DNA from: Chthonomonadales bacterium
GTDB lineage: Bacteria; Armatimonadota; Chthonomonadetes; Chthonomonadales; CAJBBX01
NCBI GenBank assembly: GCA_037443035.1
Contig: JBBIPC010000010.1
Span: 44,276 to 108,275 of the forward strand
Direction: 5' to 3'
Length of the DNA stretch: 64,000 nt
The notes beneath the pieces were generated by a model. That model did not search any database. It had not been told where the DNA came from and saw only the letters and a program-made list of their open reading frames with translations. Made by a program: the position numbers and the translations under genes. This document shows positions 1 through 64,000 of this stretch, in pieces. Position 1 is the stretch's first letter; each line of letters begins with the position of its first letter.

Positions 1-185
1 AGACGATAATCCACCAGGATGACGTCGTGCCGGCCCTCCAAAGCGATGGCGAGCCCTTCGTCGTAGGTGCTGGCCCAGTCCAGGAGATACTCGCCGTCTT
101 CGATCTCGGCGAGGCTATCGCGTGCGATGACGTAATCGTCGCTGTCGTCCTCGATGAGTAGGACGCGTACGGGGCTGTCGGGCAA
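1..185 (-). CDS. Response-regulator (REC)-containing protein, N-terminal part; runs off the window edge
   Basis: Manual translation from TTG at 185: LPDSPVRVLLIEDDSDDYVIARDSL...HDVILVDYRL, a REC N-terminus with acidic pocket and phospho-acceptor Asp; starts just after the upstream TAG. Confidence 0.85.
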   Translation of the reverse strand, partial: MPDSPVRVLLIEDDSDDYVIARDSLAEIEDGEYLLDWASTYDEGLAIALEGRHDVILVDYR

Positions 186-186
186 G

Positions 187-660
187 CTACTCTCCTGTGG
201 CAGCGTTCGGGAGTTCGATAATCTCGAACCAGTACCGCCGGATGGTGCGCATTACCTCCACCAGACCTTCGAAGGTGACTGGCTTGATGATATAGGAGTT
301 GGCGCCGACTTCGTACATCCTGAGAATGTCCTCCTCAGCCTTGGAGGTGGTTAGCACGACCACAGGAATCGTGTGGAGCTCCGGGTCCGTCTTGATGATT
401 CTCAGCGCTTCACGACCATCCATCCGTGGCATATTGAGGTCGAGCAAGATGAGTCCGGGGCGGGGGGACGATGCTGGGTCACTGTACTTGCCACGGTGCT
501 TCAGGTAGTCGATCAACTCCTCGCCGTTCTCCACAATGTGGAGATTGTTGGCGATCATGCTCTCCTCGAGAGCCTCCCTGGCTAAGAGCTGGTCGTCCGG
601 GTCATCCTCCGCCATGAGGATGGTGATGGGTTTCGCTTGTGTGAGCATGGTGTCTTCCAT
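187..660 (-). CDS. Single-domain response regulator (Rcp1-like receiver)
   Basis: ILMAEDD, LILLDLNMP, VVVLTTS, ANSYIIKP and C-terminal YWFEIIELP. Confidence 0.92.
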   Translation of the reverse strand: MEDTMLTQAKPITILMAEDDPDDQLLAREALEESMIANNLHIVENGEELIDYLKHRGKYSDPASSPRPGLILLDLNMPRMDGREALRIIKTDPELHTIPVVVLTTSKAEEDILRMYEVGANSYIIKPVTFEGLVEVMRTIRRYWFEIIELPNAATGE

Positions 661-711
661 GAGCCGGCTCCTTGGTCCGAATGCTGTTCTGGTCCAGGCG
701 CTTCCGCGACG

Positions 712-1350
712 TCACCGCCTCATCACGGTAGTGATAGTCCGTAGCATTATACGCACGTCTCCTAGGAGGCAGCGTGAACGTATATACTGCAGATCGAGCT
801 GCAGCTTAGCCGGCATAACCTCCTTGATATAGTAGTCTTCGATATTGTCGCGACCGGCGAGGAGCGCTTCCTCGTTTCGGTACTCTAGTTGCGTAAGGCC
901 CGTAACACCAGGGCGTACACTGAGCACCTGGCGCTGCTCCGGCGTGTAGTAGGCCACGTACCTCGGGACTTCCGGGCGGGGACCTACGAGCGTCATGTCC
1001 CCGCGCAAGACGTTCAGGAACTGCGGCAGCTCGTCCAGCTTCCACTTCCGCATGAACCGACCGATCGGTGTAACACGAGTGTCGCCACCTGCGGTGACTT
1101 CTGGGCCACCAGTGGCGACGCGCATGGAGCGAAACTTCAGCAGGACGAAGCTCTTCCCGCACCGGCCCACCCGCTCCTGCCGGAATAGCACCGGTCCGGG
1201 AGATGACAGCTTGACCAGGACCGCCAGGACCAGAAACACCGGCGACAACAACAGCAGTATCAAGACGGATACCACAACGTCGAGCACGCGCCGAATGGTA
1301 TCGCTGCAGTACGAAGATTGCGTGGCGACAGACGGGCCCGCGTCCATCAT
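712..1350 (-). CDS. Initiating sugar-1-phosphate transferase (bacterial sugar transferase family)
   Basis: [54 protein letters not shown] overlap with the upstream gene. Confidence 0.93.
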
Positions 1351-2510
1351 GCTGTCAGCACGTCTCTCGTAGCGTCGACCACGCGTTCGACGTCATCGTC
1401 GCTCATCCGACTGTAGATCGGCAGGCTCACAGCCCTGTGGAACGCGACATCTGCCTTCGGAAACATCTCTGGTCGCAAGCCGTATGTGTCTCGCCAGTAA
1501 GGTTGTCGGTGTAGAGGTATGAAATGCACGCTCGTCCCGATTCCACGAGATGCCATGGCTTCGATGAAAGCGCCTCGATCCACGGGCGCTTCCGGTCGTA
1601 TTCGCAGGACGTAGAGATGCCAAGCATGCAGCTCGCCGTCGGGAGCGTGGGGCGGTAGGTCAACAGGCAGATCTGCGAAGGCCACGTCATATCGTCGCGC
1701 GATGGCCTCTCGCCGTTCGCGCATGGCACGTACCCGACGGAGTTGCTGCAATCCCAGCGCAGCCGCCACGTCCGTCATGTTGTACTTGAAGCCTGGCGCA
1801 ACGACTTCATAGTACCACGCCGGTACCTGAGAGGTGTACCGGTCGAAGGCATCACGGTCAATGCCATGGAGCCGCATGATCCGGCATCGCTGAGCAATGT
1901 TGTGGTCAGTAGTGACGACCATGCCACCCTCTCCGGTGGCGAGGGTCTTCGTGGCGTAGAAGCTGAAGACTGTAGCATCGCTTGGCAGTGTGCCGACCAG
2001 ACGGCCGCCCCATGTCGCGGGCAGCGCATGCGCGGCATCCTCGACGACCCGTATCCCATGCCGCTCAGCGATCGCATGGATTGTAGCCATTTCGCACGGA
2101 AGTCCGCCGATGTGCACGGGCATGATGGCACGCGTACGGGGACCGATAGCCGCCTCGACTGCAACTGCATCCATATTGAGCGTCCCTGGATCGATGTCCA
2201 CGAACACGGGATGGGCGCCCAGGTACCGTATGACCTCGGCGGTAGCGGTGAACGTGTAGGTCGTGGTGATAACTTCGTCGCCAGGACCGATCCCACAAGC
2301 CTCCAGTGCAAGGTGCAGCCCCGACGTAGCGGAGTTCACGGCGATGGCTTCGACGCTCCCGCCTAGAAACGCCGCGAACTCTGCCTCGAAGCGGCGCGTC
2401 TTTGGACCCGTAGTGAGCCACCCCGAGCGAAGAGAGTCGACGACTTCCTCGATCTCGGCCTCAGTGATGTCGGGTAAGGCGAAGGGCAGAAACGGTCGCG
2501 GTGTTGTCAT
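1347..2510 (-). CDS. DegT/DnrJ/EryC1/StrS PLP-dependent nucleotide-sugar aminotransferase
   Basis: [32 protein letters not shown] (PLP lysine), [13 protein letters not shown]; start placed at MTTP. Confidence 0.95.
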
Positions 2511-2667
2511 CACTAGTGCTGGGCACAACGGTGCGCGAAGAATGGTACCCCATCAGCGCTCACGGACGGCCGGGCTTCGCTCCCGTGGCGGCGCCGTAGG
2601 GTCGCCGAACGAAAGTCGCGACGTACAGCGCTGCGCTGGACAGAGTCATGCACGGGAGAGGACCTTG

Positions 2668-3306
2668 TCACTGGAAGCGCATGTAGTACTCATTCCTGAG
2701 GCGGCGGCCGCTCGCCACGAAGGTGCCCCTCAGGGTGAAGCCCGACGAAACGTGAAAGGCATTCACTGCGTCGTTGTCCGTGGCGTCGGTGAACAGGTAC
2801 ACGCCGGACACGCCGGCTTGCCTCGCCGCGGCAACAAAGGCTTTCGTGAGCTCGCGCCCCAGCCCACGCCCCTGATACGCAGGGTGTACTCCCACAGAAC
2901 AGAGTTCGGCCTCCTCAGGATGGGGCTCCGGTGCGGCGCCCCGACCGCCAAAGACACCCAGAGCGTTCTGCACCACAATAAGTAGCAGGCCAGGGTTGCG
3001 GAAGAGCCCCGCGATCACGTGCGGTAGCAGCGCCAACGTACGGCGGCGCAAGTGACGCGAGAACTCCGTCGGTCTGGCGAAACCTGCCGCGAAACCTACC
3101 ACCCGGTCGTCCGCTTCTGCGACGTACAGGATCCCGCCAGGGAAGTCCAGAACGGCACCGTAATACCCTCGCAGGAAGCCCTTCCCCAGGCGTGTCAGCA
3201 CGAATCCTGGGAAAGCCTGTGTGTGCACATCCGCGATTGCATCCAAGTCCGCAGGCTCTGCCACGCGAACAGAGCGTTGTAGGGCTTGCGCTTGCATCGG
3301 CGTCAT
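2668..3306 (-). CDS. GNAT family N-acetyltransferase
   Basis: Acetyl-CoA motif SVGVHPAYQGRGLG and N..VNAFH...GF; ATG at 3306 overlaps the upstream TGA (ATGA). Confidence 0.88.
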   Translation of the reverse strand: MTPMQAQALQRSVRVAEPADLDAIADVHTQAFPGFVLTRLGKGFLRGYYGAVLDFPGGILYVAEADDRVVGFAAGFARPTEFSRHLRRRTLALLPHVIAGLFRNPGLLLIVVQNALGVFGGRGAAPEPHPEEAELCSVGVHPAYQGRGLGRELTKAFVAAARQAGVSGVYLFTDATDNDAVNAFHVSSGFTLRGTFVASGRRLRNEYYMRFQ

Positions 3307-4544
3307 CTCGGTCCTATCACTGATTGCAGGATGGCCTCTACCATTGTCACGCACGCTGCTCGGGATAGGTGCCTCACAGCGTAGTCCCTGCCAGCATACC
3401 CAAGCTTGTGGAGAACGTCCGGTTGGTGCATGAGGCCCCTGACAGCGCGTGCCAATGCCTCTGCGTCGGCGGGTGGTACCACGACTCCCGCTCGAGCCTC
3501 TTGGATCACCTGCCAAGCATCGCCGACCGCTGGGATGGATGCGACTATGGGACGTCCGGCAGCCATGATCGTGGCGATCTTCGAGGGCACGGTCGGCGTC
3601 ACGACCTCGGGGCGAAGCGTGACCAAGCACACATCCGCGGCGGCAAGCACCTCCGGGTACTTCTCCTTCGGCTGCATGGGTAGGAACACCGTGTTCGGGA
3701 GTCCTGCGGCAGCTGTGGCCAGCCGATCCCGTTCCGCGCCGCCTCCGACCATGACCCAACGCAGATCAGGGACGTCCTGCGTCAGCCGCGCCGCTTCGAT
3801 GACGACGTCCAGTCCCTGGGAGAAGCCCATAGTGCCGGCGAATACGACCAGGAACTTGTCTCCCAACCCGTGTTCCTGCCGAAAGCGCCGCCGCGCCTCC
3901 TCGCTGACTGGTCCCACCGCGAACGCCTCCACATCCACCCAGTTCGGCACCACGTGCACCCGGTCCGGGTTCGCACCACGTCCGATGACGAACTCCCGAT
4001 TGCCCTCCGACATCACGGTAATGGCCGACGCCGTTCGGTAGACCTTGGCCTCCATGCCTTCGAAGATCCGGATCATCCGCCTGCTGCGCAGGATGCCCAG
4101 GTCCACCATGCACTGGGGAAATAGGTCCTGTACATTCGCCACCCAGGGCACTCGAAATCGCTGCGCCACTCGGCGCGCTGCAAGACCCATCATGATGGGA
4201 GGCGTCACCGTGTAGACGACATCCGGCCTGCGCGCGAACATAGCCCGCATGGCCAATACGGGCGGCGCGAGGATCTGCACAAGCCCGCGGCTCAGGACGG
4301 AGGACCCGTACAGATTCGGACCGTTGATGCGCAACACGTCCATGCCGCCCATCTGTCCGCGGCAGAGCAACTTCCCCCGGTACTGCTGCGGCATGACCGG
4401 TACATTGTAACGCGGGAAGTTCGTCACCACGGTGACCCGGTGCCCACGCTGCGCTAAGGTCTCGCCCAACTCGTACGGGAGATGAGGACCTGAGCCGATC
4501 TCTGGCGGGAAGTAGTGCGTGAAGAGAAGGACGTGCATGGGCAA
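3303..4544 (-). CDS. GT4 glycosyltransferase, WbuB/Cap5L-like (probable L-FucNAc transferase)
   Basis: HYFPPE, VTNFPRYN, QDLFP, PNWVD, FAGTMGFSQGL, PSKIATIMAAGRP; directly downstream of fnlABC. Confidence 0.88.
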   Translation of the reverse strand: MPMHVLLFTHYFPPEIGSGPHLPYELGETLAQRGHRVTVVTNFPRYNVPVMPQQYRGKLLCRGQMGGMDVLRINGPNLYGSSVLSRGLVQILAPPVLAMRAMFARRPDVVYTVTPPIMMGLAARRVAQRFRVPWVANVQDLFPQCMVDLGILRSRRMIRIFEGMEAKVYRTASAITVMSEGNREFVIGRGANPDRVHVVPNWVDVEAFAVGPVSEEARRRFRQEHGLGDKFLVVFAGTMGFSQGLDVVIEAARLTQDVPDLRWVMVGGGAERDRLATAAAGLPNTVFLPMQPKEKYPEVLAAADVCLVTLRPEVVTPTVPSKIATIMAAGRPIVASIPAVGDAWQVIQEARAGVVVPPADAEALARAVRGLMHQPDVLHKLGYAGRDYAVRHLSRAACVTMVEAILQSVIGPR

Positions 4545-4551
4545 CAGGCAG

Positions 4552-5682
4552 TCAGTGCTGATGCCAGACGGTTCGGTTCACATAGCCCGTGTACGAAAGG
4601 ATGATCCGCACCACCTTCTCGGAAACGTTGGGCGCAGTGTAGTCCGAAACGATACGAAGAAGCCGCTGCTCCCCTCGTGGTTGCGCCTCGAGAATCTCCA
4701 GCCCTTGCAGCACGCTCTCCAAGTCCATGCCCACCATCATGACCGCGCCTTCTTCCATGCCCTCGGGGCGCTCATGAGCCTCCCGAATGTTGAGGGCCGG
4801 GAAGTTCAGGATGGAAGACTCCTCCGTGATCGTCCCACTGTCGGACAACACCGCGCGCGCTTCCGCCTGCAGTCGCACGTAATCCGTGAACGCCAGCGGC
4901 TTCAGGAAACGGACCCGTTCATCCACCTTGCGGCCCGACGCCTCCAAACGCTTTCGAGTACGCGGATGTGTGGAAACGATCACCGGCAACCGGAATCGCT
5001 GCGCCAGGGTGTTAAGGATCTCGAGCAGCTTGCCGAAGAGCACCGGCGAGTCCACATTCTCCTCTCGATGGGAACTCACGACGAAGTAGGAGTGCGGCGT
5101 TAGCCCGAGGCGCTCCAACGCCGTGGAGGCACGTATCTTCGGCATGTAGTAATGCAGCACCTCGAACATGGGGCTACCGGTCTTGATCACCGTATCAGGC
5201 GGAATACCCTCCCGAAGGAGATACTCCCGCGCGATGGAGCTGTAGGGCATGTTGATGTCGGCGATGTGATCGATGATCCGCCGGTTGATCTCTTCCGGCA
5301 CGCGTTGGTCGAAGCAGCGGTTGCCCGCCTCCATGTGGAAAACGGGAATACGCCGCCGCTTGGCCGCGATGGCAGCCAGGCAGCTGTTCGTGTCGCCGAG
5401 CACCAGACACGCCTGCGGCTGGATTTCCCCCAGCACCCGGTCGGCGCGGGCGATGGTCTGGCCGATGGTCTCCGCTGCCGTCTCGCCAGCCGCGTCCAGA
5501 TAGTGGTCCGGCGGCCGAATCTCCATGTCCTCGAAGAAGACCTGGTTCAGCTCGTAATCGTAGTTCTGGCCCGTGTGGATGAGCACATGGTCGGTGTAGC
5601 GATCCAGGGCCGCGATGACGCGCGAGAGGCGGATGATCTCCGGCCGAGTGCCCACGATCGTGGCCACGCGGAGCTTAGCCAC
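4552..5682 (-). CDS. fnlC: Non-hydrolysing UDP-HexNAc 2-epimerase, FnlC/WbjD/Cap5G type
   Basis: [63 protein letters not shown]. Confidence 0.92.
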
Positions 5683-6793
5683 AGTCTACCTCTTCGAAGT
5701 AGGTGTCCGGCTGCTCCGGATCGAACACCTCCGACGCCCAGAACAGGGTAACCATGTCCGTGGTTCCGACGTTCTCGATGCAATGAGTCCATCCTGGTGG
5801 AATGTCCACTACTCTGAGGTCATCACCGCGGACCCGGATCCGCTCGACAGTCTCGGTACCGATCCGCCGCAGCCGTATCTCCGCCTCGCCCGTCAGAACG
5901 AGGAACTTTTCCACCTTCGTATCGTGGTAATGGTTTCCGCGAACTACACCGGGTTTCGTTGTCGAGACGAAGATCTGCCCCGCACCGGCCGTTTTCAGGA
6001 ACTCCGCCAGCACGCCCCGATTGTCAGCCCGCCGCTGCAAGGAATAACTCCACCCATCCTCCGGCAGGAACGCGTTGTACGTCGCCAGGAGCCGCCGGTT
6101 TAGCGGATCCCCAAGATCCGGCAGCATGAGAGTCTGCCGGCTTTGACGGATGGCCTCGAGGCGCTCCACGATCTCGCCCAACGTGATTTGGAAGACCGGT
6201 TCCACACGCCCGTAGCGAAATCCCCGCTCTCCCGGCTCGTCCAACAGTTGCATGAACGTGGAGACGACGTCGTCAATGTAGACCAGTTGCATCTCGCGTG
6301 CCGGGTCGCTGACGGTGATCGGTAGGCCGCGTGATCGGTTATGGCAGAAGGTGGCGATTGCCGAGTTGTAGTTCGGCCGCGACCACTTGCCGAAAACGTT
6401 CGGCAGCCGGAACGCCACAGCCGTCGCACCCGTCCGGTCGGCGTAGCGGCGGAGTTCGTCTTCCGCAGCGCGCTTGGATTGCCCATATGGATTGTCGAGT
6501 TCCGCCTGAATGGACGAAGACAGGACGATCAGGGGCGGCTCCGGTGCTGCGGCCGCGAGGTGGCAGACCTGAGCGGTCGAGCCGGTGTTACCAGCGGCAT
6601 ACTCCGCCGGGTCCTGGGGCCGATTGACACCCGCCAGGTGGTAGATGACCTGCGCCTGAGCCACCAAATCGGCCAGATCTCCGGGCGTTCCCAGGTCGTA
6701 CTCCAGAATCTCCACATCCTTTCGGCGACGGAGAGCCACGACCAGGTTGCGGCCAACAAACCCCGCCGAACCTGTTACCAGCACTCGGGTCAT
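5675..6793 (-). CDS. fnlB: FnlB/WbjC/Cap5F bifunctional SDR reductase + cupin epimerase
   Basis: [65 protein letters not shown] at 6793 overlaps the fnlA stop. Confidence 0.93.
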
Positions 6794-7812
6794 GGCCGCT
6801 GCCATCCCTCCAACTGCTCTTGAACATACTCAAGGTTCATCAGCAGCCGGACCATCCCGTCCACATCCAGCCGTTCCGTGTTATGGCTATGATAGTCCTC
6901 CACCTGGCTGGCCTGAGGCATGCCCTCGGTGAAGTACAGGGCGTAGTTGAGATCCCGCGTATCGGCAGGCACGCGGAAGTACCGTCCTAGGTCCGCCGAC
7001 CGGACGCGTTCTTCCCGCGTGAGCAGCGTCTCGTACAGCTTCTCGCCATGCCGTGTCCCGATAATCCGGACCGGATTGTCCACACCGAACACCCGCTTCA
7101 CCGCCTCGGCCAAGGTTCCGATGGTGGCCGCCGGCGCCTTCTGCACGAAAATGTCGCCCGGCTCTCCGTGTTCGAACGCGAACAGCACCAAGTCCACCGC
7201 ATCCTCGATGGACATCATGAACCGCGTCATGTTCGGATCGGTGACCGTCAGCGGCTCACCGCGCTTGACTTGCTCGATGAACAGGGGTATGACCGAGCCC
7301 CGCGACGCCATGACATTGCCATAGCGCGTTCCACACATGATGCAACCGCGCTCCGCAGCGACCCTGGACTTGGCGATCATGAGCTTCTCCATGAGCGCCT
7401 TGCTCAGCCCCATGGCGTTGATGGGATACACCGCCTTGTCCGTGCTCAGGACCACCACACGCTCCACGCCGCACTCCATGGCCGCCGTGAGCACGTTCTC
7501 CGCCCCCAACGAGTTGGTCTTGATGGCCTCGATGGGATAGAACTCGCAGGAAGGCACCTGCTTCAGCGCCGCCGCATGGAAAACGTAATGGACCCCCACC
7601 ATGGCGTCATGGAGGCTTTGCGGCTCGCGCACATCCCCGATATAGAACCGCAGGCGCGGAGTGCCGTAATGCAGCCGCATGTCCTCCTGCTTCTTCTCGT
7701 CCCGGCTGAATACACGGATTTCCCGGGCGTCCGTCGCCAGGAACCGCCGCACCGCCGCGTTCCCGAAGGAACCCGTGCCGCCAGTGATCAACACCACCTT
7801 GTCGTCGAACAT
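6790..7812 (-). CDS. fnlA: FnlA/WbjB/Cap5E UDP-GlcNAc 4,6-dehydratase/epimerase
   Basis: ITGGTGSFG, FSRDEKKQ, HAAALKQVPSCEF, LSTDKAVYPINAMG, TRYGNVMASRGSVIP, GTRHGEK. Confidence 0.95.
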   Translation of the reverse strand: MFDDKVVLITGGTGSFGNAAVRRFLATDAREIRVFSRDEKKQEDMRLHYGTPRLRFYIGDVREPQSLHDAMVGVHYVFHAAALKQVPSCEFYPIEAIKTNSLGAENVLTAAMECGVERVVVLSTDKAVYPINAMGLSKALMEKLMIAKSRVAAERGCIMCGTRYGNVMASRGSVIPLFIEQVKRGEPLTVTDPNMTRFMMSIEDAVDLVLFAFEHGEPGDIFVQKAPAATIGTLAEAVKRVFGVDNPVRIIGTRHGEKLYETLLTREERVRSADLGRYFRVPADTRDLNYALYFTEGMPQASQVEDYHSHNTERLDVDGMVRLLMNLEYVQEQLEGWQRP

Positions 7813-7848
7813 GCCGCCTCCTGCTTCGCCTATTCGGACCGCCTCATC

Positions 7849-8976
7849 CTACTGGGCCAACTCCCCCCACAACTCTACGAGCCGATGGGTCACCACTGGA
7901 GCCGCATACTCGGTTCGAGCGCGGCGCCTGCCCTCCGTCCCCATCCGCTCGCGAAGACAGGCGTCGGTTGTCAATCGCGCGATGGCACGCGCCAGTGCGT
8001 CCACATCCCTCGCAGGCACGCAGATCCCGCACGGGTCGCTGCCATCCACCTCCAGCATGTCACGGATCGCGCCCACGTCGGTGCCCAGCACCGCGCGCCC
8101 ACACGCCATGGCCTCCGCCACCACGTTCGGAAACCCCTCCGAGTGGCTCGGAAGGGCGAACACATCCGCCCCAGCGATCATCCGCATGGTGTCCTCGTAA
8201 GATAGCGTACCACGAAACTCCAGCCGGACGCCTCCCTGGGCCATCGCCTCCAGCTCCCGGCGGTACCCCGCCTCCACCGGACCTGCCATGCGAAGCTCCA
8301 CGGCCACCTCCGCCAACACGCAGGCCTTGACCAGGTCGCTCACCCCCTTCGACGGCAGCACATGCCCCGCATAGGCCACTACCGGTATCTCAGCCGATCG
8401 CCCAGGACCTACGGCCTCTATTGGCATGGCAGCCAACGCCGCCTCCACCGCCTCGACGTCCACCATGTTCGGCATCGTCCGCACGTCCGCGCCTGGGCAA
8501 GCCCCCTGCAGCACCCGCTCCGAGCGCCGGTCCAGTACCAGCGTCCGTGCCGCCGCTTCGGTGCAGCGTCGCAGCAACGTCCATTCCCGGTTCTCCGCTT
8601 CCCGGAGCCGCGGTATCCGGCCCATCCGATAGTGAATGACGGCAGGTACCCTCCGCGCTTGGCTCAGTCGGAGCATCCACAAGTCCCGCACGAGAGCCGG
8701 CCCAGCGCTCGTGCAAACATGCACCACGTCCGGCGCCCCCCGCGCCAAGAAACTGCGAAAGCGCACCACGTCCCGGATCGCCTGTACCGCGCCCCCAGTC
8801 AGCCGCACGGGAGCGGAAAGCTGCGTGACCCCGCGCCAACGGACCGCCGTATCCAAGTGCAGCACCTGGACACTCCCCCGCCTCTCCAGCTCCCGCAACA
8901 AGATGCGCGTCCACGTCGCGATCCCCCCAGGCGGCGGCGGGAGCGGGGAGACGAGGAGGACGGAGAGACCCGGCAA
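7849..8976 (-). CDS. GT4 glycosyltransferase
   Basis: PPPPGGIATW, KG, LPSHSEGFPNVVAEAMACG, TDVG. Confidence 0.9.
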   Translation of the reverse strand: MPGLSVLLVSPLPPPPGGIATWTRILLRELERRGSVQVLHLDTAVRWRGVTQLSAPVRLTGGAVQAIRDVVRFRSFLARGAPDVVHVCTSAGPALVRDLWMLRLSQARRVPAVIHYRMGRIPRLREAENREWTLLRRCTEAAARTLVLDRRSERVLQGACPGADVRTMPNMVDVEAVEAALAAMPIEAVGPGRSAEIPVVAYAGHVLPSKGVSDLVKACVLAEVAVELRMAGPVEAGYRRELEAMAQGGVRLEFRGTLSYEDTMRMIAGADVFALPSHSEGFPNVVAEAMACGRAVLGTDVGAIRDMLEVDGSDPCGICVPARDVDALARAIARLTTDACLRERMGTEGRRRARTEYAAPVVTHRLVELWGELAQ

Positions 8977-8981
8977 CTGGC

Positions 8982-9584
8982 TCAGTTCTCCGTCTGCAAG
9001 TATGACTGCTGAGCAGCTTCGAGCTCAGCGCGGGACAGGCGCTTCTCTATGGGATATAGAAGCTCTTCGTGACGTAGCACGCCTTCGACGTCCCAGCGGA
9101 AGCGCAGAACCCTCGCGGGGCAGCCGGCTACTATCGCGTAGGGCGGCACATCGCTCGTTACCACCGCCCCCGCTCCAATTACCGAGCCGCGGCCAACCCT
9201 TACGCCTCGCAGAATGATAGCCCGCGCGCCGATCCACACATCGTCCTCGACAGCCACACCAAGGTCGTCATCGGGCCGCTTTTCCGTAACGTCCATCATG
9301 GCTCTGCCGATTTCGCGCGTATTGTGCCCACCCCCGATGATCATCACCTCCGGGCCGAGCATGACTTTGTTCCCAATACGGACGGTCGAGCGTGCCGCTA
9401 TGATGGTTGGTCGCAATCCGAGGTTGACGTCGTCGCCGACATGGATGTTGCGAAAGCTGTAGCAGCCGCGCGGGTCGAAGCGGAAATGTTTCCCGTGACT
9501 GCCGAACAGAGGCATAAGCAGCCACATGGCGAGACGGCGTGCCAGAGCCGCGACGGCGATAACGCTCCAACCTACGAGCCGCAT
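8982..9584 (-). CDS. Hexapeptide-repeat (LbH) O-acyltransferase
   Basis: [47 protein letters not shown]. Confidence 0.9.
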
Positions 9585-10756
9585 GGAAGTGACAACGTGG
9601 CAAGCGCAGTGTCAGGAACCTGCTCTGGCCAGTGGAGCGGAGGTCCTGGCCTACCCACCGCTGCCGACTCGAGGATCTTACTGTAAGACGTGAGTACCTT
9701 GTCCGGATCTAGCAACTGGCGCGCTCGCTCGAAGCTACGCCGTCCCATCTCCTGCAAGGCATCCACACCGGCTTCGACTAACGTCGCGACACTCGCAGCT
9801 ATGGAGCCGACCTCCCGTGGATCGAAGAGCGTGCCGGTGACACCCTCTACTACGAGGTTGCCCATGTCCGAGACGGCACTGCTAGCGATTGGCCTACCCA
9901 TCGCCATTCCTTCGCATACGACGTTCGGCAATCCTTCGTAGAGCGATGGCAGGGCAACGACATGCGCTTCGGCGTATCTACGAGCGATGTTCGTCTCCGC
10001 CTCATGCAAACGGACCAGGTTTTCAAGACCGTGCTGCAGGATCAAAGACTCGGCGGCCTCGCGCTCATCCGCTCCCCGGCCGGCAGACGCCCGCCCTCCA
10101 TACCAGTCCGTCTGAACGTGTAGGTTAGGCCATCGCAGGCGGATCTCCTGCATAGCCCGCACCCAGCCGGTCACGTTCTTCAGGCGCTGGTAACTCGCTG
10201 CGATCGTAATGCGCAGGTTACCCCAGGAGCGCTCCGGCAGAGGGAGAAACGGGAACGCCTCGAAGTTCACCCCGTTGTAGATCGTCCATACACGTCCACG
10301 CAACCTCCGGTTCGTGTGTTCAATCATCAGGCGATTGGCGTGAGAGTTTGTGACGACGGCGTCAGCTAGGCTGTGCAACGCGCGCCGGAGACGCACGCGG
10401 AATGTCCTGTAATCGGGGGTAGAGGACCGCTCACCCACGACCAGTCCCCACTGCCGCCTAGGTATGCCAGCCAACTCCGCATAGAGGCTCGGCATAGGGA
10501 GAAACGCCAACACGACATCCGGGGATAGCGACCGAATTACCGTGCGCACTGCACGGACCTTCCGTAGGAGACTGTTGGCCCTGATCGTGTGTATCGGCAC
10601 GCCGGCGTCGAGCAAACGTCCCGCGAAGTGGCCACCTTCGTGATATGTGAGCATCTCCGCATCCAGTCCCCGCCGGCTCAGACCCAAGGCAAGTTCCACC
10701 AGCTGTCTCTGTGCCCCGCCCGGACCAAGGTTGTCTATGAAGCACAGGACCTTCAA
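9572..10756 (-). CDS. GT4 glycosyltransferase
   Basis: [37 protein letters not shown]; start placed at TTG just after the upstream stop (ORF extends to 10858). Confidence 0.88.
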
Positions 10757-10763
10757 GTTGCCG

Positions 10764-12140
10764 CTACGAGGACGGAGGGGACGAGGTCGTTGCATCAATG
10801 AAGGATCGGCTCTGAGCCGATGGTATCTGCAATCGGCCGCCCGGACCCAGAACCGCACGCCTGCGACGGCTCACATTCGCCCCCGCCGCCAGCGCATAGC
10901 CGAATACGAACCACAGCGGCTTTCGACGGATCCAGTTGCTCGTCAAGGCTGCAGCCATCACCGCGACTGTAAGCATGATGGGCAGCATGCCATGTCTAGT
11001 GCGGCTCGCCCTCCGGGCCAATGCGAAGCACACTCCGACCCCCGCCAGGAACGGGACCATACCGACGACGCCTGTCTCTGTGAGGATGTACAGGTAGAGG
11101 TCATGGGGGTCCAGGGACTCCCGCCGCTGCTCTGTCGTTGGGGCTCGTTTGGCCAGCTCCCGTGTGTTCCCCTCCGGTCCCCAGCCCAGGACTGGGCGTT
11201 CCCATATCATCGCCAGAGCCGCTGGGTAGATCCGCTCCCGTCCCGCCAGCCGTCCAGCCGCCACGGCTTCTTCCCATCGAGCGCGGGAGATGAACACCGT
11301 GTAGACGGTGTAGTACAGGACCGTACCAAGCACGACGAACAGAGCCAGGTTGCGGAATCTTCGGGCCAGCGTCTCGCCCTGGAAGGCCAGCGTGAGGAGC
11401 CCTCCGGCAATACCGACGACCGCTCCACGGGACCCCGTACTCGCCATAGCGTAGAGGAGCACGAGCACCACCACCGGGGTTGTCCACTTTCCGAAGCGGC
11501 TACTGAAGCGGGAGGTGAAGGCCATGCCGATGTGTATGAGGAGACCCAGGGCCAGGGTCGCGCCGAGAGCATTGGCGTTAGCCCCTCCAAAGGATAGGCG
11601 GGCTCCGTGACTAGTGAGAACTGTGGTGCGACCGACGCCAAGCATCATCAGCACGGCAATGGACACGCAGCCTGCCACGAACGCGCGTAGCCCCAGAACT
11701 GCCGCCTCTTCGTCCCTCATGACGTTCGCCGTTATCCACATCATGCATAGAAGTTGCGCCACAGTCGTCAGCCTGCCAAGGACCGCGCTGGCATAGTTCA
11801 CGGAGAGCGGCAGACCCATCAGGAAGGCCACCATGAGATAAGCGAAGAACCACCAAAACGCGGCCGGAGGACGCCGCAGTGTCACGCGCGGCTGAAGCAG
11901 GGCCGCGGCCAAGAACAGGAACCCGATGATCTTGGTGAGTGCGAACGTCTCACCGACTACCGAGAACATGTCGAACGGCAGGGAGCCGGCGAAGAGGATG
12001 AAGGCAACGCGAACGAATCGGTTGAGATGAACGCTGAGCCCCGGCTGCGGCTGAGCAGCGGTTGGCTGGACCTCGCCGGCTGTGGCGGCTATAGGGGTCG
12101 GACGAGCGTTCCGTATGTCAGATACGTGCACGGAAGCCAT
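10764..12140 (-). CDS. O-antigen ligase/polymerase-like membrane protein (Wzy_C family)
   Basis: Many TM segments; NANALG, STGSRGA, GR...W.RPVLGWG, DPHDLYLYILTETGVVG. Confidence 0.85.
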   Translation of the reverse strand: MASVHVSDIRNARPTPIAATAGEVQPTAAQPQPGLSVHLNRFVRVAFILFAGSLPFDMFSVVGETFALTKIIGFLFLAAALLQPRVTLRRPPAAFWWFFAYLMVAFLMGLPLSVNYASAVLGRLTTVAQLLCMMWITANVMRDEEAAVLGLRAFVAGCVSIAVLMMLGVGRTTVLTSHGARLSFGGANANALGATLALGLLIHIGMAFTSRFSSRFGKWTTPVVVLVLLYAMASTGSRGAVVGIAGGLLTLAFQGETLARRFRNLALFVVLGTVLYYTVYTVFISRARWEEAVAAGRLAGRERIYPAALAMIWERPVLGWGPEGNTRELAKRAPTTEQRRESLDPHDLYLYILTETGVVGMVPFLAGVGVCFALARRASRTRHGMLPIMLTVAVMAAALTSNWIRRKPLWFVFGYALAAGANVSRRRRAVLGPGGRLQIPSAQSRSFIDATTSSPPSS

Positions 12141-12144
12141 TGTA

Positions 12145-12951
12145 CTACACGTGCCTGTCGGCAATGCGTGCGCCATCGGAAGCCAGCGCTGTGACGTAGA
12201 TCCGGTTCTGTGCTAGCGACGCCACACAGTGCGGCATGGGAAGGGCTGTGAGGCACCGCTCCAACGGCAGAATGATCGGCGCGGGCAAGAGCATGCGCTG
12301 TTCCGAGAACGGAAGGAAGGCCACGGAATAGGTGCGGAGGACGCGGAGCCCGGCCGCACGGAGCATCTCCACGACCTCCCGATCAGACAGGATCCTGCCA
12401 CCGACGCGTCGGTGAAGGAATCGCGCGACGCGGAGGAGACTGCTGTCCGAGTTCTGGTGATTGTTAAATACTAGGATTCCGTCCGGCTCCAGATGGCGGA
12501 CAAGCACGCTGAGAACGCTCGAGCGCAGTTCCGGTTGCGCGTTGGCAAAGAAACGGAAGGCCGTGACGACGTCGAACGTCCGTCCGGCCAGTACGTCCTC
12601 TTGTGTGATGTCTGATTCTACCAGTTCGGCCGAGCGGACACGCTCACGAGCTACGCCGAGCATCTCGGCTGAGATATCCACACCAACCGCCTCGGCCACG
12701 TGGGGCTCCAGATAGGACACGATGCGACCTGTGCCGCAAGCGAAGTCCAATAGCCGCAGCGGTCGCCTCGGCGCATACCTACGAAGGACTTCGAGCAACA
12801 CCTGTTGCTCGATCGCCCAGACCATGTTGCGATGGCGGTTCTCGGCGAAGCGTGCATCATATGCTTTCCCCTTGCCAGGCGTCATGTGGGACCGACGGTA
12901 ATCCCGCCCCGTCATCGCGCTCTCGTCGTCGTGCTTGGGTGATGTACTCAT
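12145..12951 (-). CDS. Class I SAM-dependent methyltransferase
   Basis: LLDFACGTG, GVDISAEML, FDVVTAFRFF, LEPDGILV. Confidence 0.9.
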   Translation of the reverse strand: MSTSPKHDDESAMTGRDYRRSHMTPGKGKAYDARFAENRHRNMVWAIEQQVLLEVLRRYAPRRPLRLLDFACGTGRIVSYLEPHVAEAVGVDISAEMLGVARERVRSAELVESDITQEDVLAGRTFDVVTAFRFFANAQPELRSSVLSVLVRHLEPDGILVFNNHQNSDSSLLRVARFLHRRVGGRILSDREVVEMLRAAGLRVLRTYSVAFLPFSEQRMLLPAPIILPLERCLTALPMPHCVASLAQNRIYVTALASDGARIADRHV

Positions 12952-12958
12952 TCGCGTT

Positions 12959-13747
12959 TCATAGTCGGCCAACAAGCCGCAGAAGCCTCAGGTCTCCCAG
13001 CAGCCAACAGACCCGTCGTCTCCAGGGGCTCATAGCATTCCGACGGCCGGCATCCACAGGCCATACTCGACGCATATACGCGCCCACATCCTTCATAGTC
13101 ACTCGAACGTGAGTACTCTCCAGGTACGCAGTGATGAAACGTAGGCAGAACTCGTCAACTGGTTTGCCGTGGCGAAATATAATACCCGGCCGGAGATAAT
13201 GCCATCGGACGAACCAGAACACATCGAAGAGGGGCGTACCCGTCGTCACCGTCTCGCCAACGCGCCACGATGTCAGCCAGTCGATAATGATTGGCGTCTG
13301 GTCCTGCACGGAAAGCAGGATGTTGGATCCCGTGAAGTCGCCGTGCAACCAGACCCGATCTCCCGTGCTGCAGTCGTAATCGGGAGGTAAGCTCGACTCC
13401 AGTTCCTGCGGCAGTGTAAGGTGCGTGTGAATGTGCGCCAAGACGGTGCCTAGCCGTTCGGCTAGAGAGTGATCGCGGTAGATGGCCTTCGGCGCGCAGG
13501 CTAGCGGAGCCGCGTTGTGGATCCGCTCGAACACGGCTACGCCTTCGGCTTCCTGAAACTCGAGCACCTGGGGCACGCGAAACCGACCCTCCTCCGATAT
13601 TCCGTGGGCAGACCGAGTTTTCTCCACTTCGATTCGGAGCAAGTCCGGCCGGCCTCGCTTCCGGACAGTGTCGCCGAGAACAACGGATCTCGATGCGCGG
13701 TCGAGGTCATGGCGTCGTCGAAACTCGGCTGCACTACCAGGCACCAC
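12959..13747 (-). CDS. Aminoglycoside-phosphotransferase/kinase-like protein
   Basis: RVPQVL, LAHIH, catalytic-loop HGDFTGSNIL and IIID motifs. Confidence 0.75.
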   Translation of the reverse strand: MVPGSAAEFRRRHDLDRASRSVVLGDTVRKRGRPDLLRIEVEKTRSAHGISEEGRFRVPQVLEFQEAEGVAVFERIHNAAPLACAPKAIYRDHSLAERLGTVLAHIHTHLTLPQELESSLPPDYDCSTGDRVWLHGDFTGSNILLSVQDQTPIIIDWLTSWRVGETVTTGTPLFDVFWFVRWHYLRPGIIFRHGKPVDEFCLRFITAYLESTHVRVTMKDVGAYMRRVWPVDAGRRNAMSPWRRRVCWLLGDLRLLRLVGRL

Positions 13748-13765
13748 TCTCAGACCCCCAGAAGC

Positions 13766-15193
13766 TCAACCTGCACGTCTCGCGCGTATAGACTGCACCG
13801 CCCACGTGCCGGGTTCCACGAACACTCCAGACAGAATGTTACTCACCGACAACCGTGATGTGCGGCGATACAGCAAGAGGACCATGATGCCCGACAAAGA
13901 GTACGCCAGGGATGACGCGACCGCAGCGCCCACAATGCCCGACCGAGGGATCAGGAGAAAATCCAGCGGCACGGTCAGCACCAGGCCAGCGACGGTCGTG
14001 TATGTCAGCACCTCCGGATGGCCAGCGCCCGCGGCAGCGTGACACAGCACGCGGACGACGGCGATGGCGGCCATGCCTGGCAACAGCCACCGCGCCGGCG
14101 CGACGGATCCGGCGAACGCGGGGCCGAACGCCATGGGAATGATCCAATCAACGGCGAGTGCCCATACAAGGGCCAGCAACGCAACGACATAGAGTGTGGC
14201 ACCGGTGGCGAGCATGGCCAGCCGGTCTCTGGCCTCGCCCTGGAGGGAGGAAACGGTGGGGTAGACGACGATATTGACGGCCGTCGGCACCAAGAGGAGC
14301 AACTCCGCGACAGCGACCGCTGTGGAATACAGACCCAACTGGGCATTACCCAGGAAGGCGTTGACGATGAAACTGTCCAAACGGTAGTTCAGAACCTGCG
14401 CCAGGAGGCCAATGTAGAATCGCATGCCGTAGCGCAGGAACTCTCGCGTGAACAACGCTTCCCCCGGCGCCCAGATGGGCGCGTGATGCTTCAGCGTCAA
14501 GATCGCCAGACCTGCACCCACGGTGAGAATCGATGCGAGGACATTCAGACCGACCACGATGTTCGCCGTGAGGCGAAACGAAAGGGCCATATTCACGACT
14601 AGGGCCAAGACTACGAGCCCAGGCATGGCTACCCACAGGGAGTTCCGGCTCCTGAAGTCCTTGAGACCCGCAAAGAAACTGGCCTGAGTATTGCGCAGGA
14701 ACAGCAGAATGGCGAACAGAGCCGACAACCCGAGCAGCACCGGCGTCAGACCTTTGAGGAAAGGCACTCTCCGCAGCGCGAAGACGACAGCATAGGACAG
14801 GAGCCACATGGCCACTACGAACGGGACAAGGCGCCACAATGCGCCTACGGTATCGCGCTTGGCACTAGCACTGCCTTGGCCGCGCGCCACGAAGTAGTTG
14901 ACCGACCATGGGACGCCGAGATGAAACGTCGCCTGGACTAGTGTGGCAACATTCAGCGCGAGGACCACCTGGCCGCGGCCCGTCGGTCCCAGGACTCTCG
15001 TAGCCAATACCGTGTTCGCAACGCCCAGCACTAGGACGCCCAGTTCAGTCCCGAACACGGACAGGATACTCCTCCGGAGCCTGGCCGGCGGCTTCCGGGG
15101 CGCCGGTGCGTCAGTCTCGGAACCGGCACCGGCGTCATTCATGGTGTGTGTTGGACCGTCGTCGCATGTTGTTGGAGTAGTGGACATTCGCAA
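13766..15193 (-). CDS. wzx: Wzx-type oligosaccharide flippase
   Basis: About 12-14 hydrophobic segments; TRVLGP..RG, NYRLD, LGLYSTAV, LLIPRSGIVGAAVASSLAY; true start may be 15187 or 15142. Confidence 0.85.
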   Translation of the reverse strand: MRMSTTPTTCDDGPTHTMNDAGAGSETDAPAPRKPPARLRRSILSVFGTELGVLVLGVANTVLATRVLGPTGRGQVVLALNVATLVQATFHLGVPWSVNYFVARGQGSASAKRDTVGALWRLVPFVVAMWLLSYAVVFALRRVPFLKGLTPVLLGLSALFAILLFLRNTQASFFAGLKDFRSRNSLWVAMPGLVVLALVVNMALSFRLTANIVVGLNVLASILTVGAGLAILTLKHHAPIWAPGEALFTREFLRYGMRFYIGLLAQVLNYRLDSFIVNAFLGNAQLGLYSTAVAVAELLLLVPTAVNIVVYPTVSSLQGEARDRLAMLATGATLYVVALLALVWALAVDWIIPMAFGPAFAGSVAPARWLLPGMAAIAVVRVLCHAAAGAGHPEVLTYTTVAGLVLTVPLDFLLIPRSGIVGAAVASSLAYSLSGIMVLLLYRRTSRLSVSNILSGVFVEPGTWAVQSIRARRAG

Positions 15194-15374
15194 CGGGTAT
15201 CATACCCTCTCGGCTCCCGCCGGTTGTGAACGAAGGGGGGCGGCCACCCGAGTTCCGCCAGACTAAGCTCCACCAGGGCCAAGGGCTGCCCAGACTCGCC
15301 TGGTAACGGCGGACGAGGTATCATGGCCCACGAGACCCTGCCGGAGGACCTGAGCACAGAGAAAGGACCGACCA

Positions 15375-15566
15375 TTGCCGCCTCAAGCCCCTGCACCACA
15401 GCCGAATGCCCTTGCGGACTTCCTTGCGATCGCGTGCAAGGAGGGGCTTTGGAGCACCCCAGAGCGTCTGGCGCGCTATGCGGCCTACGTGTTCGCCCAG
15501 CCAAGTCTGGACGTAGCAACGATACGGCCACTGCGCCGATGGGCAGGGCGAACGACCAATGCTTAG
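15375..15566 (+). pseudogene. Possible truncated N-terminal remnant of a polysaccharide-associated gene
   Basis: AAAGGA precedes a TTG; ADFLAIACKEGLWSTPERLARYAAYVFAQ reads protein-like and then ends overlapping the next start. Confidence 0.25.
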
Positions 15567-16083
15567 CATTGCGAGGCTGGCCTGGCTTAGGTTGTATGCC
15601 TACCGGAATCCCGTCGGGCTAGCGCGGCGTATGGGGGCGACCATCGGCAAGGACTGCCGGATTCTGTGCAATCCACTCTCCTGCTTCGGCTCCGAACCCT
15701 ACCTTATCACCATCGGCGACCACGTCACGATAGCGGCCGGCGTACAGTTCGTAACCCACGACGGCGGCGTCTGGGTGTTTCGACAGGAAGATCCAGACCT
15801 GGATGTGTTCGGACGCATTAGCGTTGGTAACAACGTCTTCATAGGAATACGGGCCATCATATTACCGGGCGTCGCGATCGGCGACAACTGCGTGGTAGGT
15901 GCCGGCTCGGTCGTGACTCGGTCGGTTCCCCAAGGCACAGTCATCGCCGGAAACCCGGCCCGCCCGCTGTGCACGATCGAGCAGTATCGAGCCAAGGTTG
16001 CTACAAAGGCAGCGCGAATACGGTCTATGCCCGCTGCGGAGAAGAGGCGCTGGCTGCTTGAGCACCTGGACCAGCTTCCGTAA
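15559..16083 (+). CDS. Hexapeptide-repeat (LbH) acyltransferase, divergent from the cluster
   Basis: FGSEPYLITIGDHVTI, FVTHDGG, VGNNVFIG, IGDNCVVGAGSVVT, AGNPAR. Confidence 0.9.
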   Translation: MLSIARLAWLRLYAYRNPVGLARRMGATIGKDCRILCNPLSCFGSEPYLITIGDHVTIAAGVQFVTHDGGVWVFRQEDPDLDVFGRISVGNNVFIGIRAIILPGVAIGDNCVVGAGSVVTRSVPQGTVIAGNPARPLCTIEQYRAKVATKAARIRSMPAAEKRRWLLEHLDQLP

Positions 16084-16234
16084 CTGAGTGCGAACGAACT
16101 CGGGGCACGGAGCGATTCCTCCATCCTCTCCACTCACTCATCTTGACCGAGAATCCGCGAAGGCGGGAGTACTTGGCAGGACCCATACCGAACATTCGCG
16201 AAATAAGTCACAATCTTGACGAGGAGGAGCGCGC

Positions 16235-17302
16235 ATGAGCGAACGGTACAGATTGGCGGTGATCGGTGTAGGGCGACCGTGGAAAACAGAGGGCGCCACG
16301 GGCTTCGGGATGGCACACGCCCACGTCGGTGGCTTCCTCGAGACGGGCCGATGTGACCTGGTGGCCATCGCCGATATCAACATGGACAATGCGCATGCCT
16401 TCGCTGCTCAGTACGGCGGGCCGCGCATCTACGCTGACTACCAAGAAATGCTCTGCTCGGAGAAGCCAGACATTGTGAGCATCTGCACATGGCCCGATCT
16501 GCATGCTCCCATGACCTTGGCGGCCGCCGAAGCGGGCGTTCGCGCCATCCACTGCGAGAAGCCCATGGCGCCGACGTGGGGCGAGGCCAAGAATATGCAC
16601 AGCCGATGTGCGGAACTGGGCGTCCAGCTTACGTTCAACCATCAGCGACGCTTCCTCGAACCGTTCCAGACCGCGAAGCGTTTGCTACGTGAAGGCGCTA
16701 TCGGCACGCTCCAGCGACTGGAGGCCCAGTGCGGCGACATGTTCGACTGGGGTACGCACTGGCTGGACATGATGTTCTTCTACAACGACGAGACGCCTGC
16801 AGAGTGGGTCCTGGGGCAGATCGACGCCAGGAAGGTGCGCAAGGTCTTCGGCGTCCCCCTGGAGGAGCAAGGACTCTGCCATTTCAAGTTCGCCAACGGC
16901 GTCCGAGCGACGCTCTATACAGGCTACGAGATGGATATCGGGTGTGCCAACCGGCTCGTGGGGGACAAGGGCATCATCGAGGTGGGCTGGGGCGAACCGG
17001 TGCTCCGCCTGTGGACCGACCGTGCTGTGGGCTGGCAGATCGTGCCTACGACCGAGGGCATCCACGACGGTATCGCGCACGAGAGAGTGGCGGCGGACAT
17101 TGTTCGGTGCCTCGATACAGGAGACAGACCGCTCCTGTCCAGCTACCACGCTATCCAATCCACCGAAGTCATCTTCGCGACGTACGAGTCGTGCCGCCGA
17201 CGCGGGAGGGTGGACTTGCCTCTTACGACGGAGGATTCCGCGCTGCTCACCATGCTGAAGGAAGGGACCATCGGTCCGAGGGAGCGAGAAGCAGGTTCAT
17301 GA
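16235..17302 (+). CDS. Gfo/Idh/MocA family oxidoreductase
   Basis: AVIGVG, PDIVSICT..H, CEKPMA, NHQRRF, DWGTH..D; strong RBS GAGGAGG. Confidence 0.92.
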   Translation: MSERYRLAVIGVGRPWKTEGATGFGMAHAHVGGFLETGRCDLVAIADINMDNAHAFAAQYGGPRIYADYQEMLCSEKPDIVSICTWPDLHAPMTLAAAEAGVRAIHCEKPMAPTWGEAKNMHSRCAELGVQLTFNHQRRFLEPFQTAKRLLREGAIGTLQRLEAQCGDMFDWGTHWLDMMFFYNDETPAEWVLGQIDARKVRKVFGVPLEEQGLCHFKFANGVRATLYTGYEMDIGCANRLVGDKGIIEVGWGEPVLRLWTDRAVGWQIVPTTEGIHDGIAHERVAADIVRCLDTGDRPLLSSYHAIQSTEVIFATYESCRRRGRVDLPLTTEDSALLTMLKEGTIGPREREAGS

Positions 17303-17526
17303 TCACGATCGAGATTGACTACAGCGCGCCCCACTGCCCTTGCTGCAAGGCGAGCCGCTCCGCCGATCCGGAGAGACATTGGCCGTGGAGATGCGCCTGT
17401 TACAAGGGCTGTCAGGTAGCGGCTATGGGACGAAGCTGCGAAGGACCCGGGCACTGCTGGGACGGATGCCCCTACAAAGCACCGGACGAGGCTTGCTTCG
17501 GAGGCGGATGCACTGTTGCCGCCTGA
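17299..17526 (+). CDS. Small Cys-rich protein (75 aa, 11 Cys), unknown function
   Basis: ATGA overlap with the Gfo/Idh/MocA stop; MITIEIDYSAPHCPCC...CACYKGC...C...HCWDGCPY...C...C; hairpin after the stop. Confidence 0.6.
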   Translation: MITIEIDYSAPHCPCCKASRSADPERHWPWRCACYKGCQVAAMGRSCEGPGHCWDGCPYKAPDEACFGGGCTVAA

Positions 17527-17549
17527 GAGTAGCCCACCGGCCGCTACTC
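17527..17549. terminator. Small hairpin between convergent small ORFs
   Basis: GAGTAGC-9 nt-GCTACTC inverted repeat; no U-tract. Confidence 0.3.
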
Positions 17550-17614
17550 CACCGCGCATGAAAGCAGCCACGCGACCGTGAGCGCGTAGCGCCATGTGTG
17601 CAGGCCTAGCCTAC

Positions 17615-17830
17615 TTAGTCGAGACCCACCAGCATACCATCCGGGGTCAATAACCACCGGACGTTACTGTATAGCTCCCTCGCGCTCCGCAGAAGGTCGT
17701 TGTACCGCTGACACTCGTTGCATCTCTCGGCGTCGGTGTGAGCTTTGCCGCAAAGACCTTCAGCCGCGAAGGCGCACGGCACGTCTTGCCGGTTATGGAA
17801 TCCCTCTTCGAGGGGAATCTCTGTCGTCAT
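17615..17830 (-). CDS. Small protein (71 aa) with C-x7-C-x9-C-x2-C motif
   Basis: MTTEIPLEEGFHNRQDVPCAFAAEGLCGKAHTDAERCNECQRYNDLL...GLD; AGGA upstream; fills an otherwise empty gap. Confidence 0.5.
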   Translation of the reverse strand: MTTEIPLEEGFHNRQDVPCAFAAEGLCGKAHTDAERCNECQRYNDLLRSARELYSNVRWLLTPDGMLVGLD

Positions 17831-17975
17831 GTTGCGTGGTATCCTGTCATCTTCAGAGCAGAGCACGCCTCGTATCTGTGCGACTCTGCGCAAGCTACTA
17901 TACGCAGAAACGGGGCGAAAAGCTCCCGAAAGCGCCGCACGACGAGGCGGCCAGAGTCCGGAGGAGTAACACGCG

Positions 17976-19196
17976 ATGAACCAGCATCCCGAGATTGCCT
18001 GTGAAACACAGGTGGACCTGCCCGACGAGAGTCACGTGATGAGCACCTACGCGCGCCAGCCGGTTCAGCTTGTCCGTGGCGAGGGCACGCGCGTGTGGGA
18101 TGCGGCGGGTCGCGAATACCTGGACTTCCTGGCCGGGATCGCCGTCTGTGGCGTGGGGCACTGTCACCCCCACGTGGTGCAGGCCATCGCTGAGCAAGCT
18201 GGGCGCCTGATGCACGTCAGCAACCACTTCTACAATGAGCTGCAGCCCAGGCTGGCTGCGCGGCTATGCGCCTTGACGGGCATGGAGCGTGTGTTCTTCG
18301 GGAACTCCGGGGCAGAGGCCAACGAATGCGCGATCAAGATAGCCCGCAAGTGGGGCAAGATGCATCGCGGCCAGGACTGCTACGAGATCGTCACCTTCAC
18401 AGGTTCCTTCCATGGCCGCACACTGGCCACGGTCACAGCGACGGCGCAGGAGAAATACCAGGCGCCGTTCGCGCCACTGCCGCCGGGATTCGTCTATGTA
18501 GATGTCGGCGATGTGCAAGCCCTGGATGCTGCGATTACCGAACGAACCTGCGCCGTGATGATCGAGCCGATCCAGGGAGAGAGCGGCATTCGCATTGTCC
18601 CGACCGACTTCCTGAAGCTCATCCGCGCGCTGTGCGATGAGGTGGGCGCTCTGCTGATCTTCGACGAGGTGCAGAGCGGGATGGGGCGCACGGGTCGCTT
18701 CTTGGCGTCGCAGACCGCCGGTGTGGAAGGAGATATTGTGACGCTGGCCAAGAGTGTAGCCTCAGGAGTTCCCATGGGGGTCTGTCTGGCACGGGGCGAT
18801 GCGGCGAAAGTGCTGGTTCCTGGCGACCACGGTTCGACGTTCGGCGGCCAGCCTCTGGCCTGCGCATCAGCGTTGGCGACACTGGACGTGATCGAGAGCG
18901 AGGCGCTCATGGACCGAGCAGCCAGTGTCGGTGGCTATTTCCTCGGGCGTCTGGAAGAGCTGGCAGCAGAGTATCCCGCCGTTGTCAAAGAAGCGCGTGG
19001 CGTTGGGCTGATGCTGGCCCTGGAGCTAGCTGTACCGGAGGCGCGAAAGGTGCAGCGTGGCCTTCTCACGCGTGGTGTCATCGTCAATGCCGTGGGCGAC
19101 AGTATTCTCCGGTTTCTGCCACCGCTAGTAGTCACGGAAGCGGAATGCGCCGCGGTTGCCGACGCGCTTCACGCAGAGCTGGCGGAGCTCGCCTGA
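17976..19196 (+). CDS. argD: Acetylornithine aminotransferase
   Basis: YLDFLAGIAV, NSGAEANE, SFHGRT, EPIQGESG, DEVQSGMGRTG, TLAK, HGSTFGG; RBS GGAGG. Confidence 0.93.
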   Translation: MNQHPEIACETQVDLPDESHVMSTYARQPVQLVRGEGTRVWDAAGREYLDFLAGIAVCGVGHCHPHVVQAIAEQAGRLMHVSNHFYNELQPRLAARLCALTGMERVFFGNSGAEANECAIKIARKWGKMHRGQDCYEIVTFTGSFHGRTLATVTATAQEKYQAPFAPLPPGFVYVDVGDVQALDAAITERTCAVMIEPIQGESGIRIVPTDFLKLIRALCDEVGALLIFDEVQSGMGRTGRFLASQTAGVEGDIVTLAKSVASGVPMGVCLARGDAAKVLVPGDHGSTFGGQPLACASALATLDVIESEALMDRAASVGGYFLGRLEELAAEYPAVVKEARGVGLMLALELAVPEARKVQRGLLTRGVIVNAVGDSILRFLPPLVVTEAECAAVADALHAELAELA

Positions 19197-19215
19197 CGAC
19201 ACAGCGGGGACTCGT

Positions 19216-19794
19216 CTAACCCGGGTGCTCGCCTCTGAAAGGGAAGCGCTCTACCAGCGAATACTCAGATCCTGTCGGGCGGAGTGTGCTCCGCATGAGT
19301 ACCATGCTGTCCACGGTAATGGTGGCGATCTCGCCGAGGTTCAGTTGGGCAAGTCCATCGGCGGCAGCGGACTCCGCCTCGTAAGTCTTGATCCGCGCTA
19401 TCGTCAGGTGGGCCGTCGGAACCTTGCTCTCGCGGCGGAAATGCTCCCGGGCAAGGGCATCGTCCATGAGCCTGGCCATGCGCTCGAACTCCTGAGCGCC
19501 GGATGTGGCCCCAATCCAGAGAACGCTCGGCCGACGTGGTGTGGGAAAAGCGCCGAGGCCGCCCAGCGTCAAACGGAAGGGTGCTAAATTGTCGCAGATC
19601 CGCTCGGCAATCTCCACAGCCTTCTGTGCCCGTGACATGGTCTGCTCGCCTAGGAACTTCACGGTGTAGTGGAACTGCTCGGGGCGGACCCAGCGAATGG
19701 ACGGGCACTCCATGGCACGGCGTAAATCGGCTTGAACCTTCTCCAGGGCCAGGAGAACCTCCGGCGGTATCGTCACAGCGAAGAATAGGCGCAT
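19216..19794 (-). CDS. thpR: RNA 2',3'-cyclic phosphodiesterase (2H family, LigT/ThpR)
   Basis: MRLFFA, two HxT motifs (HYT, HLT), SVLWIG, S.L...G..Y. Confidence 0.9.
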   Translation of the reverse strand: MRLFFAVTIPPEVLLALEKVQADLRRAMECPSIRWVRPEQFHYTVKFLGEQTMSRAQKAVEIAERICDNLAPFRLTLGGLGAFPTPRRPSVLWIGATSGAQEFERMARLMDDALAREHFRRESKVPTAHLTIARIKTYEAESAAADGLAQLNLGEIATITVDSMVLMRSTLRPTGSEYSLVERFPFRGEHPG

Positions 19795-19832
19795 GCTAGT
19801 TCGTCAGTCTCCTTGATCGATCCCTGTGTTGC

Positions 19833-22466
19833 TCATCGCACACGCAGGAGGCGCACTTCTCCACGCTGTAGCGGGAGTGTCAGTTCCTTCCCTGAGGATA
19901 GCACGCGGCCAGTCAACAGATCTCGCACGTTTGCCGGTTTGCGGAGGTGAACGGTCAGAGGGCCAGTCTCCAAGGCTTCGATTGCCAGCACAGGTCCGCT
20001 GCTCCACACCCCAGCGTTGTGCTCTGTGTAGAGGTGGACACCGGCCGTACGGGCTGCAACTCGGAGCAGATCGGGCGTCATGCCCGGCGCACCGACGAAC
20101 AGGGACCAACCGTCGACTCGCGTGCGCAAGGCCACGGCCACGCTGCCGTCCGGATAGGTTGCCAGCGTCTCCTCCGGCAAGGCGTCTTTGACTGCGAAGA
20201 GGGGTGCCACGCGACGGGGTGTCCCGAAAGCCGTTGTCAGACCCAGGCGGCGCCCTGTCTCTGTTGGAGTGGCGATGGCTTGCTCGGGCGAAACCTGTGC
20301 GCATTCGAAGCCAGTGAGCTCCCGCATGGCCTGCAACGAGATGCCGCTACTCTCGCATGCGCCAGGAGCGTAGCACCACATACGCAGCGCGCCCGCAGTT
20401 CGGTTCAGAATCTGTCTGCGCGTCTGGGCATCGAGCCACCAGGCGTTGTGGAACACGTACATGCGCGCCCGCACCCTGCCGGCTACCACGTCATCCAGGA
20501 GGTACTGCCCGTACGGCGCGCCCATGCGGCCTAGCTGGTGCCTGGCGCCATAGATGATGGGGAATGTTACGTCGTAAGCGCCCGGCGCGACGAGAAGCAT
20601 GGAGCGTTCGTCCATGACCGACGCGACCTCGGGCCGGTACGGTATGGGCTGTTGGAGGAATACCCTGTCCAGTGGCTCGAGCCGCCTCAACAGGGCCCAG
20701 AGCTCCGGGTCGTCGAACCAACCTTCCATGCCGAGGTCCATCCACCAGGTCGCCATATTCCGGGTCGCTTCGTTCGCGATGTTACGCGTGAGGACCTGGG
20801 TTGTCTCGTAGAGGTTGGCGCAACGTGCGATGGCATCAGGAGTATCGGGGCTTTCGTGAGTACGGGTGTCGTCTTCCTGAAGCCACATCTTAGTGCCGGT
20901 GAGGGGAACGCTCTCTGCCGCGGACATAACGGGACCGGTCTGTGCGAAACCCCGGTCGCCATAGGAGATCGGCGAACAGAGAACGTCTATATCGGGACAC
21001 TCGAGGACACGACGCATGGCGTAATGGCCTGAAGTGGCAGGGCCGAGGTGCACACCGCCGAACTCATAGGCGTAGCCATAGAAGAACACGACGAGTTTGC
21101 GGCCCCTGGAAGCCTGTCGCACGGCCCGGGCAATTTCGCAGACCAGATCAGCCATGGCATGCTGCTGGTACTCAGCGAAGTCTACGAGCATGCGCTCCGA
21201 AGCCGGATCTCGGAGCACGCCATTAGGAGCAGCCCTTCGGACAGCGGGTGGTGGCACCACCACGTCGGCAAGCCGCGCCTCAGGATCCTTCCAGGCAGCT
21301 TGCAGATTCGCGTCGGACCGGTACCGCCTCCTCAGCCAGTCACGGAATCCGGCCTGATCCGCCGGTGCATAGCCGTTCAGCAAACTGCCCCATGTTTCTT
21401 CATAGAACCACTCGCCCGTGTTCTGGCCACAGGGATGGTAGCCGGCCATGTGGTCGCCGTAGCGGCTCTCGAGGTGGGCCACCAGCGCAGCTGCTCGGGC
21501 CGCAGCATCCGTCCTGTACCTAGGAGATGCTGGCACAGCCGTATGACGTCGAACCCCATTCTCCCAGACCATCATAGCCTCGGGGTATTCCTGCGCCCAC
21601 CAGGATGGCGGATCCAGTCCAAAACGCGGTAGAAGCAAGGCCCGCGGGTTGGCCTTCAGCACCCGATCGCATTCAGCGTCTACGGCGGTCCAGTCCTCGG
21701 CCTCACCTGGACGAGGCCATGGGGTGGGCACGATGAAGCTTACGAAGTGGACGTCAGCGTCAGCCGCCAGACGAATCTGGCTTTCGTAGCGGCTTGGTGG
21801 ACCTCCGAGGTGAATGAACGTAGGGCCGGGGCGGTAGAAGTTGACAGATAGCATTCGAGGAGGATCGGCGCGGCACCAGAGAGAGACCTTGTAGGTACGA
21901 CCACGTTCGATCTGCAGGTTCGGTATGCGATAGATGTGGAAGTCGGGCCATGGGCCGCTCACCGGTTCGCGCAAGCGGACGTGCATGGCAGCCGAATTGC
22001 CCTCGCCTCCATCGGCTGAGACCTCCACTGCGCCCACAGTATTCCGCTCACCGAACGGCCATACGACCCAGTCCTTGTCCAGCGATGTCCGACCGCTCTC
22101 GAACGTGGCGCGAGGTAGGACAACAGCGCCGGACTCGCCATCCCGCACCTCGACGTTGTCTATCCAGATGTCCCCCGCTCGCTGGCCGAAGCGGAAGTGC
22201 ATCGTTCCATCGCCTGGTGCGCTGCTGGAAGCTACGAACTCGAATTCGATCCGCTTGCCCTCCGGTCCCACCGAGATAGGACTGCTCCCGGGACCTCCGA
22301 AGAACATCCTGGCCCGGACTGGCTTGCCATTCACCAGAATGCGCGGCGCACCGTTGTGGACCGCAACTCGTACGGTGAGTTCGGCACTAGCTGACATGGT
22401 CATGACTGCAACTCCCAAGCACGACAGAGCAGACCCTGCCGCACGTCGCCCCGTTGTCCAGTGCAT
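19833..22466 (-). CDS. Secreted GH42/clan-A-like glycoside hydrolase with inserted CBM4/9-like domain
   Basis: Signal-like N-terminus; jelly-roll insert (IWIDNVEV, RTYKVSLW); GQNTGEWFY, FRDWLRRRY...L..AW, DVLCSPISY, EDDTRT; start uncertain. Confidence 0.65.
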   Translation of the reverse strand: MHWTTGRRAAGSALSCLGVAVMTMSASAELTVRVAVHNGAPRILVNGKPVRARMFFGGPGSSPISVGPEGKRIEFEFVASSSAPGDGTMHFRFGQRAGDIWIDNVEVRDGESGAVVLPRATFESGRTSLDKDWVVWPFGERNTVGAVEVSADGGEGNSAAMHVRLREPVSGPWPDFHIYRIPNLQIERGRTYKVSLWCRADPPRMLSVNFYRPGPTFIHLGGPPSRYESQIRLAADADVHFVSFIVPTPWPRPGEAEDWTAVDAECDRVLKANPRALLLPRFGLDPPSWWAQEYPEAMMVWENGVRRHTAVPASPRYRTDAAARAAALVAHLESRYGDHMAGYHPCGQNTGEWFYEETWGSLLNGYAPADQAGFRDWLRRRYRSDANLQAAWKDPEARLADVVVPPPAVRRAAPNGVLRDPASERMLVDFAEYQQHAMADLVCEIARAVRQASRGRKLVVFFYGYAYEFGGVHLGPATSGHYAMRRVLECPDIDVLCSPISYGDRGFAQTGPVMSAAESVPLTGTKMWLQEDDTRTHESPDTPDAIARCANLYETTQVLTRNIANEATRNMATWWMDLGMEGWFDDPELWALLRRLEPLDRVFLQQPIPYRPEVASVMDERSMLLVAPGAYDVTFPIIYGARHQLGRMGAPYGQYLLDDVVAGRVRARMYVFHNAWWLDAQTRRQILNRTAGALRMWCYAPGACESSGISLQAMRELTGFECAQVSPEQAIATPTETGRRLGLTTAFGTPRRVAPLFAVKDALPEETLATYPDGSVAVALRTRVDGWSLFVGAPGMTPDLLRVAARTAGVHLYTEHNAGVWSSGPVLAIEALETGPLTVHLRKPANVRDLLTGRVLSSGKELTLPLQRGEVRLLRVR

Positions 22467-22745
22467 TCGCGAGACCACCCCCCTACTCTCGCGGCATGCA
22501 GCCGCGCTAGTGGATAGTTCCGTGCCGCTGCACGCTTTCTCCTGCTGACGCGACACCGATTCGTCCCGGCGGGCGGCCCGACATTGCCCAATGGATATGA
22601 AGCAGGATTCCACTGGCCTGGTAGAGTACTGATAGACGGACTGCTCTGTTCGTGAAGGAACCGTGGCTCAGCCAACCGCGCATCCCTGGCCACGCGAAGC
22701 AGTCCGGGGAACTGTCCGCTGGCATTGCGCTGAGGAGTCTGTGCT

Positions 22746-24950
22746 GTGCGACGAGTAGTAGCCACGGTCAGGCTGCCGTTGGCGTTGGCAGCCGTCTTCT
22801 GCGTGCTCGTTGTGGGCACCCTCCTTGGCGCACGCCATTTCTACCAACGCCAACGGGACGCGATCCGCGAATCCCGCGTTCTGCAGGTCCAGGGCACGAC
22901 GAACCTCCAGGCAGACCGTATCAACGGCTGGCTGGACCAAGCACGACAGGATGCGAGCCTCGTCGCTCTGGCCACGGCGCGGTTTCTGCGGGACGCTCCT
23001 GCGCAGGAGCGTGTGCGCCTAGTGCAGTCGGCTCGTATCTGGGCGGAAGCTCTCCAGGTGAACCGAGGTTACGTGTCAGTGCACTTGCTGGACGCCCAAG
23101 GCAACGTGCTACTGCACCAGCCGTCACAGCCTCACGCGGACCCGGTGGAGCTCAGATGGCTAGCTCAGGAAGCCATCGCTGCTGGCTTGCCGGTGAGCCA
23201 CGGTCTGCAGGACGGCCCACGCGGACCATCCTTCAGGGTCGCGGCCCCAATCTGGCGCGCGGAAGCGCCCAGCAAGGTGGTTGGGGCGGTCGTGCTGGTC
23301 ACAGATCCCCAACAAAGCTTGTTCAGATTGCTCGCCGGCCAATCTCAGACCAGTCATACGTGGGAGACGCTGCTGGTTCAGACACCCGACCTGCGGTGCG
23401 TCGTACTTCGCACGAGCGGGCCCCAGCCGGTCCGGCGCACCGTGAAGCCGATTCCTGCCAACGATACCATCTTGTCGCAAGCCGTGATGGGACGAACGGG
23501 TCACCTCTACGGCGAGGATGACCGTGGCAGGGTCTGCCTGGCGCAGATCGTGCCACTCGAACAACCCGGCTGGCTTCTCGTCGGTCGGGAAAGCATGGAG
23601 GAAACGGATCGGCTTCTCCGCGCCTTCATCATCCCGTGGATAACAGCGGTGATCGCTCTCATCATGGTGTGCTTCGCTGTTCTCTTGGCCGTCTGGCAGC
23701 GGCAGACGCGCCGATATTACCAGCAGCTACTCGAGGAGGAGGTACGCCGGAGCGCCATGGCCAACAAGCTGGCAGAGTCGGAGATTCTGCTCCGGACAGT
23801 CTTGGATACGGTTCCCCAACGCGTTTTCTGGAAAGATCGCAAGAGTCGCTACCTGGGATGCAATCTCCCCTTTGCCAAAGACGCAGGTCGGGAAAGACCA
23901 GAGGAATTGCTGGGCGAAGATGACTATGCCATGGCATGGCATGCTAACGCTGAGCTGTACCGCGAGGATGATCGTCAGGTGATGGAGAGCGGCCAGGCGA
24001 AGCTCGCCTACGAAGAACCGCAGGACATTCCTAATGGACGCCGTCGCTGGCTGCGCACCAGCAAGGTCCCACTGAAGAACGACCGAGGAGAGATCGTCGG
24101 CGTGCTGGGAACCTACGAGGACATCACGAAGGAGAAGCTGAACCTTGAGCAGCTCGAGGAGGCCAAGCGAGACCTCGAGGAGAAGAATCGAGAGCTGACC
24201 GAACTCCTCCACTTCGTGTCTCACGACCTGCGAAGCCCGCTCGTCACCGTGTCTAGCTTTGCGGAGGAAGTGGAAGCCGATGTCGAAGCGCTGAGGGGGC
24301 TCCTCGAGGGTCTCTCTGTGCCGGCGGAGCGTGCGAACAGGATCCGCGCGCTGACCGACAGCAATCTTCCACGGTCCACCACGTTCATCCTCGATGCGGC
24401 GAAGACCATGGGCAGGCTTCTAGATGGCGTCCTGACGATCTCGCGCTACGGCCGCGCGACCTATCGGTCCGAGCCTGTCGACATGGCGATGCTCGTGCGC
24501 AGAGTGGTGGATGCGATGGATCAGGAAATCAGGAGTGCCGGGGCAGCAGTGGAGGTTGGGGAGCTTCCCCCGTGCCTTGGCGATGCGGAGCGTCTCGAAC
24601 ATGTCGTCAGGAATCTTCTGTCGAACGCTCTGAAGTACCGCGATCCGAACCGGCGGTGCCAAGTCCGTGTTTCCGGAAGTCCTCAGGGCCGCTACGTGAT
24701 ATACTGTATGGAGGACAACGGAATCGGCATACCTTCAGACAAGGTCGAGAAGGTGTTCGAGATGTTCGTACGCGCGGCACCCGACGACATTCCTGGAGAG
24801 GGTCTGGGGCTCGCGAGTGTGCGGGTCATTGTCGGTAGGCATGGTGGACGCTGCTGGATCGAATCGCAAGAAGGCAAGAGTACACGCGTCTGCTTCACGG
24901 TGCCGGCAGTCAGCGAGGCAGATGAGGTTGCGCTGAGGGAGCCCAGATGA
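22746..24950 (+). CDS. Membrane sensor histidine kinase (TM-Cache-like-TM-PAS/PAC-HisKA-HATPase)
   Basis: Two TMs; VFWKD..SRYLGCN; SHDLRSPL; NLLSNALKY, EDNGIGI, GEGLGL. Confidence 0.92.
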   Translation: MRRVVATVRLPLALAAVFCVLVVGTLLGARHFYQRQRDAIRESRVLQVQGTTNLQADRINGWLDQARQDASLVALATARFLRDAPAQERVRLVQSARIWAEALQVNRGYVSVHLLDAQGNVLLHQPSQPHADPVELRWLAQEAIAAGLPVSHGLQDGPRGPSFRVAAPIWRAEAPSKVVGAVVLVTDPQQSLFRLLAGQSQTSHTWETLLVQTPDLRCVVLRTSGPQPVRRTVKPIPANDTILSQAVMGRTGHLYGEDDRGRVCLAQIVPLEQPGWLLVGRESMEETDRLLRAFIIPWITAVIALIMVCFAVLLAVWQRQTRRYYQQLLEEEVRRSAMANKLAESEILLRTVLDTVPQRVFWKDRKSRYLGCNLPFAKDAGRERPEELLGEDDYAMAWHANAELYREDDRQVMESGQAKLAYEEPQDIPNGRRRWLRTSKVPLKNDRGEIVGVLGTYEDITKEKLNLEQLEEAKRDLEEKNRELTELLHFVSHDLRSPLVTVSSFAEEVEADVEALRGLLEGLSVPAERANRIRALTDSNLPRSTTFILDAAKTMGRLLDGVLTISRYGRATYRSEPVDMAMLVRRVVDAMDQEIRSAGAAVEVGELPPCLGDAERLEHVVRNLLSNALKYRDPNRRCQVRVSGSPQGRYVIYCMEDNGIGIPSDKVEKVFEMFVRAAPDDIPGEGLGLASVRVIVGRHGGRCWIESQEGKSTRVCFTVPAVSEADEVALREPR

Positions 24951-25390
24951 ACATACTCGAGACGACGGTCCTTATCGCCGAAGACAACGATGCTCACGCA
25001 GCGCTGATCAGCTCCAACCTGCAGCGGGCTGGTCTCGTCAATCCTATGCTGCGGTTCAAGGATGGAGACGAAGTGCTGCGTTATCTCGACAACGATGCCG
25101 TGAGGGGCGGTTCCTACATCTTGCTGCTCGACATCAAGATGCCCAGAACGGACGGCGTGGAGGTCCTGCGCCGGGTGAAGGCTTCGCCAGTGCTCCGTCG
25201 CGTGCCCGTCATCATCTTGACGACTACGGATGATCCGCATGAGGTGGCACGCTGCCACGATATAGGATGCAGCAGTTACGTTACGAAGCCTGTAGACCCC
25301 GATAAGTTTCGGGAAGCCATCCAGACGCTAGGCCTGTTCCTCATGGTGGTGGAGGTTCCCGAGGTAGACGGGCAGGCCGGCCTGGCATGA
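24947..25390 (+). CDS. Single-domain response regulator
   Basis: LIAEDN, LLLDIKMP, IILTTT, YVTKP; ATGA-coupled on both sides. Confidence 0.92.
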   Translation: MNILETTVLIAEDNDAHAALISSNLQRAGLVNPMLRFKDGDEVLRYLDNDAVRGGSYILLLDIKMPRTDGVEVLRRVKASPVLRRVPVIILTTTDDPHEVARCHDIGCSSYVTKPVDPDKFREAIQTLGLFLMVVEVPEVDGQAGLA

Positions 25391-28300
25391 GTCACCACGA
25401 GCCGCAAGTCCCTGTCAGCACCGCAGTGCCTGGGGCCGAAGGCGTTGTCGCCATTGTGGTGGACGACGATGCGGGGGTCCGTGCCAGCGTCATGACCCTG
25501 CTGGAACGACACGCGGTCACCAGCATGGCCGCCGCGACGTGCGACGAGGGGATGCGCCTGGCCGCGGAGGCTCGGCCCGAACTGGCGATCCTCGACTATG
25601 CGTTAGGCGATCGCACGGGATTCGAGGTGCTCGCATTCATGTCGGGCCTGTCCGGTCCGCCGGTAACTATCATCCTCACTGGCCACAGCTCCGAGGAAGT
25701 GGCGATCGAGGCGCTCAGGGCGGGCGCCTTCGATTACGTGGTCAAGGACCCGGCCACGATGGATGTACGCCTGGGCGCGGCAGTGCGTCGGGCGCTGCGG
25801 CACATTGCGGATCGGCGAAGAATCGAGCGGCGTCAGCAGGACCTCGAGATGCGGGAACAGCAGTTCCGATCGCTCTACGAGTTCGCGCCTCTGCCGACGC
25901 ACACTCTGGATGCCGAAGGCCGAATCCTGCGTGCGAACCTGGCTTGGAGAGAGCTTCTCGGTTTCACCGATGAAGAAGTCAGGGGTCAGCCGTTCAAGGA
26001 CTTCGTCGAACCTAGCGATCGGGAAAAGTGTCAGCAGATGCTCTGCGAACTGGTCCAGAGCCGCGGACGGGGATCGCTAGAACTTACCCTCACCGCCCGG
26101 AACGGTGCACGCAGAGTCGTCTCGGTCGTAGCATGCGCAGTGGTAGCAGGCGGCACTGTGTCCGTCCACTGTGTGCTCCGGGACCTCACGGCGGAGAGGG
26201 CTGCGATTGAGACAGCGGCGGAACGTTCTCGCGAGCTGCAGCAGTTCCTCGACACTGCGCAAGAAGGGATCTGGCTCTGCGATGTCGAGCAGCGCACCAC
26301 GTGGGTCAACGAGCGAATGGCGCAGATGCTCGGCTACACGCCGGCGGAGATGGTCGGAAGGCGGGTCACAGAGTTCGTGGTGCCCGAGGAGCGGGAAGAT
26401 CAACTGCGGCGGAGCGCGATACGCGAGTCCGGTCTCGCCGAGAGCTTCCTGCGGAGAGTAATTGCTAAGGACGGCACCATCCGCACGTTTCTCGTCTCCG
26501 TAACGGCCAGCATGGACGTGGGCGGCAAGTACCGCGGCTCCTTCGCCATGTTGACGGAGGTGACGCATCAGGAAGAGCTTCTCAGGGAGTTGCAGGCGCA
26601 GCGCGCTCGGTTGGCCAGCGTGCTCATGGCGGCCCCTGACGGCATTGGCCTTGTCAAGGATCGCGTTATCCTGGAGGCGAACGACGCCCTGTGCCAGATG
26701 GTTGGTCGAACGCGCGAAGAACTCGTTGGCAAGAGCGCGCGCATCCTGTATCCGACGGACGAGGACTTCGAGTACGTTGGGCGGGAGAAATACGCCCAGA
26801 TCGCACGCGAGGGCTCGGGCCGAGTGGAGACGCGGTTCCTGCGGGCCGATGGAACCGTTCGGGACGTGCTGCTCAGTTCGACCTATGCCGATCCCGACGA
26901 TCACTCCAAGGGTCTGACATTCGTCGCAGTGGACATCACGGACCGCAAGCGGCAGGAAACGCGCCTGCGGGAGATTCTGCGGCAACTGCAGGCGACGTTC
27001 TCAGCGGTGCCTGACTCGGTCCTGCTCCTCGACAGTGATCAGCGGATCATCCGGGCCAACCAAGCTACGGCTAACCGATTGGGGACCACAGTCAAAGAAC
27101 TGGAGGGACGACACTGCTTCGAGGTGGTTCATGAGCTGCAAGGTCCCCACCCCCAGTGTCCGTTCTGTCTGTTAGGCCAGTCTGGCGCGACCATGGAGTG
27201 CCGGCTGCGTGAGCCGAGAATGGGCGGGTGGTTCGATATCTCCATCACACCCGTCATGGCTGATGACGGGACAGTCTCGCACTATATTCACGTGGCGCGC
27301 GACGTGACTCCCTTGGTACGCCACATACAGTGGCTCGAAGCCCTCCACGAGCTAGCCACAACCAGCTTCGAAAGTGACAAGGATCTTATCGGCTTCGCTT
27401 TGGAGCAATGCGTACGCTTGACCGAGAGCCGGTACGGCTACCTGCATTTTGTCGAATCGGACGAAGTCAATATGGAGTTGTTCGCGTGGAACGAGGCAGC
27501 TCGGAAGGACTGTACCGCGCCTGTCACTCGGAAGTACCCGCTGCGCGAAGCCGGCGTGTGGGCCGATGCGGTACGCACGCGGGAACCCCAGATCCACAAC
27601 GACTACCAGGAATTGCCCGAGAAACACGGGTACCCGGAGGGGCATCCGCATATCGTGCGGCACATGAGTGTGCCGGTAGTGGAGGAGGGGAAGGTCGTCC
27701 TGGTCTGTGGCGTCGCCAACCGACAGACGGAGTACGAGGCGGTCCACGCTGAGGAGATGCAGACCTTTCTGCAGGATGTTTGGAACATCCTCTGCCGGCA
27801 CCGTGCAGAACGGGAGCTGCGTGCGCTGAACGCAGAGCTCAACTTGCGTGTGGAGCAGCGCACCGAAGAGCTGCGGCGCACCAATGTGCAGTTCGATCTC
27901 TATGCCGGTGCAGTGGCGCATCAGCTGGGCAATCGCATCGGTGCGATGGACGGGTACGTGGCGGACCTCGAACGTTTCGAACCGGCCCTGGACGAGGCGG
28001 GAAGGAAGGACCTACATTTCCTTCGGTACACCACCGATCGCCTCAGGGAGATGCTCGACAGCCTCACCCGCTTGGCGCGTCAGACCCGTGGCGAGCTCGA
28101 TCGGACGCCGACGGACCTCAGCCAGATGGCGATACGATTCCTCCAGCGTCAACGCGCGGAGGATCCCACGCGCGCCGTCGAGTGGGAAGTTGCCGATGGC
28201 CTGACGGCTCACTGCGACGGTGCCATGGCAAGACACGTGCTGGAGAACCTCCTCAGTAACGCTTGGAAATACACGAAGGATCGCTCACCTGCACGCATCG

Positions 28301-28569
28301 AGGTGGGCCAGACCCAGCGGAAGGGACGCAACTGGTTCTTTGTCAAGGATAACGGAGCGGGGTGGCCGCAGAGCTTCCAGCAACACTTGTTCACCCCGTT
28401 CAAGCGATACTATCGCACCGACGAGTACCCCGGCGACGGGATCGGGCTGACCATTGTCGAGATGATCATCTTGCGGCATGGGGGATCCATCGAGGCGGAG
28501 TCCGACCTTGACAAGGGGGCCACTTTCTACTTCCACTTCGGCGAGGAGGAGCCGGGCCATGGATTCTGA
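25387..28569 (+). CDS. Cytoplasmic hybrid kinase-like protein (REC-4xPAS-GAF-HisKA-like-HATPase)
   Basis: N-terminal REC; four PAS repeats; GAF (AGVWAD...PEGH); AHQLGN H-box; NLLSNAWKY, KDNGAG, GDGIGL. Confidence 0.9.
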   Translation: MSHHEPQVPVSTAVPGAEGVVAIVVDDDAGVRASVMTLLERHAVTSMAAATCDEGMRLAAEARPELAILDYALGDRTGFEVLAFMSGLSGPPVTIILTGHSSEEVAIEALRAGAFDYVVKDPATMDVRLGAAVRRALRHIADRRRIERRQQDLEMREQQFRSLYEFAPLPTHTLDAEGRILRANLAWRELLGFTDEEVRGQPFKDFVEPSDREKCQQMLCELVQSRGRGSLELTLTARNGARRVVSVVACAVVAGGTVSVHCVLRDLTAERAAIETAAERSRELQQFLDTAQEGIWLCDVEQRTTWVNERMAQMLGYTPAEMVGRRVTEFVVPEEREDQLRRSAIRESGLAESFLRRVIAKDGTIRTFLVSVTASMDVGGKYRGSFAMLTEVTHQEELLRELQAQRARLASVLMAAPDGIGLVKDRVILEANDALCQMVGRTREELVGKSARILYPTDEDFEYVGREKYAQIAREGSGRVETRFLRADGTVRDVLLSSTYADPDDHSKGLTFVAVDITDRKRQETRLREILRQLQATFSAVPDSVLLLDSDQRIIRANQATANRLGTTVKELEGRHCFEVVHELQGPHPQCPFCLLGQSGATMECRLREPRMGGWFDISITPVMADDGTVSHYIHVARDVTPLVRHIQWLEALHELATTSFESDKDLIGFALEQCVRLTESRYGYLHFVESDEVNMELFAWNEAARKDCTAPVTRKYPLREAGVWADAVRTREPQIHNDYQELPEKHGYPEGHPHIVRHMSVPVVEEGKVVLVCGVANRQTEYEAVHAEEMQTFLQDVWNILCRHRAERELRALNAELNLRVEQRTEELRRTNVQFDLYAGAVAHQLGNRIGAMDGYVADLERFEPALDEAGRKDLHFLRYTTDRLREMLDSLTRLARQTRGELDRTPTDLSQMAIRFLQRQRAEDPTRAVEWEVADGLTAHCDGAMARHVLENLLSNAWKYTKDRSPARIEVGQTQRKGRNWFFVKDNGAGWPQSFQQHLFTPFKRYYRTDEYPGDGIGLTIVEMIILRHGGSIEAESDLDKGATFYFHFGEEEPGHGF

Positions 28570-28620
28570 GGGAAGGCGATCCGACTGACGGGAGCAGAGG
28601 AAGAGAGTACGGCCACTGTC

Positions 28621-29361
28621 GTGACGGAATGGTGGGAGGACCTCTTCATCTCCGGAGCCTACCGGATGCTCGAAGAGATCAGCCCGGAACACACAGCGCG
28701 TCAGGTGGACTTCGCACTGGATGTGCTGGGCGTCCGCGCCGGCGATCGCCTCCTGGACGTCGCCTGCGGTATCGGGCGGCATAGCATTCCCTTCGCCGCG
28801 GCAGGACTTGCCGTAATCGGCTTGGATATCTCGCCGGCGTACCTGGCGAAGGCCGCCGAGGCGGGTCGCGCCTACGGAGCGGAGTTCGTTCGAGGGGACA
28901 TGCGGCATCTGCCCGTCAAGGCGGATACCTTCGACGCAGCTGTCAGTCTGTTCACTTCCTTTGGCTATACGGCAGACGATTCCGACGACCAGCGCACATT
29001 CTGCGAAGTTGGCCGTGTGCTACGACCCGGAGGGCGGTTCCTCATTGATACGATGCATCGCGACGCCTTGGTCCGGAGGTTCCAGGAAAGAGACTGGACG
29101 GAGATTCGCGAAGGTGTGCTTCTGGAGCGCCGCCATTGGGACGCGCGCAGGGGGCGAATCGAGGCTGAATGGACATACCTGCGCGGCCAGGGCATCGAGA
29201 AGTACCCCGTCTCCATCCGGATCTATACGTGCTCAGAACTCGAGGCGATGCTGGCACGCGCTGGGCTGGTTATCCACAAGGTTTGGGGGTCCGTGGACGG
29301 CGAACCCCTCACCATGGATAGCTGGCGCATGCTCATTCTTGCTGGGAAAACGCTCTCGTGA
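28621..29361 (+). CDS. Class I SAM-dependent methyltransferase
   Basis: LLDVACGIGRH, GDMR, FDAAVSLFTSFGY, LRPGGRF. Confidence 0.9.
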   Translation: MTEWWEDLFISGAYRMLEEISPEHTARQVDFALDVLGVRAGDRLLDVACGIGRHSIPFAAAGLAVIGLDISPAYLAKAAEAGRAYGAEFVRGDMRHLPVKADTFDAAVSLFTSFGYTADDSDDQRTFCEVGRVLRPGGRFLIDTMHRDALVRRFQERDWTEIREGVLLERRHWDARRGRIEAEWTYLRGQGIEKYPVSIRIYTCSELEAMLARAGLVIHKVWGSVDGEPLTMDSWRMLILAGKTLS

Positions 29362-29363
29362 GA

Positions 29364-30419
29364 CTAGCCACTGCCGCGAGTGCGCTGCTGAGCCGCTCGG
29401 ACTGTCTCCGCTGCCCTGTTGACAACCGCCAGCTCCTCCCCGTCGAGCTGGGAGAATAGGTCCTGTTCTCTCAGGTCGAAAGACCGCCACGGGCGTTCGT
29501 CTGCAGCGCCGCGCGTGGATCCATTGTGCAGGCACCATCCCGCTGCGCCACCTAGCACGGCTCCCTGCAAGTCGGTCAGGAAGTCCTGGGTCAGCGGTTG
29601 CCAGTCACCGTAGCCTCGGCGGAAAGGTTCCTGATAGTGGATCGGTGCCATCCTCCCCACGCGGCGCATGGCGTCCAGGCAGGAGCGAGTCTCCTTCTCC
29701 GTCTGGGCGGGCGAGCCAGCATGCCGCGGTCTGTGCGGGGCTACGAAATCGAGATCTGCTTCGAGGAGTGCCTGCCGGACGTAGTTGTCGTCGAGGTCGT
29801 GGCCACCGAAGGATGCCGTGACGAGAAGCTCCGGAAACATCTTGCGTGCAAGCTGCCGCAGTTGCCGGATTTCGTGGATCGGCACGAAACGGTCATCTGC
29901 CACATCCCTTTCGTTGGCAAGATCCAGGTACCAGTTCCGGTAGGAGCGGAGAGCCCCCACAATGGTCCGGACAGCCTGCTCATGGGAGGCTATGTCACGC
30001 AGACCGCCGGACGTGGCGCCCCTTTTCCTTGTGAGCGTGATATCTACGATCAGACCCCGACGATCGCACTGCCCCACGAGCTTGACAAGACGGTCGAGGT
30101 AGGGCTGCCGCGGCTTGCCGTACGCATCAACGGCGGAAACATCGGCACCTCGGAAGCTCCACGTGGCCCACACTCGCAGCCAGTTGAAGCCTCGTCCTCG
30201 GAGCGCATCGAGGTCCCGACGCAGCGTGTCGTCGGACGCACCGAGACCGCCATAGTAGCTGATCCCGAGTAGGAATGCGGGGCGGTTCTGCAAGGTGAAC
30301 TGCGTGCCACGAATGCCCAACACGGTTCCAGCGGTGCCGATTGGTGCGAGCGGCGTGGCGAAAACGATAGCCGTCGCGAGCGCCATGCCAATCACGGGTG
30401 TGCCTTGACGACAAACCAT
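29364..30419 (-). CDS. Secreted TIM-barrel protein, GH5/clan-A-like
   Basis: Signal peptide; FLLGISYY, GFNWLRVW, DLANE (acid/base-like), APH, YQEP, GWCLH. Confidence 0.6.
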   Translation of the reverse strand: MVCRQGTPVIGMALATAIVFATPLAPIGTAGTVLGIRGTQFTLQNRPAFLLGISYYGGLGASDDTLRRDLDALRGRGFNWLRVWATWSFRGADVSAVDAYGKPRQPYLDRLVKLVGQCDRRGLIVDITLTRKRGATSGGLRDIASHEQAVRTIVGALRSYRNWYLDLANERDVADDRFVPIHEIRQLRQLARKMFPELLVTASFGGHDLDDNYVRQALLEADLDFVAPHRPRHAGSPAQTEKETRSCLDAMRRVGRMAPIHYQEPFRRGYGDWQPLTQDFLTDLQGAVLGGAAGWCLHNGSTRGAADERPWRSFDLREQDLFSQLDGEELAVVNRAAETVRAAQQRTRGSG

Positions 30420-30495
30420 GGAAGGGTGCCCCCAATGTACTGGAACTCCACAGTCGTTCGGATCCGGTTCTCTGTTAGGAACAGACGACCCTGAA

Positions 30496-30511
30496 CGGCG
30501 ACCGGTTTCGG
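30496..30511. promoter_or_regulatory. 16-bp motif CGGCGACCGGTTTCGG, copy 1 (LacI-family operator-like)
   Basis: Exact match to 44127-44142; both copies intergenic; ACCGGT palindromic core. Confidence 0.5.
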
Positions 30512-30521
30512 CAGCCGAGTC

Positions 30522-30551
30522 GTGTTACGAGCAGGCGATTCGTGCTACAAT
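30522..30551 (+). promoter_or_regulatory. NikR-like operator GTGTTAC-N13-GTGCTAC overlapping an extended -10 (TGcTACAAT)
   Basis: Half-sites at 30522-30528 and 30542-30548, 20-bp period; TACAAT at 30546-30551; upstream of FmdE/ECF genes. Confidence 0.55.
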
Positions 30552-30599
30552 ACGGCGTTCCGGCTGGTTGCTGGAAGAAAACTTGGGGGAGAGCACGAA

Positions 30600-31319
30600 A
30601 TGTGTACCAACAAGCAGGCGCTTCGTAGGGGCTTCACGCTCATCGAGCTTCTGGTGGTCATCGCCATCATCGCCATCCTGGCGGCCATTCTGTACCCGGT
30701 CTTTGCCCAGGCGAGGGAGGCTGCACGTAAAACCGTATGCATCTCGAATATGCGGCAGATAGGTACCGCTGTGATGATGTATGTGCAGGACTACGATGAG
30801 TACTATCCCATCCTGAAGTCGGTTCCTAATGATCCGGACGGCACTTCGCTTGTTCCCGTCGTGGTCCAAGGGGCCGCCGCTGGTGACTGGGAAGAGCGTC
30901 TCGTGAGCATTACGAACGTCCTGCAGCCGTACACCAAGAACAATGGCATTTTCATCTGCCCATCGGCGGTCGCTGGTTGCCCCGGACGCACGTTTACCAT
31001 ACCAACCTCGCCGGGAAGCCGTGCCCAATGGAAGCTGACGTACTGGGTGTGGGGGTACAACTTCCCTGGTGTGGCGGGTTTCAGTTACACACCGGGCACG
31101 GCAGCTTACAGCAACTTCTGCATCATGGACGGGCGTAGCATGGCATCGCTGGGTTCGTCGGGAGGTTCGATCTGGCCGCCCGCGGAACAGGTGATCATGA
31201 TTGACCAGCGGATCGAGCTCTCGTCCACCAAAGCGCGGTTCGCCCATCGCGGTGGTGCGGCGCACGTGTTCGCTGACGGGCACGTGAAGTGGCGGAAGCG
31301 CGCTGAGGCGGACGAATAG
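30600..31319 (+). CDS. DUF1559-type prepilin N-terminal cleavage/methylation protein with H-X9-DG motif
   Basis: [59 protein letters not shown]. Confidence 0.92.
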
Positions 31320-31352
31320 GCGACAGGCACAGAACAAAGGGGGCCAGGGGGG

Positions 31353-31772
31353 TTGACAGAGAGCGACTGGCAGGTATTGCGTAGGTTCCATGGCCATCTT
31401 GGGCCGTGGCTGATACTGGGTATCAAGATCGGTCAGGCAGCTCTGGCTGCCGTCAAGGCTCGGAAGCACTTCGGCGTCGAGGTGGTAGCGGCGTGGCCAG
31501 ATGCTCCACCGCCTTCGTGCGCAGTGGACGGTCTGCAGTGGGGCACGGGGGCAACTTATGGCAAGCGAAACCTCCGGCTGGAACCCTCGGAGCGGTTCGA
31601 GGTGCTCGTGCGGAATACCGATACAGGGGAGGCCGTCCGTACCGTGCTCCTGCCAACGACCCCAGGACTGCTCCGGCGACTGCTGGAGGCGTACGGCGAC
31701 GAGGACAGTTCCATGCGTGTATGGGACATGGCGGACGAAGAACTGTATCGGATAGAGCGGATGGCGCAGTGA
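31353..31772 (+). CDS. FmdE family metal-binding protein
   Basis: RFHGHLGP, SCAVDGLQWGTGATYGKRNL. Confidence 0.85.
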   Translation: MTESDWQVLRRFHGHLGPWLILGIKIGQAALAAVKARKHFGVEVVAAWPDAPPPSCAVDGLQWGTGATYGKRNLRLEPSERFEVLVRNTDTGEAVRTVLLPTTPGLLRRLLEAYGDEDSSMRVWDMADEELYRIERMAQ

Positions 31773-31773
31773 G

Positions 31774-32325
31774 ATGAACGCTCAGCCCGACCGTGTCCCC
31801 TCCGTGCAAGATGATCCCATGCTCGCCCGAGCACGGGATCTTGCGGCAGGGGCATTGTTCTGCGCTCTCGGGATTACGGTGCCCATACTCTTTCACGTTA
31901 TGGGCGTGGGGAGGGTCTTCCTCCCCATGCATCTTCCTCTGCTGCTGGGCGGCCTCTTCCTGAGCCCTGGCATGGCACTGCTGGCGGGTTGCGCGACTCC
32001 GTGGGCTTCGATGCTCTTTACGGGCATGCCTCCGCTGCCCATGGCCATCATCATGTCGGCCGAACTCGCTGTCCTGTCTGGCTCGGCCTCGCTGGGGAGG
32101 CGCGCAGGATTGCCGCTCTGGGCTGCCGTGTGGACCGCCATCGCGCTGCGTGTCTTGGTCACCTTCGTGCTCACCACTGCTCTGGCACGAGTGCTGAATC
32201 TGCCTCCAGCAGGTGTTGGTCTCGCGTCGGTTGCGGCAGGCCTCCCAGGCATCATCCTGCAAGCAGTTCTCGTGCCAGCGTCGGCCTATCCGTTCTTCAT
32301 GCGGCGGCCGGCTCAGCGTCCGTAG
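31774..32325 (+). CDS. ECF transporter S component, substrate unknown
   Basis: About 5-6 TMs; FLPMHLP, TGMPP, PGIILQ; lacks the MHI N-terminus of NikM/CbiM. Confidence 0.8.
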   Translation: MNAQPDRVPSVQDDPMLARARDLAAGALFCALGITVPILFHVMGVGRVFLPMHLPLLLGGLFLSPGMALLAGCATPWASMLFTGMPPLPMAIIMSAELAVLSGSASLGRRAGLPLWAAVWTAIALRVLVTFVLTTALARVLNLPPAGVGLASVAAGLPGIILQAVLVPASAYPFFMRRPAQRP

Positions 32326-32336
32326 CGAATCCGATC

Positions 32337-32990
32337 GTGAGCGATCCCCGCGTAAGGGTCTTGCTGAGCGCTGTCTACATTCTATGTGTTGCAGCCTCGC
32401 CGTTTCGACCGTGGGTGCGCATGGCGGCATACACTCTGGTATTGGCCGTGGCCGCAGCCGTATGGCGCGTACCCGCCCGTACGCTGATCGTTCGGTTGGT
32501 ACCCATGGCCGGCCTGGTGGCCGCAGCACTAGCTGGCATGGCTTTCGGCTCCACACCGGAAGTGGCAGTCGGGCTGGCCGTGCGCCTGATACTCATGTCG
32601 GCGGCCGGGGTAGTCGTCAGCCTGTCTTTGCCAGGGACGCTTCTGCTGTCCGGCTTGCGATCTCTCGGCTCGCCAGCCACGCTTGTCACACTGCTGCTGC
32701 TGACAAGCCGGTACCTGCATGTCATCGGCGATGAGGTGCTGCGGGTTCAGCGGGCGTGGCGTTCGCGGGCATTCGGCCGCATTGGCCTGCGCCACGCACT
32801 GAGCCTCGGCCGGGCCGTTGCGGCTCTGACGCGACGATCCGCCGACCGATCCGAACGGATCGCGTGGGCGATGGTCTCTCGGGGATTCAGCGGCCAGATC
32901 CCCTGTCGGTCTCTGCCACCGGTGCGGGGCTTCGATGGCGCCCTGGGAATCCTGGTGGCGGCGTGCTTGGTGAGCATGGCGCTCTGGTAG
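32337..32990 (+). CDS. ECF transporter T component (CbiQ/NikQ/EcfT)
   Basis: DPRV.., TMs, RYLHVI.DE..RV..A..SR, RS.DRSERI..AM.SRGF.G. Confidence 0.85.
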   Translation: MSDPRVRVLLSAVYILCVAASPFRPWVRMAAYTLVLAVAAAVWRVPARTLIVRLVPMAGLVAAALAGMAFGSTPEVAVGLAVRLILMSAAGVVVSLSLPGTLLLSGLRSLGSPATLVTLLLLTSRYLHVIGDEVLRVQRAWRSRAFGRIGLRHALSLGRAVAALTRRSADRSERIAWAMVSRGFSGQIPCRSLPPVRGFDGALGILVAACLVSMALW

Positions 32991-32999
32991 CTCCACCCA

Positions 33000-33737
33000 A
33001 TGCAGCCCGTGCCGCTTCTCATTCGTGACTTGAGTTTCCGCTACCCCAGTGGGCAGCTCGCATTGAATGGTGTCAGTGTTACCATCGCGGCTGGGGAGAG
33101 CGTCGCTGTGATCGGACCCAATGGGGCGGGAAAGTCCACCCTGTTGCTGCATCTGAACGGACTTCTCCGGGGTTCCGGTCGCATTCAGGTTGGCGACACG
33201 GAACTGCGCCGAGAGACACTCGGGGCCGTCAGGCGGCAGGTGGGTCTCGTTTTTCAGGATCCTGACGACCAACTCTTCCTGCCCACGTGTCTGGACGACG
33301 TGGCCTTTGGTCCGCTCAACGAAGGCGCCACCTGGGAAGCAGCCGTGCAGCGATCCATGCAGGCTCTCGCTGCTGTGGGCATGACCGAGCATGCGAATAC
33401 GCCTCCTCACCAGCTCAGCATTGGTCAGCGCAAGCGCGTAGCTCTGGCGACAGTGCTCTCCATGATGCCGTCCCTGATCGCCTTCGACGAGCCATCGGCA
33501 GGTCTGGATCCGTGGGCCCGTCGCCAGCTCATTGGGATCATCCGCCATCTACCACAGACCCGTGTGGTTGCTACGCACGACCTAGCCCTGGCACTGGAAA
33601 CCTGTCGGCGCACCATTCTCATGGATGCTGGAACCATAGTGGCAGATGGTCCGACGGCCGAGATTCTGACGGACACCGACCTTCTGTTGTCTCACCGTAT
33701 GGAGCCGCCTGGATACCGTCCGCCGGCGGCATCCTGA
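33000..33737 (+). CDS. ECF transporter ATPase (CbiO/NikO/EcfA)
   Basis: GPNGAGKST, VFQDPDDQLF, LSIGQRKR, FDEP, ATHD. Confidence 0.92.
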   Translation: MQPVPLLIRDLSFRYPSGQLALNGVSVTIAAGESVAVIGPNGAGKSTLLLHLNGLLRGSGRIQVGDTELRRETLGAVRRQVGLVFQDPDDQLFLPTCLDDVAFGPLNEGATWEAAVQRSMQALAAVGMTEHANTPPHQLSIGQRKRVALATVLSMMPSLIAFDEPSAGLDPWARRQLIGIIRHLPQTRVVATHDLALALETCRRTILMDAGTIVADGPTAEILTDTDLLLSHRMEPPGYRPPAAS

Positions 33738-33750
33738 GAGAGGTATCCCC

Positions 33751-36336
33751 CTAGGGAATCTCCTGCTGGGACGCCGACATACGTACTTCGACGCGACAAG
33801 GAAGGCGCAGCGACCTACGAACGATCTGGCCGCCATAGAGGACTGACACTCCGCGGAGCGCAGGAGCAACGCGGACACTTCCCGTCCCGGTTATGTCCAC
33901 CACGAAGCGACCTGGACCCGTCCGCAAGGAACGGACCTGCACCTTGCCTTCTGCCGGTGCGATGGAAATAGGCAACCGATAGACGTCGAGGACATCGCCG
34001 GGTTGTAGCTTCGCCTGTCCCATGGGGACGACGCCGGTCTTGGTGAACGCCGTGGAGACAGGCTCGGCTGTGTGCTTGCCACCTCGCGACAGGACCGTCG
34101 CCAACGGGAACCCGGTAGCGGGCCAGGGATACGTCAGTGGCGTCTTGACGTCCGCCGGATGGTACAGGCGGATTCTCCAGAGCGGTAGGGGATCCCGGCC
34201 TAGTATCGTGGGCGTCTGCGGCCGTTGGACGGCCTCCGTACCCTTGACAACCTGCATCTGGAAGTGTTCGGCCGTCCGAGGCGCTGGCATGCCAAGGGCG
34301 GCCATGAGCGGACGGTACGCAACGAGGTTGCTCGAGAGTGTGTTGACCCAGAACAGGTTGCCCCTCTGCAGCACGACAGGGATTCTCTCTGGCTTGCCGA
34401 ACGAAGGGGGTGCCCCTCGCGGAGGCCAAGCAGCCCACGCTAGCGCCTGAACTCCGCGCTGCAGATGGAACGACCGGCTGGACGAGTCGAGAGGCATGTC
34501 GGACGCGAAACGGGCCTTGAGCGTTAGCCGCAACGCACCCGTAGAGGAGTCGGTGCCAACGGCCGAGACGGGGAAGCCTGGCACGCCGGTGTTACTGAAC
34601 GAGGCGCGCGGTTTCCACTCGACGGAGGCTATGGGAACCCGATAACCGACGTTGCCGTCTGCGTCTGCGAAGTAGGCGTCCGAAAACTCCGCCCAGAAGT
34701 CCCCTGGGATGTTCGTAGCGTTGACGATCACCACCAGGCCCGTGAACCGGACGACAGGCTTACCCGCGTAGGCGTCCATGACTGCCTTCATGTTCTCCCG
34801 ACGCTCGACCCACTGCCCTCCGCTGGCCTTCCAGTCGAGTGGGCTGTTGTTGTCATGGTTCTCGTAGGAGGTTCCTTGGGCGTCCACTCCCAAGAGCCGT
34901 ACGTGATAGAAGGTGTTGGGTGCATTTCGCACGGAGATGTGGAGATACGGGTAACGATTGGCATCCACATCCACTGGACATTCAGCGCCCACCCACTGAT
35001 TCGCTGGTGGAGGCGGTGTTTTCACGAGTGGCAGCGTGCACGCGCCGCTAGCGAACTGGCGAATCAGGGGACCCGTCGCCGATGCGTTCGGTGTGTAGAA
35101 AACGACCCGTGCCCTGCCGCTCTCAGCGAGTCGTACGAGACGCGCCTCGTCCGCTTCCGTGCGTCGGCTTGTCAGAGCCAGCACGATGGGCCTCTGCGCC
35201 GGAAGTCTCCGTGGGATCGCCCCAACGGCTGCTTGTGCCTGCGGGAAGAGATACCGGAACGCCCCGGTCAGTGCGTGTATCTTTTCCGTGCTTCCCGGTC
35301 TTCGTATCTCTTCGGCATAGAGATCGTCCAGCAGGAGAACTGCAGGAGGTAGGGGCGACTTGGCTGGTTGCCGTAACCTGCGCACGATGGCGGACATGGC
35401 ATCCAGGCGCCAGCGACCCCATGTACGATCGGGAAAAATGTGCTCACCCTCATAGAATTCGTTCCAACCGTAATTGAAGACGAAGCGTGGCGAAGTCCAT
35501 CGAGCGAGCTGGAGGTTCTCCTCGAGGAACCTGGTGTCATACGTGAACGTTCTGGCTGCGCGTCCTCCCACTACAGCGCCAGCGTCGTCGTAGTGGACGA
35601 CGAAGGTGACGGACTGGGCATTGACCTGCCTCTGGCCACCCCACCAACCGAACGAATAGGAGCATATCTCCGGGAAATGCTGGAACGCATAGGTTTGGCA
35701 GAGGGCGCCGCAATCGGTCCAGTAGATGCGCACAGGCCTCGCCAGGGCATGGCGCAGACCGTCGAGCAGTCCTCGGTAGAACCGATCCCAGACTGCCACG
35801 CCTCTGTAGCTCTGATCGAACTGATAGCCGTAGAAGATGAGAGGGATCCGACCGTCGTTCTCGACGAGCCAGAGGTGCTTGGGAACGCGATCGTAGAAGG
35901 AACGGACGTCGCGTATCAGCTCATCGCGAAACGCATCCGTCGGCTTGATGAACGCGGGGCGACCATTGAACCGGATCTCCTGGTCGTAGAACATAGCAAC
36001 CCTAGTTCCCGTCTCTCGCAGTGCAGCAACGCACTCGTTGGACGGTTGCTGGCCGAACCACTCGTAGTGGATGCCGTCGAAGCCGGCTTGGCGTATCATC
36101 CGGAACTGGACCGCGTAGTAGCGCTGGGTTACCCCCACCTCGTTCGGTGACAGACCGACACCCTCCCAGTCAGGCCGGAAGGTGAAAACCCGTTGCATGA
36201 CGTCGTACGATTGCTGGGGCGTGACCCTGTACCAGTCGAAGAAGTGGGTGGTGAACAACTGCGGTTCAGCACGGGGCCCCACAGTCAGCGTCACAAGAAG
36301 CATGGTCGAGAACATGAGTGAGCACGTGCGCCTCAT
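33751..36336 (-). CDS. Secreted multidomain protein with GH99/GH71-like N-terminal barrel
   Basis: Signal peptide; FFDWY, AGFDG, YGWNEFYEG (cf. GH99 NEWHEG); central beta-rich CBM-like insert. Confidence 0.6.
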   Translation of the reverse strand: MRRTCSLMFSTMLLVTLTVGPRAEPQLFTTHFFDWYRVTPQQSYDVMQRVFTFRPDWEGVGLSPNEVGVTQRYYAVQFRMIRQAGFDGIHYEWFGQQPSNECVAALRETGTRVAMFYDQEIRFNGRPAFIKPTDAFRDELIRDVRSFYDRVPKHLWLVENDGRIPLIFYGYQFDQSYRGVAVWDRFYRGLLDGLRHALARPVRIYWTDCGALCQTYAFQHFPEICSYSFGWWGGQRQVNAQSVTFVVHYDDAGAVVGGRAARTFTYDTRFLEENLQLARWTSPRFVFNYGWNEFYEGEHIFPDRTWGRWRLDAMSAIVRRLRQPAKSPLPPAVLLLDDLYAEEIRRPGSTEKIHALTGAFRYLFPQAQAAVGAIPRRLPAQRPIVLALTSRRTEADEARLVRLAESGRARVVFYTPNASATGPLIRQFASGACTLPLVKTPPPPANQWVGAECPVDVDANRYPYLHISVRNAPNTFYHVRLLGVDAQGTSYENHDNNSPLDWKASGGQWVERRENMKAVMDAYAGKPVVRFTGLVVIVNATNIPGDFWAEFSDAYFADADGNVGYRVPIASVEWKPRASFSNTGVPGFPVSAVGTDSSTGALRLTLKARFASDMPLDSSSRSFHLQRGVQALAWAAWPPRGAPPSFGKPERIPVVLQRGNLFWVNTLSSNLVAYRPLMAALGMPAPRTAEHFQMQVVKGTEAVQRPQTPTILGRDPLPLWRIRLYHPADVKTPLTYPWPATGFPLATVLSRGGKHTAEPVSTAFTKTGVVPMGQAKLQPGDVLDVYRLPISIAPAEGKVQVRSLRTGPGRFVVDITGTGSVRVAPALRGVSVLYGGQIVRRSLRLPCRVEVRMSASQQEIP

Positions 36337-36554
36337 CGCCTACCTCCCAGTTCAAGACGTTCGATGTACGCGGCATTGCGAACCCGCGTCGGTCAGTCCC
36401 CATCTGCTGTAGGGACGAGCATCACCTTGTACCAGCATCCATGTTCTGGTGGATGAGCCATGGAATCCTGCAGGAGTTTAGTATTACTGGGGGGAAACCA
36501 TGATCGAAGATCTCGCCAGGAGCATGACAGCGCCAAGACTGTCAGAAAGGAAGC

Positions 36555-38060
36555 ATGCGTATGCATACCCATCACCACTGCGATGGCTGCCTCACACGGA
36601 GGCAGTGCCTGCGGTTCATAGGATCGGCGGCCCTTGCCACGGGTCTGGTTGGAGAGGCCCTCGAACCGGCTTCGGCTAAGACAAAGGCCGTCGCGCCAGG
36701 CGACTACGTACCCGTCGAAAGCCTACGGCCGAAGCCTTCGGTGCGAATCACCATGGCGATCCTCCAGATGCCGCGGCCCTATTGGCTTGGCTGGCCTGGC
36801 ACGACCTACGACCTCGATCGCTTCCAGGCACTCTATCGGAAACAGGCAGCGGAATCAGCCCAGAAGCTGGGCATCACGCTCGACATGGTTGCCGAGCCGG
36901 TGCAGGATGAGGCGGGATATGCGGCGCTGGTCAAGAGGGTGAAGGACCAGAAGCCAGATGCCTTGCAGGTCGTTCTTCAGCACATGAACTGCTGGGGTTG
37001 GGCGGACCGGCTTAGCCGCGACGCCGGCGTGCCGCTGCTCATCTTCTCGCCAATCGGTACATCGTTCACTGGCCATGTCATCGGCATCTCTCGGAGGCCC
37101 GGAGTCTACGTTGCTTCGACGCTCGAATGGCCAGCGGTGGAAGCTGGCTTCCGCATGGTGCGCGCCAAGAGACTGTTCGAAGAGAGTCGCATCCTCTGGA
37201 TTCACGGTGCCAACTACCGTGGCGAGACGGTACTGGATCGCTTGGGCACCAAGGTTCGACAGATACCCAGGGATACGTTCAACAAGTACTTCGATACGGT
37301 ACCGGTTACGGACGAGGTAAAGGACGTCGCTGCGGAAGGCCGTCGTCGGGCGAAGAGAATTGTCGAGCCCACACCTCAGGACTCGCTGAACTCGGCAAGG
37401 GCCTACGTCACGGCCAAGCACCTTCTCCAGCAAGAGAAGGCCAACGCGCTTTCCATGGACTGCCTGGGCATGGTAGGAGCGAAGCTCGTTCCGACTCCGC
37501 CGTGCTTCGCGTGGACGCGACTGCAGGACGAAGGTATCACCGCCGGGTGCGAGGCGGATCTGTTCGGTGCTACATCCCTGATGCTCACCAGCTACCTGCT
37601 TGGTAGGCCGAGTTACATGAACGACCCTGTGGCGGAGACATACAAGAACCTCCTGGTCACGGCCCACTGCACGAGCGGGACGAGGCTTGCCGGGTTCGAC
37701 AAACCGCCGGCACCCTATATCCTCCGGAACCATTCGGAGTCGGCATTGGGCGTCTCGACCCAGGTTCTCTGGCCTGTGGGCGAACCGGTGACGCTCATCC
37801 GGTTCACGAGCCCTGGAGAGATCATCGTGGACACGGGTAAGGTCGTCAGCAATGTCAACACCCCGCCGGCCGGCGGCTGCCGCACGTCTCTGGAGCTTGC
37901 CATGGATGACATCGAGGATTGCCGGGACGTGCTGGGATTCCACCAATGCGTAACTCTGGGCAACCACCGACACGACGTCGAGGGATTCGCCCAACTCTAC
38001 GGCATGCGAATAGTCCACTCGCCGCGACAAGCTCCAGCGGCCTCGGAGGTGGGAGCATGA
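36555..38060 (+). CDS. Tat-signal protein resembling L-fucose/L-arabinose isomerase
   Basis: TRRQCL + hydrophobic helix + ASA; MDCL, PCFA, GCEADL, MNDP, AHCT, GCRT, FHQ. Confidence 0.7.
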   Translation: MRMHTHHHCDGCLTRRQCLRFIGSAALATGLVGEALEPASAKTKAVAPGDYVPVESLRPKPSVRITMAILQMPRPYWLGWPGTTYDLDRFQALYRKQAAESAQKLGITLDMVAEPVQDEAGYAALVKRVKDQKPDALQVVLQHMNCWGWADRLSRDAGVPLLIFSPIGTSFTGHVIGISRRPGVYVASTLEWPAVEAGFRMVRAKRLFEESRILWIHGANYRGETVLDRLGTKVRQIPRDTFNKYFDTVPVTDEVKDVAAEGRRRAKRIVEPTPQDSLNSARAYVTAKHLLQQEKANALSMDCLGMVGAKLVPTPPCFAWTRLQDEGITAGCEADLFGATSLMLTSYLLGRPSYMNDPVAETYKNLLVTAHCTSGTRLAGFDKPPAPYILRNHSESALGVSTQVLWPVGEPVTLIRFTSPGEIIVDTGKVVSNVNTPPAGGCRTSLELAMDDIEDCRDVLGFHQCVTLGNHRHDVEGFAQLYGMRIVHSPRQAPAASEVGA

Positions 38061-39211
38061 GGTCGCACAAGAGAGGAGTAATGGGCTTGCTCGTCGTCGG
38101 ATTGCTGATAGCTCTGCCTGTCCTCCGCGCCAATGCGCAGAGCGTGGAGTTCAGCTCGCCCGCAGCACCGCCGTCGAGGATGGAAGCGGACGGGAGTATC
38201 GTCGAGGACTGGGGGCGTCTGGCGTTCGTTCTGGACGGTGAGGGCATACCCGCCACGGGGAGCGCCAAGGTCTCCTCCGTGAAGCTAGATGGGCTCATTC
38301 CAGCCGCAGCCGCCAGGACGTTGCGTGGGCCACTCGAAGTCGAGACCACTGCCTTCCGGAGCCCTACGTATCCCTCCGGCACGGATGTCGTGACGCTGCG
38401 GATCCGGAATACAAGCTCCGGCGCAGTCAGGGCACACCTCGCCGTGCCTCTGCCCGACGGCGCCCGTGTGGGACGCAGAACCGTCATGTGGGGTGGACGC
38501 GTGATTCTGACGCTGCCCATGCCCGTCGAAGCTGAGGTCCAGCTGCGGGAATGGGGATGCGACGACGACTCCACTCCCATGCCTGGGTGGGCGAGACCCG
38601 ATGTAGAGTGCGATCCAGCCTTCAAGAACATCCGTGCCGGGCTCGACGGTGTGCCCATCGTCTACAAGTTCACTGTTTCTCCAGGGTCGGCCCACGACGT
38701 CGTGTTGGGCTTCTGCGAGAGCCACTGGGAAACCGCTGGCCAGCGCCCCTTCGTCTGCGCCGTCGAAGGATCACCCTCCGTGACGCTGGATCCTCTGGCG
38801 AAGTGGGGACGACACAAGCCCGGCGCACTCTTGTTCAATGCCAAGGATGCCAACGGTGACGGCAAGCTGGTTGTCTCCGTTCTGCCCGGACCTGGTGCTC
38901 CCGATCCGAACCCGATTCTGAATGTGATTTGGATCTTCCCCCCTGGCACGAATCCGAACCTGGAACAAGTGGTGCTGGGACGGCTTAATGGGCTAGCCAC
39001 ACGCATGGTGGACGTGGGTGGTGCGAATGACCAATCCATCTACCTTCCGGGCAAGGTGGAGTACACGCTGACGATCCCTGCAGGGCAGGCGACAGAGCTG
39101 AGCTTTCTGGTGGGAACTGCGGGCGGGAGCGCTCCCATGCCTGGCAAGAGCGGCTGGACCCTGGAGACGCTGCGCAAGGCTGCCTACGACGTGAACCGAG
39201 ACTGGAAGTAA
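38057..39211 (+). CDS. Secreted protein with malectin-like domain
   Basis: Signal peptide ending ANA; VVLGFCE...GQRPF..AVEG, DGKLVV, NPILNVIWI; ATGA-coupled. Confidence 0.65.
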   Translation: MRSHKRGVMGLLVVGLLIALPVLRANAQSVEFSSPAAPPSRMEADGSIVEDWGRLAFVLDGEGIPATGSAKVSSVKLDGLIPAAAARTLRGPLEVETTAFRSPTYPSGTDVVTLRIRNTSSGAVRAHLAVPLPDGARVGRRTVMWGGRVILTLPMPVEAEVQLREWGCDDDSTPMPGWARPDVECDPAFKNIRAGLDGVPIVYKFTVSPGSAHDVVLGFCESHWETAGQRPFVCAVEGSPSVTLDPLAKWGRHKPGALLFNAKDANGDGKLVVSVLPGPGAPDPNPILNVIWIFPPGTNPNLEQVVLGRLNGLATRMVDVGGANDQSIYLPGKVEYTLTIPAGQATELSFLVGTAGGSAPMPGKSGWTLETLRKAAYDVNRDWK

Positions 39212-39257
39212 CGATTCCTAGCTCCGCGGGGTAGCTTCTGCGCGCCTTAGGGCAAAG

Positions 39258-40001
39258 CTACCCCGCACCTCGGCGCTGGAACCGTCCTCGAAGTAGTAAT
39301 CGGTACAGGAAGAGGATCCGGCCGTCCCGGGAAGCGACCTTGACCCGCGGCAGACGAAATGGGTCGCTACCAGCGTGGGCGATGCCGCTACGGACCGTAA
39401 CGGCGCATTCTAGTCCGGCCTTCTTCACGATCTCCGGCGTGCGCTGGTTCAGTTTGCCGTAGGGATACGCGAAAGTCCGCACTCGCGCACCTGTGGCTCC
39501 CGAGAGTTCCTCTGCCCCGACAGCGATCTCTTGCAGCGCCGCTTCGTCGTCGAGCTCCGCGAGGTTGGCGTGGGTCCGAGTGTGCCCGGCTATCTCCCAG
39601 CCGTCCCTGTGGAGCGAACTGAGGTCTCGAGCGTCCATGACCGCCTCCGGAGACCAGCCCTCGATCCCCGGCCAGGCGGCAGTTCCGCCTATGTACCCCG
39701 AAGGGACGAAGACAGTGGCCGGCCAATGGCGCTCGCGCAGTATCGGAGCGGCCTCGGAGAGCACGCAGCGGAATCCGTCATCGAACGTGATGCACACCGG
39801 CTTCCGCGGCAATTCCTTGCGCCGATGCCATCCATCCAGACAGTCGCTCAGTGTGATTCCTGTGTAGCCCAGGGCCGCTAGCATGCGTATATGAAGACGA
39901 AAGCGGGGCGTGGGAACGTTCAGTCGCCGGTCGCCGGGCAAACTCCCGATGAAGCCGACTTTGTGGTACATGAGAATGGGCACAGGTTGCCTCAGGGCCA
40001 T
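39258..40001 (-). CDS. Polysaccharide deacetylase (CE4/NodB)
   Basis: PILMYH, ITFDDG, EIAGHTRTH, FAYPYG, LPRV. Confidence 0.92.
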   Translation of the reverse strand: MALRQPVPILMYHKVGFIGSLPGDRRLNVPTPRFRLHIRMLAALGYTGITLSDCLDGWHRRKELPRKPVCITFDDGFRCVLSEAAPILRERHWPATVFVPSGYIGGTAAWPGIEGWSPEAVMDARDLSSLHRDGWEIAGHTRTHANLAELDDEAALQEIAVGAEELSGATGARVRTFAYPYGKLNQRTPEIVKKAGLECAVTVRSGIAHAGSDPFRLPRVKVASRDGRILFLYRLLLRGRFQRRGAG

Positions 40002-40094
40002 GCTGCAATCCGTGGTGACGTGATGGAGACAGTTTACGCGGAATCCTGGTCCAAGGAGTACGACCGCCGATTGACACCCCGAAAGAGGTTCGGT

Positions 40095-41477
40095 ATGATG
40101 GTGCTGATGAGACAGCATCGTGCCAGGATTCTCGTCGGTATAGCCGCTCTGTGTCTCATGCTCGCAACGTTGGGAAGCCACGCGCAGACCCGTGGCGGCA
40201 CTTACGTTGTCATGAGCATGGAGGGGCCCATCATGCCGCCGACGCGGGACTGCTTCGAACGTGCGCTGAGCCGGGCAGTGCGGCAGAGATCGGTGCTCTT
40301 GCTGGTGGAGATGAATACGCCCGGTGGCCATGGCGAAGCTATGCGGCAGATCGCTCAGCTAATTCTCAATGCGCAAGTTCCCGTGGTGGTCTATGTCACA
40401 CCCTCCGGGGCGCGGGCGGCCTCGGCGGGTGCTGTCATAGGCCTCACCGCCCACGTGCTGGCAATGGCGCCGTCAACGAATATCGGCGCGGCCCATCCTG
40501 TGCTCGCCACGGGTCAGGACATCCCCGGAGCGATGAAGGACAAGGTCATCAACGACATGTCTGCCTTCATACGCACTGTGGCGGAGCGTCGAGGCAAGAG
40601 TGTGGCATGGGCCGAGGACATCATCCGCAAGAGCGTGTCCAGCACGGAGAAGGAGGCGCTGAAGCTAGGTATCGTGGACCTCGTGGCCACGGATCGCGGC
40701 GACCTCCTCCGGAAGCTGGAGGGGAGGCGTGTCACACTCGGTGACGGTTCCAAGGTTGTCTTGCGTACCGCGAATGTGCGACCCGTCCGGGAGGATCCAA
40801 CGTGGGTCGAGCGCTTGCTGCTGCTCCTCTTCGATGGGAACGTCGCTCTCATTCTCGGGGCGGTGGCGTTCTACGGGATCATCGCCGAGATCCAGAACCC
40901 CGGGTCCATATTCCCCGGCGTTGTCGGGAGCATTGCCCTGGTGCTCTCGCTATATTCCATGTCCGTGCTATCGGTGAACGCGGCGGGTGTGGCGTTGCTC
41001 ATTCTCGCCGCGATTCTGTTCGTCGTGGACGTCTACGCGCCAAGCCACGGGGTATTGACTGCCGGCGGGATCACGGCGTTCGTTTTCGGCGCGCTCATGC
41101 TATTCAGGGATTCCACTACCGGAGCGAGGGTCTCTCTCGCGGTGGTAATCGCGTTGGCGCTAGTGACGGCGGGCTTCTTTGTCTTCATTGTCGGCAGCGT
41201 GATTCGCTCGCGCAGGATGCCGCCTGGCACAGGGCCGGAGTCACTCATCGGTGCTCGTGGACAGGCTCGAACAGACCTGAACCCTCGAGGCATGGTGTTC
41301 GTGGATGGCGCTCTTTGGAACGCTGTGAACAGCGATGATGCTCCGGTTCGGACAGGAGACGCCATCGTCGTGACGGGACGAGAGGGACTGGTACTGAGAG
41401 TGCGTCGTGTCGAGGAGACGCAGGCCGAGCCCGTCTACCGTGCTCGGCAGTCCTCGACGCGGGAAGGAGAGGCATAA
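40095..41477 (+). CDS. nfeD: Long-form NfeD membrane serine protease (ClpP class)
   Basis: NTPGG, AASAG, MAPSTNIGAA, K..ND, TM block, C-terminal OB fold (G.V.VDG.LW.A). Confidence 0.92.
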   Translation: MMVLMRQHRARILVGIAALCLMLATLGSHAQTRGGTYVVMSMEGPIMPPTRDCFERALSRAVRQRSVLLLVEMNTPGGHGEAMRQIAQLILNAQVPVVVYVTPSGARAASAGAVIGLTAHVLAMAPSTNIGAAHPVLATGQDIPGAMKDKVINDMSAFIRTVAERRGKSVAWAEDIIRKSVSSTEKEALKLGIVDLVATDRGDLLRKLEGRRVTLGDGSKVVLRTANVRPVREDPTWVERLLLLLFDGNVALILGAVAFYGIIAEIQNPGSIFPGVVGSIALVLSLYSMSVLSVNAAGVALLILAAILFVVDVYAPSHGVLTAGGITAFVFGALMLFRDSTTGARVSLAVVIALALVTAGFFVFIVGSVIRSRRMPPGTGPESLIGARGQARTDLNPRGMVFVDGALWNAVNSDDAPVRTGDAIVVTGREGLVLRVRRVEETQAEPVYRARQSSTREGEA

Positions 41478-41478
41478 G

Positions 41479-42288
41479 ATGGCAGAGTTGCTCGGCTGGC
41501 TGCTGAACACCGTTGGAGCTGTCGGCGTCGTAGTGATCGTTCTTGCGCTCGTCTTGTTACCCGCCGCCATTCGGATTCTGCCTGCGTGGGAGCGCGCGGT
41601 CGTGTTGCGCCTGGGCAAGTTCAATCGCGTGACGGGTCCGGGGCCCATCATCCTCATCCCCTACGTAGACCACGCTTTGCGGGTGGATACGCGGATTATG
41701 ACCATGGATGTACCCCGACAGGAGATGATGACGCGCGACAACGTACCTGTTACCGTAGATGCCATCGTCCTCTTCAAGGTTATCGAACCGCAGGCTGCGG
41801 TGCTGAATATCGAGGACTATATCCGCACGACGTCGCTCATCGCCCAGACCACGTTGCGCAGCACCATCGGCCAGATAGAGCTGGACGACTTGCTTGCCCA
41901 ACGAGAGAAGGTGAACCAGCGGCTCCAGACGGTCATTGACGAACAGACCGAGCCATTCGGGGTCAAAGTCAGCACGGTGGAGGTCCGAGATGTCTCTCTG
42001 CCGGATACGATGAAGCGCGCGATGGCGGCTCAAGCAGAGAGCGAGCGCGAGCGGCGCGCCAAAGTAATCAACGCCCTGGGCGAGTTCGAGGCGGCGGAGA
42101 AGTTGACGCAAGCAGCAGCCCTCATCGCCAGGGAGCCGGCAGCTCTCCAACTGCGCTTCCTACAGAGCGTTCGGGAGATTGCATCCGAACGGGCGACGAT
42201 GACCATCCTGCCTCTGCCACTGGACATCATCACCCCCTTCATCGAGTACGCTCGCCGCATGGCGAAGGAAGACAAGCCGAGCGAGTAG
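41479..42288 (+). CDS. SPFH/band 7 stomatin-like protein
   Basis: ERAVVLRLG, TRDNV, AQTTLRS.IG, RAMA.QAE.ERERRAK, ALQLRFLQ. Confidence 0.95.
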   Translation: MAELLGWLLNTVGAVGVVVIVLALVLLPAAIRILPAWERAVVLRLGKFNRVTGPGPIILIPYVDHALRVDTRIMTMDVPRQEMMTRDNVPVTVDAIVLFKVIEPQAAVLNIEDYIRTTSLIAQTTLRSTIGQIELDDLLAQREKVNQRLQTVIDEQTEPFGVKVSTVEVRDVSLPDTMKRAMAAQAESERERRAKVINALGEFEAAEKLTQAAALIAREPAALQLRFLQSVREIASERATMTILPLPLDIITPFIEYARRMAKEDKPSE

Positions 42289-42828
42289 GTGCGCTGCCCT
42301 GCTTGCGATACCACGAACGATGATGGCGCAGCCATCTGCGTTGCGTGCGGTGCACCGCTCACGCCGTATGCCGCCACGGTAGTAACCGATTCCGATCCTG
42401 CACGGACCGCCGCTAAGCTAGCCGAACTCGAGGAGCGGCCGCCTCTGACGAGCGTTGTTGCCGTGGCAGACCTGGCAGCGGCCGTTGTCGCCATCATCAC
42501 GGTGATTCGTGCCTTCGCAGCAACGCCCGAACTCTCAGCGGATGCCACGAACTACATGGGGCGCACTTTCGGTGGTCTGCGTGCCGCGCTAACTGCGGGT
42601 GTTATGCTACCCATGGGCCTCGGTCTCGTCATGATGGCGTGGGGAGCCGCCACCCAGAAAGCATGGGCCTGGAGCATTCACCTCGCCGCATTCGGGCTGA
42701 TCGCGCTCGTTGCCGTGGTAACCTTACGGGCGAATCCGATCCTGTCCGTGGTAGAGCTGGGCATTGTGGGCGCGGCTGCGTGGCAGTGGCTGCAGCCGCG
42801 GGTCCGGCGTTGGTACGGACACGAGTGA
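42289..42828 (+). CDS. Zinc-ribbon membrane protein
   Basis: CPAC...N...A..C..CG.PL then about 4 TMs. Confidence 0.75.
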   Translation: MRCPACDTTNDDGAAICVACGAPLTPYAATVVTDSDPARTAAKLAELEERPPLTSVVAVADLAAAVVAIITVIRAFAATPELSADATNYMGRTFGGLRAALTAGVMLPMGLGLVMMAWGAATQKAWAWSIHLAAFGLIALVAVVTLRANPILSVVELGIVGAAAWQWLQPRVRRWYGHE

Positions 42829-42856
42829 CACAATCGAAAGCAAGGAGATAGGTTCC

Positions 42857-44098
42857 ATGGCCGAAAGACTACGCTTCGTGCATGAGCATCTGCGAGAGGT
42901 AGCGCTCGAAGCGCTCCAGGGCTCCGACCGGGAACGACCTGCGAGTGACCCGGCTCTCGCCAAGCTAGCATCGCTGGGAACGAGGCTCTGGCTCGACACA
43001 GGTCAACTCGAGGAAGCTGCATCGCTGTGGAAGGCGGAGTTCTCGGCGCTTACAACGAACAACACGCTGGCCAACCAGGTTGTTCAGACCGGAGTGCTGG
43101 ATGATGTGGCAAGGGACGCTGTCCGGCGCATCAAGGATGCTGCTCCTGGTATCTCCGAGGCTGACCTGGTCATGGAACTGGGCTTCGTTATCAACTGCCA
43201 CGTTGCGCTGCGACTGGTGCGTGCATTCGGTGCCTATGTGAGTGTGGAGCTCCATCCGAGTGTCGCCGAGAATACCGAGCGAACAGTGGAATATGCACGT
43301 CGATACTACGGGATCTGCCCGGAGCGCTTCATCATCAAGATCCCGCTGACGCCAGAAGGATACTGTGCAGTCGCGCGGGTGTGTCCTGAGGGCATCCCTG
43401 TGAACTACACGTTGGGCTTTTCGGCGCGTCAGAACTATGTTGCCGCTCTCATGTCCCATCCCACCTACGTGAACGTGTTCCTAGGACGGCTGAATGCCGT
43501 GGTTGGCGACAATGGTATGGGCGATCCGAAGTACATTGGCGAGAAGGCAACAATGGCCACGCAGATGGCCCTCCGCGAGCTGCGCGACGCTGGCCGGACA
43601 AAGACGCTGCTGATTGCCGCCTCCATGCGTTCGGCGTCACAGGTATGCGATCTGGCCGGCGTGGATGTCTACACGATGCCGCCTAAGGTCGCGCGGGACT
43701 TCCTGGAGGCTAAGCACGCACCGGAGACGATCGAGTCCCAGGTTGGGCGAGAGTTTCCGGTCTCGCTCGCCAGCGAGGAGGCCGCAGCAGCCGTGGAGTC
43801 GCTCTGGGCGATTCCGGATGCTACGCGGACCCTCGGCGAAGCGGTGGAAGGTCGCGGCGCTTCCATGACGGGCGACGATCTGCGGCAGGCTGACAAGGAC
43901 ACGGGCGCGGGGCTGTTCCATGCGTTCTCGCAGGAGGAGAAGGCCATCATCCGCGCGGATGGCAAGATCCCGGTGACGAGCAAGTGGATCGGTACCGGCA
44001 TCGCACTCGACGACCTCATGACGCAGGCTGCTCTCCAGTCGTTCGCTGTCGATCAAGCCGCCCTGGACGCTCGTCTGCTTCGAATCGCCACAGCCTGA
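42857..44098 (+). CDS. Transaldolase-family protein (long form)
   Basis: LWLDTG, LTTN, VSVE, IKIP (Schiff-base Lys), NYTL.FS, FLGRL, AASMR. Confidence 0.85.
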   Translation: MAERLRFVHEHLREVALEALQGSDRERPASDPALAKLASLGTRLWLDTGQLEEAASLWKAEFSALTTNNTLANQVVQTGVLDDVARDAVRRIKDAAPGISEADLVMELGFVINCHVALRLVRAFGAYVSVELHPSVAENTERTVEYARRYYGICPERFIIKIPLTPEGYCAVARVCPEGIPVNYTLGFSARQNYVAALMSHPTYVNVFLGRLNAVVGDNGMGDPKYIGEKATMATQMALRELRDAGRTKTLLIAASMRSASQVCDLAGVDVYTMPPKVARDFLEAKHAPETIESQVGREFPVSLASEEAAAAVESLWAIPDATRTLGEAVEGRGASMTGDDLRQADKDTGAGLFHAFSQEEKAIIRADGKIPVTSKWIGTGIALDDLMTQAALQSFAVDQAALDARLLRIATA

Positions 44099-44126
44099 GG
44101 CGGTCTACCGGTCAGAGGGCTTCTTG

Positions 44127-44142
44127 CGGCGACCGGTTTCGG
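44127..44142. promoter_or_regulatory. 16-bp motif CGGCGACCGGTTTCGG, copy 2, abutting a -10-like TAGAGT
   Basis: Exact match to 30496-30511; TAGAGT at 44143-44148 then GGAGG RBS. Confidence 0.5.
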
Positions 44143-44163
44143 TAGAGTCGGGAGGGACACGGC

Positions 44164-47100
44164 ATGGGGATTCTGCGGACCACGTCGCGTGCGCTCGCTG
44201 GCCTGTGGCTTTGCGCGGGTGCGCTGGCAACGACGAATGCTGCGCTCAGAATGCCACGAGGAGACGAGAGAGTGCTCTGGCAGGATGACTTCACAAGGCC
44301 GCGTGCCTATGAGCGACGTCCCGCCCACGCCTGGCCGCGTGGAGGCTGGATTCGCGCAGGTCAGGAGATGGCGATCCTTGCGCCAACCATGGCACCCATG
44401 CGCCAGGGCACTGTCGCAGCCGACATCACCATCCAGGAGCGCACTGGCGCATCGTGGACGTGGGCGGGCGTGTCGTTCTACCTAGAGCCCGGCAACTCCT
44501 GGCAGCTCCTTCTCGTGGAGGGGCCTGACGGCAACAGGTACATGGAGTTGCTCGAGGAGCTGGACGGTACCAGGCAGGCACAATCCCTTCCGAACAGTGC
44601 TTCGTTGCTGGCGGTGGAGGAGGGTGGCGACCTCCGATCATGGCAGCCGGGACAACGCTATGTCCTAGGGCTCACATTGGGTCATGAGTCGGTCGAGGGA
44701 GTAGTGCAGGACCCTGCCACAGGCGCGCAGTGGCGTCGGCTCTACAAGCTCGATTCGCGTCGGGCGGTGCGGCAGGGACGTCCCGTCATGGTGGCGTCGG
44801 GGATTAGCGGGCAGATCCACAGCTTCAGCGTCACTGGCCCGCAGGAGCATCCGGGAGATAGCGTCGCCGTTCGCAAGGGCAAGAATGGCAGCGTCGTGAT
44901 CCTGCGGGACCAGGGCGGGACTGTGGGCGACAGGCTAGGTGCTGCCTTTGCCAAGGAAGGGTTCGGCGTAACACTAGTGGCATGGGAGGACCTCCTCTCG
45001 AAGCGGTTGCCGCAGGGCCGTTTCGACATCTTCGTGCTTGCCGATGCCCGAAGCCTTCCCGTCCAGGCAAGAGACGAAGTGGTCGGCACCCTGACAACGG
45101 GCGGCTGCGTGATGGCGATAGGAGCTCCGGCTGCCACGACGCTCGTGGCGCATACACCAGAGGGTTGGAAGGACCGCGATGGTTGGCTCCAGGTTCGCGC
45201 GCGGCACCTGGAGCGGACGCTGCTGAGAGTGCCCGCCGAAGGATGGCGAAGGACTGCTTTCAAGCAAGAGCAGTCGGCGAGTATCGCAGTGGATGCGACC
45301 GAGGGCGAAGCCTGCTGGAAGGTCACATGCAACCTTCTTGGCTGGGATGGATGGTACGCGGAGACTGGCGACGCGTTCTCCGAGGAGCGACGGCTGCTCG
45401 TCTTCGAGGGAAGGGGCGACTCGACTACTACAGATCTGGCAGTCGAGTGTGTGGAGGGCGATGGATCCCGCTGGATCGCCACAGTGCCGCTGAGCACAGC
45501 GTGGCGCTGGCACATTCTGACCCCGGCCGATTTCGCGTACTGGCCAGACTCTCCGACCAAGAACCGCGGCCACCCTGGCGACAAGCTACGTCCGGAGCAT
45601 ATCACCAGGCTCAGCTTCGCACTGTCGGGAAGTCATACACCGCGTGTGAAGCCAGGCCCTCACACCTACTGGATTCGGAACATCTCGACGGCCAGGGATG
45701 AAACATCCGAGGTGCCAGATTTCAGGATAACGGATGTCGAAGGGCTCTGGCCGGGCTACAAGCTCTACGCCATGGACAAGGTGGCCTTCCTGCGAACGGC
45801 CGCGGAACAGGAAATCCTGCCGCGCGGCGACCGGCGGCCCTGGAAGCATACCGCGTGCTCTCCGGTGTGGCGAGAGCGCGGTCGGGGCTTCCGCCGCGGT
45901 CGGGCCTGGCGATGGATACCGATTGTCGAGGCATACGACAGCGCTGGGACGAAGCGGGGAGCCGTCGTCTCGCTAATGGTGGGTGACGCGGTGTTTCCCA
46001 ATGCCATGTGGGCTAATGTTTCCGTAGCGAGTCCGTCCGAAGCTCTAGGCCCCCAGGTCCTGCCTGCCGTACTGGCGACTGCCAAGGCGATGAAACGCGG
46101 CCTGTTCCTGCTGGAAGGTGGTGCAGAGTACTTCTCTTACAGGCGTGGGGAGCCGATGGTCCTCGGCGCCAAGGTACTGAACGCCAGCAACCAGCCAAGA
46201 AAGGCAGATGTGCACATCACCATCAGGGGTCCCAGCGGGTCGGTATTGTTCGAGGCACGGCGAACCCTGGTATTGCCACCCCGTGCAGCCATCGAAACCG
46301 AGTGGACAACTTCGGCCAAGAACCTGGATCCCAAGGGGCAGATTGTAAGAACGGTGTTGTACGAAGCTGCCACGCCGATCGACCGCATCGAGCACCGGAT
46401 AGACGTTCTGCGCGACACGCCGGCGCGCCCCGAGGAGTTCGTCCGTGTCGAAGGGAGCATGTTCACCCTCGGAGGCAAGCCCTGGTATTTCCAGGGCATC
46501 AACTATTGGCCCACTTGGATGGCCGGGTACCCCAACCTCAACCAGCGCAGCCGCGAGTGTTACGATCCTGAGATCATCGAACGGGACCTGGCATGGCTTC
46601 AGGCTGTCGGCGTCAACGTCGTCAGCGCTATTGCCGCGATTCCGCCGCCCGACCCTGATGACGCGAAGGGGTACCGGGACCAACTGGATTTCGTCGAGCG
46701 CTGCCTGCGGCATGGCATCCGGTGCTACTTCACAGTTCCCAACGGGCGCGCCTATGCCGGCGCAGACTTCTCTCGCATCAAGGACTTCATCGAGAAGGCT
46801 GGACTCAGGAACCACCCAGGGATCATGTGCTGGGAGCTGGCATGGGAACCCATCGAGGGAGCTTGGGGGCACGACTTGGAGAAGTTCGGTGCAGATTGGA
46901 ACCGTTGGATAATCGAACAATACGGTTCCGTGGACCATGCCGTTGGCGATTGGGGCTTCGATCCCCGGACTGCATCCGACCGACCCGTACCTGTTCCTAC
47001 GTGGGTCCAGTGCACGACATCTGGGCCGTGGAATGGCTTCGTCGCAGCGTTCGCCCGGGCCTTCAGCGATCTGATCAGTCGTGAGTATGGCAAGGTTGCA

Positions 47101-48213
47101 CGCCAGCTCCGAGCCTGGGACCCCAACCATCTCATATCGTTCAGAGGTGGCGCATGTGGCATTCCGTCGGGCGGTACGTTCGCGCACATCCACAGCGTCG
47201 GTGTGGCGCGGCACCTCGACTTCCTCTGTCCCGAAGGCTACAACCTTCAGACTGGGGGCTGGGCTAGTCCTACGCCCGCCGACGACATTCGGAAGGGCGG
47301 ACTGGTGACCCTCTACTATCGGCATGTGTCCCGCGAGAAGCCCGTCGTGTGGATGGAGTTCGGCTTCACGGTCAACGGCTTCGGCGAAGCCTGGACCCCG
47401 GAGCGTTTTCGGGTGCGACCTGCGGAACTGGAGCATCAGCGGTTAGAGATCGAACGCTTCTACGCGATGATGCTGGAATCCGGCGCACGCGGCGGAGCAC
47501 CGTGGTGGCTGCCGGGCGGCTTCCGACTGGGCGAGAACAGCGATTTCGGTTTCGTCGAGCCGGACGGCTCCGAGCGGCCCGTGTGCCGCGTCTTCCGTGA
47601 AAACCTCCCGCGGTTCGCACAGGTGCGCCATGCGACGCCGGATGCCTGGCTGACGATTGACCTCGAAGGCGAGCGCTGCCGAGCGTGGCAGTTGTATGCG
47701 CCGTCCTACCTCGACCTCATCAAAGCGGACAAGACCGTTGGTCTGCGCACAGATGGCACTGGCACCGACTCCGCGAACTGCCCTCTCGTATCTGTAAGTG
47801 GCACGCCCTGCAACGGACACAATCCTCCTCGCTTCCTGAACGCCGAGTTCGATAGGCTGGAAGTACAGCTTGGAAACGGCCCTTGGCGTGAAGTCCATGA
47901 CGGGGATGTCTTGGATGTGCCAGCCGGTGCCGGCGTTCACTGCCGCGCGTCCGTGGGCAACATTGGCGAGGCGAAGTGGCTTGCCTCATCACCGGGAGGC
48001 GGAGCGGTACGACTAGCGGTACGGAGCGACCACGACTTGCTTATCTCCGCGCCCATCGCAGAAGATGTGCCGTATCTCGGGACGGGCGAAGTGCCGACGT
48101 TCACGCTGGTATCAGACCTCGAGCGCGAGGTTCGAATCTCGTTCGAGATGGAGGCTCAGGGTCGTACCAGGTTCGGTGAGCGGCGGACGATCACGCTCCG
48201 GCCGCGCAGATAG
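44164..48213 (+). CDS. Large secreted multidomain glycoside hydrolase-like protein (CBM-like modules + clan-A barrel)
   Basis: Signal peptide; CBM11-like segment; FQGINYWP, YDPEIIERDL, WELAWEP, LDFLCPEGY, KPVVWMEFG, PWW, SDFG. Confidence 0.65.
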   Translation: MGILRTTSRALAGLWLCAGALATTNAALRMPRGDERVLWQDDFTRPRAYERRPAHAWPRGGWIRAGQEMAILAPTMAPMRQGTVAADITIQERTGASWTWAGVSFYLEPGNSWQLLLVEGPDGNRYMELLEELDGTRQAQSLPNSASLLAVEEGGDLRSWQPGQRYVLGLTLGHESVEGVVQDPATGAQWRRLYKLDSRRAVRQGRPVMVASGISGQIHSFSVTGPQEHPGDSVAVRKGKNGSVVILRDQGGTVGDRLGAAFAKEGFGVTLVAWEDLLSKRLPQGRFDIFVLADARSLPVQARDEVVGTLTTGGCVMAIGAPAATTLVAHTPEGWKDRDGWLQVRARHLERTLLRVPAEGWRRTAFKQEQSASIAVDATEGEACWKVTCNLLGWDGWYAETGDAFSEERRLLVFEGRGDSTTTDLAVECVEGDGSRWIATVPLSTAWRWHILTPADFAYWPDSPTKNRGHPGDKLRPEHITRLSFALSGSHTPRVKPGPHTYWIRNISTARDETSEVPDFRITDVEGLWPGYKLYAMDKVAFLRTAAEQEILPRGDRRPWKHTACSPVWRERGRGFRRGRAWRWIPIVEAYDSAGTKRGAVVSLMVGDAVFPNAMWANVSVASPSEALGPQVLPAVLATAKAMKRGLFLLEGGAEYFSYRRGEPMVLGAKVLNASNQPRKADVHITIRGPSGSVLFEARRTLVLPPRAAIETEWTTSAKNLDPKGQIVRTVLYEAATPIDRIEHRIDVLRDTPARPEEFVRVEGSMFTLGGKPWYFQGINYWPTWMAGYPNLNQRSRECYDPEIIERDLAWLQAVGVNVVSAIAAIPPPDPDDAKGYRDQLDFVERCLRHGIRCYFTVPNGRAYAGADFSRIKDFIEKAGLRNHPGIMCWELAWEPIEGAWGHDLEKFGADWNRWIIEQYGSVDHAVGDWGFDPRTASDRPVPVPTWVQCTTSGPWNGFVAAFARAFSDLISREYGKVARQLRAWDPNHLISFRGGACGIPSGGTFAHIHSVGVARHLDFLCPEGYNLQTGGWASPTPADDIRKGGLVTLYYRHVSREKPVVWMEFGFTVNGFGEAWTPERFRVRPAELEHQRLEIERFYAMMLESGARGGAPWWLPGGFRLGENSDFGFVEPDGSERPVCRVFRENLPRFAQVRHATPDAWLTIDLEGERCRAWQLYAPSYLDLIKADKTVGLRTDGTGTDSANCPLVSVSGTPCNGHNPPRFLNAEFDRLEVQLGNGPWREVHDGDVLDVPAGAGVHCRASVGNIGEAKWLASSPGGGAVRLAVRSDHDLLISAPIAEDVPYLGTGEVPTFTLVSDLEREVRISFEMEAQGRTRFGERRTITLRPRR

Positions 48214-48258
48214 AGCAGGGTAGGGGCTGCAACAACGTCCTTCCTGGGTACCATGCGA

Positions 48259-48305
48259 TATAATGAAGTCTCCGCTGAACGCGACCCCGCCTCAGGGGTC
48301 GCGTT
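48259..48305 (+). promoter_or_regulatory. ileS promoter -10 (TATAAT) followed by an 11-bp leader hairpin
   Basis: TATAAT at 48259-48264; AACGCGACCCC-gcctca-GGGGTCGCGTT at 48278-48305. Confidence 0.55.
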
Positions 48306-48356
48306 GCCTATCCGTCTGCTCCGCTAGGCAGACGCGTACAGGAGCCAGGCCGAACA

Positions 48357-51197
48357 ATGGACTATAAGAAGACGCTGAACATCACTTTGGGTGACAAGGA
48401 CCCCGGGGCTATGCCTCAACGAGGGAACCTGCCGGCGCGGGAGCCCGAGATCCAGCGGTACTGGGACGAAATCCAGCTCTATCGCAAGTCCATTGAGAAG
48501 CCGGCTCCGAAAGGGACGTTCATCCTGCACGATGGACCGCCTTACTCCAACGGGGACATCCACCTGGGCCACGCGCTCAACAAGATCGCCAAGGACATTA
48601 TTGTCAAGTACAAGACGCTCAGCGGATACTGCTCGCCCTACGTGCCTGGCTGGGACAACCATGGCATGCCCATCGAGAATAACGTAGCGCGGGAGTTCAT
48701 GGAACGGGGCGAGCGGCCCGACAGGGTGGCACTGCGCAAGCGCTGCAGGGAATATGCAAGTCAGTGGGTGGATCGTCAGAAGGCGCAGTTCATGCGCCTG
48801 GGCGTTCGCGGGGATTGGGAACACCCCTACCTGACGATGAGTACGGACTTCGAAGCGAAGATTATCGAGGTCTTTGGCATACTTGCGGAGAAGAGCTACA
48901 TCTACCGCGGCCTCAAGCCTGTGCTCTGGTGTCCTTCGTGCGAGACGGCGCTGGCCGACGCCGAGGTCGAGTACGGCGAGCACACGTCCAACAGCATCTA
49001 CGTGCGGTTCCCTGTCATGAAAGACCCCTACCAGGTCTTTGGGGCAGGCGTAGGTTCACCGCCCAATGCGTATGTGCTCATCTGGACGACAACGCCATGG
49101 ACGATCCCGGCCAATCTCGCCCTGGCAGTGCACGAGGACGCGGAGTACGTCGTGGTCGCCTTCGACGGCGATCGCTACATTGTTGCCGGACCACTGCTCG
49201 AGAAGGTGCTGCAGGACATCTCGGGCGAGGAACTCGCGTCGGCTGTCGAGCACCACGTGGTGCGCCGAGTCCGTGGTGCCGAGCTCGAAGGCATCGTGGC
49301 AAAGCATCCTCTCTTCGACCGGGAGTCGCCCATCGTCTTCGCGCCATATGTCACCATGGAAGACGGCACCGGCATTGTGCACACGGCTCCTGGTCACGGC
49401 AAAGAGGACTTCGACACCGGTCGGCAGTACGGGCTCGACGTGCTGTGTCCGGTGGACGCTTCCGGTGCATTCACGGCCCAGGCGGGTGCCAAGTTCGCGG
49501 GTGCACGGATTCTGGGAGGGGAAGCGGACAGGAAGGTGATGGACGCCCTCGGGGAAGCCGGCCATCTCCTCTCCAGGCGCAGCTACTCCCATAGCTATCC
49601 GCATTGCTGGCGCTGCCACAATCCGCTCTTGTTCCGGGCAACGGTACAGTGGTTCATGGATATTGACCACAACGACCACCGTCGGCGCTCCCTGAAGGCC
49701 ATCGAGGAGACGCAGTGGGTCCCGCCTGTGAGCATCAACCGCATCAGCTCCATGGTCGCTAGCAGACCGCATTGGTGTCTCAGCAGGCAGAGAGCTTGGG
49801 GCGTGGGAATCCCGGCGTTCTACTGTCGAACCTGTGGCAAGGAGATCCTGGACAGATTCGCCATTGACGCCGTGCACGACCTCGTCCAACGCGAGCACTC
49901 CGACGCGTGGTACACGCGCTCTGCCTCGGAGATCTTGCCTGAGGGATTCGTCTGTCCGGCATGCGGAGGATCAGATTTCGACAAGGAAACAGACATCCTC
50001 GACGTCTGGTTCGATTCGGGCTCGACCCATCTCGCGGTTCTGGACAATCCGGCCTGGCCAGAGCTGCGGTGGCCCGCCGATGTGTACCTGGAAGGATCCG
50101 ATCAGCACCGGGGGTGGTTCAACTCATCCCTCATGGTGTCTGTTGGGGTTCGAGACGCCGCACCATATCGGACCGTCATCACTAGTGGCTGGACCCTGGA
50201 CGAGAGCGGGAAGGCCATGCACAAGTCTCTGGGCAACGTTGTGTCGCCCCTCGAGATCGTGGACAAGTACGGTGCGGACATCCTCCGGCTATGGGTGGCG
50301 TCAACGGACTACTTCGAGGATGTGCGATGCTCGGAGAACATCATCCAGCAGGTGGCGGAGGCTTACCGGCGCATCCGGAATACATTCCGGTTCCTCGTCA
50401 ACAATCTCTCTGATGCGACGCGCGGGTACCGCCGTTTCGACCCGGCCACCGATGCGGTGCGGTGGGATGCCATGCTCGACCTCGATCGGTGGATTCTAGC
50501 CAGGCTGGATCAGGTCGTGGCGGCGTGTCGGGACGCTTACGAGACCTACGAGTTCCATCGTGTTTTCCATGCAGTGCACAACTTCTGCGCCGTGGACCTC
50601 AGCGCGTTCTACCTCGACGTGCTGAAGGACCGCCTCTACTGCGAGGCTGCGGGTTCGCTCCCACGACTCTCGGCACAGACCGCGCTCCATACCCTGGCGG
50701 AGACGCTGGCCATCGTGCTCTCGCCGATCCTGAGTCATACAGCCGAGGAGGTCTGGCGGTTACTAGTCATCCCGGGCAAAGCCGAAAGCGTGCAGCTTGC
50801 CGACTGGCCATCACCAATCTGCGTGGATGGGCAGGCCGTTCTGGACCGATGGACCCCGGTTCTGGCGCTTCGGGACGAGGTGAATGTGGCGATGGAGGCG
50901 GCCCGACAGGCCAAACGGATCGGGAACCCACTGGAAGCGGCGGTGCGAATCCGAACGGACGTGGCATCCAGTGTGGCGCTTGCACCATTCGCTGCCGATC
51001 TTTCGGCGGTTTTCAAGGTTTCCTGCGTCGAGATCAGCGGCGCCGAGGGATGCACCGAGACTGTCATCGAAGTGGCACCTGCCGAAGGGGTGAAGTGTGC
51101 GCGTTGCTGGCTCGTACGGAAGGATGTGGGAAGCGACTCGAGGTATCCGGACATCTGCGCGCGGTGCGCCAGCGTTGTAGCTGCGACGATGGGCTGA
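48357..51197 (+). CDS. ileS: Isoleucyl-tRNA synthetase (type 1)
   Basis: HDGPPY, HLGH, WTTTPWT, GTGIVH, EGSDQHRGWF, AMHKS, C-terminal CARCW...CARC zinc finger. Confidence 0.97.
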   Translation: MDYKKTLNITLGDKDPGAMPQRGNLPAREPEIQRYWDEIQLYRKSIEKPAPKGTFILHDGPPYSNGDIHLGHALNKIAKDIIVKYKTLSGYCSPYVPGWDNHGMPIENNVAREFMERGERPDRVALRKRCREYASQWVDRQKAQFMRLGVRGDWEHPYLTMSTDFEAKIIEVFGILAEKSYIYRGLKPVLWCPSCETALADAEVEYGEHTSNSIYVRFPVMKDPYQVFGAGVGSPPNAYVLIWTTTPWTIPANLALAVHEDAEYVVVAFDGDRYIVAGPLLEKVLQDISGEELASAVEHHVVRRVRGAELEGIVAKHPLFDRESPIVFAPYVTMEDGTGIVHTAPGHGKEDFDTGRQYGLDVLCPVDASGAFTAQAGAKFAGARILGGEADRKVMDALGEAGHLLSRRSYSHSYPHCWRCHNPLLFRATVQWFMDIDHNDHRRRSLKAIEETQWVPPVSINRISSMVASRPHWCLSRQRAWGVGIPAFYCRTCGKEILDRFAIDAVHDLVQREHSDAWYTRSASEILPEGFVCPACGGSDFDKETDILDVWFDSGSTHLAVLDNPAWPELRWPADVYLEGSDQHRGWFNSSLMVSVGVRDAAPYRTVITSGWTLDESGKAMHKSLGNVVSPLEIVDKYGADILRLWVASTDYFEDVRCSENIIQQVAEAYRRIRNTFRFLVNNLSDATRGYRRFDPATDAVRWDAMLDLDRWILARLDQVVAACRDAYETYEFHRVFHAVHNFCAVDLSAFYLDVLKDRLYCEAAGSLPRLSAQTALHTLAETLAIVLSPILSHTAEEVWRLLVIPGKAESVQLADWPSPICVDGQAVLDRWTPVLALRDEVNVAMEAARQAKRIGNPLEAAVRIRTDVASSVALAPFAADLSAVFKVSCVEISGAEGCTETVIEVAPAEGVKCARCWLVRKDVGSDSRYPDICARCASVVAATMG

Positions 51198-51324
51198 GTG
51201 GCAGCGAAAGGGGAAGGATCTCGGCGATGACCGTCGCAGCGAGCCGTTACAACCGCACAAAGGGGAAATGGGCAGCCAAGCTTCCTGCGGTTCCACCACC
51301 TTGCGAGCTTGGGAGGATGATCCC

Positions 51325-51819
51325 ATGCGGCCGCTGACCTTCTACCTCATCGCGGCGGTCCTCGTGGCGGCCGACCAGTTCTCCAAGTGGAGTGTTAGCC
51401 GTTCCGTTCCGCCTTCCGGACAGCCCATCATCTATGGCTTCTTCTCCATCACTCCCACCCACAATACCGGAGGGGCGTTCAGCCTCTTTCAGGCGCACAA
51501 CTGGGTCTTCCTGGCCATAGCCGCCGTGGCGATCGTGGCCCTGTTGGTGGCGTACCACTTGCGGCGTCATGACGACCTCATTGTCTGCGCAGCTCTAGCA
51601 CTGGCTCTTGGGGGTGCCATCGGTAACCTGGTGGATCGGGCCACGTTCGGTTATGTCCGAGACTTCTTCCATCTCCACGACCTGAGCGGTCGCACCCTCT
51701 GGCCCATTTTCAACATCGCCGACTCCGCCATCACTGTGGCGGTCATCCTATTAGCCTATCGAGCCGTGCGCCCCAGGCAGCAGCTGGAAGAAGCTGCCGA
51801 TGCATCGGAGCCCTCGTGA
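51325..51819 (+). CDS. lspA: Lipoprotein signal peptidase II
   Basis: DQFSK, NTGGAFS, GGAIGNLVDR, VRDF, FNIAD. Confidence 0.95.
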   Translation: MRPLTFYLIAAVLVAADQFSKWSVSRSVPPSGQPIIYGFFSITPTHNTGGAFSLFQAHNWVFLAIAAVAIVALLVAYHLRRHDDLIVCAALALALGGAIGNLVDRATFGYVRDFFHLHDLSGRTLWPIFNIADSAITVAVILLAYRAVRPRQQLEEAADASEPS

Positions 51820-51844
51820 GCGATCGTCAGGCGCGCTGAACCCC

Positions 51845-52654
51845 ATGCATCCCATCCTCTTCCACCTGGGACCTTTGCCGGTGCGGTCCTACGGCACTCT
51901 CATCATGATCGGGTTCCTGCTGGCGCTGCGCTATGTGATCGTTCAGGCGCACAAGCTCTACGGGTCCCCGACCGCGGAGCAAGCCGGGCAAGGAAAGGCC
52001 ATCACTGCCGATCACATTCTGGACATGTCTCTGATCGGGCTGGCCCTCGGCATCGTGGGAACGCGGGTGGTCTTCGTCGTCCTCCACTGGGAGATGTTCC
52101 GCGACAATGTCTGGGACGCGTTCAAGATCTGGACGGGAGGTCTTTCGTTCGTAGGAGGGCCACTCTTCGGGTTCGCGTATGCGTGGTGGTACTGCCGCCG
52201 TCACCGACTCTCCTTCGCCGCCGTAGCCGACCTGGCCGCCCCCGGCTTCGCGTTGGCGTACGTCTTCGGCCGCATAGGGTGCTTCCTGAACGGATGCTGC
52301 TACGGGCACGCGTGCGAACTGCCGTGGGCTGTCCGATTCGAAGCGGACGGTATGGGAACCGTCTTGACGCCACCCTCCCATCCCACCCAGATCTACGCCG
52401 CGATCATGAATGTCGGAATCTTCGTCCTCCTGCACCGGATGCTGCGTAGACCTCATCGAGATGGGCAGGTGATTCTCGCCTACGGCATGTTGTACGCCGC
52501 CTACAGGTTCATCAACGATTTCTTCCGGGCTGGAGCGACGTCACGCTTCGTCGTAGGCTGGGTGACCGATGGTCAGCTTGCAGCCTTGGTAGCGATCCCA
52601 GTTCTGTTCCTGCTGTGGCGGCGGCTCTCCTTGCAGGTGCGCCAGACGAGCTAG
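51845..52654 (+). CDS. lgt: Prolipoprotein diacylglyceryl transferase
   Basis: MHPILF, SYG, GGLSFVGG, GRIGCFLNGCCYG, HPTQIY, YRF..DFFR. Confidence 0.95.
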   Translation: MHPILFHLGPLPVRSYGTLIMIGFLLALRYVIVQAHKLYGSPTAEQAGQGKAITADHILDMSLIGLALGIVGTRVVFVVLHWEMFRDNVWDAFKIWTGGLSFVGGPLFGFAYAWWYCRRHRLSFAAVADLAAPGFALAYVFGRIGCFLNGCCYGHACELPWAVRFEADGMGTVLTPPSHPTQIYAAIMNVGIFVLLHRMLRRPHRDGQVILAYGMLYAAYRFINDFFRAGATSRFVVGWVTDGQLAALVAIPVLFLLWRRLSLQVRQTS

Positions 52655-53223
52655 CCGGATGACCTGACGATCCCTGACTCGCCAGGACGCCACTCCATCT
52701 CAGCTCTTGCCGTGACGTTCAGACGTCCCGTTTCCACCGTCACACCGACGATCCTTACAGGGATGCCAAGGCGTCGGACGTTCAGCGCCTCGCTCAGTCG
52801 GCCGTTCAGGCGCTCGCCGATCATCTGAGCGCTGAAGCCGGGCAAAGCCGCTCCGGCTACGGACACGTCGCCGACATCGAGCCGGATCCGCTCGCCACCT
52901 TCGACCTGAGGCACAGCCGTCAGCGTGAAGGGGATGGCGAACGGTCCCATGATCTCGTAGCGGCCACTGATGCGCACGCTTCCGCTGAGCAGCGCAAGCT
53001 GGGCGTCGCGCACGCCAAGGTCGGGCTGATTCGCCAGTACACGGTTCAACTCGCGCTCTGTGACGGTGAGGACGACAGTCAGCTCGGCAGCGCACGGTCC
53101 TGAGCCGATAGGCACGGTAATGCGAGCTGATGGCGTCTCCACACGGACGTGTTGTATGGTCAGTTCGTTTCCGCAAACGACGTCTCGAATGGTGAGCACG
53201 GTGTTGCCAGTGGTGATTTCCAT
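52651..53223 (-). CDS. DUF2993/LmeA-like hypothetical protein
   Basis: VTERELN, beta-rich repeats, C-terminal LNVTA; GGCGG RBS-like before MEIT. Confidence 0.55.
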
Positions 53224-53303
53224 GCCGCCTTGTACGGTCTCGCGGGCGCCGAATCCTGCGTCCGGGCGAGAACGCATCCACGCAGGGCGACATCCACCGC
53301 CCG

Positions 53304-53312
53304 TGCTATAAT
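53304..53312 (+). promoter_or_regulatory. Extended -10 promoter of mreBCD
   Basis: TGcTATAAT perfect consensus about 65 nt upstream of mreB. Confidence 0.65.
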
Positions 53313-53376
53313 GCAGTACCCGGGCGCGCACCCGCGCCTGGTTTCTTGTCTGCTGAACCGGAGCTCGACTGCACCT

Positions 53377-54417
53377 ATGAACTTCCTTCGCGGCTTCCTG
53401 GGGCACTTCTCCCGTGACATGGGTATCGACCTCGGTACCGCTAACACACTCGTCTGGGTGCGCGGACGCGGGATCCTCCTCCGCGAGCCGTCGGTCGTCG
53501 CCATTGACCGGGATACTGGTCGTGTCCTGGCGGTGGGCGCTGAGGCCAAGCGCATGCTGGGGCGTACCCCCGGCAGCATCGTTGCAACACGGCCGCTGAA
53601 GGACGGCGTCATCGCCGATTTCGAGCAGACGGAGCGCATGCTCCGTTACTTCGTCGGCAAGGTGAACCGCCGCGCGGTTCTTACCGGTCCTCGTGTCGTG
53701 GTGGGTATTCCTTCCGGCGTGACGGAGGTCGAGCGCAGAGCGGTGATTGACGCGACGCGTAAGGCCGGTGCACGGGAAGCCTATGTCATTGAGGAGCCCA
53801 TGGCAGCCGCCATCGGAGCCAACCTCCCCATCACCGATGCGAGAGGGTCCATGATCGTAGATATTGGCGGAGGCACCACCGAGGTGGCCGTCATTGCACT
53901 CAAAGGGGTGGTGACGAGCCGGTCCATTCGCGTCGCAGGGGATGAGATTGACGAAGCCATCGCAGCCTATGTGCGACGCACGTACAACCTTGCCATCGGC
54001 GATCGGACGGCTGAGGAGGCAAAGATCGCTGTGGGGTCGGCCTACCCGAACGAGGAAGTCCGGAGCATGGAAGTTCGCGGACGAGACAACCTTGCGGGGC
54101 TGCCTCGGAGCGCCGTCATCACTTCCGATGAAATACGTGAGGCCATTCAGGAGCCGCTGAACGCCATCGTCGAGGCGGTCAAGGTCACCCTGGAGCAGAC
54201 ACCCCCCGAACTGTCTTCCGATATCATGGAGGAAGGGATCGTCCTGTCCGGCGGCGGAGCGCTTCTCGATGGCATTGACAGGCTCATCGAGCAGGAGACC
54301 TCCATCAAAGTGCGTGTGGCCGAGAACGCCCTGGACTGCGTCGTCATCGGCATCGGGCGGGTGCTGGAGGCCATTCAGGAAAACCCGTCGCTGCGCAAAG
54401 TCCTGCGCTCCGGCTGA
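53377..54417 (+). CDS. mreB: Rod shape-determining protein MreB
   Basis: [51 protein letters not shown]. Confidence 0.97.
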
Positions 54418-54443
54418 TCGAGCGGTGGCCGCGGTGGACGGCG

Positions 54444-55280
54444 ATGACTGACGCGAAACCTGCCGGATGCTGGCGGCGATTCCTGCCCGTAGTCCTGTGC
54501 ATGTTCCTGGGCACCGGTCTCGGCGTCTGGCATAACGCCGCCGTTGCTCGCGGTGCCAACGATCCCGTTACCAACGTGCTACGTACGGTCCTTGCCCCCA
54601 TGGTGGCCGCAACCGATGCCGTTGCCGACTGGACCACCGATACGTTCACGATGCTGTTTCGGGGTAGGAGGCTGGCCGCCGAGAACGCCCGCCTGCGCCG
54701 CCAAGTCGCGAGGCTGACGGACGAGGTCAATCACCTTCGCGAGATGCAAGCCCGGGCGGCAAACCTGGAGCAGTTCCTTCCCTTCGTGCAGTCCAAACCA
54801 CCCGCGAAGTTGGCGGCGCCCGTCATCGCCATAGGTCCTGGGCCAGGCATTGGCACGTTGGTGGTCGGATGCGGTATCCGGCAGGGTGTCCGAGCCGGCG
54901 CAGTCGTCGTTGCACCCCAAGGACTTGTGGGACATGTGCTCGACGTATCGCCGACGACGTCGGCAGTTCTCATCGCTTGCGATCCCCGCTCTGCCGTTGG
55001 CGCCATGGTCCAGAGACCTGAATCGAGGGCCATCGGTATCTGTCACGGCCTCGGCAATCGGTTGCTGCGGTGCTCCTACCTCACCCGGGAGGCAGACATC
55101 CGACCGGGGGACACGATGATCACGTCGGGCCTTGGTGGTCCGGGAGGTATCTACCCGAAAGGCATTGTCATCGGCACGGTGATCTCTGTGCAGGACGACC
55201 TCGCACGCTCAGCCAAGACCGCCGTCGTCCGCATGGCCGTGGACCCGGGCAGGCTCGAGGAGGTGGCTGTGCTGCGATGA
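54444..55280 (+). CDS. mreC: Rod shape-determining protein MreC
   Basis: TM, coiled coil L.AEN.RLR, GLVG.V, TSGLGG..P.GI.IG.V. Confidence 0.92.
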   Translation: MTDAKPAGCWRRFLPVVLCMFLGTGLGVWHNAAVARGANDPVTNVLRTVLAPMVAATDAVADWTTDTFTMLFRGRRLAAENARLRRQVARLTDEVNHLREMQARAANLEQFLPFVQSKPPAKLAAPVIAIGPGPGIGTLVVGCGIRQGVRAGAVVVAPQGLVGHVLDVSPTTSAVLIACDPRSAVGAMVQRPESRAIGICHGLGNRLLRCSYLTREADIRPGDTMITSGLGGPGGIYPKGIVIGTVISVQDDLARSAKTAVVRMAVDPGRLEEVAVLR

Positions 55281-55759
55281 CACCCGTGCGCGCAGGAGTG
55301 CTCGGCGCTCTCTTGCTGATCGCGGCCTTCGTCCTCGACATGAGTCTGGGTAGTCGCCTGACCATAGGGGCTGTGCGCCCGGATGTCACCTTGGCGGCAC
55401 TCGTTCCGCTCGCCATGGCAGTCAGGTCGGGACCGGCAGCGGGGCTGGGCCTGATGGCAGGTCTGCTGGAGGGCAGCTTCGTATCTCTATCCCTGGGAAG
55501 CCTTGCCGTCAGCCGGACGCTGGCGGGATGGGCAGCCGGACTCCTCGAACAGCGTCTGTTCCGAGACAACCTCGTTGTGACGATGGCGGCTGGTGTCATG
55601 GCTTCCCTCATTGCCGATGGCGTTTTCTTCCTGCTGGCGCCACAGCCGCTCGTAGCGCAATACGCTTCGGTTGGACTGGGGCGGGCAGTGTATGCCGGCT
55701 TTCTGGTGGTGCCCTTCGCGCTGGCCATGCGCAAGCTCTATCCGGCCACGCATCTCTGA
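55277..55759 (+). CDS. mreD: Rod shape-determining protein MreD
   Basis: Hydrophobic, RPD motif, GLL; ATGA-coupled to mreC. Confidence 0.8.
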   Translation: MTPVRAGVLGALLLIAAFVLDMSLGSRLTIGAVRPDVTLAALVPLAMAVRSGPAAGLGLMAGLLEGSFVSLSLGSLAVSRTLAGWAAGLLEQRLFRDNLVVTMAAGVMASLIADGVFFLLAPQPLVAQYASVGLGRAVYAGFLVVPFALAMRKLYPATHL

Positions 55760-55773
55760 TCCGGCGCCACGGC

Positions 55774-57696
55774 TCAACTGAAATGGATCTGGTAGCTCTG
55801 GACCGCCGGATGGCCTGTCATGCCCAGCAATCCCCAGACGATGCCAGTGAAGAGGTACCGGCCCATGGCAATGCCCAGGAACAGTGGCACGAACCGGACG
55901 TAGGCCGCATGGCCGCCAAAGCGGAGAATCACGCCCTTCAGTACCCAGGCTGTCAGGAATGGAAACCAGAGGTGATAGCCATAGGCCGAAGTCATGGCGA
56001 ACCCCACGGGATGGAGCGGGAACCAGAGAAACCTCTGGCGCGCCCAGTTCATGCCGAAGGCCAGACCCGCGCCGACCAGCGTTTCCATCACCAAGTCGGG
56101 CCGCCAGCCAGGAAGCGCGTCTGCCGGCGCAGCGAGCTGACTGGCGACCGTCTGGAACTGGCGGCGCATGAGACCTAGCTGATAGCCTCCACCGATGTTA
56201 TCCGCACCCTGGCTGTAGCAGACGCTCATGTAGAGCAATCCACCTCCCACGACGCCTGCTACCGCCCCGAAGAGGAATCTGCGCATCGCCACTCGCTGGC
56301 TCATGCCCACCTGATGGGCGAGACTCATCCCTTCCGCAGCGTAAGCGGAAACCTCCGGGAATACGCCTCGCGAAAGACCGCCCACTAGGGCCAGTCCGAC
56401 CAATCCCTGTCCATTGCGGCCAGCCAGGGCGTGAACTCCGAACAGGTTGCTCAGGAGAGACTGCTGCTGCCAGAACGGGAAGAGATACACGGACGGCGTT
56501 CCCGTCTCGCATCGTATCCGAGCGTACACGATGGCCACCGCCAACAGCATGCCCAGGTGGGCGCACGCCACCCACCATGGCAGACCCACGGCTCGGAGCC
56601 ACACGACCATGACCAACGGCCCGCCCATGACGAGAAGCCAGGCCAACCTGGCTGACATAGGCTCGTCGCTGCCCCGGTCGGCAGGCGCTGCCCAGACGCT
56701 TCTGAGACTCGTCCGAAGCTGCGGCATGGCCCGGGCAATGAGGAGAACGAAGAGACAGAGGAACGCTCCCATACCCATCTCCTGGTAATCGTAGGGCGTG
56801 GAAGCGATCTGCGATCCAGCGGCCACGCGCGCAACCGTGGACAGCCGGAGTGCCACGTAGGACAACCAGGCGGTCAGGAGAACGTCCCGCGGCATCAGGT
56901 AGGCCAGACCGAAGATCTCCGGCCGGTACGACACCCACATGGGAGACAGGGACGACCACGGTCGGTCCGGAAACCACAGGCCCACATCATAGCCAGCCCC
57001 CAGCGCAGGCACGGACGGGCTGAACGCGTGGAGCATGTTCAGGCCGTCCAGCGATGCCGTCAGCCCGAACCCGAGCCAGAACAGGACGACGGATGCACTC
57101 CTACCCGAATCGGGCGAGCTCAGGATCCGTAGGGGGACTTGCACCATAGGGTAGCTAAGGCGCTCGTGTTCCATCCACGACCGTCGGAAGAGGCTCAGAG
57201 CGGCTGCCAGGGTGAGCATGAGCGTCCCTAGGAAGAGACCCCAGGCAGCCAATGGGAGCGCCCAGGCGTCCCAAGGGATCGCGCCGGTCCGGCTCCCATC
57301 GTAGAAACGCTGAACAACCTGACCCGCCGGTGGTGCAGCCCATGCTGGAACGCGTTCGAGGACGGCTGCCATCCCCGGTCGGTCCGCCTGTACCTGGGCT
57401 GCTGTCATCTGGCCGAACAGGTAGACCATAGACGGAGTGCTGGTGATGCCTGCGGCCATGACGAGGGCAAGATAAGCTCCTGCCACCACGAACCGTCCTG
57501 CGTGCCATGTCCGACGCAGCGCACGGATGCAGGCCATGCCGACCAGGAGAACGGCCAGGGCAGGTATGGCCGGCAGCGAGCTTCCTATCTGGATGCTGGC
57601 GTGCCGGTACTCAGCCTGGACCACCCAGACGGTGACCCCGATGCAGAGCACGGCTAGACCCATGAGAGCCGCCATGCGTCGGGAGACAGAATGCAT
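55774..57696 (-). CDS. DUF6785/DUF6784-like polytopic membrane protein (putative transporter)
   Basis: IPW.AW..P, W..HERL.YP, R.RCE.G, WFPLHPVG, LRFGG...Y....PLFLG. Confidence 0.75.
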   Translation of the reverse strand: MHSVSRRMAALMGLAVLCIGVTVWVVQAEYRHASIQIGSSLPAIPALAVLLVGMACIRALRRTWHAGRFVVAGAYLALVMAAGITSTPSMVYLFGQMTAAQVQADRPGMAAVLERVPAWAAPPAGQVVQRFYDGSRTGAIPWDAWALPLAAWGLFLGTLMLTLAAALSLFRRSWMEHERLSYPMVQVPLRILSSPDSGRSASVVLFWLGFGLTASLDGLNMLHAFSPSVPALGAGYDVGLWFPDRPWSSLSPMWVSYRPEIFGLAYLMPRDVLLTAWLSYVALRLSTVARVAAGSQIASTPYDYQEMGMGAFLCLFVLLIARAMPQLRTSLRSVWAAPADRGSDEPMSARLAWLLVMGGPLVMVVWLRAVGLPWWVACAHLGMLLAVAIVYARIRCETGTPSVYLFPFWQQQSLLSNLFGVHALAGRNGQGLVGLALVGGLSRGVFPEVSAYAAEGMSLAHQVGMSQRVAMRRFLFGAVAGVVGGGLLYMSVCYSQGADNIGGGYQLGLMRRQFQTVASQLAAPADALPGWRPDLVMETLVGAGLAFGMNWARQRFLWFPLHPVGFAMTSAYGYHLWFPFLTAWVLKGVILRFGGHAAYVRFVPLFLGIAMGRYLFTGIVWGLLGMTGHPAVQSYQIHFS

Positions 57697-57743
57697 GACA
57701 GGTCCAGATCAGCAGCGTGCCACGCCGAATACCACGTGCCGGC

Positions 57744-60700
57744 TCACTCCCACTCCTGCGAAGGCTCCTCCTCGCCGGCCAGTATCTTCTGCAGCCGATC
57801 CATCATGTCCCGCATACGGCCCGCCTTTTCCAGAACACCCACCACGCCCAGCTCCCGCTCGTGATCGCTGATCTTCACGTCCGCATAGCCTGTGTGATAG
57901 ACGACAGGCGCGGTGTGTCCGGCGGCCCGGATCGCCTCCAACAGGCGCTCCGTGTTGGTCCCGGGGATGTTCATGTCCATGAGGATCACGTCGAAGGACT
58001 GCACGGCCAACGCCTCCAACGCCCGCTTGCCATCGGTCGCTCCGACAGCCGTGTATCCCCGCTGCTTTGCCGCTCTGACGACAAGCTCGATCATGGGCTC
58101 TTCGTCGTCTACTACCAGAATGCGCAGACCGGCTGGTGCCGGCGTCGTCTCTGGCGTCTGAAGCAACTCGCTCAGGGCAACCGCCAGCCCATCCCGCGTC
58201 AACGGTTTGGCCACGAAGGGCACTCCTGACTCGAGGACGCCATGATGGACGATGGCGTTGTCCGTGTAGCCCGACATGAAGAGAACCCGCAGCCCCGGCA
58301 AGACCTTGCGCAGCTCCTCCGCGACCACCTTTCCATTCATCTCGGGCATGATGACGTCGGTCAATACGGCGTCAGGCCGGAGCTTCCCTTCACGGACGAG
58401 CGCGAGCGCCGCTGCTCCGGACTCCGCCGCCACCGGCTCGTAGCCAAGGTCGCGCAACATCCGGACGACCGTCTCCCGCACCGGCTCGTCGTCCTCGATG
58501 ACGAGTACCCGCTGACCGCTGCCCCGAATCACCGGCTTCGGAGGTGGAGCTTCGGTGAGTTTCTCATGCACCCGCGGTAGGTACACACGAAAAGTCGTGC
58601 CCTGGCCCAGCTCCGAGTAGACTTCGATGGAGCCACCCATCTGCTTGACCGCACCGAAGACGCCCGCCAGACCGAGCCCTGTCCCCCTGCCGGGTGCCTT
58701 GGTGGTGAAGAACGGCTCGAAAGCATGCTTCTTGGTCTCCTCGTCCATGCCGATCCCCGTGTCGCTCACGGCCAACATGACGTACTCCCCGACGTGCGTG
58801 TACGGGTGCGTCCGCACGTAGTCTTCGTCGTGGAAGACTACGGCCGTCTCGATGGTGAGCTTCCCGCCTCGGGGCATGGCATCCCGCGCGTTGGTGGCCA
58901 GGTTCATGAGGATCCGTTCTATCTGAGCACGGTCCGCCTCGACCACTACCGTCTCCTGCGCCAGTACGACGTCCAGCCCGATGTCTTCACCCAGCATGGG
59001 CCGAAGCATCGCCATCAGATCCGCAACGACTTGGTTGACGTCCAGCGGTTCCAAGCGCAGGGGCTGTTGCCTGCCAAAGGCCAATAGCGCCTGGGTCAAC
59101 CGCGTACCTCGGTCCACTGCCGCCCGAGCACGCTCGATCTCCGGGCGCAGGCCGTCGTGCGGACCGAGGCGCCCGAGCGCCTCTTCGCAGGATCCGCCGA
59201 TGATCGTCAGGATGTTGTTGAAGTCGTGTGCAACGCCGCCAGCCAGTGTACCGATGGCCTCCATCTTCTCAGCCTGGGCGAGCTGGGCCTGGAGCTGCTG
59301 AGCCTCCTCCTCTGCACGCTTCCGGTGCTCGATCTCCCACACAACGTCTCCCACAAAGCGGACCACATCCGCGTCCCGCTCCGTGTAGTCTGTGGGCTTG
59401 TTGCACACGCTCAAGATGCCCACGGTGCGTCCCTGGCGCTCGATGGGCACCGCGAGCTGCCGCACGAGCGGTTGATGGCCTTCGGGCAACTCCTTCCGAT
59501 GGGGCAGCGCCGCAAAGTCGTTGTGAATCACCGGCCGTCGCTCGCCCACGCAATCGGCCCAGACGCCAGCGTTGGCGAGCACCATGTGACGGTCGCTATT
59601 GGTTGTAACGCCGCACAGCTCGGACGTGCGTGTCGAGTAGGCAACGATGGTCGCGACCCCGCGTTCTTCGTCCACCTCGTCGTAGACGGCTCCTGCGCTG
59701 TGTGTCAAGCGCTCGACAATGTCGAGCGCTTGTCGCAGGGTCTCCTGAAGCGAATGCCCGGCAGCGAAGTCCAGAAGCTGTGCACGCGCGTCGTTCATCT
59801 GTGCCATACGGACACGGTCCGTGACATCGGCGATAACACCGCCCACGCCGACGCTGTCTCCGAGAGCTACGGGGAACTTTCGCACCTCGTAGATGCGATC
59901 GCCCACCTCCTCCGTGGTAACGAGCACGTCGCCGGCACGTAGCGCGGCCTCGTCCGATGCGCGGCACGCGCGGGCGGCCTCCTCGGGCATCAGGTCGAAA
60001 TCCGTCTTGCCCAGGATCTCCTCTTCGCGACGGCCGAAGAACCGGCAATTGGCCTCGTTGACGGACAGGTAGCGGAAGGAGGAGTCTTTGAGAAAGACCA
60101 GGTCGGGCGACGCGTTGGCGTAGGCCCTATACTGCGCCTCGCTCCGTGCCAGTGCGTCGGTTGTTCGACGCTGGTCCTCCAGGATGCTCAGGAGCGCGGT
60201 CCGCGAGTCCTCGCTCTTAGCGAGAAGCTCCCGAACGTTGGCTTCGCTGGCTTCGAGCCGGCGCAGGGCGGCGTTCCGCTCGGACACATCCACGAACACG
60301 ACTGCGAAACGGCCTGGCTCCGTGCGGAACGCCGAGACGAGGAAATCCTTGCCCAGCCGCTCCGATCTTTCCTCGAAGACGACCGGCTCCCCTGTCTCGA
60401 CGACTTCCCGGTACCGCTCCAACCATTGAGGCTCGATGCCGGGGAAGACTTCGCGGAGCGTTCGCCCTACCACATCCTTGGCCTGGACCCCGAGCATACT
60501 GCAGAAAGCGCCATTCACCTGAAGGAAGCGGTAGTCCACCGCCCGGCCCTCCGCATCGTAGACCATCTCATGGACCGCGCAGCTCTGGGGCATGTTCTCG
60601 AAAAGCTGCTCGTAGCGGCGACGGTTATCCTCCACTGTATGGTGCTCGTCGCGAATTCGCTCCAGCATGGCGTCAGCACGCCTTGCCAGGCCGGTCAGTT

Positions 60701-61688
60701 CGTCGTTACCGTCCAGTTCGACTCTCGCGGCGGACTCCGCTTCCAGACTGACAGCGAGCATCTGGTCCGAGAGGCGCTTCAGCCTTCGACTCACATAGCG
60801 GTGTACCCAGAGCGCCACAATGGCGGCTACGAGCGCTCCCGCGACAAGCACGAAAGCAGCCAGCGCAATCACAATGCGTGATGCCAGTTGCGGCAGCTCG
60901 CGTCTCGCAGACACCGTGAGTATGGCAACGGGTTTGCCCTGGGGATCCTTCAGATATCCATAGGCACGCCCCTGGGAAGCGGATGTCAGTGCGGTGTAGA
61001 CCCCAGCGCCGCGCTCCAGGGCAATCCGTGCCTCGGCGCTGGCGGAGTCCGTGAGGGTGGTGGACAGCGGTGCCAGTGCGACGTCCACCTCGAGCCCCTG
61101 GGAAGTCCTTGCCAGATAAGCATCGTCGAGGAAACGACCCATGACGAGAGCCCCGCGCGGCGGTCCGCCTCGGTCGATCCGAAGGATGGGTGCCACGGCG
61201 ACGCAGGCGAGACGACCCTGGACGTCCAAGATCCCAGACAGGCGTCGGCGGGTCCCGATCATCCGCCGTGCCGCGCCCCGGATCGCGGGGTCCGTGGCGA
61301 TCTTGCCGCCCGTCTCCATGCGCTCGTGCTGTGCGTCGTAGGCTCCGCTCCACACTGGCGTCAAGCTGTTGTTGAGAATCACGAAGAAGTGGACATCCAA
61401 CGTCCGCATGCTCTCGGCAGTCAGGTTGGACTTCGCATACGTAGGGCTTCGCGTCTCGACAAACGCGTACGTGTCGTCCCGGTAGGCCCAGTCTTCGACG
61501 GTACGTAGTAGGTCGGCGGCGCGTATCTCCACCACGGCCTGCGCCCTGCGAAGGTTACGGGCGAGAAGTCGCCTTTCCATCCGTTCCGTCTCGCGGACCA
61601 CAACGGACTGTGACGCCAGCGCAATCACCAACCCGAGCACCACCACGGACGCGAAGTAGACGACGAGCACACGAGTTCCTAGTCTCAC
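57744..61688 (-). CDS. Hybrid sensor kinase (CHASE4-HAMP-2xPAS-GAF-HisKA-HATPase-REC-REC)
   Basis: DWAYRDDTY.FV (CHASE4), NDELTGLA, GGVAHDFNN, NARDAM, DTGIGM, FFTTK, GTGLGL, two receiver domains. Confidence 0.93.
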   Translation of the reverse strand: MRLGTRVLVVYFASVVVLGLVIALASQSVVVRETERMERRLLARNLRRAQAVVEIRAADLLRTVEDWAYRDDTYAFVETRSPTYAKSNLTAESMRTLDVHFFVILNNSLTPVWSGAYDAQHERMETGGKIATDPAIRGAARRMIGTRRRLSGILDVQGRLACVAVAPILRIDRGGPPRGALVMGRFLDDAYLARTSQGLEVDVALAPLSTTLTDSASAEARIALERGAGVYTALTSASQGRAYGYLKDPQGKPVAILTVSARRELPQLASRIVIALAAFVLVAGALVAAIVALWVHRYVSRRLKRLSDQMLAVSLEAESAARVELDGNDELTGLARRADAMLERIRDEHHTVEDNRRRYEQLFENMPQSCAVHEMVYDAEGRAVDYRFLQVNGAFCSMLGVQAKDVVGRTLREVFPGIEPQWLERYREVVETGEPVVFEERSERLGKDFLVSAFRTEPGRFAVVFVDVSERNAALRRLEASEANVRELLAKSEDSRTALLSILEDQRRTTDALARSEAQYRAYANASPDLVFLKDSSFRYLSVNEANCRFFGRREEEILGKTDFDLMPEEAARACRASDEAALRAGDVLVTTEEVGDRIYEVRKFPVALGDSVGVGGVIADVTDRVRMAQMNDARAQLLDFAAGHSLQETLRQALDIVERLTHSAGAVYDEVDEERGVATIVAYSTRTSELCGVTTNSDRHMVLANAGVWADCVGERRPVIHNDFAALPHRKELPEGHQPLVRQLAVPIERQGRTVGILSVCNKPTDYTERDADVVRFVGDVVWEIEHRKRAEEEAQQLQAQLAQAEKMEAIGTLAGGVAHDFNNILTIIGGSCEEALGRLGPHDGLRPEIERARAAVDRGTRLTQALLAFGRQQPLRLEPLDVNQVVADLMAMLRPMLGEDIGLDVVLAQETVVVEADRAQIERILMNLATNARDAMPRGGKLTIETAVVFHDEDYVRTHPYTHVGEYVMLAVSDTGIGMDEETKKHAFEPFFTTKAPGRGTGLGLAGVFGAVKQMGGSIEVYSELGQGTTFRVYLPRVHEKLTEAPPPKPVIRGSGQRVLVIEDDEPVRETVVRMLRDLGYEPVAAESGAAALALVREGKLRPDAVLTDVIMPEMNGKVVAEELRKVLPGLRVLFMSGYTDNAIVHHGVLESGVPFVAKPLTRDGLAVALSELLQTPETTPAPAGLRILVVDDEEPMIELVVRAAKQRGYTAVGATDGKRALEALAVQSFDVILMDMNIPGTNTERLLEAIRAAGHTAPVVYHTGYADVKISDHERELGVVGVLEKAGRMRDMMDRLQKILAGEEEPSQEWE

Positions 61689-61689
61689 G

Positions 61690-62691
61690 CTATTGCTCCC
61701 TGTCCGGCTGTTGCCGATCGGCGCTTTCGTAGGGGGGCGGCATCCCCAGACGCCTCGCCAGCTCGTTCACCTCGGCCTTGAGTTCAAGGACACGCTTTTC
61801 GCGGTTCATGGTTGCGCGGTACCACTGCTCCAACTCGGCGAGCCTTCTCGCAGTCTCCGCTTGGGCCGCTTTGAGGTCGGAGATATCGGAGACGACGCCC
61901 GTGACACGTCTGGCAACACCGTCCACGTCGCGCGTCACCAAGAACCGAATTAGGACCGGAAACCACCCGCCGTCCCGCCCTTTCAGCCGCACCTCGCAGG
62001 TGATGGTAGTCTCGCCGGCGGATACCCCGTGTTCGAACCGCTGCCGCAGTACCTCCCGGTCATCCGGATGCACGAACCGCCTCCACTGGCTACGCGAGCG
62101 TTCCGAACTCGACGCCTCCGGCGTCAGCATTTCCAGCAATCGCGCCGAAGCGTAGATACGATCTGAAACCAAGTCGATGTCGAAATACCCGTCTCTCGTG
62201 CTTCGCAGAGCCAGCTCCAGGCGTTCGTTGGCCTCGCGTAGGGCCTGCTCCAACCGCACCCGTTCCGTGATATCCACGCCCAGGCAGGTCACATCCACGA
62301 TCGCCCCGTGGACGTCCCGGGTCAGAACGTTGGCCCACTGTACCTCCCGCCGCTCACCGGTCTTTGTCAGTATGGGATTTTGATACGATGAATAATCGAA
62401 CGGATGCCGGCCGGACATGGCATCTCTGAAGACACCCTGGATCCCCTCGCGGATATCTTCGGGGATGCACGTCTCGAACCAATCCCGTCCCAGGATCTCG
62501 TCCGCCGTCCATCCGGTGAGCTGCAGGAAGTAGTCATTGGCGAATGTGATACGCCCCTCGGGGTCCAAGCTGATGCCGATTTGCGGCATGCGCATCAAGA
62601 CATTGCGCCACTTCAGCTCGGATTCTTCGAGACGGTGTTCCAGCTCCCGACGATAATGATTCCGTTCCGCTCCACTGTTCTCGATCATCAT
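61690..62691 (-). CDS. Tandem PAS protein with C-terminal coiled coil and no enzymatic output
   Basis: Two PAS/PAC (GRDWF, VHPDD); tail NREKRVLELKAEVNEL...PPY. Confidence 0.88.
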   Translation of the reverse strand: MMIENSGAERNHYRRELEHRLEESELKWRNVLMRMPQIGISLDPEGRITFANDYFLQLTGWTADEILGRDWFETCIPEDIREGIQGVFRDAMSGRHPFDYSSYQNPILTKTGERREVQWANVLTRDVHGAIVDVTCLGVDITERVRLEQALREANERLELALRSTRDGYFDIDLVSDRIYASARLLEMLTPEASSSERSRSQWRRFVHPDDREVLRQRFEHGVSAGETTITCEVRLKGRDGGWFPVLIRFLVTRDVDGVARRVTGVVSDISDLKAAQAETARRLAELEQWYRATMNREKRVLELKAEVNELARRLGMPPPYESADRQQPDREQ

Positions 62692-62772
62692 CGCGCTCCT
62701 GTGGTCGACACAGCCTCGATTTGTCGGGCACGGCCGGCATCCGACCTGCCTAGGCCCGCGCCTTTCGCAACC

Positions 62773-63972
62773 TTACCTTTCCGCCCGGGGGAAGTCATCG
62801 GGCAAGATGAATTCTGACGGGGAGGGCATGCGGTAGTCGGGCAAGTCCTCGTCCGTGTTGGCGATATAGACCCACCAATTATTATAGCCGTACCGCGTAT
62901 AGCCCGGGGATTTGGGGATCCGCTCCAGCCACCACTTCATGTAGCCGAAGTGGCTGTTGCCCCACTCGTCGGAGCCGATTAGCCGCGGCTTGCCCCGCAG
63001 GTCCGGATAGTGCCGCAGGTTGTCGGCCCACGAGAGCACGCGCCGCTTGTTGTTGTAGTCGTAGCCCGCCTGACCGTTGGGTGGTACATGGCAGTTGCCC
63101 GCCATGGAGGGCGTGCCGGGGGTGTCCATCTCCAGCCACGAGAACACGTTCCAGGGGTCCCGTCGCGTCTTCGGATCCCAGATCCCGTCGCCGAAGGCCA
63201 GCGCTGCCATGCTTTCGACCCGGTGGGCGTAACTATGGATCATGTTGTCGGGCCCGACCTCGTAGTTGAAGCCCATGACCCACATGGTATGCCCGATCTC
63301 TGGCGGAATGTCGTAGGGACGGTAGAGCCAGGGATTGTCCGTGGGCCCGAAGCGCGCGTAGCGGTTGGGGATGTAGCCTGCGAACTCGTCGAAATGGAAC
63401 CCAGGCGCGCCCCAGACCCATAGCTCCGTGATGTGCTCCCGTTTGCAGCGCTCCAGGATGCCGTTGTCCTCGAAGAACTTGCGGTAGGACGACGTGACCG
63501 GGTGCCATTGCTGGGTCCGATGCGCTTCTAAATAGGTGTCCTCGTCATAGCGCGTTCCGTCCAACCGCGTCGGGAATCCGTCCACTTCGATAATGTCCAC
63601 GATCTCGTAGTTGAGATAGCCCCAGCTTGCCTGCCGCACGACGTCGGCCAGGATATGGGAATACTGCACCGGGTCGTTCCAGCCGAAGTGCTCGATGAGC
63701 GTCTTGTTGCCGTGTTTGGGCAGGCGGGGGTTGTAGATGAGCACGATGACCTTGGCCAGCTTCCGGCCTGTGGCCGCCCGAGCGTTGTAGACGAACTTGG
63801 GCCGATCCCACTTCATGCCCCGGCGGTTCGCCACCGTATAGCACCCCTGCGGCTGGAGCTCGCCCGTGGGCTTCACCACCGTCAGCGTCTTCCAATACGG
63901 AACGTCCACCTTCTTGGCCGGGGCCTTCTGCCCCCCGGCCATCACCACCGCCACCATCACCACACTCCACAT
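62773..63972 (-). CDS. Secreted hypothetical protein with His-rich motif
   Basis: Signal-like N-terminus; ELWVWG, MGFNYE, HSYAHRVES, GNCH.PPN, NNWW; GGAGG RBS. Confidence 0.75.
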   Translation of the reverse strand: MWSVVMVAVVMAGGQKAPAKKVDVPYWKTLTVVKPTGELQPQGCYTVANRRGMKWDRPKFVYNARAATGRKLAKVIVLIYNPRLPKHGNKTLIEHFGWNDPVQYSHILADVVRQASWGYLNYEIVDIIEVDGFPTRLDGTRYDEDTYLEAHRTQQWHPVTSSYRKFFEDNGILERCKREHITELWVWGAPGFHFDEFAGYIPNRYARFGPTDNPWLYRPYDIPPEIGHTMWVMGFNYEVGPDNMIHSYAHRVESMAALAFGDGIWDPKTRRDPWNVFSWLEMDTPGTPSMAGNCHVPPNGQAGYDYNNKRRVLSWADNLRHYPDLRGKPRLIGSDEWGNSHFGYMKWWLERIPKSPGYTRYGYNNWWVYIANTDEDLPDYRMPSPSEFILPDDFPRAER

Positions 63973-64000
63973 CGCACCATACCTCCCTCGTCTGTAATGG

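Follow-up and report, generated by a model that had tools for sequence, protein, structure and literature searches.

A prepilin-like gene heads an ECF importer operon under likely NikR control in Armatimonadota

The 64,000-nucleotide stretch of Chthonomonadales bacterium DNA analysed here (the window) carries five forward-strand genes for a DUF1559 prepilin-like protein, an FmdE protein and the S, T and A components of an ECF transporter, headed by a NikR-type operator. We propose that they form a NikR-repressed nickel importer, its cargo probably being a chelate, in which the pilin-like protein would act as capture subunit outside the inner membrane, the S, T and A components would perform the import and FmdE would accept or release the metal in the cytoplasm; we give this reading a probability of about 0.6. 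Judged from sequence, the regulator is most likely NikR, which makes nickel, rather than a vitamin or B12, the likely cargo.

The unit comprises the DUF1559/H-X9-DG prepilin-like gene (30600-31319; 239 aa, head type A), a single-domain FmdE-family gene (31353-31772), an ECF S component of an unnamed, predicted six-helix family (31774-32325), a CbiQ/NikQ-like T component (32337-32990) and a single CbiO/NikO-like ATPase (33000-33737). The gaps of 33, 1, 11 and 9 nt agree with the preliminary description, which had noted five same-strand genes spaced by 1-33 nt, and each of the five ORFs outscores the overlapping antisense ORFs in coding score. The starting point at 30522 has been revised, as this upstream GTG coincides with the operator; the likely pilin start is ATG 30600, with a ribosome-binding site at 30585-30591. 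On checking the families with profiles, PF07596 (46.6 bits) and PF07963 (N-methyl motif, 37.1 bits) for the pilin and PF02663 (72.7 bits) for FmdE score above their cut-offs, while TIGR04294 (H-X9-DG, 16.3 against a cut-off of 19) falls just below and PF12822 for the S component (24.2 against 30.7) stays under, the S assignment being supported by the modelled fold. The T component matches PF02361 with 70.9 bits and TIGR02454 with 75.8 bits, the latter under its cut-off; its start is uncertain and the N-terminus short. The ATPase matches ABC_tran with 97.6 bits, and ECF/CbiO ATPase models are its best NCBIfam matches, all below their cut-offs.

The operator, which the preliminary description did not mention, is a 27-bp quasi-palindrome, GTGTTAC-N13-GTGCTAC (30522-30548, no strand assigned), three bases off GTGTTAC-N13/14-GTAACAC, which passages of PMC545781 give as the NikR box consensus of delta-proteobacteria. 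Its right half-site overlaps a putative extended -10 element (TGn-TACAAT, 30543-30551, + strand) read by eye; a scan for sigma-70 promoters yielded none for the operon. Using a matrix built from 31 relatives' sites, with training on pilin upstream regions only, the window operator scores 15.8 and ranks first among 52 prepilin upstream regions (next 3.2) and second in the genome, the one higher score lying within a coding region (C18:8652). On a plain mismatch count against the published consensus 45 genomic sites equal it, so the case for the operator rests on position and conservation. The pattern is present in 32 of 51 pilin upstream regions, and across the phylum it heads the unit whatever the first gene, be it a pilin, a secreted protein, a TonB receptor, nikR or S; where a pilin is present the site lies upstream of it and not between pilin and S. 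Matrix sites also head 7/14 held-out phylum loci and 17/50 S loci of other lineages, the latter drawn from the best 80 of 307 confirmed loci.

Several observations connect this operator with NikR. The nikR gene itself adjoins the S locus in 16 of 71 phylum loci, and 20 of 21 NikR proteins neighbouring S loci carry the pattern QH…HxH…C, which we take to be the nickel-site residues. The host NikR, encoded on a separate contig (G000:C20), matches PF08753 with 105.5 bits and carries the same pattern. NikR matches occur in 81/88 S-bearing genomes against 129/313 others, and [NiFe]-hydrogenase domains in 83/88 against 106/313, counts taken over genomes that are kin and not independent. One genus with a divergent NikR recognition strand (RFTVS) also has a divergent palindrome, TCATAC-N13-GTATGA, and one genome (G001) is without both a NikR match and an operator site. 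Riboswitch control of the operon was considered and discarded, as no Rfam riboswitch match was found within the 64-kb window and no B12, TPP, FMN or other riboswitch in front of the operon in 28 scans of relatives' loci. The earlier suggestion that the transporter imports a metal complex is refined, in view of the most likely regulator, to nickel as the likely cargo rather than a vitamin or B12.

The arrangement of pilin and importer is not due to chance. The host genome holds 52 prepilin-motif genes in 3.76 Mb, with 45 DUF1559 prepilins counted, and one FmdE, yet the order pilin-fmdE-S is kept in 11/11 genomes of the family that bear S. In 51/71 phylum loci plus 7/14 further ones, 58/85 in total, S or fmdE-S has a pilin immediately upstream. 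Conserved synteny in relatives had been named beforehand as a check on the operon, and these counts bear it out. Of the 88 genomes with an S match three were left out of the loci, G148 and G289 with marginal matches and G201 with fragments. A TonB-dependent receptor occupies the pilin slot in 10/85 phylum loci, and S comes first, with neither pilin nor receptor, in 8/71. For other lineages we took the best 80 of 307 confirmed S loci from an alignment of a genome collection and set aside 30 from Armatimonadota; the remaining 50 have no pilin and 11 TonB receptors. An expectation that pilin-slot genomes generally have no TonB receptors was rejected: receptors occur in 256/401 phylum genomes, many pilin-slot genomes among them, so pilin and receptor are not exclusive per genome. 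In btuB-type operons a TonB-dependent receptor is combined with an inner-membrane importer, the first gene being under a ligand-sensing switch. The window operon is alike in having its first gene under a switch and the importer next, and the same S family uses a TonB receptor in some loci; here, in contrast, the slot is filled by the 239-aa pilin-like protein, and the host genome has no TonB-receptor (PF00593) match. Given the NikR-type switch and a slot held by an outer-membrane receptor in related operons, the pilin-like protein likely helps to capture nickel. The earlier idea of a pilin acting as extracytoplasmic capture element is upheld in so far as the protein occupies the slot of a capture protein.

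The prepilin carries a class III signal (…RRG|FTLIE), with the canonical cleavage motif retained in nearly all members, and the mature protein contains a nearly invariant H-X9-DG motif (His205…Asp215-Gly216). Its model shows one long helix and a globular head, which suggests a type IV pilin fold, with variable head loops modelled at pLDDT <50. The top 22 rows of a structural search with the model are all pilins or pseudopilins, although the best match reaches only Z 5.6 (rmsd 3.8, 116 aligned) and the model has low-confidence loops; Foldseek gave no match under E 0.001, and a sequence search of solved structures matched the N-terminal helix and nothing else. Head type A has only eight close homologues, the window's own included. 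It shows no clear metal site, and apart from the family core and a single additional His it lacks a conserved cluster of His or Cys. The pilins in the nickel slot have heads of four types, among them type C, with 33 homologues and conserved Cys. Several independent recruitments of pilins to this slot were considered for types A-C and find no support, as an AU test does not reject these types as one clade (p 0.73); it used 36 of the 102 rows of a tree whose careful search is unfinished, and type D was excluded, since one of its scanned members lacks a DUF1559 match. The host also encodes pilus machinery, namely five PilB/PilT-like ATPases, six secretin matches and one prepilin peptidase.

The S component is modelled with high confidence (pLDDT 94) as six membrane helices. 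Its best structural match is 4hzu_S (Z 16.2, rmsd 3.1, 150 aligned), vitamin-type matches span Z 16.2-13, and the top 15 rows are all ECF S components or the S-like BtuM. NikM (4m5c: Z 12.4, rmsd 3.6, 157 aligned) and CbiM (5x3x: Z 10.1, rmsd 4.4, 156 aligned) share the predicted S-component fold. According to passages of PMC3945884, NikM/CbiM proteins have an N-terminal Met1-His2 metal site and an extra helix. The window S has no match to PF01891 (NikM/CbiM), no His2 at its N-terminus and no extracellular Met1-His2 loop, and this together with the modelled six-helix vitamin-type fold supports the earlier view that it is not NikM/CbiM. Its conserved residues His41, Met52, Met85, Met94 and Glu97 form a candidate pocket instead. 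As 17 stand-alone homologues of the Firmicutes type, with no operator at the head, conserve them to the same degree, these residues do not prove nickel specificity. The idea that the His of 'LPMH' is the key ligand was rejected, this His being present in just 46 of 71 homologues. A sequence search of solved structures with the S component matched nothing. The ESM Atlas returned generic names only. T and A are absent from the locus in three close relatives, and CbiM/NikM genes occur in 8/71 phylum S loci. The host genome also carries a conventional NikM/CbiM-type importer on another contig (C26) and four [NiFe] large subunits in which both CxxC motifs are present.

Passages of PMC2954224 describe a His-His-Cys-Cys ligand set for the FmdE family, report that most PF02663 members adjoin metal-ion transporters and mention one crystal with mixed Zn/Ni. 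The window protein is alike in its single alpha+beta domain and His-His-Cys site. Aligned to 2glz/2gvi, it keeps three of the four ligands (His13, His15 and Cys56), while the second Cys of the HGHxC motif is Gly; both features are invariant in 52/52 homologues. It differs further in being linked to an ECF S component under likely NikR control. FmdE is found in 52/71 phylum S loci, and its coupling with S is supported by S-FmdE gene fusions, seen in 2 of the 23 long homologues that were scanned. Elsewhere the slot holds a methyltransferase-like or DUF1893 domain; the three domains are exchangeable and sometimes fused, so FmdE is not obligatory.

On these grounds we suggest the following course of events. 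Ni-loaded NikR would bind the conserved site at 30522-30548 and block the overlapping promoter. Upon nickel shortage the prepilin would be made, cut at G|F by the prepilin peptidase and then passed to the type IV pilus/secretin machinery for possible assembly. The variable head may then serve as substrate-specific receptor, in the role that the TonB-dependent receptor has in sister operons. The predicted six-helix S component would carry the cargo, with His/Met/Met/Met/Glu as candidate pocket, and T and A would energise transport; the His-His-Cys site of FmdE would finally take the metal for the host [NiFe] hydrogenases.

Pilins also stand behind other switches. The only B12 riboswitch match of the host genome precedes a pilin and two BtuF-like genes, its only TPP riboswitch match precedes a pilin and thiamine pyrophosphokinase, and LacI-like genes precede DUF1559 pilins in 9/9 cases found in this genome. 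In the phylum as a whole, a pilin is the first gene behind 19 of the 30 best B12 riboswitches; for TPP riboswitches the count is 16 of the best 30. Clustering of 131 pilin heads groups them by regulator, with no cluster containing more than one of the labels Ni, B12 and TPP. Tentatively, DUF1559 proteins may be a set of interchangeable substrate-specific heads with which a type IV pilus or pseudopilus takes up small nutrients (nickel complexes, B12, thiamine and sugars) across the outer membrane via a secretin. They would then be a general alternative to TonB receptors in Armatimonadota, with the window operon as the nickel case that supplies a NikR-controlled ECF S family not described so far.

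The pilin-like protein could instead serve a nickel importer without ever entering a filament: its N-terminal helix would keep it fixed in the inner membrane, and it would function in the periplasm as a binding or accessory subunit comparable to NikN/CbiN or NikK/NikL. We consider this unlikely, though worth taking seriously: a single long helix with a globular head fits it, as do the Pfam family name SBP_bac_10, the proposal in passages of PMC545781 that NikK/NikL are additional periplasmic parts of NikMQO, and the detection of planctomycete DUF1559 proteins in membrane fractions (PMC8567305). However, the cleavage motif is retained, what fills the slot in sister operons is a receptor of the outer membrane and not a periplasmic binding protein, and the B12 unit has its BtuF-like binding proteins besides the pilin. 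The cargo, in turn, might be a preformed nickel cofactor or another complex, e.g. cobalt or a nickel tetrapyrrole picked up in an anoxic community, with FmdE, the methyltransferase-like protein and DUF1893 as alternative processing enzymes. TonB receptors typically carry complexes, and the pairing of S with them, its predicted vitamin-type fold, the exchangeable and sometimes fused cytoplasmic domains, the separate NikM/CbiM-type importer and a tetrapyrrole methylase near one locus all point this way; yet no cofactor-specific gene recurs in the neighbourhoods and the scanned loci have no B12 riboswitch. We regard this reading as improbable.

That the pilin is merely co-regulated with a nickel-regulated importer, altering the cell surface, adhesion or the pilus under nickel shortage with no contact to the cargo, would account for heads of four types with no evident metal site and for loci with no pilin. 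It sits poorly with the one-for-one swap with TonB receptors and with the pilins that also come first, with heads particular to each regulator, in the B12, thiamine and LacI units, and we attach little weight to it. The notion that an ordinary ECF transporter follows one of some 50 prepilin paralogues by accident gains some plausibility from the sheer density of prepilin-motif genes, but it is refuted by the synteny counts, which extend over many families, and disagrees with an operator upstream of the pilin; we regard it as barely conceivable.

Taken as a capture protein for a nickel importer, the window's pilin has a precedent of sorts in the planctomycete 'fishing rod' hypothesis (passages of PMC12078418 and PMC5394234), in which pili take up polysaccharide and pilin-like proteins are likewise suggested to pick up cargo externally and deliver it into the periplasm. 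There the proposal concerns polymers and those passages name no gene, whereas here a particular DUF1559 gene is linked both to a metal regulator and to an ECF importer. Our literature search found no description of the pilin-FmdE-ECF combination, though the operator could already appear in regulon tables of databases or supplements. In Planctomycetota and, judging from the present data, in Armatimonadota, few uncharacterised families are as expanded as the DUF1559 prepilins; their link to a defined regulator, an importer and a TonB swap turns 'unknown function' into something testable at the bench with a named ligand. If the pilus reading is true, it would be a new way across the outer membrane.

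Among the closest described systems are the NikR-repressed nik(MN)QO and nikKMLQO operons of delta-proteobacteria (passages of PMC545781), which are alike in the 27-bp operator type, a CbiQ/NikQ-like T component, a single CbiO/NikO-like ATPase and extra extracytoplasmic parts. The window operon differs in its predicted six-helix vitamin-type S component lacking Met1-His2, and in having the prepilin-like protein and FmdE as extras in place of NikN, NikK or NikL. The S family is large, with 171 clusters at E ≤ 1e-30, and its NikR-linked branch would be a second ECF nickel route beside NikM.

The unit comprises five forward-strand genes encoding a DUF1559 prepilin-like protein (30600-31319; DUF1559 and N-methyl motif matches in family scans), FmdE (31353-31772; FmdE family scan match), an ECF S component (31774-32325; sub-threshold ECF_trnsprt match), a T component (32337-32990; CbiQ family scan match) and an ABC ATPase nearest to the ECF/CbiO models (33000-33737). 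Gaps of 33, 1, 11 and 9 nt separate them, in agreement with the five same-strand genes spaced by 1-33 nt of the preliminary description. The unit is bounded, since its upstream neighbour diverges and its downstream neighbour, 13 nt away, converges. These flanking genes (29364-30419 and 33751-36336, both reverse strand) have signal-peptide-like N-termini and a glycoside-hydrolase-type look, with no significant Pfam match.

As the source genome contains 52 prepilin-motif genes, adjacency of a pilin by itself proves little. The survey of gene neighbourhoods for pilin-FmdE-ECF co-occurrence suggested in the preliminary description showed, however, that the arrangement is conserved: the order is pilin-fmdE-S in 11/11 loci of the genome's own family and pilin-S-fmdE in most other Armatimonadota families. 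The S gene is present in 88 of 401 phylum genomes, and its closest loci belong to Armatimonadota, many of them Chthonomonadales. In the 71 phylum loci examined first, the slot directly upstream of the importer genes is exchanged: a pilin lies immediately 5' of S or fmdE-S in 51 and a TonB-dependent receptor in 7, while S is the first gene in 8, 3 loci have their pilin at another position and 2 run into a contig end. Of these loci, 52 include FmdE, 62 a T gene and 53 an A gene; the full set of five is seen in 30, a number kept down by contig ends. Fourteen further phylum loci, including 3 cut by contig ends and 1 with an S fragment only, have a pilin in the slot in 7 cases and a receptor in 3. 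By similarity the heads of the nickel-slot pilins form types A (5), B (6), C (33) and D (8); a single origin of types A-C is not rejected by the AU test.

The unit is headed by a putative NikR-type operator, GTGTTAC-N13-GTGCTAC (30522-30548, the first 27 bases of the feature as originally noted), whose right half-site overlaps a TGn-TACAAT element. The NikR signal predicted for delta-proteobacteria is given as GTGTTAC-N13/14-GTAACAC (PMC545781). With a matrix built from 31 relatives' sites the operator scores 15.8. Only one further site in the 3.76 Mb genome exceeds 14, and it is intragenic; the upstream regions of the other 51 prepilin genes reach at best 3.2. A plain count at three mismatches from the published consensus yields 45 genomic sites, so that the predicted operator is not convincing alone but through its position and conservation. 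The pattern occurs within 250 nt 5' of 32 of the 51 slot pilins and stays at the head of the unit irrespective of the first gene, preceding a secreted protein in 7/8 type D loci, the TonB receptor in 3/7 receptor-slot loci, nikR in 10 loci and S in 6. It also heads 7 of the 14 held-out phylum loci and 17 of the 50 loci outside the phylum (the non-Armatimonadota loci among the best 80 of 307). In L065 and L066 a second pilin gene follows the importer and has an operator-like site to itself, so that some NikR regulons would include more than one pilin. In L083, L085-L088 and L090 a strong operator-like site lies within the S gene (346 nt into the S match), 5' of fmdE-nikM-nikN-Q; it could mark an internal promoter or have arisen by chance from the coding sequence.

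The gene for NikR adjoins the unit in 16/71 phylum loci. The nickel-site pattern is matched by 20/21 neighbouring NikR proteins and by the genome's own NikR. NikR is encoded in 81/88 S-bearing genomes compared with 129/313 other phylum genomes, and a [NiFe]-hydrogenase domain in 83/88 compared with 106/313, kin not being independent in either comparison; the source genome has four [NiFe] hydrogenases. In one genus (L012, L013 and L014; NikR in L261-L263) an altered NikR recognition strand occurs together with an altered palindrome, TCATAC-N13-GTATGA, a single event, though in the expected direction. No T or A gene is present in these three loci.

Among solved structures, the model of the S component (pLDDT 94) is closest to S components of the vitamin type (Z 16.2, rmsd 3.1, 150 aligned); NikM gives Z 12.4 and CbiM Z 10.1. 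The Met1-His2 site, described as the defining feature of NikM/CbiM (PMC3945884), is absent, and the earlier assignment to a different type therefore holds. The histidine of the 'LPMH' motif varies among homologues. His41, Met52, Met85, Met94 and Glu97 are conserved in 68-71 of the 71 members from the phylum, but likewise in the stand-alone S set. The family comprises 2482 clusters at E <= 0.001 and 171 at 1e-30. In the 50 outside-phylum loci from the best 80 of 307, a pilin is found in none, a TonB receptor directly 5' in 11, an adjoining methyltransferase-like gene in 26 and an adjoining nikR in 5. Records from Aminicenantes, KSB1 and Solibacteraceae contain an operon of nikR, operator, TonB receptor, S, methyltransferase-like gene, T and A (L165, L187, L194, L198, L200 and others). 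Many Firmicutes-type S copies stand alone without operator, some next to DUF1893, and 23 long homologues scanned include fusions of S to FmdE (2), methyltransferase (7) and DUF1893 (10). The S component thus has three alternative partners in the cytoplasm and functions with one of them. Stand-alone homologues pair (L152, L162, L183) or fuse (P0066, P0112, P0117) with DUF1893 (TM1506), often 3' of an aldo/keto reductase with a 4Fe-4S domain. In another phylum genome, G013, two tandem c-di-GMP-I riboswitches (L017:2734-3035) lie ~4 kb from the S gene, outside the operon. FmdE, previously noted adjoining metal transporters (PMC2954224), keeps His-His-Cys in 52/52 homologues; the fourth ligand of solved structures is missing, and the site would therefore be open for exchange.

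Pilins are also linked to other regulators. The genome's sole cobalamin riboswitch match ends 210 nt 5' of the motif of a second DUF1559 pilin, behind which lie two BtuF-like genes (contig C4, 148076-149147, forward strand; L265/L112), and its sole TPP riboswitch match ends 133 nt 5' of a DUF1559 pilin followed by thiamine pyrophosphokinase (C2, 53343-54305, reverse strand; L266/L104). Of the 30 B12 riboswitches with the highest scores in a sample of 150 phylum genomes, 19 have a DUF1559 pilin as the first gene behind them; for the 30 top-scoring TPP riboswitches the figure is 16. The heads are regulator-specific: among 131 heads, each similarity cluster carries at most one of the nickel, B12 and TPP labels, and the two riboswitch-linked pilins of the source genome fall into the B12 and TPP groups, respectively. 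All LacI-like genes found (9/9; one query, E < 1e-10) lie directly 5' of a DUF1559 pilin.

We consider the unit most likely to be a nickel-repressed importer with capture by the pilin head. Nickel-loaded NikR would bind the operator and repress the presumably co-transcribed genes; upon nickel shortage the head, possibly as part of an assembled pilus, would capture nickel in some form on the outer side of the inner membrane for import by S-T-A, and FmdE would take over the nickel for the four hydrogenases. The main rival is that the pilin-like protein acts as a membrane-anchored binding subunit outside any filament. The protein has a canonical cleavage motif, and the 22 best matches of its model consist entirely of type IV pilins and pseudopilins, with a top Z of only 5.6 and the variable loops unresolved. 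The source genome (100% completeness) encodes prepilin peptidase, extension- and retraction-type ATPases and secretins, and gives no TonB-receptor match. The type A head of the window's pilin is rare (8 homologues). Outside the core it shows no clustering of conserved His or Cys residues, the sole addition being a single His close to the H-X9-DG motif; this would be more in keeping with a chelate than with bare Ni2+, or speak against direct binding. A second importer of NikM/CbiM type, a CbiM/NikM-PDGLE-CbiQ triple fusion with an ATPase, is encoded on contig C26 (5278-8067; L101), with no NikR operator, riboswitch or other Rfam match detected upstream; this suggests that the two importers differ in cargo form.

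NikR-controlled ECF nickel importers are already in print (PMC545781), and pilus-mediated polysaccharide uptake in Planctomycetes has been put forward as a hypothesis (PMC12078418, PMC5394234). No description of a pilin-headed NikR/ECF importer was found in the literature searched, which covers a minority of subscription papers. The nickel-repressed importer would be a new variation of a known kind, with a realistic chance that its pilin part represents a new uptake principle.

Several minor observations concern the pilins and their surroundings. One family (L044, L045, L057, L061, L091, L093, L094, L096) has another kind of pilin, type D, in the slot, with no DUF1559 match in the single member scanned; it is preceded by a ~450-aa secreted protein with weak OB-fold matches. 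Another pilin of the source genome (C3, 209532-210383; L111), directly 5' of a panB-like gene, has a head clustering with the B12-linked heads and no B12 riboswitch match. LacI-pilin units are found on contigs C2, C3, C7, C12, C23 and C24, some near glycoside hydrolase genes; near the one on C12 lies a DUF6785/DUF6784 protein close in size to a 640-aa membrane-protein-like ORF of the window (55777-57696, reverse strand). Small proteins (82-104 aa), each with a single hydrophobic segment near the N-terminus and lacking a Pfam match, recur beside DUF1559 pilins (L104:9153-9464, L106:7676-7930, L110:6131-6397, L114:4747-4992) and are possible partner subunits of these pilins.
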